Positions 1 through 64,000 of a stretch of 64,000 nt of DNA are shown one piece after another. The stretch spans positions 768,001 through 832,000 of the forward strand of contig CAWKKR010000007.1 in NCBI GenBank assembly GCA_963850305.1. The letters run 5' to 3'. The notes beneath the pieces are model-generated. The model was not told where the DNA came from and searched no databases. It saw only the letters and a list, made by a program, of their open reading frames with translations. How positions within the stretch are numbered: the first letter of the stretch is position 1; each line of letters begins with the position of its first letter. The stretch is from an uncultured delta proteobacterium (GTDB lineage Bacteria > Myxococcota_A > Polyangia > Polyangiales > Polyangiaceae). The position numbers were made by a program, and so were the translations under genes.

Positions 1-54
1 TTCCTCGAGCTCGAACAGGCGCTCGAGCTCCGCGCGGAGCGTGTCGATCTCCAT
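1..54 (-). CDS. 5' end of a gene running off the left edge (MEIDTLRAELERLFELEE...), product unknown
   Basis: ATG at 54 preceded by GAGGAG on the minus strand; frame open to the window edge; divergent from ftsB. Confidence 0.6.
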   Translation of the reverse strand, partial: MEIDTLRAELERLFELEE

Positions 55-231
55 GAGAATCTCCTCGGAGGGGGCGGTCGTGACCTGTTCCCGGCCTTCG
101 CCCCGCGCGGATGTTAGCAAACCAGCGGACTCGTCGAGGGCCTATCCCGCAAAAAGGCGGGATATCTCGCGGGGTTTAGCAGCGGCGCCAATTTCTTTCC
201 TGTCGGCAAGGGTCGTGCGACCGTCCCCGTC

Positions 232-525
232 GTGTCGCAGTCCTCGCACCTGCTCCAGCGTTTGCTTCCCATCGCGGTGCTCGCCCTGGCCATCGTGTCG
301 GTTCCCACGATGCTCCTGTCGCGAACGGGCGTTCCTCGTCTCCGGGCACTTAACGAAGAGAAAGTGCGGGTAAACACGGAGGTCTCCCGACTCAGCGAGC
401 AGATCCGTCAGCTCCGGTCCGAGGTCGACCGAGTTAAGTCCGATCCGTCGAAGGTCGAGCAGGTCGCTCGTGACCAGCTCGGGCTCCTTCGACAGACGGA
501 GCTCGTGTTCCAGTTTGGACCGTAG
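232..525 (+). CDS. ftsB: Septum formation initiator FtsB/DivIC family protein
   Basis: 97 aa; single N-terminal TM, coiled coil, C-terminal EQVARDQLGLLRQTELVF matching the E-x-x-AR-x-x-LG motif. Confidence 0.85.
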   Translation: MSQSSHLLQRLLPIAVLALAIVSVPTMLLSRTGVPRLRALNEEKVRVNTEVSRLSEQIRQLRSEVDRVKSDPSKVEQVARDQLGLLRQTELVFQFGP

Positions 526-624
526 TCGCGGTCGTGCGAGGACGACCTGGTTGGCAAAGTCGGCCCCGACGAAGAGTCCCGACGTTCCCGCGGTGCCGCG
601 GGCCCTCCGAGCCGCGACGAGCGG

Positions 625-1914
625 ATGGTGAGCGGCGCGGCGGACCCGGTGAACGAGCGCGCCTCGCGCCGCATCGTTCGCAACGCGATGAGCATCCTGC
701 TCGGCGACGCAGCGGGCGAGGTCCTCATCGGCTACTCGATCGTCCTGACGGCACTCTCGCTCGGTCCGAACAGGTTCGGCACGCTCAGCGAGGCGCAGGC
801 CTTCATGGAGCCCTTCGACGCCGTGGCGGCGCTTGGGTTCGGCAACGTCGCGATGACGGTGGCGGCGTCGCGCGGCGATTGCGACGGCGCGTTACGGGGA
901 ACGATCCTCGGCATTCGCACCCTGTCCGCGGCGGTCGCCGGAGCTCTCGGCATCAGCATGGCGTTCGCGACCGGACGCGGCACGCTGTGGCCGCTGCTCC
1001 TGGTCTACGCAATGGGTATGTTTGCCGTGCCCGTCACCATGACGTCCACTCTTCCGTTTCAGTGGCACCGGACGATACATCGCCGCATCGCGCTGCCGTT
1101 CCTGATCGGCGTGTGTCGTCTCGGCTCGATCTATCTCGCATTCTTGTTCCTGCGACGGCCTCTCGGGTTCCAGCTCGCGCTGCTCGTTGCGGCGATTCTC
1201 GCCGCCGGGTTGAATTTTTTCTGGACCACGCGAGTGTACCCGGACGCTCTTCGCTTCGACCGCGCTCTCGCGAAGGAGCTTCTTTCCACTGGCTGGCCCG
1301 CGGCGGTGCTCGAGTGCGTCGTGATGCTCTATTCCCGCGCGTCGTACTTCTTCTTGCACGACGTCGGCGCCCACGCGCAGGGCGAGTACGCCGCGGCCGA
1401 TCGCTTGATGAAGCCCGTCATGGCGATCGGGGGAGCCCTCTTCGTGAGCTCTCTCCCGACGATCGCGGATCTCGCCATCAAACGGCAATTCGTCATGCTG
1501 AAGAAGTCCTACGTGCGCGCCGTGGCCGGCGTGGCGCTGGGGCTCGTCCCGCTGCTGCTCCTCGTGTGGTTCCTCGCTGCGTGGCTCCTCGAGCGATTCG
1601 CGCCGGCTTACGCGGCGGCGATCTGGCCATTCCGCGTCCTCGCGGTCGGCGCGTTCTTCATGTTCCTCAACATGCTATCCACGACCTACATCGTCGCGCT
1701 CGGAAAATTCCGGCTCATCATGACGATCGTGCTCGCGGATCTCGTCGTCTATCTGTTCCTCGCTACGCACCTCATCCCGAAATACGGCGCGCTCGGCGCG
1801 GCATTCTCGACGTCCGTGATGGAATCCGCGAACACGATGATGCAGCTCACGGTCGTCCTCTACTTGCTGAGCAAGCTCGCCCGGGAAGAAGACGTCGGGA
1901 TCGGCGCGACGTGA
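625..1914 (+). CDS. Oligosaccharide flippase (Wzx/MOP family)
   Basis: Many TM helices, N-terminal RIVRN...LGP..FG and C-terminal LIPKYGALGAA; next to glycosyltransferases. Confidence 0.85.
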   Translation: MVSGAADPVNERASRRIVRNAMSILLGDAAGEVLIGYSIVLTALSLGPNRFGTLSEAQAFMEPFDAVAALGFGNVAMTVAASRGDCDGALRGTILGIRTLSAAVAGALGISMAFATGRGTLWPLLLVYAMGMFAVPVTMTSTLPFQWHRTIHRRIALPFLIGVCRLGSIYLAFLFLRRPLGFQLALLVAAILAAGLNFFWTTRVYPDALRFDRALAKELLSTGWPAAVLECVVMLYSRASYFFLHDVGAHAQGEYAAADRLMKPVMAIGGALFVSSLPTIADLAIKRQFVMLKKSYVRAVAGVALGLVPLLLLVWFLAAWLLERFAPAYAAAIWPFRVLAVGAFFMFLNMLSTTYIVALGKFRLIMTIVLADLVVYLFLATHLIPKYGALGAAFSTSVMESANTMMQLTVVLYLLSKLAREEDVGIGAT

Positions 1915-2005
1915 CGCTCCGCGCAGGGCCAGTCGGGAGCGACCGCCGCGTGGAGGATCCCGTGAGTGAACGCGACCTGGCTAGGCTACTCTATCGAGCC
2001 CTCGC

Positions 2006-3202
2006 GTGACGACCGTGAAGACATTACTTCTCGATCTGACGCCGCTCGACACGCCCTCACGCAGGAGAGGGCAGGGCCGCTACGTGCGTGAGCTCGCCGC
2101 GGGTCTTGCGCGCCTCCCATCCGGAGCGCTCGGGGGCGTCCGACTTCTCGGGTTGACGCATCTCTCCCTGGACGGATCGTATCGGGTCACGGAGGACATC
2201 GCGGCCTTCGAGGGCAGTCCCGAGCTCCCATCGCCGGCGTCGCGAGAGCACTACCGCTGGGCGTACGCGCGCCGCTTCGGACTGTGGCGCGCGGCGCGGC
2301 AGACGGGCGCGACCGCCGTACACCTCGGCGTTGGTTCTGCGACGCCTCTGTTCATGTCGCTATCCGGGTGCCGGCGTATCGTCACGTGTCACGACGCGAT
2401 TCCGGCACGGTTTCCGGAGCACTACATGGGCATTCACGACGGCGGGCCGCGCGTCGGCAAGCTCATCGAACGGCGGCGCTATCGGAGCGCCGACCTCGTC
2501 GTCGCGGTGAGCGCCGCCACGCGAGCGGACGTCATCGCGCTCTACGGTGTCTCGCCGGAGCGTGTCGCGCGGGTCTACAACGGCGTGGACGTCGAGCGCT
2601 GGGCGGCCGCGCCCGCCCCCCCGCCAGAACCGACGCTCGAGCGCTTCGGGCTCCAGGGGCGCGCGTTCGTTCTCTACGTCGGGGGCCTGCACTGGCACAA
2701 GAACGTCGAGGGCATGATCGGCGGAGTGGCTCAAGCGCGGGCGCGCGGCGCCGATCTCGAGCTGGCGTGGGCAGGGCATCTCACGCCCGAGCACGCCGCG
2801 CTGATCGACGGTGTCGCGCAACGTGCCGGCATATCCCACGCTTTTCGCCGCCTGGGTTACGTTACCGACGATGAAGTGCGCATATTGTATCGAGCGGCCG
2901 TCGCGCATCTTCTGGTATCGCGCGCGGAGGGGTTCGGGCTGACGGTCGTCGAGGCGATGGCAGCGGGTTGTCCCGTCGTCACGACCGCGGGGGGCTCGCT
3001 CGCCGAGGTGGCCGGGGACGCCGCGATCACGGTCGATCCCGACGATGACGAGGCCATCGGCGACGCTCTCGTTCGGCTCGCGACGGACGGCGCGCTGCGG
3101 GGGGATCTCATCGCGCGGGGACGTGCTCGAGCGCCGCGCTTCTCTCTCGATGCGCAGGCGCGCGGCATGGCGGCCGTGTATCGTCGGTTCCTCGATTCCT
3201 GA
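2006..3202 (+). CDS. Glycosyltransferase family 4 (GT-B)
   Basis: VTCHD, VAVS, YNGVD, KN and EGFGLTVVEAMAAGCPV motifs. Confidence 0.92.
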   Translation: MTTVKTLLLDLTPLDTPSRRRGQGRYVRELAAGLARLPSGALGGVRLLGLTHLSLDGSYRVTEDIAAFEGSPELPSPASREHYRWAYARRFGLWRAARQTGATAVHLGVGSATPLFMSLSGCRRIVTCHDAIPARFPEHYMGIHDGGPRVGKLIERRRYRSADLVVAVSAATRADVIALYGVSPERVARVYNGVDVERWAAAPAPPPEPTLERFGLQGRAFVLYVGGLHWHKNVEGMIGGVAQARARGADLELAWAGHLTPEHAALIDGVAQRAGISHAFRRLGYVTDDEVRILYRAAVAHLLVSRAEGFGLTVVEAMAAGCPVVTTAGGSLAEVAGDAAITVDPDDDEAIGDALVRLATDGALRGDLIARGRARAPRFSLDAQARGMAAVYRRFLDS

Positions 3203-3210
3203 TCGCGCCC

Positions 3211-4425
3211 ATGCCGAAGCTCCTGGTCGATCTAACGCCGCTCCACACGCCCGGCGGTGCGCGAGGCATCGGCCGATACATCCGGGAGCTCGCGCGCGGT
3301 CTCGCCGAGCTCGGCCCGGACGAGCTCGGCGACATCGAGCTCCTCGGGCTCACGTCGCTCGGGTGGGGAGGCGCGCACACATTCACCCGCGACCTCGGCT
3401 CCTTCGAAGATGCTCGCCGTGCCGCACCCCCGTCGGGAAGCGATTACTACGTGTGGGCGTACAGGCAGCGCTTTTCGTTCTTCCTCGCGGCGCGGAGCCT
3501 CGGCGTCTCCGCGGTTCACATCTGCGACCCGCATGCCACTCCTCTCTTTCTCCGGAGCTCCGGCGTCAAAAAAGTCGTCACGTGCCACGATCTGGTGCCG
3601 ACGCGATTTCCCGATCACTACATGAGCATCAAGGACGGCGGTCCGGTCATCGGCAAATGGATCGAGGCTCGCCGCTACCGGAGCGCGGATCTCGTGATTG
3701 CCGTGAGTGACGCGACGCGGAATGACGTGTGTTCGCTCGTCGGACTTCCGAGCAACCGCGTCGTTCGTGTGCACAACGGGATGGACGTCGAGCGCTGGTC
3801 GGCGCGGCCGGCGCTGGAGCCATCCGTGACGCTGCGCAAGCTCGGAATCGATCGCCGCGCGTTTGCGCTCTACGTCGGCGGGTCCGATTGGCGAAAGAAT
3901 GTCGAGGGAATGTTGGGGGGATTGGGGCACGCGCTACGTCGCCGGGCGCCGCTCGACCTGGTGTGGGCGGGCCACCTCGAGCCGCCGCACCGCGCCCGTG
4001 TCGAAGCAGCCATTCGCGGCGCCGGTCTTGCGGATGCCGTGCACCTGGTCGGATTCGTGACGGACGACGAGCTTGCCGTACTTTATCGCGCGGCGCTCGC
4101 GCACCTGTTCGTCTCCCGGCTCGAGGGCTTTGGCCTGACGATCGTCGAAGCGATGGCGTCTGGTTGCCCCGTGCTGACGACGCGCGGCGGCTCGCTTGCG
4201 GAAGTGGCCGGGGATGCTGCGCTCGTCGTCGATCCGGAGGACCCCGCGGCGATCGGCGCGGCGTTATTCCGTCTCGCGAGCGAACCTGCTCTTCGTGCCG
4301 AGCTCGCCGAGAAGGGCCGGGCGCGCGCGCCGAAGTTCTCGCGCGTCGCGCAAGCGAGGGGCACCGCCGCGGCGTATCGGAAGGCCATCGCCGGGCCTCG
4401 CTCCCCGGCGCTTCCCCGCTACTAA
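3211..4425 (+). CDS. Glycosyltransferase family 4 (GT-B), tandem paralog of the previous gene
   Basis: RGIGRY, VTCHD and EGFGLTIVEAMASGCPV motifs; colinear with 2006..3202. Confidence 0.92.
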   Translation: MPKLLVDLTPLHTPGGARGIGRYIRELARGLAELGPDELGDIELLGLTSLGWGGAHTFTRDLGSFEDARRAAPPSGSDYYVWAYRQRFSFFLAARSLGVSAVHICDPHATPLFLRSSGVKKVVTCHDLVPTRFPDHYMSIKDGGPVIGKWIEARRYRSADLVIAVSDATRNDVCSLVGLPSNRVVRVHNGMDVERWSARPALEPSVTLRKLGIDRRAFALYVGGSDWRKNVEGMLGGLGHALRRRAPLDLVWAGHLEPPHRARVEAAIRGAGLADAVHLVGFVTDDELAVLYRAALAHLFVSRLEGFGLTIVEAMASGCPVLTTRGGSLAEVAGDAALVVDPEDPAAIGAALFRLASEPALRAELAEKGRARAPKFSRVAQARGTAAAYRKAIAGPRSPALPRY

Positions 4426-4651
4426 GAAAGGGGGGCGTTGCCCGCCCCCCGGGGCTTGCTACGCAACCCCTCCCCCCGGTACTCGCTGCGCTCGGTAGTT
4501 CCGCACCTCTTTGATCCCTCGGGGACGACAGCGTCGTCGATGCGGAACTACTAACAAAGGGGGGCCTTGCCAGGCTTGCACCCCGCGGCTTGCTTTGCAA
4601 CCGCTCCCCCCGCCGCCTTCGGCGTGCTCGCTGCGCTCGCGTAGCTCCGCG
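4419..4651. repeat. Two imperfect direct copies of a palindromic REP/MITE-like unit joined by an inverted-repeat spacer
   Basis: CTACTAA(G/C)AAAGGGGGGC...GGCTTGCT...GCAACC...CTCCCCCCG...CTCGCTGCGCTCG(C)GTAG(T/C)TCCGC at 4419-4505 and 4548-4651; GTAGTTCCGCA (4495-4505) pairs with TGCGGAACTAC (4541-4551). Confidence 0.8.
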
Positions 4652-4709
4652 CTGACTCACGCGACGACCCGGTTGCTCGCGCCCGCCACCCGGGTGACGA
4701 TGTTCGGCC

Positions 4710-5954
4710 ATGACCGTCGCGCTCGCTCGACGACTCGTCTGGGAGGGCATTGCCACTCCGGAGCAGGTCAACGCGGCGCTGTACGCGCACGTGACCGAGC
4801 GCACGGCGTTTCTGCAAGCCCTGCTACGAAGTCACCCGGTCCTCGCCGCGAGGCTCGAGGTCGAGCTGGGTGCGTCGCGCGAACATGGTGCTCGAGAAGT
4901 GGTGCCCGACACGGAACTTCTCCGGAGCCTGCCGCAGGGCATGGCGAACGCACTGCTCGCCGTGCCGGTGGGCCGCGATCCCGCGACGTCGACCGTCTAT
5001 GTTCTTGCGGCCGACGCTTCCGACGGTCACGTCGCCGCCGAGTTCGCGCATCACTTCCGTGCGCCCGTCGAGATCGCTCACGCTCCGCTGCTCGCGATCC
5101 TCTCGGCGCTCGGTCCAGAGATCGTCGAGCCCGATCCGCGAACGATGACCCCCGCGTTCGGCATGCCTCAGCGCCCCGTATCTCTCGCGCCCACACGTTC
5201 GATCGTGCCCGCTCCGTCGGTTGACGTGACGCGCCCGAGCGATCGACCCATTCCGCTCACTCGGCTGAGCGGCGAAGCAGCCCACGCTCCGTCGACGGTG
5301 AAGGGCGTCGCGCCGCAGGCCGTGGGCGAGCATCACGCGTCGCGCGTCGTCGTACCGCCTCGTCAATCGCCGAAGGCGTCGGAGCCCGTCATTCAGCTCA
5401 CGCGGACGAAGTCGATCGTCACCCCCCCGCCTTCACCGCGCGCGAGCGTCGTGCCCGAGGCGTCGGCGGCCACTCCCAGCTCCGCCCGGAACGACGTCGA
5501 AGCCGCCCTCGAGGCTCTCGAGCGCGCGGCCTCGCCGGAGGAGGTGATCACCGCACTGATCCAGGGGCTTTCGGGTGTCGCCGCGCTCGTGCTCGTGCTC
5601 GCCGTTCGCGGCAAGGTGTTCGAAGGGCGCGACGCCAGTGACGATGCAGCACGACAAGCCGTCCGGTCGCTGGTCATATCCGGCGATCGTCCGAGCGTGC
5701 TTCAGACGGCCGTGCAGACGGGCGGTTACACGGGGCCCGTCCCCCAGACCCTCGTCCACACCGACCTCGCCCGCATCCTGGGCGATCCGACGGATGAGAT
5801 CGCCGTCGGCGTCGTCACGGTTTCGGGCCGCGCCGCGCTCGTTTACGTCATGACGTCCCTCGAAACCGCGTATCTAGCCACGCGCCGCGGCGATCAACTC
5901 GCGCAGGCGGCCACCCGCGCGCTCGAGCGGATCGTCCGGCAACGGAAGAAGTGA
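4710..5954 (+). CDS. Hypothetical protein: GspE/PilB N-terminal (MshEN)-like domain, Pro/Ser-rich linker, GAF-like C-terminal domain, no ATPase
   Basis: LARRLVWEGIATPEQVNAAL and LP..MA..LLAVPV...VLAAD resemble the T2SSE N-domain; low-complexity middle. Confidence 0.6.
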   Translation: MTVALARRLVWEGIATPEQVNAALYAHVTERTAFLQALLRSHPVLAARLEVELGASREHGAREVVPDTELLRSLPQGMANALLAVPVGRDPATSTVYVLAADASDGHVAAEFAHHFRAPVEIAHAPLLAILSALGPEIVEPDPRTMTPAFGMPQRPVSLAPTRSIVPAPSVDVTRPSDRPIPLTRLSGEAAHAPSTVKGVAPQAVGEHHASRVVVPPRQSPKASEPVIQLTRTKSIVTPPPSPRASVVPEASAATPSSARNDVEAALEALERAASPEEVITALIQGLSGVAALVLVLAVRGKVFEGRDASDDAARQAVRSLVISGDRPSVLQTAVQTGGYTGPVPQTLVHTDLARILGDPTDEIAVGVVTVSGRAALVYVMTSLETAYLATRRGDQLAQAATRALERIVRQRKK

Positions 5955-6152
5955 GGGAGCAAGACACATCGGCGCGCACCGTTACCAGTCGCATCACGGC
6001 TTCGACCAGGAGCCGCGCGTTCGCGAGAATTGGGCAGTCCGTATCGGGAGCCATGCCCCAGAGACTAGGAACGTCCGCTGAGCCAGCGTAATGTCATGAT
6101 TGACAGGGGGATCGACGAGGTCGCGATTGTTCCCTGGCGGTGCTCGGGGGAG

Positions 6153-6168
6153 TGGTATGGCTGTCGCT
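6153..6168 (+). promoter_or_regulatory. Possible sigma-54 (-24/-12) promoter upstream of the peroxiredoxin
   Basis: TGGTATGGCTGTCGCT has GG-N10-GC spacing and resembles TGGCACG-N4-TTGC; 45 bp before the ATG. Confidence 0.35.
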
Positions 6169-6212
6169 CCTGGGGCCCGGGCTTTGCCGGGAGCCAGTAC
6201 AAGGAGAACGTC

Positions 6213-6851
6213 ATGGGACTTCATCTGGGCAGCATCGCGCCGAACTTCGACGCGGAAACGAGCACGGGGCACATCAACTTCCACGAGTGGATAGGCAACA
6301 CGTGGGCCGTCCTCTTCTCGCACCCGAAGGACTTCACGCCCGTCTGCACGACGGAACTCGGGCGCGCCGCGAACCTCAAGGCGGAGTTCGACAAGCGCAA
6401 CGTGAAGATGATCGCCGTTAGTGTGGACGGCGTCGAAGACCACAAGAAGTGGATCGGCGACATCGAGGAAACGCAGAACGCGACGGTGAACTTTCCGCTC
6501 ATCGGTGACAAGGATCGCAAGGTCGCCGGCCTCTACGACATGATCCACGCCGAGGCGAACGACACGCTGACGGTGCGCAGCGTCTTCATCATCGATTCGA
6601 ACAAGAAGATCCGCGCGATGATCACGTACCCGGCGAGCACCGGACGTAACTTCAGCGAGATCCTCCGCGTGATCGATTCACTGCAGCTCACGGACAGTCA
6701 CAAAGTGGCGACGCCGGCGGACTGGAAAGACGGGGATGACTGCGTGATCGTTCCGGCCATCCAGGATCCCGAAGAGCTCAAGAAGCGCTTCCCCAAGGGG
6801 TTCAAGGTCGTGAAGCCGTATCTCCGCATGACGCCACAGCCCAATAAGTGA
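6213..6851 (+). CDS. 1-Cys peroxiredoxin (Prx6 family)
   Basis: FSHPKDFTPVCTTE, YPASTGRNF and VATPADW motifs; start at ATG 6213 after AAGGAG. Confidence 0.95.
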   Translation: MGLHLGSIAPNFDAETSTGHINFHEWIGNTWAVLFSHPKDFTPVCTTELGRAANLKAEFDKRNVKMIAVSVDGVEDHKKWIGDIEETQNATVNFPLIGDKDRKVAGLYDMIHAEANDTLTVRSVFIIDSNKKIRAMITYPASTGRNFSEILRVIDSLQLTDSHKVATPADWKDGDDCVIVPAIQDPEELKKRFPKGFKVVKPYLRMTPQPNK

Positions 6852-6930
6852 CCGGCCGGGGGCGACGGCAGTTCAACTGCGCGAAACTGGCCAGGAGCGC
6901 GCGTCGCGAGGAACAATCGGGGTCGAAGCA

Positions 6931-7641
6931 ATGGACCTTTCGCCGCCCCTCCTCAGCGTCATAAAACCCAATCCGCCGCCCCTCTGGTTCGTCACCAACG
7001 GCGACGTCACCGTCGGGCCAGTTCTGACCCAGTTATTGAAGCGTGGCGTCGCGGAAGGTGTGGTTCCCGACTATTGCCACGTCAGTCCTCCCGGCGGCAC
7101 GTGGCGCGCTGTCGAGACCGTTCGGGAAGTCGCTGCGCTCCAGAGACCCGTCGGTGCGCCCGTCGCGGTCTACCGGCCCGAGCCTCTCCACGACATCACG
7201 CAGCCCGCGGTGCCCATCCGGGACGAGGACGAAGTTTGTTACCAGGGGACCCGCCTGGCCATGCTCGTCACGGGCGCCGAGAGCGGCATGTTCCACTTTC
7301 GCGAGCGCGCGTCCCGCCTGTTCATCACGCGCTGCGTGCTCGGTCCGGTCTCCGACGAGCGCCTGAATGAAGAGCTTCCCCCGACGGATCTCCTCCTGCA
7401 TTCCGCGCGAATGGGCCAGCCCATCTTCGGCCCGCCCTACGGCCCAGCGGAAGATGCCCTTGCTCTCCGGTTCGCGAGCACGCGAGGCGGCGTCGGTGGC
7501 GCCGCCATGATCCCGATCTTCATCGGTCACAGCCTCCGGGCCCTGCTCGAGGTATCGCGCCCCGGCCACGCCTTCCGCCGCGAAGACCTCCAGCGCGCCG
7601 AACGCATCGCGTTCCGGGCGCTGTACCAGCATCAGAACTGA
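6931..7641 (+). CDS. Hypothetical protein with GYF_2 (DUF4339)-like N-terminus and GAF-like C-terminus
   Basis: WFV....VGPV....L...G.......V.....W pattern; C-terminal AAMIPIF....LLEVSR....F...DL..AERIA. Confidence 0.55.
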   Translation: MDLSPPLLSVIKPNPPPLWFVTNGDVTVGPVLTQLLKRGVAEGVVPDYCHVSPPGGTWRAVETVREVAALQRPVGAPVAVYRPEPLHDITQPAVPIRDEDEVCYQGTRLAMLVTGAESGMFHFRERASRLFITRCVLGPVSDERLNEELPPTDLLLHSARMGQPIFGPPYGPAEDALALRFASTRGGVGGAAMIPIFIGHSLRALLEVSRPGHAFRREDLQRAERIAFRALYQHQN

Positions 7642-7752
7642 GACGGTTCCGAGAGATTCGGCCCACGGGGACCGAGTCGACGAGTCGCCGCGGGCGCATT
7701 TCCGGGCTCGCCGACACGGCTGCGTGGCAGGCTTGGCCCGTCGAGAAAAGCT

Positions 7753-9318
7753 ATGGGCTCGATCAAGGACGATCTCGTCGAAGCGGGTCTCGAGCTCATC
7801 GAAACCCATACGGCATGGGTGCTTCTGAGCGCGGACACGGTCTGGAAGATCAAGAAGCCGGTCGATTACGGGTTCCTCGACTTCACGACGCTGGACCGGC
7901 GCAGGGCGGCGTGCGACGCGGAGACTCGTTTGAACGCACGTCTCTCGCCGCACGTTTACCAAGGTCTCGTGCCGGTCACCCGCGACGCCGGTGGGCGGCA
8001 CCACCTCGGCGGGGCCGGCGACATCGTTGACTGGGCCGTGCGAATGACGCGGCTCCCGGATGCCGTCCGCGCGGACGTGTTGCTCCGGGAAGGGCGGCTG
8101 GGTACGCCCGAGATCGAGCGGCTGGCGGAGCACCTGGCCCGGTTTCACGACGCCCTCGGGCCGTGCGACGCGGCGGGTGGATTCGGCGCACCCGAAGCGA
8201 TCCTTGGGAACGTCCGGGAGAACTTTGCACAGGCCAAGACCGCCATCGGAACGCTGCTGGGCGCCGGAGAAGCCGCGGAGATAGAGCGGCATCAGGTCGA
8301 CTTCGTCGAGCGGCGTCGTCAGCTACTGGACGAGCGCATCCGGCAGGGAAGGGTGCGAGACGGCCATGGAGATCTCCGCCTCGAACACGTTTACTTCGAG
8401 GAGGCGCGCGCGCAGCCGACCATCATCGATTGCATCGAATTCAACGAGCGGTTCCGGTACGCGGACGTGGCCGCGGACATTGCATTCTTGTCGATGGATC
8501 TCGAACGGCTGGGGCGCTCGGATCTCGCAGAAGGGTTTCTCGCAGCGTATGCCCGTGCGTCCGGCGACTACCAGCTGTACGAACTCGTCGATTTCTACGA
8601 AGGATATCGCGCGTACGTGCGCGGCAAGGTCTCCGCGCTGCTCGCGGAGGACCGAGGTGCGGACCTCGACACGCGAGCCGCCGCAGTGAGGGACGCCCGC
8701 TCGTTCTTTCTGCTCTCGCTGCTCGAGGGCAGGGAAGGACTCCTCCGCCCTGCCGCCGTCGCCGTCGGGGGCGTCATCGCTTCGGGAAAGAGCACGATCG
8801 CGGAACACATCGGCGCGATGATGAACGCGCCGATCGTCGACACCGACCGCGCGCGCAAGGCGCTCGCGGGCGTGGAAGCGAAGACGCCACTTCGCGACGA
8901 TCCGTGGTCCGGCTCGTACACGCCTGCCTTTACCGAGCGCGTTTACGCGGAGGTCTTCCGTCGCGCCGGCCACGTGCTCTCCTCGGGCCGCGCGGTCGTG
9001 ATCGACGCGAGCTTTCGCTCGCGGGCGCATCGAGCGGCAGCTCAGGCGCTCGCCCGCGAGCGCGGCGTGTCCTTTTATTTCGTGGAGTGCCGGGCCCATG
9101 CCGACGAGTACGGGCGAAGGCTGGAACGGCGAGCGCGCTCGGCGAGTGTCAGCGACGGCCGAGCGGAGATCTTCGACGAGTTCGCGGCGCACTTCGAGCC
9201 CGTGACCGAAATTCCGGAGGGTGAACACCTCCTCGTGGACACGTCCTTGCCGCTCCAGGAGAACGTTCGCCGCCTGGCAGACGAGCTTCCAACGTGGCCG
9301 GAAGGGTTCAATGGCTGA
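7753..9318 (+). CDS. Bifunctional aminoglycoside-phosphotransferase-like / AAA_33 P-loop kinase (Rv2004c-like)
   Basis: ETH..WV, KIKKPVDYGFLDF, HGDLRLEHV, IDCIEFNERFR and Walker A GVIASGKST. Confidence 0.9.
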   Translation: MGSIKDDLVEAGLELIETHTAWVLLSADTVWKIKKPVDYGFLDFTTLDRRRAACDAETRLNARLSPHVYQGLVPVTRDAGGRHHLGGAGDIVDWAVRMTRLPDAVRADVLLREGRLGTPEIERLAEHLARFHDALGPCDAAGGFGAPEAILGNVRENFAQAKTAIGTLLGAGEAAEIERHQVDFVERRRQLLDERIRQGRVRDGHGDLRLEHVYFEEARAQPTIIDCIEFNERFRYADVAADIAFLSMDLERLGRSDLAEGFLAAYARASGDYQLYELVDFYEGYRAYVRGKVSALLAEDRGADLDTRAAAVRDARSFFLLSLLEGREGLLRPAAVAVGGVIASGKSTIAEHIGAMMNAPIVDTDRARKALAGVEAKTPLRDDPWSGSYTPAFTERVYAEVFRRAGHVLSSGRAVVIDASFRSRAHRAAAQALARERGVSFYFVECRAHADEYGRRLERRARSASVSDGRAEIFDEFAAHFEPVTEIPEGEHLLVDTSLPLQENVRRLADELPTWPEGFNG

Positions 9319-11216
9319 GCGCACTGGCTGGCTCGCTCCGGCCTTCGCGACGCTGCTCTGTTTCGCCTGCGCTTACGATCCGAGGAACATCCACGTCGCG
9401 CGCACGGAGCCAGAGTGGGACGTGAGCCACGTCGCGCCCGAGAGCTGGCCGCTCTGCGTCTTGATCGGTCCTGGAAGCGCAGTCTCGGGCATCCATGGGA
9501 CCGATCTCGGTTTCACCGTCAAAGACCCGGCACATCCGGACCGATTGGCGGCGCTGTTCGGTGACACCTGGGCGGAGACCCGGAACGGGTGCGGGTACCC
9601 GGTTTCGAGGAGCGACGATCTCGAGGCTTCCCTACCGGTCGAGCGCCCGCCGATGCTCCACGCAGGGGAACCGACCGGCTCGGAGGGTGCCGCATGCGGG
9701 AGCCTGGACGTGCCCCCGATGCAGGCAGGTCCAACGCCGTGGCGTCCCATTCGGCTGTTCGACAGTCCAGCGGCGGGCCGCGACGACACGCCGCTCGACA
9801 CTGGCCCGCTCAGGACTCCGGTGGCGGCGTTCAGCGATGGCAGCCATGTGTTCGCCCTCTACAACCGCGACGAAGCGTCGCAGTGCAAGGTGTCGAGTGA
9901 ATGCCCCGATGGGATGGCGTGCTCCGTCGCGCCGGATTATCGCGGAAGGCGGCTCGGCGAGTGTTCTCACACCAGCGGTTCGGCGGGCGGCGCGGCGCCG
10001 GCGTATTGTCGGGACGTTTCGGACTGCGGTCCCGGTCTGCAATGCAGCCCCACGACTCGGGGGGTGTGCCTGGCGCGGAGGCCGTTTGCTCTGCAGACGC
10101 GACACGGGCTCGTCGAGCCCCCGTGGTACCGGGACGACCCGCGGCTCGGGATGGCCTACGTAATCGACGTCGCGGCTCGTCTCTGGCCCGATCGACCCAG
10201 CGACTATGCCGTCGTGGGGAGATTCGTCACCAATCGCTTCGTGAACGTCGCGGCGCGCACGGTGGCACACTTCGACCCGGAGCATGCCGAGTCGAATGAC
10301 TACGGTCCCGGGTTCCAGACGTTGCTCCTCTGGGGTCGCCCATCCTTCTTCGGCTCGGGTGGCGCCCAGAGCCTCCCGTTTCTCCTCTACCAATCGCTCG
10401 AGGCTTCTCACGGCGATCCGCGCGCGTTGAAATGGGAGCCGCACTTTTTCGCGGGATACGGCGCCACGGGCAAACCGCGCTGGTCCACCCGCGAGCGTGA
10501 CGCGATCCCCGTCTACGGCACTGCGGCGAAGCTTTCGGACCCTGGCTCCAGGATCGAGTGGACCGAGCCGGAGTTCGACTACGTGAATCAGATGTCGGTG
10601 AGCTGGGTCGCCCCCCTGAAGCGATGGGTGATGCTCTACGGGGGTGACGTTCCCGCCTTCATGGTTCGAGATCCGCATACCGGCGTCGTCCCGGAGCCTT
10701 TTTATGCTCAGCCCACGGCCGGGGCGATTCACTTTCGCGTGTCGCCACATCCGTGGGGACGAGCAAGCGGCCGCCAGAGCGAGCGAGACGGCTGGACGTC
10801 GCCGGAGCCGCTCCTGACTCGCGAAGAGGCGGCGCGCTACCTGGCATGCGGCAGGGGAGGACGAAAGGAGCTGCCGGGATGCGTGAAGGACGGCGAAGGC
10901 TCGCGGCTGCCGCCCGCTTTGGCGACCCCGCGTGCTTCCCTCGGAGAGCTCGTCGGGCAGACGTTCACGTGCTTCGCGGGCGACCTCGCGGAGGCAGTGC
11001 AAGCCGACGTGTCCGGCAACCCGATCGGTCGCTTGTACGCCCCGAACGTCATCGAAGCATGGACGGAGAACGTGAGCGACGCCTCGGCGGACGAACTTGC
11101 CGCGGAGATTCTACTGGAACGTGTCGACGTGGAACCCCTATCAGGTCGTGCTCGTCAAATCGCGTCTTCGCGCGCGAGCCGGCGGGGTCGTCACCGATGC
11201 TGCGGCCTCGCGGTGA
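9311..11216 (+). CDS. DUF4185-like exported lipoprotein with Cys-rich insert; one frameshift near 11110
   Basis: Lipobox-like FAC, GTDLG, LFGDT and LYAP motifs; the typical ending YWNVSTWNPYQVVL lies in another frame after ~11110, stop TGA 11214-11216. Confidence 0.65.
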
Positions 11217-11264
11217 GGCCTCGGACTCGTCGAGGGGCTCGCAGAGAATCGATGGGTCGACGGC

Positions 11265-14200
11265 TCAGGGCGATGGCGCGCCGCCTTCCGCGTCCGGAAG
11301 TCCGCGCCCCTTCCAGACCGCGAAGATCGCCGGGTAGACCGTGAGCTCCAGGAGAAACGACGTCACGAGGCCGCCGACCATCGGTGCTGCGATGCGCTTC
11401 ATGACGTCAGCGCCGGTCCCGGTGCTCGAAGAGAACGGGGACGAGGCCGATGATCATCGTCGCGACGGTCATGAGCTTCGGCCGGAGCCGCTTCGCCGCG
11501 CCTTCGACGATGGCCTCCTTCAGGTTGCCTCGCGAGAGGAGCGTTCCGTCGCGCTCGTGGCGGCGGTGCGCGAGCGAGAGATAGAGCAGCATCACGACGC
11601 CGGTCTCGGCATCGAGGCCCGCCAGCGCGATCATGCCGACCCAGACGGCGACGCTCAGGTTGTAGTGCAGCAAATACAGAAGCCAAACGGCTCCGACGAG
11701 CGAGAAGGGCACCGCCAGCATGACGATCATCGTCTCGACAATCGAGGTCGTATTCCAATAGAGCAAGGTGAACACGATGCCCAACGTAAGCGGGATGACC
11801 CACTCCAAGCGCGCCTTCGCCCGCTCGAAGTACTTGAACTGGCCCACCCACGCGAGGCGGGTCCCGGCGGGAAGCTGGACTTCGCGGGCGACGGCTCGCT
11901 TCGCGTCCGAGACGTAGTCGGCGATCGGTCGATCGGTGTCGACGAAGACGAATCCGACGAGCTTTCCGTCTTCGCTCCGGATCATGGGTGGCCCGATCAC
12001 GCTCCGGATCGTCGTCACTTGCGAAAGCGGCACCTGGGCGCCGTCGGGCGTGGAAATGAGCACGCGCCCGAGGAGCTCCGGATCGTCGCGGAACTCGCGC
12101 GCGTAGCGGACGGAGATCGGGTAACGCTCGCGTCCTTCGACCGTCTCGGAGACGTTTTCGCCGCCGACCGCGTGCGCGACGACCGAGTTGACGTCAGCAA
12201 CGGTCAGCCCGTGGCGGGCCGCTTCCACACGGTTCACGTCGAAGTCGACGTAGAAGCCGCCCGTCGACCGCTCCGCGAACGCGCTGCGCGTCCCCGGGCA
12301 TCCGCGATACCGCGTGTTCGACCGCGATCGCGGTCTTCTCGATGGCGCCGAGATCGTCGCCGAAGACCTCGATGCCGAGCGGGCTGCGCACTCCGGTCGC
12401 CAGCATCTCGGTCCGGGTCTGGATGGGCATCCACCACACGTTGGGCATGCCGGGGAAGTGGAGCTTCGCGTCCATCTCCTCGGACGAGCGCGTCCCAGGT
12501 GAGTCCCTCGGCGCCACTGAGAGCGCGGCTTCAGCACCACGGTGATCTCCGCCATGCCGAGCGGCGCAGGATCGGTCGCGGTTTCGGCGCGTCCCTCCTT
12601 GCCGAACACGCTGACGACCTCGGGGAACCTCTTTAGCTCGCGGTCCATCGCCTGCAGGAGCACGGACGCCTCGTTCTCGGACATGCCCGGCGGCGCTGTC
12701 GGCATGTAGAGGATCGACGCCCTCGTTCAGCGGCGGCATGAACTCGCTGCTCGAGGCGAGAGACCGCGGGGACGGTGAGCAACAACGTGAGGCAGCGCCA
12801 CGACGAGCACCTTCCAGCGATGGTCGCACGACGAAGCGCACGACGGGCGCGTAAGCCGCGGCCAGCCATCGATTGAGCGGGTTCCTGGATTCGTCGTGCA
12901 CCTTGCCGCGGATGAGAAGCACGGCGAGCGCCGGCGTGAGCGTGACGGCGAGGATCGCGGCAAAGCCGATCGAGTAGGTCTTCGTGAAGGCGAGCGGCTT
13001 GAAGAGGCGCCCCTCGGTTGCCTCGAGCGTGAACACGGGCAGGAAGGAGACGGTGATGACGAGGAGCGAGAAGAAGATGGACGGCCCGACCTCCTGCATC
13101 GCCGGAGATGATCGCCTCTGCGCGGGGACGTGGACGGCCATCCGCCGTCCCACTCGGCAAGCTTCTTGTGGATGTTCTCGATGATGATGATCGACCCGTC
13201 GACCATCGCCCCGATCGCGACCGCGATGCCCGCCGAGCGACATGATGTTCGCCGTGAGGTGCTGCTGGACCATCGGAATGAAGGCCAGGAGCACGCCGAC
13301 CGGCAGCGTCAGGATCGGGATCGAGCGCGCTCCGGGCGTGCAGCAGGAAGACGAAGATGACGAGGCTGACGACGATCATCTCCTCGACGAGCGTGTGCTG
13401 GAGCGTGTGCACCGAGTCTTCGATCAGGCTCGGACCGGTCGTAGGTCGTCACGACGTGAACGCCGGCCGGCAGGCTCCGCTGAATCTCGGCCGAGCGCGC
13501 CTTCACACGCCTCGATCACGGTCAGCGCGTTTTCGCCGTAGCGCATGATCACGATGCCGCCGGGCGCTTCGCCCTCGCCGTTCAGCTCGGTGAGGCCACG
13601 ACGAATGTCGGGGCCCGATGACTCACCGTCGCGACGTCCTTCACACGGACCGGCGTACCGTCGACGACCTTGATCGGACTCTCCCCGATGTCGGCCGGGT
13701 TCTTCACGTAGCCGCGCCCGCGGATCACCTGCTCGTGGCCCGCGATCTCGATGACGCGGCCCGCCGACCTCCTCGTTCGAGGCACGGACGGCTCGGACGA
13801 CCTCGTCCATCGTGACGCCGTGACCCGAGCAGCTTGTTCGGGTCGACGTTGACCTGGTACTGCTTCACGTATCCGCCGACGCTCGCCACCTCCGCGACGC
13901 CCGGGACGCTCTCCGAGCGCGTAGCGGACGTCCAGTCCTGGATCGAGCGGAGCTCCTGGAGGTCGTGCTTGCCGCTCTCGTCGACGAGGGCGTACTCGAA
14001 GACCCAGCCGACTCCGGTCGCGTCCGGGCCGAGCGTGGGGTTGACTCCTTGCGGCAGCCTGGCGCGGACGGAGTTCAGGTACTCGAGCACGCGGCTACGC
14101 GCCCAGTAGATGTCGGTGCCTTCATCGAAGATGACGTTGACGAACGACATCCCGAACATCGACTCGCCGCGTACGGCCTTTACCCTGGGCGCGGAGATGA

Positions 14201-14456
14201 GCGCCGCGGAGATGGGGTAGGTGACCTGATCCTCCACCAGATCGGGGCTCTGCCCCGTCCAGTCGGTGAAGACGATGACTTGCACATCCGAGAGGTCGGG
14301 GATGGCGTCCAGTGGTGCGCGCCGGAGCGAGACCCAGCCCCACGCCGCCAGCGCTCCCACGAACAGGATCGTGAGGAACGGACGATGCGCACTCGCGGCG
14401 ATGAGGCGCGCGATGAGGCTCGGCTCCCGATCCCCTTTCGAAGCAGGCGCGGTCAC
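11265..14456 (-). CDS. cusA: CusA/CzcA heavy-metal RND permease; multiple frameshifts, probably sequence errors
   Basis: LDAIPDLSDVQVIV, LGPDATGVGWVFEYAL, GRLFKPLAFTKT, MPIQTRTEML, AGLDAETGVVML and RLRPKLMT spread over several frames; GTG start overlaps the cusB stop. Confidence 0.9.
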
Positions 14457-15758
14457 TTCGATCCCATCGGGGAGGCCATGTCGTCCCAGTACTTCGCCGC
14501 CGTGCTGATCCGCGCTTCTGCGGCGATGAGGAAAATGCCGGAGGTAGCGACGATCTCGGCCTGGCCGAAGGCCCGCGAGCACTTCGTACATTCCGTCGGC
14601 TTCCGTACCGACGTGGATCTCCTGCGGCTGGAAGCGCCCCTGTCCGAGATCGACGAACACCAGCCGTCGCGGTCCGGTGTACACGACGGCGGAGGCGGGC
14701 ACTTGCACTCGAGGCTCTGCTTCGGAAGCGAGCTCCACCGTGGCGTACATCCCGGGGCGCAGGTCGAGGTTCTTGTTCGCGAGCTCCATGCGCACGTGTC
14801 CGGTGCGCGTCGTCGCGTCGAGGTACGGATAGACGTACGCGACTTTCGCCCCGTACGATTGTCCGGGAAGGTAATCGAGCGTGACCGTCGCGCTCTGGCC
14901 GACGTGCACGTGGGCAAGATCGCCTTCGTAAACGTCTGCTTCGACCCAGACGTCGCTGAGTCCGGCAATCCTGAAGAGGCGCACGCCGAGGTCGACCGAG
15001 GCTCCCTCGACGACGTTTTTCTCGATCACGAAGCCGCTCGCCGGCGCGGGTATCGTCACGTTCTCGACCGGCGCGTCCCTCTTGGCGATGACGTCAATCT
15101 CCGGGTCGCCGAGCCCGAGCAGGTGCAAGCGCTGCCGGGCCGCGCGCACGAGGAACTCGGCCCCGCCTGGCCCGCCACCGGAATCAGCACCTCCGCGTGT
15201 CGCGAGCAGAAAGTCCTGCTGTGCGTCGTAGAGCTCCGGGCTGTATACCAAAAAGAGCGGCTGCCCCGTGCGCACGCGCTGCCCGGTTTCGGTCACGAAG
15301 AGCTTCGTGATCCACCCCTGTACCCGGAGGTTCACGTCAGTGAGCTTCGATTCGTCGTACGCGATCCTCCCGACCGCGCGAAACGTGCGTCTCATCGGCG
15401 CCTCGACGACCGGACCGGTTCGGACGCCGATGAGCTGACGGCGCGACTCGTCGATCAGGACGACGCCCTTCTCTTCTTGGCTCTTCGTCACGGGGATGAG
15501 ATCCATGCCGCAAATGGGACACTTACCTGGTCCCTTCTGGTTCACCGACGGATGCATGGAGCACGTGTAATGGTCGATGTCGGTCGATACCCGCGTGGCG
15601 GCGTTCGGGGATCCGTCAGCGGGACCCACGGTCGTGCTGGTCCCGGCGAACCACGCGACGAGCGGCCTTTGGAAGACGATCGCCACGGTCCACAGCACGG
15701 CGGCGAATGCGAGGGACGAGAGGCGGCGCCGCGTGGCGGACGTTCGAGTCGTGTTCAC
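14453..15758 (-). CDS. cusB: CusB-type RND periplasmic adaptor with heavy-metal-binding domain; frameshift near 14570
   Basis: YTCSMHP...PGKCPICGMDL, GWITKL, YSPEL and LRPGMY motifs; C-terminus IVATSGIFLIAAEARI in a shifted frame. Confidence 0.88.
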
Positions 15759-17149
15759 CGGTCGTTCTCCCTTCCGTCGACTCCCGGCACGCGACCGAGC
15801 GCGCGATCCAGCTCCGCGTGGCGCCGGTCGCAGTCGGCGCGCGCCATCTGGTAGTCGAGTTCGGTGGTTCGAAGGTTCCTCTCGGCGTCGATCAGCACGG
15901 CGAAGGAGTTTCGTGAGGAGACGAAGCCCGCGCGCGCGGCGTCGACCTGGTCTCTCGCAACGGGCAGCAAGCGCCGCTCGAACAGGTCGAGCACCTGCCT
16001 CGACTCTCGAACCCGCTTCAACGTGACGAAGACCTGCGTGCGGGCCGCATCCTCCAGGCGCGCCACGTCGCTTTCGAATCGGCCGCGCAAGGCGGTCGCC
16101 TCCTCGACAGCACCCGTGCGACGGCCCGTCTGAATAGGCAGGTCGAACGCCAGCCCGAGCATCCACCGGTGCTCGGGCATGCTCCACATCGAGTTGTACG
16201 AAGTGGAAACGGTGAAGTCCGGGTAATCCTCGCGCCTCGCGCGAGCGACGCGCGTCCGTTCCGCGAGCGCGCGCTCTCGAGCTGCGGTGATTTCCGGGCG
16301 AGCGGAGACGGCGTCCGCCTGAAGGCGATTCATATCCGCGATGTCTGGAGCGGGCGACAAGGGCAACTCGTTCGGCGGCGGCGGCAGCGGCTCCTCCGGG
16401 ACTCGATGCAGGAGCTCGTTCATCTCGCCGGCAACTACGTCTCGGTCCGAGGCGAGCACCGCTGCGTCGCGCTCCCTGTGCGCGAGCTCCACCTCGGCCT
16501 GGAGTGGGTCCTGCGCAGAAGCGCGTCCGGCCTCGAACTGAGCCGTCGCGCTCGCACGAAACGTGCGCAGGAGCTCGACGTGCTGCGCGTTGATCTCGAG
16601 CGACCGCACGGCGACGAAGTACTGGTCGTAGAGAGTGAGCGCCGTGAGGGCGAGATCACGTCTCACCGATTCGAAATCGCTCTTCGCCGCTTCGGCCTCG
16701 GCGGCCGCGATCGAGGCCTCGAGTGATCTCTTCCCGAACCACGGCAGGCGCTGACTGACGCCCACCTCGTAGCCGAAGGGCGCGCGCGACGATCCGACGG
16801 ACAGCGGCGCGACTCCGACGTCCACGGTCGGATCGTCGAACGGTGCCACTTGCCGGACGCGCGACAGCGCGGCGTGCCATCCCTGGCGCGCTGCCTCAAT
16901 CGACGGATTGCTCGAGAGGACAGCGCGCACGAAGGCCGCGCGACCGAGCACGGAGCCTGCGAGGGCCCGGGCGTCGTCGTCCGACGCCACGCCGGAGCCC
17001 GTTGCCGCCGGTCGGGAGGGAGCGGCGCGCACCGGAGCCGCGTGCTCGTAGTCGGACCGAAGAGATCCGTAATCTGCGCTGCCCGCTGTGGTCGCGCAGC
17101 CGTTCAGGGACAAACAAAGGCCGATGAGACTCGTTCGCGTGCTGAGCAT
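15755..17149 (-). CDS. TolC/CusC-family outer membrane efflux lipoprotein
   Basis: Lipobox LNGC, NPSI.AA, SQRLPWFGKR and YPDF motifs; first structural gene of the cus operon; SD GCGGAGGAG. Confidence 0.9.
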   Translation of the reverse strand: MLSTRTSLIGLCLSLNGCATTAGSADYGSLRSDYEHAAPVRAAPSRPAATGSGVASDDDARALAGSVLGRAAFVRAVLSSNPSIEAARQGWHAALSRVRQVAPFDDPTVDVGVAPLSVGSSRAPFGYEVGVSQRLPWFGKRSLEASIAAAEAEAAKSDFESVRRDLALTALTLYDQYFVAVRSLEINAQHVELLRTFRASATAQFEAGRASAQDPLQAEVELAHRERDAAVLASDRDVVAGEMNELLHRVPEEPLPPPPNELPLSPAPDIADMNRLQADAVSARPEITAARERALAERTRVARARREDYPDFTVSTSYNSMWSMPEHRWMLGLAFDLPIQTGRRTGAVEEATALRGRFESDVARLEDAARTQVFVTLKRVRESRQVLDLFERRLLPVARDQVDAARAGFVSSRNSFAVLIDAERNLRTTELDYQMARADCDRRHAELDRALGRVPGVDGRENDR

Positions 17150-17261
17150 GACTCCTCCGCATCGTCATGAAGGCGGCGTTCGCGCGCGGACGCGAGAACG
17201 CACGGTCCATCGACGGCCGGCGCACCAGTGCGCCCGCTCGTCACGACGAACTTGCGATGGC

Positions 17262-17681
17262 TCAGATCAGCAGTGAACAGTGAGCGACGAACAGCGGAGG
17301 TCCGGCCGGCGGCGGCCCGCGCGCGTGCCCGAAGCGCGCCTGGATTGCGCTCGCCACGGTCGAGGTAAACACGGGCGTCGCGAGCACTGCCACGAGGGCT
17401 GCGACGGGAATAACGGTTGCCGAGAGAGGTGCGCTCGACGCGACGCCGGTGCACGCGGCCTTGAGGCGCACGCAGCAGTCCGGAGCGCGGGCTTCCTCTC
17501 GTCGCTGAACTCCGGTCGAGTCCTCGAGCCGCTCCGTACTGCGGTCGGTCTCGCAACAGGGCGCGTCCATCACGCGGCCCGTCATCCGGCAGAAGTAGTG
17601 AAAGCGGCCGAACGCGATGCCAGGCAGGATCAGCGCGAGACCGACCAGAAGGGCGACGAGTCGACGCTGAATGGAGATCAT
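17262..17681 (-). CDS. Cys-rich secreted leader protein (HYxC...CC...CC...RGPP), putative metal-responsive ribosome-arrest uORF
   Basis: Signal peptide, HYFC, two CC pairs, C-terminal HARGPPPAGPPLFVAHCSLLI; directly upstream of the TolC gene. Confidence 0.75.
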   Translation of the reverse strand: MISIQRRLVALLVGLALILPGIAFGRFHYFCRMTGRVMDAPCCETDRSTERLEDSTGVQRREEARAPDCCVRLKAACTGVASSAPLSATVIPVAALVAVLATPVFTSTVASAIQARFGHARGPPPAGPPLFVAHCSLLI

Positions 17682-18022
17682 CGAAAACCGGGCAGCATGT
17701 TAGCCGGAAACTCGGTGCCCCGCCACGTGGCCCCGGGTCGCGCCACCGAACGGCTTCCGCTGGTGCAGGCTTCTTCGGGCCAAAGTTCTGGCCAAACCCG
17801 GGGCGTTGCGGGCGCTGTGCCAGCGTCAGAGCCGAGACGGCCCCGCGAGCCCCCGACCGATCACGAAAAGCGAGTAGGGTGGAACCGAACTCGCTCGAAT
17901 CGGCCTCGTTTGATGCACGCATTGCCTGGGGCGTAAGCGCTGCGCGCGAGAGCAGGTTACGGCTGCCCGATTTTCTTCTAGCTTGTTCGCCGGAGCACAT
18001 CTTGCACTCGGCCGGCTTCAGG

Positions 18023-19039
18023 ATGAATGGTTCGTGTCCGCACGTCTCGCTCACGGGTTTGCTGTTGTCGTCGGCGCTCGGTTGCTCGCGAGGCGCCCCG
18101 CTCCCGTACGCGGGCTTCACCGACGCCCCGGTGGCCGCCGTGGCGTCCCTGGTCGCGGGCCAGGTCGATTCGATGCCCGTCCGCGAAGGTGACGTCGTCA
18201 AGAGGGGCGACCTTCTCGCGCAGCTCGACGCGCGGGAACGGCAGGCGGCGGTGGCACAGGCCGAGGCGAATCTCGCGCAGGCCAAGGAGGCGCTCAAGGA
18301 GGCCGAGGCGAATCTGCGGGCGGCCGTCCCCACGGTGAACGGCGCTCGCGCCGACATCGCGCAAGCTCAGGCAACGTTCGACGACAACGAGGACAACTTC
18401 GAGCGGACGCAGCACCTGGTCGACAGCGGTGCGGAGGCGGCCGCCACTTTGATCGCTGCGAGGGCGCGCATGCTGGAGGCGAAGGCTCACATCGAGTCGC
18501 TGACCGCCGCGCGAGCCGCCACAGCGGGTCGCGTCAACGCTTCTGCGGCGGCAGTCGCGGACGCGCATGCCGCGGTGGGGACTGCGCAGGCCACGCTCGA
18601 GGTCGCCAAGGTGCAGCTCGCGGAGGCTCAGGTGCTGAGCCCCTTCGACGGCCTGGTGGTGCAGCGGAACCTGCAGCCCGGAGAGTGGGCAGCGCCGGGG
18701 ACGCCGGTCGTGACGATCGAGGATCTCTCGCAGCTCTGGGTTCGCCTGGACATCGAGGAGAGCAAGCTCGAGGGTCTGCACCTCCAGCAGCCCGCGGAGG
18801 TTCACGTGATCGCCGAGCCCGGGAAGAGCTTCCTGGGCCACGTGATCGAGATCGGCGCCGAGGGTGATTTTGCGGTCAACCGGGACGTGAAGCGGGGCCG
18901 CCCCGATCTCCGGACGTTTCTCGTCCGCGTGGGGATCGAGGATCCCTCGCGGTCGCTCAGGCCGGGGATGACCGCGGAGGTCTCGATCCCTTCGCTCGCC
19001 GCGCCTTCGCGGACGGGCGAGAACCGCGCCGAGCGCTGA
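18023..19039 (+). CDS. HlyD-family periplasmic adaptor subunit
   Basis: VREGDVVKRGDLLAQLD, helical hairpin, SPFDG.V and LRPGM; lipobox-like ALGC after ATG 18023. Confidence 0.9.
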   Translation: MNGSCPHVSLTGLLLSSALGCSRGAPLPYAGFTDAPVAAVASLVAGQVDSMPVREGDVVKRGDLLAQLDARERQAAVAQAEANLAQAKEALKEAEANLRAAVPTVNGARADIAQAQATFDDNEDNFERTQHLVDSGAEAAATLIAARARMLEAKAHIESLTAARAATAGRVNASAAAVADAHAAVGTAQATLEVAKVQLAEAQVLSPFDGLVVQRNLQPGEWAAPGTPVVTIEDLSQLWVRLDIEESKLEGLHLQQPAEVHVIAEPGKSFLGHVIEIGAEGDFAVNRDVKRGRPDLRTFLVRVGIEDPSRSLRPGMTAEVSIPSLAAPSRTGENRAER

Positions 19040-19051
19040 CGGGCTCTTCCG

Positions 19052-20050
19052 ATGAACCCCGAGAACGCGATCGAGCTGCACAAGATCGTGAAGCGCTTCG
19101 GCGACTTCACCGCGGTGGACGGAGTCGACCTCGAAGTGCGCCACGGCGAGCTGTTCGGGATGCTCGGGCCCAATGGCGCCGGAAAGACGACGCTCGTGCG
19201 CATGCTCACCGGGATCGTGCCGGTCACGTCGGGCGAGGCGAGCGTCGCGGGCATCGACGTGCGGCGCGACCCGGGCGGCGTGCGGCAGGCGATCGGAGTC
19301 GTCCCGCAGGCCCTGACCTCCGACACCGATCTCTCCGGGTTCGAGAATCTCGACATCTACGCGCGCTTCTTCGACATGTCGCGCGACGAGCGCAAGCCCC
19401 GGATCGAGGAGCTTCTCCACAAGGTGGGACTCTGGGATCGCCGAAAATCGCTCGTCAGGACGTACTCCGGCGGAATGCGCCGCCGGCTCGAGATCGCGCG
19501 CGGGCTCATCCACAAACCGAAGGTGCTGTTCCTCGATGAACCGACGATCGGCCTCGACCCGCAGAGCCGGCACGTCATCTGGGACCTCCTGCTCGATCTG
19601 CGAAAAGGGTCCGAGCTGACCGTCTCGCTCACGACCCATTATCTGGACGAAGCCGAGGCGCTCTGCGACCGCGTGGCCATCATCGATCAGGGGAAGATTG
19701 TGGCGCTCGGCACGCCCCAGGACCTGAAGTCGGGCGTACCCGGCAGCGACACCGTGGAGCTCTCGCTCAGGGCCCCGCCGACGGACGCGCAGCTGGCCGA
19801 GATCCAGACGCTCGCGACTGTTCGCAACGTCGAGAGGACGTCCGACGGCCTGCGCGTGCGGGCGGACGGCGGCGCGGCGCTCTTGCCGAAGGTCATCGAG
19901 ACCCTCCGCGAGGACGGGCTCGAGGTCACGGCCGCCAGCCTGCAGCGCATCAGCCTCGAGGACGTCTTCATCCACTTCACGGGCCGATCGCTGCGCGAAG
20001 AGAGCGCGCCCAAGGGTCAGGCCTTCATTCCGCCGAGGAGGTTCACGTGA
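19052..20050 (+). CDS. ABC transporter ATP-binding protein (DrrA-like)
   Basis: GPNGAGKTT, YSGGMRRR, FLDEPTIGLDP and TTHY motifs. Confidence 0.95.
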   Translation: MNPENAIELHKIVKRFGDFTAVDGVDLEVRHGELFGMLGPNGAGKTTLVRMLTGIVPVTSGEASVAGIDVRRDPGGVRQAIGVVPQALTSDTDLSGFENLDIYARFFDMSRDERKPRIEELLHKVGLWDRRKSLVRTYSGGMRRRLEIARGLIHKPKVLFLDEPTIGLDPQSRHVIWDLLLDLRKGSELTVSLTTHYLDEAEALCDRVAIIDQGKIVALGTPQDLKSGVPGSDTVELSLRAPPTDAQLAEIQTLATVRNVERTSDGLRVRADGGAALLPKVIETLREDGLEVTAASLQRISLEDVFIHFTGRSLREESAPKGQAFIPPRRFT

Positions 20051-21162
20051 GGCGGATCCTCGCGGTGATGGAGCGGGATCTCTTGCGCATCCTGCGGAAC
20101 CCCGCCGCACTGCTCTCGTCCGTCGTGCTCCCGGTCGTCTATCTGTTGATCCTCGGCAACTCGCTCAACGGACCGCTGACGGGGCTCTCCCTGGGCGTGG
20201 TCAGCGAGGACCAGGGACCGCAGGCGAGGGCGCTCCTCGGCGCATTGCAGGCCATCGAACACGGCCCCGCCACCGTGTCGCTCGACCTGCTCGACAACCC
20301 GCAGGAGGGCTTTCGCATGCTGCACGACGGGCAGATATCGGGGTTACTCGTCGTCCCGTCGACCTTCTCGCGCGATCTCTCGCACGGGGTGGCCGCCCCG
20401 GCGGGCCTCTACGTCGACAACGTGGACGCCGTCGCGGCCGTCGCGATCGAGGGCGCCGTGCAGGCTGCCCTGCCGGCCCTGATTCAGCCGCTCGTCCGCT
20501 TCGAACGGCATCTAGGACAGGCCGAGATCCGACCCCAGGAGATCTATCCGCGGGTCGACTACGACGCGTCCCTCATCCCGGGCGTCGTCGTGATGTCGCT
20601 CTTCATGGGGAGCATGCTGAGCGGCGCCTTCAACCTCATCATGGACCGCTTCATGGGCGTCCACGAAAGCTTCCTCTCGACTCCCCTGCGCAAGCTCGAC
20701 ATCAACCTCGGGATCCTCCTGTCGGGAAGCCTCGTGACGTTCGTCTCGAGCAGCCTAGTGCTCGGTATCGGGTTCCTCGTGACCGGCGTGCGGGTGCACG
20801 GAGGCGCCGCGGGCTACGCCGCGCTTTTCGGCGTCATGGTGCTGACGGGCCTCGGGCTGCTGGCGATGACGATGATCATCATCGGAAGAGCCGGCCACCC
20901 GCGCATTGCCGGGGTGCTGAACGGCTTCATGAGCGTCATCCTCTTCTTCCCGAGCGGAGCACTTTACCCTCTGGCGAGCTTCCCGGGGTGGCTGCGGGCC
21001 TTCGCCCAGGTCGATCCGGAGACGCACGCCGTGGCCGCGCTGAAGGCGATTCTCTTCCGGGGCGGCGACATCTCCGCCGCGGGCCGGCACGTCGCGTTCC
21101 TCGCCGCCTTCACGGCCGCGATGCTCCTCCTGTCCACGCTGACGATGAAGCGGACGCTGTGA
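20047..21162 (+). CDS. ABC-2 type transporter permease
   Basis: N-terminal TM, large extracytoplasmic loop, C-terminal TM bundle, SGALYPL...P.W motif; coupled to the ATPase. Confidence 0.9.
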   Translation: MRRILAVMERDLLRILRNPAALLSSVVLPVVYLLILGNSLNGPLTGLSLGVVSEDQGPQARALLGALQAIEHGPATVSLDLLDNPQEGFRMLHDGQISGLLVVPSTFSRDLSHGVAAPAGLYVDNVDAVAAVAIEGAVQAALPALIQPLVRFERHLGQAEIRPQEIYPRVDYDASLIPGVVVMSLFMGSMLSGAFNLIMDRFMGVHESFLSTPLRKLDINLGILLSGSLVTFVSSSLVLGIGFLVTGVRVHGGAAGYAALFGVMVLTGLGLLAMTMIIIGRAGHPRIAGVLNGFMSVILFFPSGALYPLASFPGWLRAFAQVDPETHAVAALKAILFRGGDISAAGRHVAFLAAFTAAMLLLSTLTMKRTL

Positions 21163-21289
21163 CGAGCGGGTTCTCGTGTTCCGCCGTTTCCGCTTCGATG
21201 AGCTGGAAGCCGTGCGACGTCAGGAAGGCACGGAGAAACCGGCGCATCTGCCGTTCGTCCTCGACCAGGAGAGCGACGTCGTTCGTCAT
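21110..21289 (-). pseudogene. kdpE: Truncated kdpE response regulator (N-terminal receiver fragment only)
   Basis: ATG overlaps the kdpD stop; [37 protein letters not shown] matches a KdpE start, then the frame runs into the antisense of the ABC permease and stops after 59 codons. Confidence 0.8.
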
Positions 21290-23994
21290 TTTGCCGCTTG
21301 CGCCGGTTCCTGGTCGACGGGCAAGGGGGGCGCGCTACCGAGGATTGGCAGGTCGATGCGAAAGGTAGCGCCGCCGTGCGGGCGATTCTCCGCCGAGAGC
21401 GTGCCCCCATGCGCCTCGACGAGCCCCCGGCTGATCGAGAGGCCGAGCCCTACGCCCCCCGCGCCGGCATGCGGGCCCCGATAGAACTTCTCGAAGACGC
21501 GTTCCTCTTCGCCGGGAGGCAGCCCGGGACCTCGGTCCGTCACATCGATGACGACCTTGCCGTCGGCCGCGCGGGCGCGGATCTCGATGCCGCTCGATTT
21601 CGGGGTGTACTTGGCGATGTTGTCGAGCAAGTTCACGAACACCTGCTCGAACAGAATCGGGTCCACCGATAGGAGCGGCAGGTCGTCTGGAACGTCGGTC
21701 ACGACCGGGCGATCACCGAGCCTCGGCTCGAGCCGTGAAAGGGCGGAGACGAGGATCTCTTCGAGCGGTATCCAATCCCGCTTGAGCCGGAGGCCGCCGG
21801 ATTCGAGACGCGTCATGTCGAGCAGGTTCGAGACCAGCCGCTCGAGCCGCTCCGCCTCTTCGCAGATGGTTTGGAGGAGCTCGATGCGCTGGCTCTCCGC
21901 GATGTGAACAGAAGTGTCCAGCAATGTCGTGGCCGCCCCGGTGATCCCGGCGAGCGGCGTCCGGAGATCGTGCGAGACAGTGCTGAGGAGCGTGCTTCGC
22001 ATCTCTTCGGTGCGTGCTCGAAGCGCGGCGCTCTCTGCGTCCTGCGCCAGGCGCGCCCGCTCGAGCGCCATGCCGCCCTGGCGCGCGTAGATGTCGAGGA
22101 AATGCCGATCCTCGGAGATCGGGCCTTCGGCTCGGCTCGGGCCGAGCGACAGCACACCGAACACGGTCGAGGCCACTCGAAGCGGCACGCAAAGCGTCTT
22201 CGACCCAGGCAGCGTCTCCGTCCCGAGCCCGGCGAGTCTTCCGTGTTCGAGGACCCAGCGAGCGACCGCTTTTTCCGGCGCGTCCGTCGCGACCTCTCCG
22301 AGCTTGGCTGCAAGCTCCGGCGCCCCTGTGGCATCGGGAAGAAACACCGCGACCGGGCGCTGGAAGACCTGAGCGGCCTGGCCTCCGAGCGCAGCGGCGA
22401 CCTGCTTGGCGTCGAGCGCCGCTCCGAGCTCGCGAGACAGGGCGTACAGCGCGGCCGCTTGTTCCTCTCGAGCGCGAGCTTGCCGCTCTTGGCGACGAAG
22501 CCGGAGGGTGAGACCGCTGATGAGCACACCCGTGACGAACATCATCACGAACGTCAAGGTGTTCCGTACGTCGGTGACGGCGAAGGTGAAGAACGGCGGA
22601 ATGAAGAAGAAGTCGTACGAGGCGACGGAAAGCACCGCGGCGACCATCGACGGGCCGCGCCCGAAGCGGGTCGCGACGATCATGATGACCATCAGGTACA
22701 GCATCACGATGTCGGGCAGCGCGAAGACGGCGCGCGCGATTTCCGAAACGAGTGTCGCGAGCGCGACGAGCCCGACCGCGTAGCCGTACGCCGCCCCGAC
22801 GGGGCCGCCTTCTTCGGTCCGCGCGGCCCTGCGCTCCGGTTCCGGCCCTCTACTGGCGTCGCCCGAAATGACGTGAACGTCGATATCGCCGCTTCCGCGA
22901 ACGACCTCGCCGAGGAGCGAGCCGCGCACGAGGTCGCGAAGGTGCGAGTGCGTCGGCTTCCCGATGACGATGCGAGTGACGTTGTGCTTGCGCGCGTAAT
23001 CGAGGAGGGCCTCGCTGATCTTCGCACCGATCAAGTTGGCGATCTCTGCGCCCAGGGACTCCGCGAGGCGGAGGTGCGCCTCCAGGCGCGCGCGGTCGGC
23101 CGAGGACATCGGCGCGGCGGCCGCGGGTTCGACATAGGCGGCGACCCAGGGTGCTCGGAGCCCTGCGGCCATGCGCGCCGCCGCTCGGACGAGGCGCGCG
23201 GACGCCGGCGCAGGTCCGATGCAGACCAGAATGCGCTCTTGAGTCGGCCACGTCGCGCCGATGCCCTGTTCCTCCCGGTGCGCCAGGACGTCGAGATCGA
23301 CGTGGTCGGCCGCACGCCGCAGAGCGAGCTCGCGGAGGGCGAGCAGGTTGCCCTTGCGGAAGAAGTTTTCGACCGCGCGTGCGGCTTGTTCCGAGAGGTA
23401 CACCTTGCCCTCGCGCAACCGCCCGAGGAGCTCTTCGGGCGGAACGTCGATGAGCTCGATCTCGTCGGCGCGTGTGAGGATCGAGTCGGGCACGGTTTCG
23501 CGAACCCGCACGCTCGTGATCTGCGCGATGACGTCGTTCAGGCTTTCGATGTGCTGGATGTTCAGCGTCGTGTGCACGTCGATGCCCGCGTCGAGCAACT
23601 CGAGCACGTCCTGCCAGCGCTTCGCGTGGCGGGCGCCCTCGGCGTTGGTGTGCGCGAGCTCGTCGACCAGTATGATCTTCGGCTTGCGCGCGAGCGCGGC
23701 ATCGAGGTCGAACTCCTCGAGCTTTCTTCCCCGATACTCGAGGGCCCGCCGCGGCAGGATCTCGAGTCCCAGCACCATCGCGGCGGTGTCGTAGCGACCA
23801 TGCGTCTCCACGACGCCCACCACGACGTCGCCGGCCCGGAATTCCCTCGCCGCCGCGAGCATCGCGAACGTCTTGCCGACGCCGGGTGCATAGCCGAGGT
23901 AGATGCGGAGTCGCGCGCGTCGCTGCCGTTCGTCGTCTTTTTTGATCCGCCGGAGCAGCGCATCCGGATCGGGGCGACCGGCGGGTTCGGTCAC
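21286..23994 (-). CDS. kdpD: K+ sensor histidine kinase KdpD
   Basis: [28 protein letters not shown] domain, 4 [13 protein letters not shown] and GLGLSI. Confidence 0.97.
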
Positions 23995-24033
23995 CGCCTT
24001 CTCCCGGCGGAGGTCGAACGCGACATCGTCCGC

Positions 24034-24622
24034 TCAGCGTGCTCTGTCGAGCGCCAGATTCAGCTCGAGCACGTTGACGGCCGGTTCGCCGAGCACGACG
24101 AGCCCGCGCCCGATCGTGCTCGCCTGGACGAGCTCGCGGACTTTGCCCGGATCCATGCCGCGCGCCTTCGCGACGCGGGCGACCTGGTACTCCGCGGCGG
24201 CCGGGGAGATGTGCGGGATCGAGCCCGCTGCCCGAAGCCGTGACGAGGTCGACCGGGACTGGCGCGGTGTTCGTCGGATCGGCGGCGCGGAGCGCCTCGA
24301 TGCGGGCCTTGACGGCGTCCCGAGGCGGGGTTCGGCGGGCCGAGGTTCGACCGGTGCGAGGCGCCCGCGTTGTATGCGGGGCTCGTCGCGGACGAGGCGA
24401 CTCCAGAAGTACTTCGGCTCGTCGAACGGCTGTCCGATGAGCTCGGAGCCGACGTCCTTTCCGTCCTTCGTGATGAGGCTGCCGTTCGCCTGGTGCGGGA
24501 ACACGCGGCTTGAGCGACGCCGGTGACGAGCGAGCGGATAGGCGACGCCGGTGAGGAGCGTCATGAGCGCCGAGAACGGCGAGAGCCGCCCGGAGCTGTC
24601 TTGTCATTGATAGGTCGTTCAT
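24034..24622 (-). CDS. kdpC: K+-transporting ATPase subunit C; frameshifted
   Basis: [42 protein letters not shown] and [11 protein letters not shown] over several frames. Confidence 0.9.
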
Positions 24623-24659
24623 CTGTGCCTCGATGGAGTATGCGTGGGGGTCATTGCCT

Positions 24660-26842
24660 TCAGGTGAGGTGCAGCACGACGAGGACGAGGTCGATGACCT
24701 TGATGCCGACGAACGGCACGATGACGCCGCCGAGGCCGTAGACGAGCAGGTGATCGCGGAGCAGGCGCGATGCGCCGACCGCACGGTACTTGATGCCGCG
24801 GAGCGCGAGCGGGATGAGCGCGATGATGATGAGCGCGTTGAAGATGACCGCGCGAGAGGATCGCGCTCGTGCGGCGTCGCCAGGTGCATGACGTTGAGCG
24901 CGTCGAGCGCCGGGTACGTCGTGGCGAACGCGGCCGGGATGATCGCGAAGTACTTCGCGACGTCGTTGGCGATGCTGAACGTCGTGAGCGCGCCGCGCGT
25001 CATGAGGAGCTGCTTGCCGATCTCGACGACCTCGATGAGCTTGGTCGGGTTCGAGTCGAGGTCGACCATGTTGCCGGCCTCCTTCGCCGCCTGCGTGCCG
25101 GTGTTCATCGCGACGGCGACGTCGGCCTGCGCGAGCGCGGGCGCGTCGTTCGTGCCGTCGCCGGTCATCGCGACGAGGCGGCCGCCCTTCTGGTGATCGC
25201 GGATGAGCGCGAGCTTCGTCTCGGGCGTCGCCTGGGCGAGGAAGTCGTCGACGCCGGCTTCGGCGGCGATGGCGGCGGCCGTCAGCGGGTTGTCGCCCGG
25301 TGATCATCACGGTCTTGATCCCCATCTGCCGGAGCTCGGCGAAGCGCTCCTTGATGCCGCCCTTGACGATGTCCTTGAGCTGAACGACGCCGAGGACCGC
25401 GCGCGCCCTCGGCGACGACGAGCGGCGTGCCGCCCTGCTTCGCGATCGTCGTCGACGCTGGCGCGGACCTGCGGAGGGAACGCGCCGCCCTTGGCGCGCA
25501 CGTAGGCTTCGATGGCGTCGGCCGCGCCCTTGCGGATCTCGCGGCCCGTCGAGGTCGACGCCGCTCATGCGGGTCTGCGCCGTGAAGGGCACGAACGTCG
25601 CGCTCGAGCGCGTGCGACGTCGCGCTCCCGGATGCCGTAGCTCTCCTTCGCGAGCACGACGATGCTGCGCCCTTCGGGCGTCTCGTCGGCGAGCGACGCG
25701 AGCTGCGCGGCGTCGGCGAGCTGCCTCTTCCGTCGACGCCGGGCGCCGGCAGGAACGCCGTCGCCTGCCGGTTGCCGAGCGTGATGGTGCCCGGTCTTGT
25801 CGAGGAGGAGCACGTCGACGTCGCCGGCGGCCTCGACGGCGCGGCCGCACGTCGCGATGACGTTCGCCTGGATCATCCGGTCCATGCCGGCGATGCCGAT
25901 GGCCGAGAGCAGGCCGCCGATCGTCGTCGGGATGAGGCAGACGAGCAGCGCGACGAGCACCGTGATGGTGATGGGCGCGCCCTTGCCGGCCGCCGTCGAC
26001 GCTGAAGAGCGAGTACGGCAGCAGCGTCACCGTCGCGAGGAGGAAGATGATCGTGAGCGCCGCGAGCAGGATGTCGAGCGCGATCTCGTTCGGCGTCTTC
26101 TGGCGCTTCGCGCCCTCGACCATCGCGATCATGCGGTCGAGGAACGTCTCGCCCGGGTTCGCGCGTGATGCGCACGACGAGCCAGTCGGAGAGCACGCGC
26201 GTGCCGCCCGTGACCGCGCTGCGATCGCCGCCGCTCTCGCGGATGACCGGCGCGCTCTCGCCGGTGATGGCGCTCTCGTCGACCGACGCGACGCCTTCGA
26301 CGATCTCGCCGTCGCCCGGGATCGTAATCGCCGGCCTCGACGAGGACGATGTCGCCCTTGCGGAGCTGGCCGAGGCGAGCACGAGCGACGTCGCGCGCGT
26401 CGCGCCTCGGCTCGGCGAGCTTGCTTCGCCTGGATGTCCTTGCGCGCCTTGCGCAGCGCGTCGGCCTGCGCCTTGCCGCGGCCTTCGGCCATCGCCTCGG
26501 CGAAGTTCGCGAAGAGCACCGTGAACCAGAGCCAGAGCCGAGATCGCCGAGGATGAAGCCCGCCGGCGCTTCGCCGTGTCCGCCGAGCGCCTGGATCCGA
26601 AGAGCGCGGTCGTGAGGACGCTGCCGACCTCGACGACGAACATGACGGGGTTTCGGACCTGGTGCCGCGGGTCGAGCTTGCTGGAACGAGTCGACGATGG
26701 CGCGCCGGACGATGGCCGGGTCGAAGAGCGGGCGGGCTTGGCCCTTCGCGCGGTGAGTGCCGTGCTCGATGGGGTCGCGGGACGGCGGGGGGCTGCGTCC
26801 GCGGTCGCGACGCAAGATCTTCGGGGCTCGAGTGGTTGCCAT
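24660..26842 (-). CDS. kdpB: K+-transporting P-type ATPase subunit B; multiple frameshifts
   Basis: [52 protein letters not shown] and [13 protein letters not shown]; start approximate. Confidence 0.93.
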
Positions 26843-26889
26843 GGCGTATTCCGTCAGTCTCGGATGGCGGGTTGCGAGGGTGGGGAAGC

Positions 26890-28665
26890 TCAGGACTGCG
26901 CGAGCAGGTGCTCGACGATGGGGCCGAGCGCGAGCGCGGGAATGAACGTCAGCGCGCCGACGATGACGATGACGCCGACGAGCATCGCCGACGAAGAGCG
27001 GCGTGTGCGTCGGGCAGCGTTCCCGCGCTCGGCGGGCACGATCTTCTTCTTCGCGAGCGAGCCCGCGAGCGCGAGGCACGCGGCATCTTCACCCAGAAGC
27101 GCCCGAAGAACATCGCGATGCCCGAGGGTCGGTGTTGTAGAAGGGCGTGTTCGCGCTGAGGCCGGCGAAGGCGCTGCCGTTGTTGTTCGCGGCCGACGAG
27201 AACGCGTAGAGCACCTCGCTGAAGCCGTGCGGCCCCGGGTTGAAGACGTCCCTTGCCGCCGGCCTCGGTGACGACGGCGATCGCCGTGACGACGAGCACG
27301 ACGGCGCAGCGGGAACGAGGATGCCGAGCGACGCCATCTTCATCTCGTAGGCTTCGATCTTCTTGCCGAGGTACTCGGGCGTGCGCCCGACCATCAGCCC
27401 GGCGACGAACACGGCGACGATGGCGAAGATCAGCATGCCGTAGAGGCCGGAGCCGACGCCGCCGAAGATGATCTCGCCGAGCTGGATGAGCCACATGCGG
27501 AACGAGCCCGCCGAGCGGCGTGAACGAGTCGTGCATCGCGTTGACCGAGCCGTTCGAGGCGGCGGTGGTGGCCGTCGCGTAGAGCGCCGACGCGGAGATG
27601 CCGAAGCGCACCTCCTTGCCCTCCATGTTGCCGCCCGGCCTGCAGGGCGCTCGCGACCTGATCGACGTGCGAGCGACGCGAGGCGCGGGGTTGCCGGCCT
27701 GCTCCTGCGTGCACGCACAGACCAGAGCGAGCGGAAGGAAGATGACGAACATGGCGCGCGAGCAGCGCCCAGCCCTGGCGCGTGTCCTTCACCATCTTGC
27801 CGAACGTGTAGGTGAGCGCCGCCGGGATCGCGAGGATCGACAGGATGATCGACGAAGTTCGAGAGCGGCGTCGGGTTCTCGAACGGGTGCGCGGAGTTCG
27901 CGTTGAAGAAGCCGCCGCCGTTCGTGCCGAGGTGCTTGATGGCGACCTGCGACGCAGCCGGGCCGACCGCGATCAGCTGATCGACGACGGCTTTGCCGTC
28001 CGCGTCCTTCGTCGCCTGGAGCAGCGACGACGCTGTGGTACGCGCTGAAGGTCTGCACGACGCCCTGCGAGACGAGGAAGAGCGCGAAGACGAACGAGAG
28101 CGGCAGCAGGATGTAGAGCGTGCCGCGCGTCAGATCGACCCAGAAGTTGCCGATGCCGCGTCGCCTGCTTGCGCGTGAACGCCGCGGATGAGCGCGACGA
28201 GCACGCCATGCCCGACGCCGCGGAGACGAAGTTCTGCACCGCGAGGCCGAGCATCTGCGTGAGGTAGCTCATCGTCGTCTCGCCGCCGTAGCCTTGCCAG
28301 TTCGTGTTCGTCGCGAAGCTCGTCGCCGTGTTCCACGAGAGGTCCGGCGACACGGCCGGCAAGGCCTGCGGGTTCAGCGGCAAGAACCGCCTGCAGGCGC
28401 TGAAGCGCGTACACGACGACGAGGCCCGCCGCGTTGAAGAGCAGCATCGCGAGCGCGTACGTCTGTCCACGCATCTCACGCTCCTCGTCTCGGCCGGTAC
28501 GCCGCGAAGCGGTAGATGAGCCGCTCGAGTCGGTCCGAAGCACCTTCTCGAAGAACGTGCGCTCGCCCTCGTAGACGCGCGCCATGTAGTCGCCGAGCGG
28601 CTTCACCAGGGCGACGAGCACCACGAAGTAGAGACGACGATCTGTGCGTAACCTTGCCAGCTCAT
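26890..28665 (-). CDS. kdpA: K+-transporting ATPase subunit A; multiple frameshifts
   Basis: [44 protein letters not shown] and [13 protein letters not shown] overlaps the kdpF stop. Confidence 0.93.
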
Positions 28666-28754
28666 GAGAAAGCCTCCGGCTTGAGCAGCGCGACGAACAG
28701 GTAGACGAGGAGCGCGAGCGAGACGACTCCGCCGACGACGTAGAGAACGGGCAT
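28662..28754 (-). CDS. kdpF: K+-transporting ATPase subunit F (not in the ORF track)
   Basis: Hand translation [30 protein letters not shown] with the YL..AL..PE.F signature; SD AGGAG; overlaps the kdpA start. Confidence 0.92.
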   Translation of the reverse strand: MPVLYVVGGVVSLALLVYLFVALLKPEAFS

Positions 28755-28764
28755 GATCGAACTC

Positions 28765-28851
28765 CTACGAAACGCGCTCGAAGAGCCGAACGAGGCCCCA
28801 GGTGAGCGCGACCAGAAAAGCGGTGAGTGCCATGTAAACGACGTCCATCAT
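28765..28851 (-). CDS. 28-aa single-TM peptide upstream of kdpF
   Basis: MMDVVYMALTAFLVALTWGLVRLFERVS; GAGGT SD; its TAG stop overlaps the kdpF SD. Confidence 0.7.
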   Translation of the reverse strand: MMDVVYMALTAFLVALTWGLVRLFERVS

Positions 28852-29035
28852 CGGAACCTCTGCGATTACCGTGCCATGGGTGTGTGACCGGGGGAGAAGG
28901 TGCGTGCGCCGAACGAGCCCGGGCCGGGCTTCATTGCGCCGATGCGCGTAACAATCCGCTCGCAGCCTCGCGCTTCGGGCCCGCAGGTTTCGGTGCGCTC
29001 CAGCGGGGGCAGCGTCACGGCTTTCATGACGAGGG

Positions 29036-29100
29036 AAACTAGGCGCGCCGCGGTCACGGCGCCGTCAAGCTTCCTCGGAAAAGCGTCAAGAAGGCATTAA
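29036..29100 (-). promoter_or_regulatory. Putative kdp promoter with phased OmpR/KdpE-type direct repeats
   Basis: Minus strand TTAATG, TTGACG, TTGACG and GTGACC at 11, 21 and 11 bp periodicity, followed by -10-like TAGTTT. Confidence 0.5.
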
Positions 29101-29239
29101 GGTCGACCTCGATGCGTTCCAGCGCGCTAGTGACGTCTCGTTGACGGTTTCGTCGCCAACCTCGACGGCGCCGTGACTCGGCCACACCTAAGCTCTGCCT
29201 TGGTGCCGTGTACCTCGCGGCGCAGAGTTTGCGGCTCTT

Positions 29240-29332
29240 CTGGTGGTTGGGACGCTAGAGCGGTTCCTGCTCGGATCGATCTCGGAAGCGCTGGTGCGCA
29301 GGGCGGCTCGTTCGGTGTATGTCGTGCGCCCT
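29240..29332 (+). pseudogene. Universal stress protein C-terminal remnant
   Basis: LVVGT-LERFLLGSISEALVRRAARSVYVVRP matches a USP C-terminus but lacks the HGRxG segment and N-terminal half. Confidence 0.6.
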
Positions 29333-29479
29333 CGGTGCATGTCGTGCGCCCCACGGAAGGAAGTTCGCCCGCGGTTCCCGCCTGACACGCGTCTTCCGAG
29401 TCGGCTCGCGACGGCTTCTTTACGCTCCGCGCTTGCTTCTTGACCGTATCTTGAGGTGGCGCGGACTAGTTCATATAGA

Positions 29480-30715
29480 ATGAGCGAGCCGAGCCCTGCG
29501 CGGCGAGGGGCGCCGCCCAAGAAGCCCGTGGTCGGACAAGTTTCCCGGCGCCGCCACGAGTGGGTGGAAGCATCGAACGGCGATGCCGTCGAATCGTGGA
29601 AGCGGCAGGTCTTCGCGCGCGTCGACGACGATCGTCTGCTCGCCGGCAATGGCCCGCGCGTGCGCATCCGAGCGACGTTCGCATTCTTCGGCCTCGCCGC
29701 GCTCGCCGGAGCCAGGCGGGGGCCCATCGGATCGCTCGAGATGGCCGTGTTGCTGTCGTCCGTGTGCTTCGTTCAGGAGTTGCCTCGCGCCCTGCTCGGC
29801 CTCGCCTTGCGCCGCAGCGCCCTCGTTCGGATTTCCGCGACGGGGACCGATACGACGCTCTCCGGTCCGGCGCTCCGCGGGGTCTGGGCCGTTCTGTACG
29901 CCGTCATCGGGAGCGTCGCGAACCTGGCATTTTCCGCGCTGGCGCTCGTGTTGGCGACGTTCGTTCGCCCGTCCGTTGCCGAGGCCTTCTCGACTCTGGC
30001 CTGCGGCCACGCGCTGTGGGCCATCGCGTCGCTTCTTCCGATCCTGCCGTTCCGCGCGGGCAGCGCGATCTCGGCTCGTCTCGAACCCTCGGCTCGGTTC
30101 CTGCACGGAGTGATCTCGTGCACGGTCGTCGTCGCGCTTGGAGGAGTCCTCGCGCTCTGGCTGCGGGCGCCCGTCGTGCTCGGCATATTCTTGCTCGTGG
30201 TGTTCGCCGGTGCTTTCAAGGTTCGACAGGCGTTCGCGGAGAGTCGTGACCTTCAAGCCGGAGTGGACAGGTTCCTCGAGCGCGCGACCGCCGAGCTTTG
30301 CACGGACCCGGAGCGCGCATGCGAGCTCGCGCGACAAGGACTGGCGGCGGCCCTGTCGGCGCCGGCGCAGCAACGGGCATGGAAAGCTCTGGCATGGGCC
30401 GCCATCGGAAAAAAAGATCCATTCCTTGCGCACGATGCCCTGCTCCACTTGCCCGCGGAGGCGATCGACGCGCACCTCCTCGCGTCGTACTTGACCACGT
30501 GTAACCGCGTCGACGAAGCCGTCGAAGTCCTCACCTTCGAGCGCAGCCACGGACGAAAGAGCCGCGAAGCGACGAAGCTACTCGCCGACCTCACCTTCCG
30601 CAAGGGCGACTACGATGCGGTGCTCGGCCTCGTGCGCGACGACGAAGCGCTCCTGACCGACGAGGACCGAAGCGCGATCCGCATGGCGCTCGACGCTCGG
30701 TCGTGCGCGGGATGA
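29480..30715 (+). CDS. Degenerate site-2 protease (M50)-like membrane protein with C-terminal TPR-like helices
   Basis: VRIRATF, VQELPRAL (HELGHAL position), GSVANL (GP..NL) and SLLPILPFRAG (NLLP..PLDGG). Confidence 0.6.
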   Translation: MSEPSPARRGAPPKKPVVGQVSRRRHEWVEASNGDAVESWKRQVFARVDDDRLLAGNGPRVRIRATFAFFGLAALAGARRGPIGSLEMAVLLSSVCFVQELPRALLGLALRRSALVRISATGTDTTLSGPALRGVWAVLYAVIGSVANLAFSALALVLATFVRPSVAEAFSTLACGHALWAIASLLPILPFRAGSAISARLEPSARFLHGVISCTVVVALGGVLALWLRAPVVLGIFLLVVFAGAFKVRQAFAESRDLQAGVDRFLERATAELCTDPERACELARQGLAAALSAPAQQRAWKALAWAAIGKKDPFLAHDALLHLPAEAIDAHLLASYLTTCNRVDEAVEVLTFERSHGRKSREATKLLADLTFRKGDYDAVLGLVRDDEALLTDEDRSAIRMALDARSCAG

Positions 30716-31325
30716 CGCTCAGAGAAGCCGCAGTCACGATCCGCGCGCGCTCCGCCCCGCACCCGGAGGCGCGGCTCCACTCCCGATTGGAAGTCGGCCC
30801 GGATGAGGCAGCGGGAGCGGCATCGGGATGGGGAGAAGAGGGTCGTGGGGCCCGTTCGCCGAAGGCAAACACGACATCTTTCGGAATGACTTTGCGGTCT
30901 TCGATTTCGAATTGGGCGCCGACGAGATCCCTCCCGACTGGCGTCTCGGGCCACCCTAGCCAGCGGTTCGGAGCCGCCGCCATCAGGGGTCGGCCCTCGT
31001 CGAGAGGCGAGGAAGCGTCCGTCGCTCGCGAAAGGCGGTTCACGCGGCGCGAGGAGGCACTCACGCTATGGCGGCGTGTGATCGCTGCTACGATGAGGAG
31101 AGGAAACGGTGCCTCGAAAGACGCGCCCGGAATCCTCTTTCGAGAATGTTTCCGCCCGATGAAAGCGACTTTGCGTCGAGGCGCTCCGTGAAGGACCGGC
31201 CTCCGGACCGCACCAGAAATCGCGCTCGAATCCGGTCGTGGCCTTCGGGTCTGCGAGCGGCCCCGGATTCGCGAGTATAGATCTCTGCGAGCGACGAACG
31301 CTTCGACCTGGAAAGGGCACAGGCC

Positions 31326-32255
31326 ATGGACGCCGACACTCCCATGGGCGAGAAAAAGGTTATCGACGGGCGCCTTCGCGTCTTTTACTACGGCTACTGG
31401 ATCAAAGCGTACGAAGTTCCTGCAGACACGCTCCTCGCGAAGAAGCGGCTCATCGAAGCGCTCACGCGGCGGCTCTTCAACCACGTCGAGCACGGCGTGA
31501 ACGTGCCTGGACAGCGCCTCGACGAGGCGCGACGAGCGTTCGACGCGGAAACGAGCCCCGAGGGCCGTCGCGTGAAGGCCGCGATGCTCGCGGGCGCGCT
31601 CTTCAACCGCGCGACGGACGTGTTCACGAAGCTCGTCGAAATTCAAGCGCTCGGCATCGAGATCCACCACGACAATGCGCTCATGCGAGAGTGCGGCGAG
31701 CACCTGCAAGAAGCCCTCGCGCTCGGGAAGATGGTGCTGCACAGGAGCGGCGAAGAAGGCATCGACGAACTGTGGGGCGAGCCGTTCAAGGCGTTCGCGT
31801 ACCCGATCGCCGACTTTTATAGGACCCGCTACGTCAAGATCGCCCAGACCATGGGCGCCATCGACCGCATCGCGGAAGCGCTCCAGCGCACGTTCGACGG
31901 CGTCCCCGCCTTTGCCGGAATCGGGCCAGCCATCCGCGATTTCGCGTCCGCCGCGAAGTGCAAATGCGAGACCCTCCGCACCGACGACGACATCTTCGAC
32001 ATCTGGACGTCGTTCGTCGTCGCGGGGGAGCGGCTCGACGCGTTCGCGCCGGTCCTCGAAGACCACGCGGCCATCACCGAACAGCACTGGGCCGGGCGCG
32101 GCAAACAGCTCCTCCGCGACGGCAAGGACCTCGTCTTTTACGTGACGCGCGCCCGCGTCCCCATGCCGAAGAGCACACGCGAACTGGTCGCCCGGTGCGA
32201 CGAGTTCCGCGCCTCGTGCGACCGGACCTCGGGCGTCGAACGGAGTGTCGCATGA
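31326..32255 (+). CDS. Hypothetical soluble, mostly helical protein
   Basis: 309-aa ORF with protein-like composition and GC-ending codons; no family recognised. Confidence 0.75.
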   Translation: MDADTPMGEKKVIDGRLRVFYYGYWIKAYEVPADTLLAKKRLIEALTRRLFNHVEHGVNVPGQRLDEARRAFDAETSPEGRRVKAAMLAGALFNRATDVFTKLVEIQALGIEIHHDNALMRECGEHLQEALALGKMVLHRSGEEGIDELWGEPFKAFAYPIADFYRTRYVKIAQTMGAIDRIAEALQRTFDGVPAFAGIGPAIRDFASAAKCKCETLRTDDDIFDIWTSFVVAGERLDAFAPVLEDHAAITEQHWAGRGKQLLRDGKDLVFYVTRARVPMPKSTRELVARCDEFRASCDRTSGVERSVA

Positions 32256-32342
32256 AGATGGTTGCTGCGGCCCGGGACGTCTGACCACAAGAATCTTCCC
32301 GACTTCTCATCACCTTCGTGTCTGACGTGACGCCGTCGCTAC

Positions 32343-32789
32343 GTGGTTGACGCGACCCGCAATTCACACGACAAGCTCCGGGTGGGCCAGTTCCGGACCG
32401 CCGCCATCTTCAGAGGAGCGCTGATTGGCGGCATCGCCGCCGGTATCCTGGACCTCGGTCTGTACTTCGTCGGCAAGGCGTCGGGCGCCAGCTTTCTGGT
32501 GGTGCAGAAGGGCTCCGTGCCCAGGTCCATCCCACCATTCATGCCTGTCGCAAATTGCGTCCTCGGAGCGCTCGTCGCGGCGGCCGTGCTGACCGGTCTC
32601 GTGAAGTTCTTCGGCGAGCGGGCCTGGTGGCTCTTCACCATGGTGGCCGCCGTCGTGTTCGTGATCTTCTTCACGCTGCCGATCACCACGCTGCCCGGCG
32701 ACACGAGATCGATCGCGTTTCTCGAGCTGATGCACATCCCCGCCACGCTCGGCATCGTGGGCGGCATCTGGCGCTTCGGAAGAGGTTGA
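32343..32789 (+). CDS. Four-TM membrane protein (DUF6069-like)
   Basis: Four hydrophobic helices with C-terminal L.LMH motif. Confidence 0.6.
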   Translation: MVDATRNSHDKLRVGQFRTAAIFRGALIGGIAAGILDLGLYFVGKASGASFLVVQKGSVPRSIPPFMPVANCVLGALVAAAVLTGLVKFFGERAWWLFTMVAAVVFVIFFTLPITTLPGDTRSIAFLELMHIPATLGIVGGIWRFGRG

Positions 32790-32814
32790 GCACGCCACGC
32801 GGCCGCGTCGCGAC

Positions 32815-33507
32815 TCAGTGACAGCTTGCGCCGCCGTCCGGGAGCAGGACACACTCTTGCCCCGCCTTGCAGGTCAGGCCGCTGCAAGGGTCCGGAATGC
32901 ACACTCCCGCGTCCGATTCGACGACGCAGCGTGCGCCGGACTTGCACGTGACGCCGCTGCAAGGGTTCTGAACGCACATCCCCGTTCCGTCGGGTTGGAG
33001 GATGCAGTCCTGCCCCGCCTTGCACGTGACGCTGCTGCAAGGGTCCGGGATGCACCCAGCCGTTCCATCGGTCGCGACGGTGCAGATCTGGCCCACCTTG
33101 CACGCGATGCTGGCGCACGACTCCTTCGGCGCGCATGCGCCGAGGTGGGCGGCAGTGACGCCGGCCTTCGCCATATCGCACAGATTGTCGTACGTCTGGT
33201 CGTCGCAACCGCATACCGGGTTCGAAGTGGCGCGACACGAGGTTGGTCTTGCCAGACAGAGCCCCCACGTTCGCGGCCCCGGACACCCTCCGGGGGTGAT
33301 CGTCACGCACACGCTGTCCGTCGAGCAGGTACGACTCGCAGGTCCGCCGCAGATACCGGGTAGCGACAGGTCGTCTTGCACCACTCCGCTCGAAATGGGC
33401 TCCGATGGGGAGTCCGCACTGCTACACCCGGCCGAAGCGAGGCTCAGCAGTAGTCCGAGACCCGGTCCCCCGGTGATCGCGCACACATACGCCGCACATG
33501 CTCTCAT
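32815..33507 (-). CDS. Cys-rich lipoprotein with Kazal-type domain and tandem follistatin-N-like repeats
   Basis: Lipobox SAGC; PVCGCDDQTYDNLC; four C-x4-C-x2-G-x2-C...C repeats. Confidence 0.75.
   Translation of the reverse strand: MRACAAYVCAITGGPGLGLLLSLASAGCSSADSPSEPISSGVVQDDLSLPGICGGPASRTCSTDSVCVTITPGGCPGPRTWGLCLARPTSCRATSNPVCGCDDQTYDNLCDMAKAGVTAAHLGACAPKESCASIACKVGQICTVATDGTAGCIPDPCSSVTCKAGQDCILQPDGTGMCVQNPCSGVTCKSGARCVVESDAGVCIPDPCSGLTCKAGQECVLLPDGGASCH
32820..33125 (-). repeat. Intragenic tandem repeats of about 75-78 bp encoding (D/N)PCS(G/S)(V/L)TCK.G..C units
   Basis: CTTGCA.GT.A.GC.GCTGCAAGGGT recurs near 32866, 32941 and 33019. Confidence 0.75.
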
Positions 33508-33697
33508 GGATGAGTCCCCCTGGTTGAGCCCGCCTCTCACGGACCGAGCGGCTCTTGACCTGGGGCGCCGCGTGAGCGACGTCAATGCGGAGGAGCGCGA
33601 CTCTTATCTGGCCGTCGCGGCGTTCGGCGCGACCGCGCCGTATCCCGTCGGCTCGAGCGTCTTGTTGTCCCGTCGCGAATGACGGATGCTCGCGCCC

Positions 33698-33880
33698 ATG
33701 AGTGACGCAGAGACGGTGCTCGTGACCGGAGGTTCGGGGTTCATCGGCGGCGACGGGATCCTGCGGTTGCTCGCCGCCGGGTACCGCGTGAAAACGGCGG
33801 TGCACAAGCTTGCGCGCGAGCCCGAAGTGCCGTTCGCGGGGGAGAGCCTGGTGAAGCTCGTAGTCGTCAAAGCCGGCTAG
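33698..33880 (+). pseudogene. NAD-dependent epimerase/dehydratase N-terminal fragment
   Basis: TVLVTGGSGFIG...LLAAGYRV Rossmann motif, but stops after about 60 codons. Confidence 0.65.
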
Positions 33881-33884
33881 TCGG

Positions 33885-34490
33885 ATGAATCAGACCGTCG
33901 AGGCCGAGATCGCCCGCGCGTGGCACTCGCGGCTCGTGCCGCGGATCCTTACCCTCGTCGCGGTTGCATACTTCGCTTGCATCTGGCTCGATGCGGCCGG
34001 GAGCCGCCTTCACGAACGTATATTTCCGGCCGCCCTCACGTATTTCACCCAGGTCGCCGCGCTCTTTCCAAAAGCAGCGATGGACGTGCTCGAGTACCGC
34101 GTGGAGGGCTGGGACTGCGCGAGCGCGCGCTGGAGAGAAATCGATGCGCGGATCGATTTTCCGATGGACGCGGACAGCAAGGAAAACCGCTTCTATCGGG
34201 TACTCCATTTCTTCCGACAGACCCGTCCGGTGATGCGTGCCCTCGACGAGTTCCTGGTGAGCCGGCACAACGCGCGCGTGAGCCTGGGTGGCGAAAGAAT
34301 CGGATTCATCGGGGGGATCCGCACCCAGAGCATCCGCGTCCCGCTCCCCAAACCAGGTGACAAGAGCCAACCTTACAGGCGGCTCCCGGCGGACTCGTAT
34401 CCGACGGACGAGCACCACTATTGGTATTGGACGCCGGGGTCACGACGCGCGGAGCGCTGCGGGGCGTCTTCGCCAGCAGGTGGTGAATGA
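33885..34490 (+). CDS. Membrane-anchored hypothetical protein, partner of the HTTM gene
   Basis: N-terminal TM, FTQVAALFP loosely resembling SdpA/DUF5819 motifs; stop abuts the next start. Confidence 0.6.
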   Translation: MNQTVEAEIARAWHSRLVPRILTLVAVAYFACIWLDAAGSRLHERIFPAALTYFTQVAALFPKAAMDVLEYRVEGWDCASARWREIDARIDFPMDADSKENRFYRVLHFFRQTRPVMRALDEFLVSRHNARVSLGGERIGFIGGIRTQSIRVPLPKPGDKSQPYRRLPADSYPTDEHHYWYWTPGSRRAERCGASSPAGGE

Positions 34491-34491
34491 G

Positions 34492-35412
34492 ATGAGGTCG
34501 TTCGACGCCTGGCTCGACGAGCCACAGCCGATCGCCAGGCTGGAGCTGATCCGCATCTGCGCGCCGCTCGCGATCCTCGGCTTCCTGTCCTCGCGCCTGG
34601 CGTACGTCGAAGATTGGGTCGGCGACAGCGGCTTCCGGCTTCCGGAATTCCACGACGCCCTCCGTCATCCCGTCGACGTGCCCGCGCTCTCCGACACGAG
34701 CGCCCAGCTCTTCGGGGTTATCGTCATCGCTTCGGCGCTCGCGCTTTCCGCTGGATTTCATCCTAGAAAGGCGGCACTGCTGCTCGGCGTGTGCGTCGCC
34801 TATGCGGCGCTCGGGGACCGGCTGTCCACGTTCACGGTGACCAAGATCACGCCGGTGATCGCGTTCGCTCTGGCGGCGAGCCCGTGCGGTTCGGCGTATA
34901 GCGTGCACGCATGGCTCCGGCGCAGGGCCAACCCAGAGTACCGCGCGCCCGACCAGGTTTGCGGTGGCTCGGTACGGTTCTTCCAGGTATTTTTGTGTGT
35001 TTTTTATGCTTCATCGGGGCTCGCCAAGGTGCGGGGGGATTGGCTCACGCATCCGTTCGTTCTGTGGACACACTTGCACGATAGCCAGCAGACCTGGGTC
35101 TCGGTGCTCATGGCGAACACGCTCCCTGCGGCCGGGTGGACCATCGCTCAGGGCGCCGTACTCCTGTTCGAGGTGTTCGCCCCTCTCTGGTTCGCCTTCG
35201 GACGCACGCGAACGGCGGCCCTCGTGTTCGCGATCGGAATGCACGCGTTCATCGGGATGTGTTTCTGGCCCGTCCGCTGGTTCGCGCTCCTGATGATCTC
35301 GCTCTTGCTGGGCGCTTTCGTGTCGGAACGAACGCTCCAAATGACGGAGGACCGGCTCGACGCGTGGATCTCCAAGCCGGGCGAAGGCCGGAATGGATGG
35401 GGCCGCGAATGA
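34492..35412 (+). CDS. HTTM domain membrane protein
   Basis: LELIRI, PCG.AYSV, FYASSGLAKVRGDW, FE.FAP and MHAFI; multiple TM helices. Confidence 0.8.
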   Translation: MRSFDAWLDEPQPIARLELIRICAPLAILGFLSSRLAYVEDWVGDSGFRLPEFHDALRHPVDVPALSDTSAQLFGVIVIASALALSAGFHPRKAALLLGVCVAYAALGDRLSTFTVTKITPVIAFALAASPCGSAYSVHAWLRRRANPEYRAPDQVCGGSVRFFQVFLCVFYASSGLAKVRGDWLTHPFVLWTHLHDSQQTWVSVLMANTLPAAGWTIAQGAVLLFEVFAPLWFAFGRTRTAALVFAIGMHAFIGMCFWPVRWFALLMISLLLGAFVSERTLQMTEDRLDAWISKPGEGRNGWGRE

Positions 35413-35430
35413 AATCCTGACCTCGAGACG

Positions 35431-35907
35431 CTACTGTCCCGAGCGTCCGAGCGCCGCGATCACTTCCGGCGGCGCCTGGACGAGCTCGAGGAGCGTGCCC
35501 TGGGCGCCGACGGGGAACTCGTCGTTGCCCTTGGGATGGACGAAGCACACGTCATAGCCGGAGGCGCCGCGGCGGATGCCGCCGGGGGTGAAGCGGACGC
35601 CGTTCTTGCCGAGCCATTCGACGGCGGCTTTCAGATCGTCCACCCAGAGGCCGAAGTGATTGAGCTGGGGTACGTGGACCTTCGGGCTCTTCTCGGGATC
35701 GATGGGCTGCATCAGGTCGATCTCGACGGAGAGTGGACCGTGACCGATGCGCGCGATGTCCTCGTCGACGTTTTCCTTGTCGCTGCGGTAGTTGCCGACG
35801 CGTTCGAGCCCCATCAAATCGATCCAGAAACGGCCGAGCTCCGTCTTGTCGAGCGCGCCGACGGCGATTTGCTGGATGCCGAGAATGCGGAAAGGTCGAG
35901 TGGACAT
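35431..35907 (-). CDS. VOC family protein (methylmalonyl-CoA epimerase-like)
   Basis: [22 protein letters not shown] and GTLLELVQ motifs. Confidence 0.8.
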
Positions 35908-35933
35908 GGGGACGATCTATCGCCCCGGCAGGC

Positions 35934-36683
35934 CTATGGGAAGCGAAGTTGGACGCCGATGTTCACGAGCAGCGTCGCGCTGATTTCGCGGAGCACTCCC
36001 ACGTCGAGCCCGGCGTTCAGGAAGACGCCGAACGCCTTTGCAAAGTCGTACTGCGGACCGATGCCGACGTGAAAGATCATGTCCTTCTTGTACTGGGGGT
36101 GGAGGCCCAGGTCCCAGTTCGGATTCCCCGCGCCGCTCTCGAGCTCGTAGGCGAGAGCCGGCTCGATGAATACCTTGAGCCGCGAATCCGACATCGTGTA
36201 GATGCGCGCGCCCACACCGAACAGCTCGAGCGGCTTGGTGTTCGACTGGGACTCACCGGAAAACCCGAAGCGGCCGAACACGTAGGGTTCCACGCTGTCC
36301 AGCGGGGCAAAGCTGAGCGCGATCTCGCTCGCTGGCGGCGCGCCGAATCCGCAGATCTTCTGCTGATCGTCGACCGACTGGGTGTGGTCGAACGGCTTGC
36401 AATACGGAGACTGGTCGTACCGAAAGTCGATCTTGTACCCGACCACGATCCCCGCGCGCAGACCGAACTGCATGCCGTGGCCGAAGGTCGCGTCCTCGCC
36501 GTTCTCGCGGTCGGGCTCGTGTGGCTTCGCTTCCGCGGGTTTCGGTGCCGTCGGCTCGGGCGCCGCGGCGTCATTCTTTTCCGTCCCGAGGTTCGTCTGG
36601 CTCGCGGACGCTTCGTCTTTCGCGAAGGACGCGGATGTGGCCAGGAACAAGGCGGCGCCAGTAAGGAGTCTGAGATGGGTCAC
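35934..36683 (-). CDS. Exported, probable outer-membrane beta-barrel hypothetical protein
   Basis: Signal peptide from GTG 36683, then amphipathic beta strands ending VNIGVQLRFP; start uncertain. Confidence 0.6.
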   Translation of the reverse strand: MTHLRLLTGAALFLATSASFAKDEASASQTNLGTEKNDAAAPEPTAPKPAEAKPHEPDRENGEDATFGHGMQFGLRAGIVVGYKIDFRYDQSPYCKPFDHTQSVDDQQKICGFGAPPASEIALSFAPLDSVEPYVFGRFGFSGESQSNTKPLELFGVGARIYTMSDSRLKVFIEPALAYELESGAGNPNWDLGLHPQYKKDMIFHVGIGPQYDFAKAFGVFLNAGLDVGVLREISATLLVNIGVQLRFP

Positions 36684-36928
36684 GAGGGCCAACGATAGAC
36701 CAGACGAAGGGGGTTTTGCGATCGGCGCGGGTTCGGGCGCGCGTGCGTGGAACTGGATGGCCTCCTGTCCTGGAGAAATACTCGTTTCATGCGCGTTCAC
36801 GGGATCGGGCGGCCAGCACGGCGGCGGACCAGCGTACCCGATCCGCGACTCCGATTCGCGGCCAACAAGTCTGAGCGGCGCGGCCGTCCGCCGCTCTCGG
36901 CCGAGGTCATCGAGCAGCCGTGCGCGCC

Positions 36929-37170
36929 TCATCCTCCGGAACAGGCAATGAGGCCTGCGGCGTCACTTCTCGGGGTGTCGTTTGCGGGATCGACGAACCG
37001 AAGAAGGCGTTGCGCGTTCGGTGGGCACTGCTGGACGAGCTCGGCGGAGCCCAGACCCTGGCTCGGGTCGACGTAGCACCAGCCGAGCGCGGTCGGGTCC
37101 GGCGTGACGTCCCGACACGACGCGTCCGCTTGCTGGATGACGCATACATCACGCGCCCTCTGCTTGCAGG
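36929..37170 (-). pseudogene. C-terminal remnant of a Cys-rich exported protein
   Basis: VCVIQQ...GWCYVDP...CP...RLLRF...IAC resembles C-termini of large myxobacterial Cys-rich proteins; upstream frame is not protein-like. Confidence 0.45.
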
Positions 37171-37475
37171 GCCCGTCTCGCGGCGTTGACGACGTTCGCC
37201 GACGCGACCGTGCGCCCCGGCAAGGACGTGCAGCCCGGTTCGTTCCCACTCCACTCACCCCATCAGGCTACAGAGAAGGGCGGAAGACGACAAGCGCAGC
37301 GCGATTCCTAGCCGGTCGCGGAAGCGAGTAACTACTCGGAGTCCGCCGTTTCCTCGGTGTGCGGAGCCATGACGAGGTGCGACGTGAGGATCGCTGAAGA
37401 CGAACAGATCCAAGCGTCGGCACCGAAAGCTCGCTACGTCGCCGAAGGGTTCGGCCCCTGGCGTGAGCCCCCGAC

Positions 37476-39269
37476 TCAGGTCTTCGCTGCGGTCGGATTC
37501 GCACTGCCCGCGGTCGTCCAGGCGCGTTCGACGCCGACGGCTACCCAGTCGAGCTTCGTCGTCTGACCGCCGTTCGAGACCGAGATCGGATCGGTTCCGT
37601 TCCACGACGCCGGATCCGGCAGAGCGAGGGTCGACGCATTGGCGAGAGTCTTGACCGCCTCGCTTTCCCCGGTGAGCGCGACGATGCCGAGGCCGGCAAA
37701 GACGGGAACGCTGCCACTCGGGATGTACGGCGCGATGACGGCGCGGAGATGCGGCACGAGGGCGGGCGCCCGGTCGGCGGCCCAGCGGACGTCTTCGAGC
37801 GATGAAAGGACGAGGGCGCTCGGTTGAGTGGGTGCGCGCAGCTCCGCGAGGACCGCGAGCGTGGCGCCACCGGTCCAGGCGCGTGGCGCACCGTCGCCCG
37901 GGGAGACGGGGCTGCGCTCCGTGGGCTCTTTGCCCTTGCTCTTGATGCGCCGCACGACGAGCACGTCGTCCGTCGGCAGCGCGCGGGGCACCGTGACGCG
38001 CACGGGGCGCTTGAAGCCGCGCGGGTCGCCGACCTGTCCCGACGCGACCGCGTACGCGAGTGTCTCGGCCGACGCCACGACGAAGCGTTGCGACCTCGAG
38101 AGGCCTGGCTCCGGGTCGAAGGTGCGGAGCGAGAGTCCGCCCTCCCTCGGCGGATATAGGTCCGCGGTGATCACTCGACGGTCGGGCTCGACGATACGCG
38201 CGCCCGTCGCGATGAGATCGACGAGGGCTCCGGACTTCGCGAGCACCTCGAGCACTTGCCTGGACGGCGGCGCGATGAGGAAGTCGAGTCGCGGAGGTAC
38301 CTTCTTGCTCTTGAGGAGCGCTGCGGCGGCGAGCATGTCGCGGAGCGACGCGCCGGAGTCCCCACCGAGGATCACCTGGTGCACGGGCTTGCCATCGAGC
38401 TCGCGCACGGGACGTACGACGCCGGCCTCGTCCATGACTAGTGGGTCGACAGCGGAGAGATCGATGGTGATGACGTCGTCACACGGCGCGCCGGGGTCGG
38501 GGACGAGCGCGCGGTGCGCCTTCGAGCGGCGCTGATCGCGGAGGTAAACCTCCGTTTTCTCGTCGCTCACGAAGACGGCGCCCGCGGCGCCGAGCTGCGG
38601 CGCGAGAGCGCAGAGTACGGCGCGCTCCGGCACGGACAGGAGCCGCGCGCTCGGACCGGCGAACTCGAGCACCACGGGCGCTCGGTGTTCGCGATCGATC
38701 CGCTCGATGACCTCGCCGAGACCGCGACGGAGCAGTTCGAGCGCGACGTCACGGACGCACACGAACGGGCGGACGCGGCCCGACAGGAGGATCTGTACGC
38801 TCCGCGGAGGGCGCAGCCAGAGCGAGCCGGTCGCGAGCACTTCTCCGATCTGCGACGGCGAGACGACCAGGGTCAGCATTCCCGCGCCGCCGACGGCCGC
38901 CATCCGCGGGTCGTCCGTGATGGCGAGACGCGCAGGGGCGGCGAATCGCTCGAGATGCACGGCGGCGGGAAAGCCGATGCCGGGGCGCGCGACGAGGAGG
39001 CCGTACCCGAGCGCATTCCGGAGCCCCGCGTTCTCGACTTCCCCGGCGATCGAGACGCAGTGGGTGTCGTAAATGAGCGCGACCTCGACGGCCGCCTTCT
39101 TCATGCCGAGACGCTCCGCCTCCGCGACGGCCCGGTTGGGCTCGCGTGAGAGGACCACCTGGTCGACTTTGAGACGCACCAGATCACCCCCGAGAAGCGG
39201 GTCGTCAGCCCGTCCCGCGAGGATCTTCTGGGGCATCGTGCGAGGCGGATCGCCCGCTTTCGCGCGCAT
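37476..39269 (-). CDS. Aconitase-family protein lacking Fe-S ligands and catalytic motifs
   Basis: QKIL, RPG.G...VHLERF, LSVPERA, IDLS...PLV, P.SRQV, GARI.E, SLRTF and DPR follow single-chain aconitase order. Confidence 0.85.
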   Translation of the reverse strand: MRAKAGDPPRTMPQKILAGRADDPLLGGDLVRLKVDQVVLSREPNRAVAEAERLGMKKAAVEVALIYDTHCVSIAGEVENAGLRNALGYGLLVARPGIGFPAAVHLERFAAPARLAITDDPRMAAVGGAGMLTLVVSPSQIGEVLATGSLWLRPPRSVQILLSGRVRPFVCVRDVALELLRRGLGEVIERIDREHRAPVVLEFAGPSARLLSVPERAVLCALAPQLGAAGAVFVSDEKTEVYLRDQRRSKAHRALVPDPGAPCDDVITIDLSAVDPLVMDEAGVVRPVRELDGKPVHQVILGGDSGASLRDMLAAAALLKSKKVPPRLDFLIAPPSRQVLEVLAKSGALVDLIATGARIVEPDRRVITADLYPPREGGLSLRTFDPEPGLSRSQRFVVASAETLAYAVASGQVGDPRGFKRPVRVTVPRALPTDDVLVVRRIKSKGKEPTERSPVSPGDGAPRAWTGGATLAVLAELRAPTQPSALVLSSLEDVRWAADRAPALVPHLRAVIAPYIPSGSVPVFAGLGIVALTGESEAVKTLANASTLALPDPASWNGTDPISVSNGGQTTKLDWVAVGVERAWTTAGSANPTAAKT

Positions 39270-39531
39270 GAGGCTAATACTCGCGTACCGTTGTGTGCAT
39301 CCGGATGTCGGCCCCCGAGGCGGCGGCGAAGGTAGCCGTTCGGCTAGAGGGGGGTCAAGGTGGGTTTGGGGTTCCTGGCAGTCTTCTTACGGGATTCAAG
39401 GGGATGGGCTTTGCTTTGGAGGGGGCTAGGGGACTGGTGGGCTGGCTGGTGGGGTCGCCCCCCGCTAATCGCCCCCGGATCCATCAGGCGAAACATTCAC
39501 TCGGCCCTGGAAAAAAGCTACGCTGAAGGGC

Positions 39532-39891
39532 ATGTTCAAAGAGGCGCTGAAAGGCGTGGTCGATGCGACCGACGGGGGGCTCGCAGGCCTGCTCATGGAC
39601 TTCGAGGGGATTCCGCTCGAGGTCTACGCCAAGGACGGAACGCCGTTCGACATCGAGGCGGTCGGGGCGGAAATCAGCGTCGTGGTGAAGGCGATTCAGC
39701 GCGCGACGGAGATGCTCGACGCGGGGGTGACCAAGGAGGTCGCGTTCAAGAGCGACAAGATGGTGACGCTGATCCGTGTGCTCGACGAGAATTACTTCCT
39801 GGCGCTCGCGCTCGCGCCCGAAGGCAACTTCGGCAAGGGGCGTTACTTGCTCCGGACCTCGGCGCCGAAGTTCCTGGAGCAGCTCGTCTGA
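39532..39891 (+). CDS. mglC: Roadblock/LC7 protein, MglC-like
   Basis: LMDFEGI and YFLALAL..EGNFGKGRYLLR..APK match my recollection of M. xanthus MglC; no mglA adjacent. Confidence 0.72.
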   Translation: MFKEALKGVVDATDGGLAGLLMDFEGIPLEVYAKDGTPFDIEAVGAEISVVVKAIQRATEMLDAGVTKEVAFKSDKMVTLIRVLDENYFLALALAPEGNFGKGRYLLRTSAPKFLEQLV

Positions 39892-39895
39892 GTTC

Positions 39896-40411
39896 ATGGC
39901 CTCGAAGAAAGCGGCCTCGAGGGGAACGTCACCGAAGATTCTCGTCCTGAGCGGGCCGAATCTCGATCGTCTGGGCCGGCGCGAGCCCGAGATCTACGGG
40001 CACGACACGCTCCGCGACATTCACGCACGGCTCGAGGGGCTGGCGGCGTCACGCGGCGCGACCGTGGATTGCCGGCAGACGAATCACGAGGGCCTGCTCG
40101 TGGATTGGATCGGCGCGGCGCCGGACGAGGGCTTCTCGGGCATCCTGCTCAACGCGGGCGCCTACACGCACACGTCCCTCGCCCTCTACGATGCCATCAA
40201 GTGGGCGCGCATGCCGACGATCGAGGTGCATATCTCGAACCCGGACGCGCGGGAGTCCTTCCGGCACGTGTCCACGATCGCTGCCGCCTGCCGGGCGCGC
40301 GTGGCCGGCTTCGGGCCCGCGAGCTACACGGTGGCGCTCGACGGATTGCTCGGTCTCCTCGCCAAGACACCGGCCCCTGCGAGGCGCCGGCCTGCGCCGG
40401 CGCGCCGTTGA
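39896..40411 (+). CDS. aroQ: Type II 3-dehydroquinate dehydratase
   Basis: GPNLDRLGRREPEIYG, QTNHEG, NAGAYTHTS and EVHISN..ARESFRH. Confidence 0.95.
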   Translation: MASKKAASRGTSPKILVLSGPNLDRLGRREPEIYGHDTLRDIHARLEGLAASRGATVDCRQTNHEGLLVDWIGAAPDEGFSGILLNAGAYTHTSLALYDAIKWARMPTIEVHISNPDARESFRHVSTIAAACRARVAGFGPASYTVALDGLLGLLAKTPAPARRRPAPARR

Positions 40412-40442
40412 CACGGCCCATCCCGGCCGCAACCCTCGGGCA

Positions 40443-41444
40443 GTGACGGATCTCGTCGAGCGAGTCTTCGCGGGCGACGTGCGCGCCGCGGCGCGGCTCT
40501 GCCGGATCGTCGAAGATCGCGGGCCCGGATGCCGCGACGAGCTCCGGAAACTTTACGCGCGCGGGGCGCACGCTCACGTCATCGGCGTGACCGGCAGTCC
40601 CGGCGCCGGCAAGAGCACCCTCGTGGATCGTCTCATCACGGCGGTTCGACCCGCGGGAGAGCGCGTGGCCGTCGTGGCCGTCGATCCGACGAGTCCGTTC
40701 AGCGGCGGCGCGATTCTCGGCGATCGGGTGCGCATGCAGCGGCACTTCGAGGACCCGGACGTCTTCATCCGATCGGTCGCCACGCGTGGCGCGCTCGGAG
40801 GCCTGTCGCGGTCGACGAGCGACGTGGTCCGCGTGCTGGAAGCGTGGGGCGCGCGGACGGTGCTGGTGGAAACCGTGGGCGTCGGCCAGGACGAGCTCGA
40901 CGTCACGCTCCTCGCCGACACGACGCTGGTCGTCCTCTCGCCAGGACAAGGAGATGACATGCAGGCCATCAAGGCCGGCATCCTCGAGTGCGCGGATGTG
41001 TTCGTCGTGAACAAGGCGGACCGGCCCGAGGCCGACATCACCGTGCGGGACCTCGAGGCCATGCTGGCGCTCGGCGCCCTGACGGAGGGCATGGCCGCGA
41101 ACCGGCGGCATTCGGCGGCGATGGCCGTGCCCGCAACGCCCGGGACCGCCAAGTGGATACCGCCCATCGTCAAGACCGTGGCGACCGACGGCCGAGGCAT
41201 CGACGAGCTGGTCCGGCGAGCGCGCGAACACCTGAGCTATGCGAGCTCCGAGGCGGGGGAGCAGCGTCGCGCCGCGCGGACACGGGCCCGGCTCGTCCGG
41301 GACGTCGCCGACGAGCTCACGGAACGCCTGCTATCCGAGCTCCCGGAAGCTGTCGACGCCGCCGTAAAACGGGTAATCTCCAGCGTGATCGATCCTTTCA
41401 CCGCGGTCGACGAACTTCTCGCCGAGTTCCGCTCGCGCGCTTGA
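40443..41444 (+). CDS. meaB: Methylmalonyl-CoA mutase-associated GTPase MeaB/ArgK
   Basis: GSPGAGKST, AVDPTSPFSGGAILGDRVRM, ETVGVGQDE and VNKAD. Confidence 0.95.
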   Translation: MTDLVERVFAGDVRAAARLCRIVEDRGPGCRDELRKLYARGAHAHVIGVTGSPGAGKSTLVDRLITAVRPAGERVAVVAVDPTSPFSGGAILGDRVRMQRHFEDPDVFIRSVATRGALGGLSRSTSDVVRVLEAWGARTVLVETVGVGQDELDVTLLADTTLVVLSPGQGDDMQAIKAGILECADVFVVNKADRPEADITVRDLEAMLALGALTEGMAANRRHSAAMAVPATPGTAKWIPPIVKTVATDGRGIDELVRRAREHLSYASSEAGEQRRAARTRARLVRDVADELTERLLSELPEAVDAAVKRVISSVIDPFTAVDELLAEFRSRA

Positions 41445-41451
41445 AGCCAAG

Positions 41452-42084
41452 ATGCCAGAGGACCTGGAACCACCCGCCGACGCGAACGATCGTCCGAGGC
41501 GCTCACGCGACGACGCGAAGCGCGAGACGCGCGAGGCATTGATCGCAGCCGGTGTGAGCGCGTTCTCCGAAGAAGGGCTCGACGCGCCGAGCCTCGACTC
41601 CATCTGTGCGCGCGCCGGCTACACCCGCGGCGCGTTCTACGTCCACTTCAAGGATCGCGACGACTTCATCAGCGCCGTCATGTCGACGACGCTGGAGGGC
41701 TTCCTCGACGCGATCGTCGCCACGGGAGACGCGGCATTCGACCTGCAGAAGACGATCGACATGTTCGTCGGCGCCGTGCAGGCGGGGGCTTTCCCGATCC
41801 AGGGCGGAGTTCACTTTTCGCAATTCATGGCGGCCTGCGCGCGCTCGATGGCGATCCGCCAGCGCTACGTCGAGCTGTTGCAGAGGGGCGCCGAGCGCGT
41901 CGCGACCGCCGTGCTCGAGGGGCAAGGGGCGGGCACCGTGCGCCAGGACGTGGACGCGCCGTCCGTCGCGCTGATCCTCGTCGCGCTGACGCTCGGCGTC
42001 CAGGCGGCGATCGAGGTCGAGTATCCGGTCCGCGCCATCGTCGGCGCCGCGGCGGACAATCTGTCGCGGATGCTGAAACCCTGA
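41452..42084 (+). CDS. TetR/AcrR family transcriptional regulator
   Basis: SLDSICARAGYTRGAFYVHFKDRDD helix-turn-helix. Confidence 0.92.
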   Translation: MPEDLEPPADANDRPRRSRDDAKRETREALIAAGVSAFSEEGLDAPSLDSICARAGYTRGAFYVHFKDRDDFISAVMSTTLEGFLDAIVATGDAAFDLQKTIDMFVGAVQAGAFPIQGGVHFSQFMAACARSMAIRQRYVELLQRGAERVATAVLEGQGAGTVRQDVDAPSVALILVALTLGVQAAIEVEYPVRAIVGAAADNLSRMLKP

Positions 42085-42088
42085 AGGC

Positions 42089-42804
42089 TCAGCGGCGCGT
42101 CTTCTTCTTGACGGTAGCCTTCGCCGGAGCTTGGACCCGGGCTGGCTTCCGTCCCACCTTCTCTGCCTTGAACGCGGAAGGACAGACGTCCTTCACGGCG
42201 CAGGCGGCGCAGGCAGGACGAGCGGCGCTGCAGACGCGCCGGCCGTGAAAGATGAGGACGTGCGCGAGGGCGTCCCAGCGCTCGCGCGGAAAGAGCTTCA
42301 TCAGGTCGCGCTCGATGGCCGCGGGTTCCTTGTTGCGTGTCCACCCGAGGCGCTGCGAGATGCGCTGCACGTGTGTGTCGACCACGACGCCTTCGGGCGC
42401 GCCGAACGCAACACCCAGCACGACGTTCGCTGTCTTCCGTCCGACGCCGGGGAGCTTCACCAGCTCGGCCATGGTACGCGGGACCTCGCCGCCGTGCTCG
42501 TCGGCGATCTTCTTCGACAGACCGACGATGCTCTTCGTTTTCTGCCGGAAGAAACCGAGGCTTCCGATGAGCTTCTCGACCTCGGCAGGGTTTGCGCTGG
42601 CGAGCGATGCGGGTGTCGGAAATCGGGCGAAGAGTGCGGGCGTCGCCTTGTTGACGTTCACGTCTGTGGTCTGGGCGGACAGCACCGTCGAGACGAGAAG
42701 CTGGAACGGGCTGCGATGATCGAGCTCGCAGTGCGCGTCGGGGTGCGCCGCTTGCAGCCGGCCGAGCGTGCTTTCCGCCTCGCGAAGCGCGCGGCTCTTT
42801 AGCG

Positions 42805-42808
<4 letters not shown>
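42089..42808 (-). CDS. nth: Endonuclease III
   Basis: LSAQTTD, LPGVGRKTANVV, VDTHV and C-x6-C-x2-C-x5-C; ATG overlaps the gyrA stop. Confidence 0.96.
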
Positions 42809-45452
<2,644 letters not shown>

Positions 45453-45582
45453 CTAAAGGCGGTCGACCGTTGGGGGGGAGCGGCGAATTGCCGCTGTCCA
45501 AACCGTGGTCGGAATGGGCTTCTGAGCTAACCCAGCAACGCCCCGGCGACAACGCCGGCAAGGCCTCGAAAGGGCTCGGAAG

Positions 45583-48105
45583 CTAGAAGAAATTCCCGAT
45601 CGTGAATTCGAACACGTTCGACTGCTCGTAAGAGAGGGGTTTGAAGGGGAAACCCCATTCGAAGCGGAGCGGGCCGAGAGGCGAGAACCACCGGATCCCG
45701 AACCCCCACGACGTTCGGAGGTTCAAGAGGTCGCTGGGGCTGAAGCAGGGGTTCGTGACCGCGTCGGGGATGCCCTGGCCGCCCGTCTTGCAATAGACGG
45801 GCTCGAGGTTCCAGGCGTTGCCCGCGTCGGTGAAGAAGACCCCGTGAATGCCGACCGCATCGACGATCGGGAACTCGAGCTCGATGTTCTGGTAGTATTC
45901 GAGATTACCGCCGATGACGGCGCCGTTCGCGATGGGGGCGCTGTTCGGATCCGTGACGCTCGTGAGCGGCATCCGGGGTCCGACGGTGCGAAACTGGAAC
46001 CCGCGAATGTCGAAGATGCCGCCGAGGAAGAACCTCGCGAAGATCGGCACGCCGTCCGGCGACGGACTCGTGATGATCCCGAATTGCTGGTTCATCTTGA
46101 GCACGATGCCGAGCCCGAGCGGGTAGAAGTACCGCCCCGTGAACGTGTTGCGCAGAAACTCGTTGTGCGAGCCGAAGTCCGCGGCGGCAAGCTCCGTCGA
46201 GCCGCGCAGGTAGATGCCCTTCGTCGGGAAGAGTCGGTTGTCGCGTGTGTCGTACGTTATCGCGGGGCGGATGCTCGACGTGATACCGTCGTTGAAGAGA
46301 TTGGCGAGAGGCAAGCTCTGGAAGAGGCTGATCGCGCTGGACGTCCCGAAGAACGTCGGGACCGGCGACGTGGAGACCTTGTCGGACTCCAGCGTGTACG
46401 TGATGCTCGCCTGGAGCTCGGGCTCGATGATCGGGTAACCCCAGGTGATGTCGCCGCCGAGGCTCGACTGCGCGAAGTCCGAATAGGCCTGGAGCTGATC
46501 GAATAGCTCGAACTGGAAGTTGAAGTGGCTGTCGAGGAAGTACGGCTCGAAGAACCTCAGGTTGACGAGCTGGCGGATGCCGCTGAGCTGAGCCTGGAGG
46601 CTGAGGTTCTGGCCGTTACCGAAGAGGTTTGCCTGCTGTACCTGCGCCGTCGCGATGAAACTCTCGATGCTCGAGAAGCCCGCGCCGATCTGGAACGTGC
46701 CCGTGGCGCGCTCGCTGACCTCCACGTTGACCTTGAGCTGGTTGGGTGCGGAGCCTTCGCTCGTCGAGATGTCGACGCGCTCGAAGAAGCCGAGCGCGGT
46801 GATGCGCCTCCTCGAGCGTTCGAGGAGCGATTCACTGTATTTCTGGCCCTCGGAGATTTCCATCTCGCGACGGATCACCTTGTCGCGGGTCTTGGTATTG
46901 CCGGAGATCTCGATGCGTTCGAAGTAGACCACGGGTCCGCGCACGATCGGCACCACGACGTCGACCTCGTGCGTATCCGGGTCGAGCTTGGTTTCGGGGT
47001 TCGCGTCGACGTTGGCGTACCCGGCGTCGTGGTACATCGTGCGGACGGCGTTCAGATCCTCGATGAGCTCGGCGCGATTGAAGTAGTCGCCGGATTTCGC
47101 GCGCACCATGTTCCTGAGGTGGCGCCGGCCCTCGAGCGGCTCGACTTCTCGGCCGTCGGGGCCGCGTTCGTAGATCCGCATCTGCCGGATCTTGAAGCGT
47201 GGACCCTCGTCGATCGTGATCGACACTTCGATGCCGTTGCGATCCGGCGTGAGCATGACGCGCGGTGTGCTGATCGAGACCGATAGAAACCCGCGATCGT
47301 AATAGAGCGCGCTCACGATCGCGATGTCGCGTTCGAAGGCGTCCTGACGGAACGGGCCGCCCGACCCGAACGAGAGAATGCTCGAGGAGCCCGTGAACAT
47401 CACGCTCCTGAGCTCCTCGGTGGAGACGTTGTGATTACCGATGAAGGTCACGCGGCGCACGGTCACCTGATTGTGTTCGGTGATGACGAAGCGTATGCGC
47501 ACCTCGTTGTTCTTCTCCGGGATGACGTCGGCCTTCGCCTCCGCGAGGAAGTAGCCCTTCTCCGCGTACATATCGCGGATCTTCTGGATGCTCCGCTGGA
47601 TGGCAGGCTGGGAGAGGACCGTGCCTTCCTTGACCTCGACCGCCTCTTTCAGGTCGTCGTTGTCAATCTCTTCGTTGTGCTCGAACTCGACCTTGGAGAC
47701 GTTGGGGCGTTCCCGCACCGAAAATCGCAGGATGACTCCCGTGTCGGACCGCTCGAGGTCCACTTCGATGTCGTCGAAGGACCCGGAGCTCCACAGCTCC
47801 TTGACGTCCTTCGCGAGGGCTTCGGGCGTGAAGGGCTGCCCCTTTCGTTCCCTCAGGTACGCAAGGACGTCTTCCTTCGCGATGCGACGGTTGCCGAGGA
47901 CGTCGATGCGGTTGAGCGGCAATCCCCGGGCGAGCTCCGCCTCGTTCGTCGCCGCGGGTGAGACGCCCCGCGGGATCGGCGTTCCCGCTCCTGCGGGGTG
48001 CCCCAGAGCATCGTCCGCTCGAGCCGGCCGCACCGATAGGAGCACGGCCAGCGACACCAAGGTGAGCCACCAGACGAGGCGGCGTCCGGGAAGGGTGTCG
48101 AGCAT
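45583..48105 (-). CDS. bamA: Outer membrane protein assembly factor BamA
   Basis: Signal peptide, POTRA repeats ([11 protein letters not shown]), IRGF loop motif, [13 protein letters not shown] and terminal F. Confidence 0.96.
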
Positions 48106-48367
48106 CGTACGAGGGGACCCGTTGTCGTTTCTGGGCTGCGGACCAAGCGACTACGGGCGGCGCAGCCTCGGCCAAGGCCGGGGCCTGCGTAACCTATGGG
48201 CGCCGCAGTCTCAAGCTTCGGACCGCATTTCCGACTGGCGGGGACGCCGAAATCCGAAATCCTTCCCGCTCGTTCGGTCTAGATGACGTCTCAGGCCGAA
48301 AACTTGACAGGTGTGCAGGCCCCTGGTCACTTGCCGCCGGTTACCGAGCGAAGCCGAGGAACCCCGT

Positions 48368-50807
48368 TTGGTTCAGGAAAATCGACCGAAAAAGAAGGCC
48401 GCACGCGCGCCAGGCACCCCTCCGGGACGGCGGGGCGGCGGTCGGGGCCCACAGCAGGACCTCTTCACGCGCGCGGCGGAAGAGCCCGTCCAGCTCCAGG
48501 ACATCGCCCAGACTCGTTACCTGAATTACGCGCTGTCGGTCATCACGAGCCGCGCGCTCCCCGACGTGCGCGATGGTCTGAAGCCGGTCCAGCGCCGCAT
48601 CCTGTTCACCATGTGGCGCGAGCGCCTGGGCGCGGATGCGAAGCACCGCAAGTGCGCCAAGGTCGTCGGCGACGTCATGGGAAACTACCACCCCCACGGC
48701 GACTCCGCGATCTACGACGCGCTCGTCCGCATGGCGCAGTCTTTCATGATGCGGGTGCCCCTCGTCGAGGGGTCGGGCAACTTCGGCTCGCTCGACGGCG
48801 ATCCGGCGGCGGCGATGCGGTACACGGAATGCCGTCTCGCGCCGATGGCGGCCGAGCTCCTCGTCGAGATCGATCAGGATACCGTTCACTTCCGCCCGAA
48901 CTACGACGGCACCAAGACGGAACCCGTCGTCCTGCCGGCGAAGGTTCCGAATCTGCTGATCAACGGCGCGTCCGGCATCGCCGTCGGCATGGCGACGAAC
49001 ATTCCGCCGCACAACCCCGAAGAGGTCTGCGCGGCCTCCGTGCGCCTCCTCGACGCGCTCCTCGAGGGAAAGCAGCTCTCTTCTCGTGAACTGTACGCGT
49101 ACGATCAAGGGTCCGGATTTCCCGACCGGGGGCCAAATCGTCTCGTCGACGGAGGAGATCAAGCTCGTCTACGAGACGGGGCAGGGCAGCATCAAGGTGC
49201 GCGCGATGTGGGAACCGGGGCCGGAAACGCGTTCGGCGAAGACCCTCTTCATCACGAGCATCCCCTACGGCGTCAACAAGTCGATGCTGGTCGAACGGAT
49301 CGCCGAGGTCGTCGTTTCGCGGAAGATGCCGCTCCTCGTCGACGTCAAGGACGTGTCGACGGAGGACGTTCGCATCGCGCTCGAATTGAAGAAGGAAGCC
49401 GACGAGCAGAAGGTGCTCGCGTACCTGTTCAAGCACACGCCGCTCCAGTCGACGTTTGCGGTGAATCTGACGTCGCTCGTCCCGACCGAGAACGCCGAAG
49501 TCGGACGTCCCGAGCGGCTCGATCTGCGCGCGATGCTCTGGCATTTCCTGCACTTCCGTCTCGATGTCGTGACGAGGCGTCTGAAGGACGAGCTCGAGGC
49601 GCTCACGAAGCGGATGCACATTCTCGCCGGCTTCGTCACCGTCTTCGACGCGCTCGATCAGATCTTGAAGATCATCCGAGCTTCCGACGGCAAGGCGGAC
49701 GCCATGAAGAAGATCATGGCGCGGTACGAGCTCGACGAGGAGCAGACGGACGCAATTCTCGAGCTTCGCCTGTACCGGCTCGCGCGGCTCGAAATTCTCG
49801 TCCTGGAGAACGAGCTCAAGAACAAGAAGAAGCGCGCGAGCGAGATCAAGAAACTGCTCGGCGAAGAGGGCTCGCGCGGCATCTGGGGCATGGTTCGCGC
49901 AGAGCTCGAGGTGCAGCGCGAGGCGTACGGCAAGGCCGGCAAGCGCCGTACGCTCATCGAAGAAGTCGGCGAAGAGCCTGAGTTCTCGGAAGAGGATCTC
50001 ATCGTCGCGGAGGACAATCACGTCCTCCTGACGCGCGATGGCTGGGTGAAGCGCCAGCGTGAGATCAAGGACCCGGGCGCGACGCGTCTCCGCGAAGGCG
50101 ACCAGGTGCTGGCGATCATCGGCGGGTCGACCAGGGCGAGCGTCGCGTTCTTCTCGAGCTTCGGCACCGCGTACACGAGCCGCATCGTCGATGTTCCCGC
50201 CACGACAGGCTACGGTGAACCGATCCAGAAGCTCTTCAAGATGAAGGACGGCGAGTCCATCGTTGCGATGGCGTCACTCGATGCCAGGCTAACGGGGAGC
50301 CTCGCGGGCGACGAGGAGCACTATCCCGAGACGTTCGCCGTCGCGGCGAGCTCCGACGGCTACGCCCTTACCTTCGGCCTCGAACCGTTCCAGGAACCGA
50401 GTACTCGCGCCGGGCGTCGCTTTGCCCGGGTGGGTGAGGGCGCGACGATCGTGGGCGTGGACGTCGTCAGCGGCGACGAGACGGTCATGGCCGTCTCGAA
50501 GAAGCGGCGCGCCCTCCTCTGCAGCGTCGCCGAGATCAACTACCTGGCCGGCGCGGGTAAGGGGGTGCTCCTCATCAAGCTTGCCGAGGACGACGCGATT
50601 CTCGCGATGAAGGTCGCCCGCGATGAGCGGGACGCGCTCGTCGTGAAGACGAGCCTCGGAGGAGAACAGCGCATCAGTCCCGCGCGCTTCGAGACGACGG
50701 GCCGCGGGGGCAGGGGCCGTGAAGTGATGTCGCGCGGCACGCTCACCGAAGTCTTGTACGAAACGCCAGCGGCGCCGGGTTCACTCGACGGCGCACAAGG
50801 GAGCTGA
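48368..50807 (+). CDS. parC: Second type IIA topoisomerase A subunit (ParC-like); one frameshift near 49095
   Basis: [20 protein letters not shown] and AAMRYTE; no canonical GyrA-box at the start of the CTD; TTG start after GAGGA. Confidence 0.8.
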
Positions 50808-52721
50808 TGGAGATGGCGACCGAGTATACGGCGAAAGACATCCAGGTTCTCGAGGGGCTCGAACCCGTGCGCAAACGCCCGGGGATGTACATCGGCGGCG
50901 TGGGGAGCGCCGGACTGCATCACCTGGTATGGGAGATCGTCGACAACTCGGTCGACGAGGCCATGAACGGCCACGCGAAGGAGATCACCGTCACCCTCCA
51001 CAAGGACGGCTCGAGTATCACGGTCAGCGACAACGGACGCGGGATCCCCGTGGACAGGCACCCGAAGCAGAAGAAGTCGGCGCTGGAGATCATCTTCTCG
51101 ACACTCCACGCGGGCGGGAAATTCGAGCCGGGGAACTACAAGACGGCCGGCGGCCTCCACGGGGTCGGCGCGTCGGTCGTGAATGCGCTGTCGACGAAGC
51201 TTCTGGCGACCGTCAAGCGCGACGGGGCCGAGTGGGCGATGGAATTTCGTCGCGGCGCCGCGGTGTCCGAGCTGAAGAAGGTTCGTGCCGCGCGCGGCAC
51301 GGGCACGAGCGTCTTTTTCCAGCCCGATCCGACGATCTTTCCGCGCACTGAGTTCGATCCGGAGCTCATTCGCGAGCGCCTGCAGATCGCCAGCTTCCTG
51401 CATCGCGGGGTGAAGGTCCGCTTCGTCGATGAGTCGCACGGTACCGACGACGTCTTTCGACACGAGAACGGCATCGCGGACTTCCTGAAGAAGATCCTCC
51501 TCGAACGCAGCGCGAAGCCCGTGCACGACGCGCCGTTTTCCCTGGTCCGGGAGAACGGCGCGAAGGTCGAGGTCGTGTTTCAGTGGACAGAGTCGACCGA
51601 GGAGACATCTGCGGAGCTACGTGAACGGCATTCCGACCGCGTCGGGCGGCACGCACGAAATCGGTCTCCGTGCGGCGATCGGAAAGGCCATCCGCAACTA
51701 CATCGACACGCACGAGCTCGCGCCGCGCGGCGTGACGATCACAGCGGAGGACATCCGCGAAGGCGTCATCGGTGTCTTGAGTATTTACGTCGCCGAGCCG
51801 CAGTTCCAGGGCCAGACGAAGGATCGACTGAACAACCCCGAGGTGCAGGGCTACGTGGACGCGGCGGTGCGGCCAGCGCTCGAACAGTGGTTGAACTCGA
51901 ACCGTACGGTCGGCGAGCAGATCGTCACGCGCATCGTCCTCGCGTCACGGGCGAGGGAGGCGTCCCGCGCGGCTTCGGCGGCGGTGTCGCGCAAGAGTGC
52001 GACGAGCGGGCGGCTCACGCTCCCCGGCAAGCTGAGCGACTGTTCGAGCACGGACCGCGAGGCGACGGAGCTCTTCATCGTCGAGGGGGATTCGGCCGGT
52101 GGTTCCGCGAAGCAGGGGAGGGATCGCGAGCGGCAGGCGGTGCTGCCGCTTCGGGGAAAGGTTCTGAACACGGAATCGGTCGCGCTCGCGAAGGTGCTGG
52201 AGAACAAGGAACTCGCCGACCTCGTCGTGGCCCTCGGTTGCGGTGTCGGCAAGGACTTCGACGCGACGCGCTTGCGTTATGCGCGCATCGTGCTCCTCGC
52301 CGACGCGGACTCCGACGGACATCACATCACGACGCTACTTCTCACGTTTTTCTACCGGCACCTGCCGGAGCTCATCAAGCAGGGGAAGGTCTTCGTCGCC
52401 GTGCCGCCGCTCTATCGCATCGACATCGGCAAGGAGACTCATTACGCGATTGACGACGAGGACAAGACGAGGATCATCGGGAAATTCGGCAAGGGCGAGG
52501 GTCGTGCGGACATCACGCGCTTCAAGGGACTGGGTGAGATGATGCCGAAGATCCTCTGGGAGACCACCCTCGATCCGAGAACGCGGCGGATGCTCCGGGT
52601 GGAGATCTCCGATGGCCTTCAGACGGACCGCGTCATCAACGAGCTGATGGGCAAGGATCCGTCGGCGCGATTCCACTTCATCATGGACCGCGCGGAGCAA
52701 GCCGGCGACATCGACGTCTGA
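50807..52721 (+). CDS. parE: Type IIA topoisomerase B subunit (ParE-like); one frameshift near 51605
   Basis: [51 protein letters not shown] and RFKGLGEM; coupled to the parC-like gene. Confidence 0.8.
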
Positions 52722-52733
52722 TCGCTCGACGAT

Positions 52734-53924
52734 TCAGGGCTCGTGGAGCTCGACGATCTGGACCTCCGGAAGCTCCAGCGTCGCATCGTCCACCGGGATC
52801 CGGAGGGCTGGTTCCGACTTGCTCCGGAGCTCGAAGCGCTCCTGCTTGCCGGACGTGTCTTCGATGTCGACGACGATGCTCGTGTTCGTCGAGTCGGGGT
52901 CGTAAACGACGCTGACCGCGATGTCCAGGTTCGAGGTGGTGATCGGCGCCTCCGATTCGGGGCCGTCTCCGAGAACGTCCTCCGATGCGCGCTGCGCCCC
53001 GGGCAGCGGGCGGTTCTCGACCAGCTCGTAGGCTCTCCGGAGAGCGAGTTGCATCGCTTTCGCGTCGCGAAAGCGGTCGGCTTTCTGGAACGCGAGCGCC
53101 CGATCCACCGCGTCGACGATCGGCGGCGCCAGGGATGGCAGGAGCTGTCCGATCGAGCGCGCCTTTTGAGACATTGCCGCGAGAAGACGCTCTTGCATCG
53201 TGTCGCCGTCGTGTACGTAGCGGCCCGTCATCGCCTTCCACATCGTGGCGCCCACCGCCCAGATGTCCGTCCGGGCATCGATGAGGTCGCGCTTCCCGCG
53301 CGCCTGTTCAGGCGGCATGTACGACGCCGTTCCGACGATCATTCCGGTGCGGGTGAGGCTTCCCTTGAGCCCCCGCTCGCGAACCCGCGCGAGCCCGAAG
53401 TCGAGGACCTTGACGCCGCCATCTCTCGTCAGGAAGATGTTGCCGGGCTTGATGTCGCGATGCACGATCCCCTTTTCGTGCGCGGCGCCGAGGACATCGA
53501 GCACGTTGTCCGCGATGTAGAGGACTGCCGGACCTGCCAGGACCTGCTTCTTCTTCAAGCGCTCCTCGAGGGATTCTCCCTCGAGCAGCTCCATCACGAG
53601 GAACGGCGTGCCGTCGTCCAATGCGTCGTCGTCGAGCACGGTGACCGCGCCGGGGTGTCCGACCTTGTTCGCGACGTAGCCTTCCTCGAGAAATCGCATC
53701 CGCGCTTCGTCCTGCGCGGCGAAGATCGGGTGAAGCACCTTGAGAGCGACGCGGTTCCCGTTGCGATGCGTCGCGACGTAGACGGACGCCATCCCCCCTA
53801 TGTCGAGGAGCCGATCGATGTGCCATTTCCGCGCGGCGATCTGGCCGACGCGCTCGCGAGCCTTCTCTAGCGGACCTTCCTTCGACAAATCTAAAGAATC
53901 TTCCATTGGCCACTCACCTGTCAA
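52734..53924 (-). CDS. Hanks-type Ser/Thr protein kinase
   Basis: GGMASVY, VALK, HRDIKPGN, DFG, YMPPEQ and DIWAVG. Confidence 0.95.
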   Translation of the reverse strand: MTGEWPMEDSLDLSKEGPLEKARERVGQIAARKWHIDRLLDIGGMASVYVATHRNGNRVALKVLHPIFAAQDEARMRFLEEGYVANKVGHPGAVTVLDDDALDDGTPFLVMELLEGESLEERLKKKQVLAGPAVLYIADNVLDVLGAAHEKGIVHRDIKPGNIFLTRDGGVKVLDFGLARVRERGLKGSLTRTGMIVGTASYMPPEQARGKRDLIDARTDIWAVGATMWKAMTGRYVHDGDTMQERLLAAMSQKARSIGQLLPSLAPPIVDAVDRALAFQKADRFRDAKAMQLALRRAYELVENRPLPGAQRASEDVLGDGPESEAPITTSNLDIAVSVVYDPDSTNTSIVVDIEDTSGKQERFELRSKSEPALRIPVDDATLELPEVQIVELHEP

Positions 53925-53955
53925 GCGATGAGCTTCTGCGCCTTTGGTAGCGTCG

Positions 53956-55348
53956 TCACGCGCTCGAGTCGTCGTGCCGCCGATAGGCTTCGAGCTCTAT
54001 GGCGTAGCGCTCCACCCAGCGGTGAATCTGCATGCGGGCCTTGCCGAGGACACGACCCACCGCTGCGACGTTCCCTCCGTGCTCCTCGAGCAGTGCTCGA
54101 AGCTCCGCCTCGGAGGGGGCGCCGTAACGCGGTGCGGGAAGCGACGCGGATTCCGACATCGCCCGACCGTAACGTTGCATTTCCTCGCGGATCGGTTCGG
54201 GCAAGAGTTCGGAATCGAGGACGGGCCCGGTCGCGAGGGCGATCGCCCGCTTCGCGCAGGCCTCGAGCTCGCGCACGTTGTACGGAAAGTCGTAATGCAG
54301 GAGCGCTGCCATGAACAGGAAAGAGACGCGCAAGTCCGGTCGCCCGTGACGCGCCAGCAAGGTTCGGAGGAGGAGATACAGATCCTCCTTTCGCTCACGA
54401 AGCGCGGGCAACTCCAGCTGGTACTCGTTGAGCCGCGCAAAGAGATCCGGACGAAACTTCGACTCCCGTGCGAGGCGTTTCAGATCGCGGTGCGTCGCGC
54501 ACACGACCCGCACGTTCACCGCCTCGGGAGCCGTGGCACCGAGAGGATACAGCTCCTTCGACTGGAGCACGCGGAGCAGTTTCGCCTGCGCGTCGAGGGG
54601 CATGTCGCCGATCTCGTCGAGGAGGAGCGTGCCGTCGTGCGCGGCGCGGAGCATGCCGGGCTTGTCCCGTTCGGCGCCGGAGAACGCGCCGCGCTTGTAT
54701 CCGAAGAGCTCGCTCTCGAAGAGGTTCTCGGGGATCGCGGCGCAGTTGACGGCGCGAAACGGGCCCTGTCTCCCGTAAAGCCGATGAATCTCGCGCGCGA
54801 CGACCTCCTTTCCGGTGCCGCTCTCGCCGAGCAGGAGGACGCTGATGGGCGACCTCGCGATCCGTTCGAGCTCTGCGCCGATGCGGTCCATCTGGTACCC
54901 ACCGACGAGTTCGGTCTTCTCTCTGGAGGCGCGCTTGCGGCCGGGCGCAAGCGTGCCGTCGATGCGGTACCCGGCAAACGCATCCGCGTCCTCTTCCACG
55001 AACTTGAAGATGGCGTCGCCGAATCGGACCTCTTGCCCGTGTTCGAGCCGCGTCTCCGTGATCCGATGTCCGTCGACGAGAGTGCCGTTCGTGCTGGCTC
55101 GAATCTCGCAATATCCATGCGCCGCGCTCGGTCACGATCTCGGCGTGCGTGCGCGAGACGGCGTTGACCGGAATGACGATGCTCGCGGGCGGCTCGCGGC
55201 CGATGACGTTACCCTCCCGCGTCAGCTCGAACAGGACCGGGAGCACGTGGAAATGCTCCGCGTAGAGCAGCAGCAAGCCAGCCGATGCCGAGGTTGACCG
55301 CGCGCCAGGGCCGAATTCCGCCATGGCGCCCGTGGACGAGTCGGTCAT
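53956..55348 (-). CDS. FHA-domain sigma-54 enhancer-binding protein; one frameshift near 55100
   Basis: FHA (IGR, VSRTHA, STNG in a shifted frame), GESGTGKE, ESELFG, GAFSGA, LDEIGD, NVRELE and Fis-type HTH. Confidence 0.9.
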
Positions 55349-55394
55349 TCCCCGAAAGCGTACCGATTCGCTCCCGTGACGTAAACTGCGAGCC

Positions 55395-56213
55395 ATGACG
55401 GCGTCATCCCTTCGCGTCGCGGCAGTGCAGCTCTCTTCGGGAACGGATGTCTCCCGAAACCTGGCCGAGTGTGCCCGGCGTGTCCGTCAAGCCGCCGATC
55501 TCGGCGCGAAGCTCGTGCTGCTTCCGGAGAATCTCGCTCACATGGGCTCGGAGGACGAGAAACGTGAGCTTGCGGAGGCACTGGACGCCCCGGGTCCGAT
55601 CGTCCATGCGGTCTCGGAGATGGCGCGTAAGGCCGGCGTCACCGTCATCGCAGGAGGCATCCCCGAGCGAAGTGCCGACTCGGCGCGTCCGTACAACACG
55701 TGCATCGTCGTCGACCGCGGTGGCTCCATCGTGGCGCGGTACCGAAAGATGCATTTGTTCGACGTCGACCTGACGGACGGCACCCGGCTTCTCGAATCGA
55801 GCGCGACGACGGCGGGTGAAGCCGCCGTCGTTGCCGACGTCGACGGTTTCAAGGTGGGGCTTTCGATCTGCTACGATCTGCGCTTCCCCGAGCTTTATCG
55901 CGTGCTCGTGGAGCATGGTGCGGAGTTGCTGGTGGTGCCGTCGGCGTTCACGCTCCACACCGGACGGGATCACTGGCACGTGCTCTTGCGCGCACGGGCG
56001 ATCGAGGCGCAGTCCTTCGTGCTCGCGGCGGCGCAGTGGGGCAAGCACGCGAACGGTCGTGTGACGTACGGCCATTCACTCGTGGTCGATCCGTGGGGCA
56101 TCGTGCTCGCGGAAGCACCGGACCGAGTTTCGGTGGTCGTCGCTGAGCTCGAACGTTCGGACCTCGACCGCGTTCGAGCGTCGCTGCCCAGCCTTCGGCA
56201 CCGCCGGCTCTGA
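55395..56213 (+). CDS. Carbon-nitrogen hydrolase (Nit1/deaminated glutathione amidase-like)
   Basis: LPE, YRKMHLFDV, ICYDLRFPE and HW..LLRARAIE. Confidence 0.93.
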   Translation: MTASSLRVAAVQLSSGTDVSRNLAECARRVRQAADLGAKLVLLPENLAHMGSEDEKRELAEALDAPGPIVHAVSEMARKAGVTVIAGGIPERSADSARPYNTCIVVDRGGSIVARYRKMHLFDVDLTDGTRLLESSATTAGEAAVVADVDGFKVGLSICYDLRFPELYRVLVEHGAELLVVPSAFTLHTGRDHWHVLLRARAIEAQSFVLAAAQWGKHANGRVTYGHSLVVDPWGIVLAEAPDRVSVVVAELERSDLDRVRASLPSLRHRRL

Positions 56214-56241
56214 CCGGGTGCGCTGGCCTCGAACCGTCGGC

Positions 56242-57271
56242 TCACGACAGATGCCGGCGAGCGATTTCCGTCCAGGTTCCCTCGGGTTCTAGGTCGATAT
56301 AGCTACGCCAGTAGGGGCGAGCCTTCGCCGGTTCCCCGAGTTGTTCGAACGCCATTGCGAGATTGAAATACGCGTCGGAGAACTTCGGGTCCGAGTCGAT
56401 CGCCCCGCGGAAGAGTGCGATCGACAGGTGCGCTTCCCCGCGTTCGAGCATCACGTAGCCGAGGTTGTATTGCGCCTCGGGTTGCCGTGCGTCGATGGAC
56501 AGCGCCTTCCGGTAGAGGGTTTCCGCTTCGGCGACCTGGTGCCTTCGGAACCGGATGTTTCCGAGGTTCGTGTACGCAATGCTGAGCCAGGGATCGAGTT
56601 CCACCGCCTGCGCGTAGAGGGCCTCGGCATCGTCCATCGTATTCGGGTCTTCGTCGAGCTGACTGGCGTGGAGGTAGAGTTCGTACGCGGTGCGCGCTCG
56701 CTCACGACCCGCCGTGGGGCGAAGGAGCCGCACGACGTCGTCGCGGAGGGCGCTCACCTCGAGGTCGAGGAGGAGTTGCCCGCTCACGGGTTCGAACGCG
56801 CCGTCGCCGGAATAGACGACGACCTTCTTGCCGTCCGATGCGATCTTCAGCTCGACCAGTGGGCGCGCGACGTTCGGTAGCGATTTTCCGCAGCGCCGCA
56901 ATGGCGCGTGTCACATCGCGGAGACGAACCTGCCGCTCGAGCAGGGCCTGGGCCGTCCGCATGGCGATGAGGTCCGTGAACGTGTAGGCGCGCCGTCCGC
57001 GCCTCCTGCCGCTCGGCGACACGACGCCGTTACGATCGAGAGAGCTCAGACGTGTGGGCGACACGCCGAGAAGACGAGAGACCTCGATGCGCGTGAAGAG
57101 ATCCGTGACCGGCTCCCGCGAGGAAGTCACCGGCACCGACTCCTCGGGGCGCGGCGAAAGTCTCGGGGCCTCGTCGCGGACGCGGCCGCCACCGGGACCG
57201 AACACCACGTGGATGATCTTGTCGTCCCTGCGCTTCCTGTCCTTGGTTCGTTTTCGACGCTGCCCCGCCAT
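56242..57271 (-). CDS. MerR-like HTH plus tetratricopeptide repeat protein; one frameshift near 56890
   Basis: EVSRLLGVS...YTFTDL HTH; SGQLLLD linker; AYTNLG, AQYNLG and AYFNLA TPRs. Confidence 0.8.
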
Positions 57272-57475
57272 CCGGATCCCGCAGTGATTCTTCCGCGCGG
57301 CGCTTGCTGTCAAGAGGAAGCCTGCCGTTCGACACTGGTACGCGTGAAGCACGCTCTATTCGCCGGGTTCGGCGACGGGCCGATCGGAGCCGGCGTGAGC
57401 TCCGGACATGGCGACGAAGGTCTTGACGGAGTGTCGGAGTCGATCCCGTCGAGAGGGCGGACCGGTCGGTGGCCA

Positions 57476-57805
57476 TCAGCGTGTGCGCACTTTCCGGTCG
57501 CGTTCCGAGGCGCGCATGACGCGAGCCTCGACGTCGACATCGATCCGGATCCCTCGAGAGTCCGTTCGAATGACGAGCTCTGCCCGGATGCGACCAAGCG
57601 GATGGACGGATCGAACGCTTGCCTCCCGGTACGCGATCCGGACGGCTCTGACCCGGGCGTGCACGTCCCGCGCGACGAGACGAGTCACGTCCCCCGCGGC
57701 GGCGTCTGGCACCAGCCCTCCTCGAGACACGAAGGGGAGCAGCAGGCTGGTCGTTCCATAATAGGCGGGGCCATCACGCTCTTCGCGAACGGCTCCCTCG
57801 CTCAT
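57476..57805 (-). CDS. Hypothetical protein
   Basis: Protein-like 3' half of the 185-aa ORF; start uncertain. Confidence 0.5.
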   Translation of the reverse strand: MSEGAVREERDGPAYYGTTSLLLPFVSRGGLVPDAAAGDVTRLVARDVHARVRAVRIAYREASVRSVHPLGRIRAELVIRTDSRGIRIDVDVEARVMRASERDRKVRTR

Positions 57806-58062
57806 CACATCGGCAACACCGAACAGCTCGCCCCAGCGATAGTCCGTGCTTCGAAAGAGGGTGGTGGAACGACTATCGACGAGCGGATGAGCCCGGGTCT
57901 TGGCCAAGCCCGGTCTGCGGCGGGACGTCGGACGCTTCACGTGATGGATCGTACGATGGTCTGCGCAGCGACCCGAAGTTTGTGCGCGTCGGATCCGCCA
58001 CCGAAGTTGGCCCCCCGAGAATGCCCCTGCCACGCTTTGATTCCTGGAACGCGAGCGTCAAC

Positions 58063-58401
58063 ATGAGCGAATCTGCCGCCTTTTCCCCGTATTCAGGCCG
58101 AGAGCGCCGGAGCCGTCTGGTCTATGTCACCCGGAACACGGAGTATCACCTCAACGCGGGTCGCTGCGTGGCGGTGCGAGATCGGGACACCGGACGGTGG
58201 CTTTTGACGCATCCCGCTCTCAATCGGAAGGTTTCGGGCTCCGTGCGCTTCAGCCGCAATCTCGAGGCGTACCCGACTCTCGAGATCCCTCGCGTCGGCG
58301 AGGGATTGTTTTTTGGCGCCGGAGGCGAGGATGTCGTGACCAGCGACCTCGTGGAGATCGAACGGCCCGAAAAGGCAACAATCGGCACGTATCCGGTTTG
58401 A
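58063..58401 (+). CDS. Small hypothetical protein
   Basis: ERR...VYVTRNTEYH....CVAVRDR.TG.W pattern, recalled from myxobacterial hypothetical proteins. Confidence 0.65.
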   Translation: MSESAAFSPYSGRERRSRLVYVTRNTEYHLNAGRCVAVRDRDTGRWLLTHPALNRKVSGSVRFSRNLEAYPTLEIPRVGEGLFFGAGGEDVVTSDLVEIERPEKATIGTYPV

Positions 58402-58539
58402 TTTTTGGCCCGACAGGTATCCCGTTCTTGGTAAACAGGCCCCCGACGCGGTGCATCGACGCGGCGCGTAGGGAATCAGAGTAAAAACGCGGATTGACAG
58501 GGATGGCCTAGCTTGGGAGACGTTTGAATTGAAGCCTCC

Positions 58540-60411
58540 GTGCTGTCGAACCAGAGCCAGGCCAAGGAACCCGTGTTCACCATCGTGATCAGCGAGAAGG
58601 GTGGGGCGGAGCGCCGCGAGCTGTTCGAGCAGCCTGAGCTGAATATCGGACGGGTTCAGGGCAACGAGCTCATGTTGGCGAAGGGCAACGTGTCGAAGAG
58701 GCACGCGCGACTCGTATATAGGGACGGTCGCTTCATCGTCACCGATCTGAACAGCACCAATGGGACGTATGTGAACCGTCGCCGGATCAATCAGGCGACC
58801 ATCGTCCGGCAGGGCGACCGGATTTACATCGGGGACTTCGTGTTGCGCGTCGAGGCGCAAGAGGAGTCGAGCCAGCTCGACTCCGCACGCGCCAGCGTGC
58901 AGCCGATACCCCTTCGCGAGCCGATGGTGACGGCGCCCGAGCTGAGCTCGCGCTCCAAGGCTCCCCCAGCACCGCCGGCGCCCCCCATCGTGGCCTACCC
59001 GCCCGTGCCTCCAGCGCCGCGGGTCCCGGGGCCCCAGGCGTCGCGCACGGCAGAGTCGACACCATCGTCGTTCATACCGTCGTCCGCTTCGCGTTCGGAA
59101 CCGTCGGTCGTGGAACGTCTTCCGAGCAGTCGCGAAGACAGCATCGATATGGAGACCACCGCGTATCGAAGCGCGGTGGCAGCCCTCGTGGCGCGCGTTT
59201 CGCAGAAGCTCGAGCCGCGGATTCTGGACCGAGACATTCCGGAAGCCGTCGCTACGCGCGTGGACCGGCTTATCGAGGAAATGTTGTCGGAACTTCGGCG
59301 CGACGAGGTAATCGGCGCGGCGATCGCTGAGGAGCGAGTCAAGCGCGATGCACGCGCGGAGTTGCTCGACCTGGGGGCGCTCGGCCCGCTGGTGGAGGAC
59401 GAAACCGTGACGGAGATTGCCGTCGTCGCGATGGGCTCGATCTCCGCAACTCGCGGGGGACGGCGCATTCGAGTGGAACCGCCACTGTCGTCGGAGGCAT
59501 CCGTCCGGCGGATCCTCGGACGCCTGGCGCGGAGGAGCGGCACGGCTCTGGGAGACGAAGAGATTGCGTCGAGGAAGCTGCCGAACGGCTTTCATCTGAC
59601 GGCGATCACGGGCGCGCGGGCTCCCTCGGGGACGTTGCTCCGACTCGAGCGCCCGCAGCGCGTGGACTCTACGCTCGACGAGTTGGTTCGAGCGGGCGCC
59701 ATTTCTCGCGGCATCGCCACCTTCCTGAGACACTGCATGGCCGTTCGAGCGAACGTGCTGATCGTCGGTCCGCGTGACGCGAGGCCTTCATCGATCGCGG
59801 GTGCGTTGGTATCGGCGAGCGCCGATGGTCACGTGGTGGCGATCCAGGAGATCGACGCCATCGTCAGCACTTCCGTCGCTGTCAGTCACGTGGACGTGTC
59901 CGGCGCGGAGACGGCCCTGACGGCTCTCGTGGAATTCGTGGGCAGATTGGCCGGTGCTCGTCTGGTCGCGGATCACTTCGCGGGCCCTACCGCGGCCGCG
60001 ATCCTCGACGTCGTTTCGGGCGGAACGGACGGACTCGTCGCCGTCACGGATGCGGCGAGCCTGCGTCGTGGGCTCGCGCGGTTGCCGGCGGAACTGGCGG
60101 TTGCACGTCCCGGGCTCACGGTGGATGTGGCACGGGAGTGGTTGGCGAGCACTTTCGACATCGTGATCGACGTTGCGCGGCTTCGCGACGGACGTCAGCG
60201 CGTCGTGCGTGTGGCGGAGGTCACCGGTGTCGAGCACGGCGAGATCGCGCTTCGAGACATCTTCGCCTTCGTCGTCGAACGTACGGCGACGGGAGGGTCC
60301 GTCGAAGGGACATTTCAGGCGACCGGCACGCCCCCGCGCATCGTCAACGACATGGCCGCGCGCGGGATCCACGTCGACAGCGGCGTGTTCTCTCGCCCCC
60401 CTTCAAGGTAA
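58540..60411 (+). CDS. FHA domain plus degenerate CpaF/TadA (VirB11-like) ATPase
   Basis: FHA IGRVQGN..VSKRHA..STNGTYVN; LGPLVEDETVTEI and RLRDGRQRV..VAEVTG; Walker motifs degenerate; start may be GTG 58573. Confidence 0.8.
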   Translation: MLSNQSQAKEPVFTIVISEKGGAERRELFEQPELNIGRVQGNELMLAKGNVSKRHARLVYRDGRFIVTDLNSTNGTYVNRRRINQATIVRQGDRIYIGDFVLRVEAQEESSQLDSARASVQPIPLREPMVTAPELSSRSKAPPAPPAPPIVAYPPVPPAPRVPGPQASRTAESTPSSFIPSSASRSEPSVVERLPSSREDSIDMETTAYRSAVAALVARVSQKLEPRILDRDIPEAVATRVDRLIEEMLSELRRDEVIGAAIAEERVKRDARAELLDLGALGPLVEDETVTEIAVVAMGSISATRGGRRIRVEPPLSSEASVRRILGRLARRSGTALGDEEIASRKLPNGFHLTAITGARAPSGTLLRLERPQRVDSTLDELVRAGAISRGIATFLRHCMAVRANVLIVGPRDARPSSIAGALVSASADGHVVAIQEIDAIVSTSVAVSHVDVSGAETALTALVEFVGRLAGARLVADHFAGPTAAAILDVVSGGTDGLVAVTDAASLRRGLARLPAELAVARPGLTVDVAREWLASTFDIVIDVARLRDGRQRVVRVAEVTGVEHGEIALRDIFAFVVERTATGGSVEGTFQATGTPPRIVNDMAARGIHVDSGVFSRPPSR

Positions 60412-60451
60412 CGGCCCGCCCTGCGCGGGGTCGAGAGGCGGACCTCCGAGG

Positions 60452-60970
60452 TCAAGCGTCGGCCGCAGCATCTGCCTTTGCCTTCGCGAGTTTCCGTCCG
60501 AGCAGTCGTCGCTTGACGGCGTTCAGCTTGTCCAGCATCACGACACCATTGAGGTGGTCGTTCTCGTGCTGAATGGCGACGGCCAGTAGCCCGTCTGCGT
60601 CGAGCTCGAAGGGCTTCCCATCACGGTCCAGCGCCTTCACGTGCACGCGCTCTGCACGACGAATCTCTTCCGTCACTCCCGGAAATGAGAGACAGCCTTC
60701 TTCCCAGGTCTGAGTGCCCGACGCCTCGCTGAGCTCTGGATTGACGAATACCCTCAGAGCACTCGGCTCGTCCTCTCCTGCGACGTCGATCACGAAGACG
60801 CGCAGCAGGACGCCGACTTGATTGGCCGCCAATCCGACGCCCGGCGCCGCATACATGGTCTCCGCCATGTCGTCGATGAGCCGTCGCACGTCGTCGGTGA
60901 CCGCCTTCACCGGCTCCGCAACCTGCTTCAATCTTCGGTCCGGGTACTTCAGGATCGCGCGCAGCGCCAT
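60452..60970 (-). CDS. def: Peptide deformylase
   Basis: GVGLAANQ, EGCLS and QHENDHLNG. Confidence 0.97.
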   Translation of the reverse strand: MALRAILKYPDRRLKQVAEPVKAVTDDVRRLIDDMAETMYAAPGVGLAANQVGVLLRVFVIDVAGEDEPSALRVFVNPELSEASGTQTWEEGCLSFPGVTEEIRRAERVHVKALDRDGKPFELDADGLLAVAIQHENDHLNGVVMLDKLNAVKRRLLGRKLAKAKADAAADA

Positions 60971-61078
60971 TCAGTGTTCAATTGTAACACCCACGATTTC
61001 GGCTCGCAACGACGCCCCCAGCCCGGACGGCCCCGCATGGCGAGCCCAGGGGCATCCGGAACCGGGGCCTGCTGAATT

Positions 61079-62998
61079 TCAATGAAGGATCTGCCCGCAG
61101 AACCCACTGATGCAGCGGTCCGTCGGGATGCAGCAGGGCGTTCCGCCGGCGCAGCTCTCATCGGTATTGGCGCACACCGGTCCGGTCGCCGGTGGGGGCT
61201 TGCCGCATACGCCGTTCGTACAGAAGCCGCCGCAGCAGTCGATTCCGGTTGTGCAGGTTGCCCCGTCTTGCTGACACGGGTCGAGTGCGGTGAACGCCCG
61301 GTGGTTCCCGGCGACGTCCTCCTGACCCGTCAAATAGAAGGCCGGGTGGCTCGGGTCCCCCGAGTAGGTGCCGTTGGGCGAGATATCGACCGCGGCGCCC
61401 CAGAGCTGCCGGATGAGACCATTGTCGTGCGTGTTGCCGTAATGCCGGTACGAATCGAAGAAGACCCAGAAGTAACCGCCCGCAGCAACCGGCGAACCGG
61501 TCGGGTAAAAGTTGTGGTGCAGCTCCTCCGCGCCGAACGGCAGATAGGTCGTGCTCGAAGAGGCATCCTGCTCGGATCTGTAGCCCATCGCGTTCGCCAG
61601 CATACTGGGAGTGCCGCCCGCGACATCGACGACGTAGACGTCGCTCGAGACCGTTGCCAGCCCTCCGCCGGCGAGCCCGATCGCCTCGCCCGAAAAGTCA
61701 CTCGCCGTGCCGTTCGCGAAGATGAGCGCCTGGTTATCTGGCAAGAAGAAGGGCCAGCCCGGAAACTTCGTCGTATCCGGCGTTTGATACACCTGCTTGT
61801 ACCCGTTCGCCGTGCGCGAACTTTTGTCGAAGTTCATGACTGCCAGCCCGTGGCCGTCGTTGATCGCATAATCGTTGAATGCGAGGAGCGTTCCGTCCGG
61901 CGAGAACATGGGTGTCATCACGCCCGGCGGGATGCCGGAGTTCGGGACGACCGTTCCCGTGTCGGTCACGTAAAGGGATGCCGAGGAGGGGCCTACTGCA
62001 CCTGGTCCTCCCGCGCGTGGCCCGGTGATGCCGGTGAGAATGTTCCCGAAGTTTGCATTCGAGAGGTAGAGCGAGCCATCCGGGTAGACACCCGTGAAGA
62101 AGGTGTTCGGCGCGGTCGGCGCCAGAGGCGCGGGGTTCGTGGGTCCACCGGGAGTGAGCGCGTAGGTGGCGCCACCGGTCAAGAACGGGAGCGCCACCAT
62201 GCGCGAGCCGTTTGCCGATACGGAGTGGCATCCCGTGCACCCGGACTGACCGAGAAATGCCTCGGCAGGTTTGCCGGGTGTCATCCTGAGCACTGCGCCG
62301 CCCGAACCGCCTGCGAGAGCTGACGAGTAGCTATTGTAATAGATGGTCCCCTTGAGGTTGGCCTGCGCGATGATCACGCTTTCCGAGACCGGGCCGGTTG
62401 CGGTGCCTCCGCTCGAGATCGTGAGCTGGAGGGAATAGGGATCGCTGCGGCCATTCGTCTTCGCTGCGGCCTGGTCCCAGATCGCTTGGGGCAACTGCAG
62501 CTGGTTCGTTCCCGTCGGTTTGAAGCAACCCTTGTATTCGAAGTTGCTCGACTTGATGTGAACGTAGACCAGGTCGGCGCTGCCACCGTCCCACATCAGC
62601 AGCGGCGCGATGAGCCCGCGCGGAAAAACGGTGCCATCGTACGGGTTGAGGATTCGAAGACTCCCTGCGCTCCCGCTCCCGGCTTCGAGCGCCTGAACCG
62701 CTGTCGAGTCAATCCCGGCCGGATTCACAGGGAGGCATTCATCGATCTGAATGGGCTGATCACTCGGCGACGAAGCGTCGGGCATCACGACCGACGGCGA
62801 GCCTCCCGAGCCGAGCGTCACGATGTCGATGCCACCGCCTGCCGCGGTGAAGGCTCCACCTCCTCCACCTCCCGTTGGGCTGCCGACGTAGCCGCCGCTT
62901 CCGGTTGACGGCTCTCCGTTCGTCTTCGAGCCGCCTCCCGCCGAGCACGCCAGCGCAGACATTCCGCACGTAAGACCGACGAGCCACGAAGGATTCAT
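61079..62998 (-). CDS. Exported lipoprotein with TolB-like beta-propeller and Cys-rich C-terminus
   Basis: Lipobox ALAC, Gly-rich linker, PYDGTVFPRG, PMFSPDG, WVFFDS.R.YGN and terminal CC repeats. Confidence 0.7.
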   Translation of the reverse strand: MNPSWLVGLTCGMSALACSAGGGSKTNGEPSTGSGGYVGSPTGGGGGGAFTAAGGGIDIVTLGSGGSPSVVMPDASSPSDQPIQIDECLPVNPAGIDSTAVQALEAGSGSAGSLRILNPYDGTVFPRGLIAPLLMWDGGSADLVYVHIKSSNFEYKGCFKPTGTNQLQLPQAIWDQAAAKTNGRSDPYSLQLTISSGGTATGPVSESVIIAQANLKGTIYYNSYSSALAGGSGGAVLRMTPGKPAEAFLGQSGCTGCHSVSANGSRMVALPFLTGGATYALTPGGPTNPAPLAPTAPNTFFTGVYPDGSLYLSNANFGNILTGITGPRAGGPGAVGPSSASLYVTDTGTVVPNSGIPPGVMTPMFSPDGTLLAFNDYAINDGHGLAVMNFDKSSRTANGYKQVYQTPDTTKFPGWPFFLPDNQALIFANGTASDFSGEAIGLAGGGLATVSSDVYVVDVAGGTPSMLANAMGYRSEQDASSSTTYLPFGAEELHHNFYPTGSPVAAGGYFWVFFDSYRHYGNTHDNGLIRQLWGAAVDISPNGTYSGDPSHPAFYLTGQEDVAGNHRAFTALDPCQQDGATCTTGIDCCGGFCTNGVCGKPPPATGPVCANTDESCAGGTPCCIPTDRCISGFCGQILH

Positions 62999-63176
62999 GT
63001 GAGACCACCACCTCTCGACTCGAGAGCCGTCACATATCAAGCAGGTTGATATTATGTGCGGAGATTGGCTAACCCGTCAACCCGAGGATCCGGCGCGCAC
63101 CCGCGGCGAGGACGGGATCCTCGCATCCGGGCATGGAAGCATAGGTTCAGGCGGTCGGTCCGTGGTTCCGCCGCCG

Positions 63177-64000
63177 CTATTCGGGAGTCGGATTAGCCGT
63201 CTTCTTCTTCGGATAGACGATCGGCCCGTGAACGTAGGCGTCGGTGCCGCAGAGTTCCCATTCGGGCGGATCGATGCGCGGAGCATGAGCGGGAGCTTCG
63301 GGTCCCGCCCAGTCCACCGCCCCGGGGATTCCACGAGGCCCGAGCAGAACGGGGGCAATGAACACATGGAGTTCGCTCGGGATCCTCCCCGCGAGCAGAC
63401 TACCGGCGAGCTCAGCCCCGCCCTCGCAGAGCACGCTGACTACCTCGCGGGCCGCAAGCGCGCGCATCGCCGCCCCCATGTCGCATCGCCCGGATGCAGT
63501 CGCGGGCACGCGAACGAGCGCGATGCCGGCGGCTTCCAGCCGTTCGCCGAGCCCCACCGGCGCATCGACGGTGGTGATGACGCAAGTTGGCGTCTCGCGC
63601 GCGGTCGTGACGAGGAGGCTATCTGCCGGCGTGCGCAGTTTGCTGTCCACCACGACGCGGACCGGGTTCCTTCCGGCGACATCGCGGACGGTGAGTTGCG
63701 GATCGTCGGCAAGGACGGTGTTGATGCCCACCATGACCGCGTCGTAGCGCGCACGTAGCGCGTGGACGCGCGTTCGGCTCTCGGTCCCGGTGATCCACTT
63801 CGAGATGCCCGTCCGGGTCGCGACGCGCCCGTCGAGGGAGATCGCGAGTTTCAACGAGAGGTAAGACGCTCCTTCGGTGATGTACTTCGTCCACGGTCGG
63901 ATGAGCCGCTTGGCGCGGTCCTCCAGCACTCCCACGACGACCTCGATGCCGGCGGCTTGCATCCGTTCGACGCCGCCCCCGCGGACGTGCGGATTTGGGT
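63177..64000 (-). CDS. ribD: Riboflavin biosynthesis bifunctional deaminase/reductase, 5' part outside the window
   Basis: K.AISLDGR.A, SKWIT, VG.NTVLADDPQLT.R and EGG..LAG. Confidence 0.95.
   Translation of the reverse strand, partial: PNPHVRGGGVERMQAAGIEVVVGVLEDRAKRLIRPWTKYITEGASYLSLKLAISLDGRVATRTGISKWITGTESRTRVHALRARYDAVMVGINTVLADDPQLTVRDVAGRNPVRVVVDSKLRTPADSLLVTTARETPTCVITTVDAPVGLGERLEAAGIALVRVPATASGRCDMGAAMRALAAREVVSVLCEGGAELAGSLLAGRIPSELHVFIAPVLLGPRGIPGAVDWAGPEAPAHAPRIDPPEWELCGTDAYVHGPIVYPKKKTANPTPE

Follow-up and report, generated by a model that had tools for sequence, protein, structure and literature searches.

A candidate arrest-peptide leader precedes a myxobacterial CusCBA operon, and its stop region is predicted to hide the ribosome-binding site of the pump genes

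On the minus strand of the 64,000-nt stretch of Polyangiaceae DNA analysed here (hereafter, the window), a leader ORF is followed by the genes of an efflux pump in the order leader–TolC–CusB–CusA. The leader (17262–17681; 139 aa in the ORF list), an exported, Cys-rich arrest-peptide candidate of the RAPP type, stops 112 nt ahead of the start of a TolC/CusC-type outer-membrane factor (15755–17149; 464 aa; PF02321, E 1.1e-43; lipoprotein-like N-terminus). Downstream lie a CusB-type adaptor with an HMBD domain (14453–15758; PF16576, E 2.7e-74; PF19335), whose frame is broken near the 3′ end, and a CusA-type RND pump (11265–14456) with several frame breaks in the assembly. The top solved-structure match of the pump was CusA (E 1.6e-93, compared with 9e-45 for ZneA) and all three Met metal ligands of E. 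coli CusA were found, their numbering being read from the structure chain with a presumed offset of seven residues. The locus hence combines a CusA with Met ligands, a CusB and an outer-membrane factor in one operon, the composition that defines CusCBA, albeit with a broken reading frame; the first-pass annotation, made from the DNA letters alone, had rightly placed the leader at the head of such an operon.

The frame breaks affect cusA, which is spread over several frames (14456–11265), and the 3′ end of cusB, which continues in frame into the cusA start (about 14600–14453); they may be assembly indels or gene decay. Frameshifts in nearby kdp genes suggest indel errors in the assembly, as kdpB/kdpC-like ORFs (24034–26643, minus strand) adjoining an intact KdpD (21286–23994) are likewise fragmented. 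No RNA sequencing run was listed as containing the sequence; one DNA run with a small share of it, possibly from the source sample, had a contig identical over 17408–17825 and did not settle the breaks in cusA. Of 18 long homologous loci, 13 cover cusA, and in 11 of these 13 relatives the gene is intact and encodes the three Met motifs.

Divergent from the leader, and with a 200-nt upstream region in common with it, are genes for an HlyD adaptor, a DrrA-like ABC ATPase and an ABC-2 permease (17879–21162, plus strand), while a 707-aa ORF (9221–11344, plus strand) that contains Cys-rich stretches and matches no Pfam family converges on the end of cusA. As annotated before, no metal regulator was found among the neighbours tested (the divergent HlyD/ABC/permease genes, KdpD and an AAA/APH protein; Pfam, three window ORFs). 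Pfam searches of 30 ORFs upstream of leader homologs in 12 relatives (up to three each) revealed no conserved regulator; these ORFs included one PAS hybrid kinase and two divergent HMBD P-type ATPases, which stand head to head with the leader (L138:3752–5923, L144:3678–5963). The highest-scoring response regulator of the genome reached 239 bits against a CusR/CopR cut-off of 279, and control from a distance is conceivable. A strict sigma-70 scan and a terminator scan of the locus gave no match, the leader–TolC spacer being devoid of an intrinsic terminator.

No SD precedes the window leader, and a putative –10 element (TAACAT, 17697–17702, minus strand) lies 15 nt upstream of its ATG. Among 56 ATG-start homologs, 29 carry TGnTA within –32 to –6 (27 of these 14–19 nt upstream; shuffle rate 4.7%) and five an SD-like sequence. 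Judging from these sequences, the leader mRNA is probably near-leaderless. A six-codon ORF (17698–17678, minus strand), whose terminal TGA overlaps the leader ATG, probably arose by chance, since its start falls within the putative –10 element.

The leader protein begins with a predicted Sec signal peptide (residues 1–25, 17607–17681, minus strand; RR, LVALLVGLALIL, A-F-G), as judged by hydropathy and not by SignalP. A hydrophobic stretch upstream of Cys31 was present in 127 of 130 homologs, with AxA/AxG commonest at the cleavage site, and an AlphaFold2 model places a helix at residues 2–23. The putative sensor residues (17472–17591, minus strand) are retained almost throughout the 130 homologs: Cys31 in 130, Met33 in 108, and Cys42, Cys43, Cys69 and Cys70 in 129, 130, 130 and 129, respectively. 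The first-pass annotation had recorded the ORF, its hydrophobic N-terminus and both CC pairs, all of which we recovered, as well as a HYFC motif that does occupy residues 28–31, but whose His28 recurs in just 28 of the 130 homologs. RGPP (residues 121–124) is encoded at 17310–17321 (minus strand), again as annotated; by analogy with CruR toeprints, the P-site residue of this candidate arrest motif would be Pro123. RAPP or RGPP was found in 108 of the 130 proteins, which thus resemble RAPP/RGPP leaders in being short exported uORF products with R-(A/G)-P-P close to the C-terminal end. From the second CC to the motif Arg there are 49–52 residues in 103 of 116 homologs, and from the motif to the stop 14–16 residues in 106 of 116; the distance between the CC pairs varies from 15 to 31 residues. 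Residues 75–119 are poorly conserved, yet fixed in length.

ARGPPPAGPP had been taken for the C-terminus. In fact, ten further residues (LFVAHCSLLI) follow, so that RGPP is succeeded in the window leader by PAGPPLFVAHCSLLI and then UGA. This tail (GPPLFxxHCSLLI; 17265–17303, minus strand) is as conserved as the motif itself (C135 in 122 and L138 in 128 of 130 homologs; R121 in 114), and Cys135, one of six conserved Cys, lies past the arrest site. The leader stop is UGA in 117 of 119 loci (77% in the genome), the last codon begins with A in 95 of 119 (19%) and the penultimate Leu codon is YUG in 89 of 108 (34%). This codon bias suggests that the last codons are under RNA constraint, accounting for part of the tail conservation. 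Over the 119 loci, 74 carry RAPP, RGPP or RAGP, 20 RGSP (of which the main text of PMC12992588 makes no mention) and 11 lack an R-x-x-P motif; loci without RAPP retain the tail. The RGSP loci belong to one genus of the order (L037–L057) and keep both the tail and the stop helix described below, and HPPGPP without Arg occurs in L036, L058, L063 and L077. The AlphaFold2 model is of low confidence and mostly extended (pTM 0.38), and Foldseek returned no fold match for it at E ≤ 0.001. These parts, their conservation and fixed spacings, like the position of the pairing discussed below, are read from sequence.

Profile searches detected leader homologs in 104 of 301 Polyangiales genomes and in 43 of 301 genomes of a phylum sample. 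At E ≤ 0.001 the profile matched 1900 clusters, the best named records being Polyangiaceae and Polyangiales; Pfam and NCBIfam hold no named family for the leader. An OEP gene comes next in 105 of the 119 distinct loci. Other homologs stand directly before a CusB-like gene with no intervening TolC (L104, L117, L119, L126, L127 and L171, the last of which retains a stop-spanning SD helix) or ahead of small exported proteins and not of a pump (L017, L101, L113, L146 and L166–L168). A search of the genome for further small secreted Cys/His ORFs with the motif gave two matches, of which the window leader alone was convincing. According to the source data of PMC12992588, RAPP and RGPP are under-represented in the proteomes of Myxococcota (bias 0.47 and 0.29, respectively).

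Language-model neighbours of the leader were unnamed Myxococcota clusters and DUF8199 clusters. HYC_CC_PP (NF047658)/DUF8199 (PF26622) has the same motif order as the leader (signal, xYC, CC, CC, PP), but differs in that the His is not conserved in the leader. At 28 bits, NF047658 matched neither the window protein nor any other in the genome, and three of 130 homologs matched weakly (E ≤ 0.1, best 0.00016). No Pfam match to DUF8199 was obtained with a copy that may lack the model; the Atlas feature score was 0.96 to a cluster (n = 51) that is 47% DUF8199. No paper in the literature searched names HYC_CC_PP.

The first-pass annotation had noted that the mRNA just past RGPP is complementary to the TolC SD. 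This helix A exists in the window: CCUCCGC-UGU-UCGUC (5′ arm, 17300–17286) and 17166–17154 form 12 Watson–Crick pairs that include most of the SD. A second, longer helix had been missed. Helix B pairs 17271–17241, an anti-SD comprising the leader's last codons, its stop and the first 21 nt of the spacer, with 17170–17141, which holds the TolC SD (GGAGGAG, 17158–17152), the AUG (17149) and the first codons; it thus spans the leader stop and hides both SD and AUG. In two of three folding windows helix B dominates (pair probabilities 0.76–0.98, against 0.01–0.02 for helix A), whereas the third favours helix A (0.62–0.70, against about 0.28). The spacer further holds two predicted inner hairpins (17219–17234 and 17176–17201, minus strand). 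The first, reported earlier as GCGCAC-UG-GUGCGC, does fold, though with six base pairs closing a 4-nt loop; a hairpin at a place similar to that of the second occurs in a subgroup of 23 loci, with both-side changes in five of seven pairs. The whole leader–TolC region folds no better than its shuffles (z –0.05), so that the signal is the location of pairing and not its energy.

Pairing was compared across two sets of homologous loci. Set 1 started from 93 loci with a BLAST match to the window TolC, of which 12 were removed (uncertain start, frameshift, no SD) and 81 kept; set 2 comprised 94 matches minus 41 duplicates, six short loci, three without OEP and five without SD or with odd spacing, leaving 39 loci, kin included and one start probably wrong, with regions defined as in set 1. 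The main SD partner lay at –15 to +19 of the leader stop in 58 of 81 (set 1) and 27 of 39 loci (set 2), compared with seven of 41 ordinary same-strand gene pairs of the genome, and in the coding tail, where helix A arises, in nine of 81 and five of 39. Stop-region sequences vary by lineage, yet each pairs with its own RBS: among 43 loci below 45% leader identity, stop-region duplexes had –21.2 kcal/mol with the own and –16.0 kcal/mol with other RBSs, a difference reached in 0 of 20000 permutations and again in 0 of 20000 in set 2. Conservation of the helix A pairing, which the first-pass annotation had proposed as a check, was not above chance (2015 of 20000 permutations in set 1, 12531 of 20000 in set 2); the controls gave 8885 (upstream coding sequence) and 4642 of 20000 (ordinary gene pairs). 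Helix A is hence a feature of the window that is not conserved. MAFFT and RNAalifold, applied to 23 aligned loci of one subgroup, recovered an inner hairpin alone and not the long helix. The evidence for conserved stop-region pairing is therefore the alignment-free cognate test. The register of helix B shifts between lineages, and in the four closest same-genus loci (L002–L005) the stop helix is not the dominant SD partner.

To model the effect of ribosome position, RNA under a ribosome (to +15 from the P-site) was removed and the cost of unpairing –16 to +6 of the TolC start computed. For 65 loci with a recognised motif, the median opening cost was 14.3 kcal/mol in the free mRNA, 14.8 with the ribosome at the motif and 7.2 with the ribosome at the stop, with similar values at +12 and +18; the corresponding figures were 12.0, 13.5 and 6.7 kcal/mol in set 2 (n = 33) and 14.6, 18.0 and 9.8 kcal/mol in the window. 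Moving the ribosome from motif to stop lowered the cost by at least 4 kcal/mol in 45 of 65 and 22 of 33 loci, compared with four of 41 controls, while a drop of at least 2 kcal/mol from the free to the motif-bound state was seen in just seven of 65 and one of 33. The cost begins to fall about ten codons before the leader stop and does so over these last ten only. Helix A's anti-SD begins at +16 from the P-site, i.e. at the edge of the footprint of a ribosome at RGPP, which leaves the RBS closed because the stop-codon helix holds it. In the same model, the stall does open the RBS of E. coli secM–secA, six codons from the stop (from 8.3 to 4.0), and those of three alphaproteobacterial leaders with PP 4–8 codons from the stop. 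Equilibrium folding of GC-rich RNA is a crude measure. When upstream re-pairing was allowed, the family costs were 14.6, 15.1 and 10.2 kcal/mol (33 loci), with a drop of at least 4 in 17 of 33; in the window, the cost fell from 15.3 to 13.4, an effect of just 1.9 kcal/mol, since helix A re-forms. A ribosome at Pro128 reduced it to 11.6, from 14.5, in this model. The firm result is thus a negative one, against the first-pass proposal that TolC translation is licensed when a ribosome stalls at RGPP and covers the anti-SD; opening at the leader stop is a prediction, and the ribosome position that would open the RBS a computed one.

CutF and CruR, named already in the first-pass annotation, are the right comparison, as we too see a conserved, exported, Cys-rich leader of the RAPP type whose mRNA hides the pump SD. 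In Rhodobacter capsulatus CutF, copper-induced stalling melts an SD stem-loop (PMC9973294; bioRxiv 10.1101/2025.02.05.636593). CutF-like genes most often neighbour OEP/RND genes, with SilD and CusD on the network (Ozturk 2023, PMC9973294); three supplements of that paper do not name myxobacteria. Like CutF, the window leader is small, Sec-exported and Cys-containing, with a Pro-rich C-terminus, an SD-hiding stem-loop and a copper-defence gene downstream. It conforms to the CutF-like search rule in having fewer than 150 aa with an N-terminal signal peptide (139 aa; hydropathy), PP within the last 15 residues (Pro128–Pro129; RGPP lies just outside) and a same-strand metal-homeostasis gene less than 1000 nt downstream (TolC at 112 nt). 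Unlike CutF, with its CxxxC and PPP, it carries CC/CC, YFCxM and RAPP/RGPP, the latter 15 residues before the stop, has no DUF2946 match and is predicted to open on completion instead of on stalling. CutF's mechanism, whereby stalling at the Pro motif melts the stem-loop around the SD, was not reproduced for the leader in our folding model, in which SecM and the short-tail leaders do open.

In Bordetella pertussis CruR (Bp2923, DUF2946), RAPP lies three residues from the end, and copper relieves an arrest, whereupon Rho terminates (PMC9426467); the arrest has been demonstrated (PMC12992588), and the fixed Cys-to-motif spacing matters (PMC9426467). The leader resembles CruR in its long spacer and in the constant number of residues between Cys ligands and RAPP-type motif (45 in CruR, about 50 in the leader; 49–52 in 103 of 116 homologs), and copper-relieved arrest is the step that our proposal below borrows from it. 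It differs in the position of the motif, in the output (an SD helix in place of Rho) and in the regulated gene, CruR turning an importer off where the leader should turn an exporter on. The DUF2946 profile (PF11162) did not match the window protein, matched one of 18 homologs at E 0.93 and gave no hit over the cut-off in the genome; the CXXC of DUF2946 is missing, the conserved Cys of the leader being C31, CC, CC and C135. With SecM, ApdA and ApdP (PMC10987492, PMC12992588) the leader shares a signal peptide and a RAPP-like core, RGPP being the strongest core motif tested, although a motif alone is insufficient for arrest (PMC12992588). Arrest induces secDF, and some peptides arrest at the stop (PMC10987492). 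SecM stalls six codons ahead of the stop and thereby exposes the SD; the leader motif is 16–17 codons away.

RAPP uORFs are enriched over AAPP uORFs before genes for TolC (530 vs. 380), RND adaptors (620 vs. 148) and CusA/CzcA (50 vs. 7) in PMC12992588. Among 30 of its 288 TolC rows, 26 place the motif at most nine residues from the end, and in several the tail is longer and reads LLFCSLLI; one entry of its source data, UCH29784.1, precedes a TolC gene, carries both the motif and the tail of the leader family and passes there without comment. On plasmids, three of seven cus loci have short-tail leaders: CutF-like ORFs precede alphaproteobacterial plasmid cus genes at L231:718–1026, L236:about 2250–2610 (unannotated) and L237:2083–2487. 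A non-homologous leader before Xanthomonas plasmid cus genes (L243:12642–13037) ends in SDPP...RFCSLLI; past the stop, a long hairpin conceals an SD at +73 that lies ahead of the annotated TolC start, and a ribosome at the stop lowers the cost only from about 16 to 12.4. In Xanthomonas copL, RPP lies 3–4 codons from the stop. Evidence for the long-tail pattern beyond Myxococcota is anecdotal.

Since a stall at RGPP cannot reach the SD-hiding lock and completion of the leader can, the simplest wiring is one in which arrest means OFF and release means ON; since the pump is of the CusA type, metal should switch it on. We give an about even chance to this proposal, namely that arrest keeps CusCBA silent and metal-triggered release followed by termination turns it on. 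Here, we infer that arrest takes place at RGPP, what the ligand is, that metal releases the arrest and in which direction the pump is regulated. The leader would be translated from its near-leaderless mRNA and then exported. By default, the ribosome would arrest at RGPP, with the pump SD and AUG still paired around the leader stop and CusCBA OFF, as the lock sits 16–17 codons past the arrest site, beyond reach of the arrested ribosome. The second CC would then be 53 residues from the peptidyl transferase centre, such that the Cys cluster would be just exposed; 53 residues is an estimated match to the length of ribosome tunnel plus translocon. Binding of Cu(I)/Ag(I), or a disulfide change, at Cys31/Cys42–43/Cys69–70 might pull the chain and free the arrest, a step already proposed for CruR, upon which the released ribosome would reach UGA, melt the stop-spanning helix and free the TolC start, the output being translational coupling across about 110 nt. 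In a different arrest system, transient opening by passing ribosomes was the source of basal expression (PMC10987492). The tight CC-to-motif spacing beside a variable CC-to-CC spacing may count in favour, as in CruR, whose spacing is also fixed. Counting against it, the RAPP-type motif is absent or RGSP in some loci, which speaks against uniform arrest; the helix is opened only briefly by a passing ribosome; and CutF, the sole precedent with the sign of an efflux gene, uses copper-induced stalling. The broken cusA in the window, the RNAalifold miss and the lack of a dominant stop helix in L002–L005 also weigh against it.

The main rival, albeit unlikely in our estimate, locates the regulated step elsewhere: the tail PPLFxxHCSLL(I/N/T/S)-UGA could itself be an arrest or slow-termination sequence. 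Metal would then prolong the stay of the ribosome at the stop or the last few codons and hold the SD open, with the sign of CutF, and RGPP would be a timing pause or accessory element. TnaC is an example of a stop-site stall. The stop is the very position that opens the RBS in the model, the tail is conserved like the motif (C135 122, L138 128, R121 114 of 130) and ends in UGA in 117 of 119 loci, loci without RAPP keep it, and the Xanthomonas plasmid cus leader shares CSLLI with SDPP and no Arg; arrest peptides with a stop in the A site exist (PMC10987492). As the motif-to-stop spacing is fixed too, CC spacing cannot distinguish the RGPP site from the stop site. However, RNA constraint on the last codons explains part of the tail conservation, and RGPP, a strong EF-P-resistant arrest core (PMC12992588), would be costly as a mere pause. 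We give little credence to a Rho-dependent scheme modelled on CruR, in which arrest at RGPP would govern transcription and the SD helix, acting as an additional lock, would make pump translation depend on completed translation of the leader. Besides that precedent, the spacer's lack of an intrinsic terminator agrees with it, as does a slight surplus of C over G within the leader's final 90 nt (mean 0.10; >0.1 in 19 of 43), but this surplus may reflect Pro/Ala codons, release followed by termination has the wrong sign for an efflux pump, and a transcript-protecting stall would leave the SD shut.

Even less probable appears the first-pass model, in which metal would stall the ribosome at RGPP, or at the PP that follows, so that the coding anti-SD (17300–17286) is masked and the SD freed. 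The 12-bp complementarity is real in the window and dominant in one of three folding windows, CutF sets a precedent, the SD pairs chiefly with the coding tail in nine of 81 and five of 39 loci, and a ribosome at Pro128 reduces the cost to 11.6 from 14.5 with upstream re-pairing. Yet helix B replaces helix A, cognate pairing is not conserved (2015 and 12531 of 20000) and no opening occurs at the motif with or without upstream re-pairing. Finally, the leader might be released as a periplasmic Cys protein acting in trans, as chaperone or buffer, under constitutive translational coupling without regulated arrest, which we consider improbable. Six conserved Cys, one of them (Cys135) past the arrest site, and the 31 of 119 loci with RGSP or no motif would fit such a role, and coupling by the stop helix requires no arrest; against it speak the AlphaFold2 model, which is weak (pTM 0.38), largely extended and matched by no known fold, the poor conservation yet fixed length of residues 75–119, the retention of RAPP/RGPP in the leader despite depletion in Myxococcota proteomes (bias 0.47 and 0.29), and the cis-only action of CutF and CruR (PMC9426467, PMC9973294).

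The first-pass claim that such a leader is new for an RND operon was too strong, as Ozturk 2023 and Fujiwara 2025 (PMC12992588) already list RAPP- or CutF-like leaders before TolC/RND/CusA genes; these leaders before OEP/RND genes were catalogued there and none was experimentally tried. The leader class is thus in print, and the inverted geometry is the new, testable part. Neither release-activated RAPP regulation nor an experiment on a leader preceding RND pump genes was found in the literature searched, which covered few subscription papers. Tentatively, and with the balance of our judgement somewhat against it, long-tail RAPP/RGPP leaders may form a distinct switch class, in which arrest represses and ligand release activates via termination at a stop that doubles as anti-SD. 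If so, the distance from motif to stop (about 3–6 vs. 12–17 codons) would decide whether arrest represses or activates, and unrelated leaders that end in -FLI/-LLI-stop (Rhodanobacter-type rows of the Fujiwara list, Xanthomonas plasmid cus) would bear the protein imprint of an anti-SD.

Control by RAPP leaders of genes outside protein export is a stated open question in PMC12992588. Should instead the stop be the site of stalling, a ligand-controlled stop-codon stall sensed across the membrane would also be worth knowing. The two copper leaders studied so far disagree, in that copper relieves arrest in CruR and induces it in CutF. With arrest as OFF and release as ON, the leader family would represent a third wiring, in which force-driven release of the CruR kind switches an efflux pump on, and would explain how CusCBA could respond to periplasmic metal without a neighbouring regulator.
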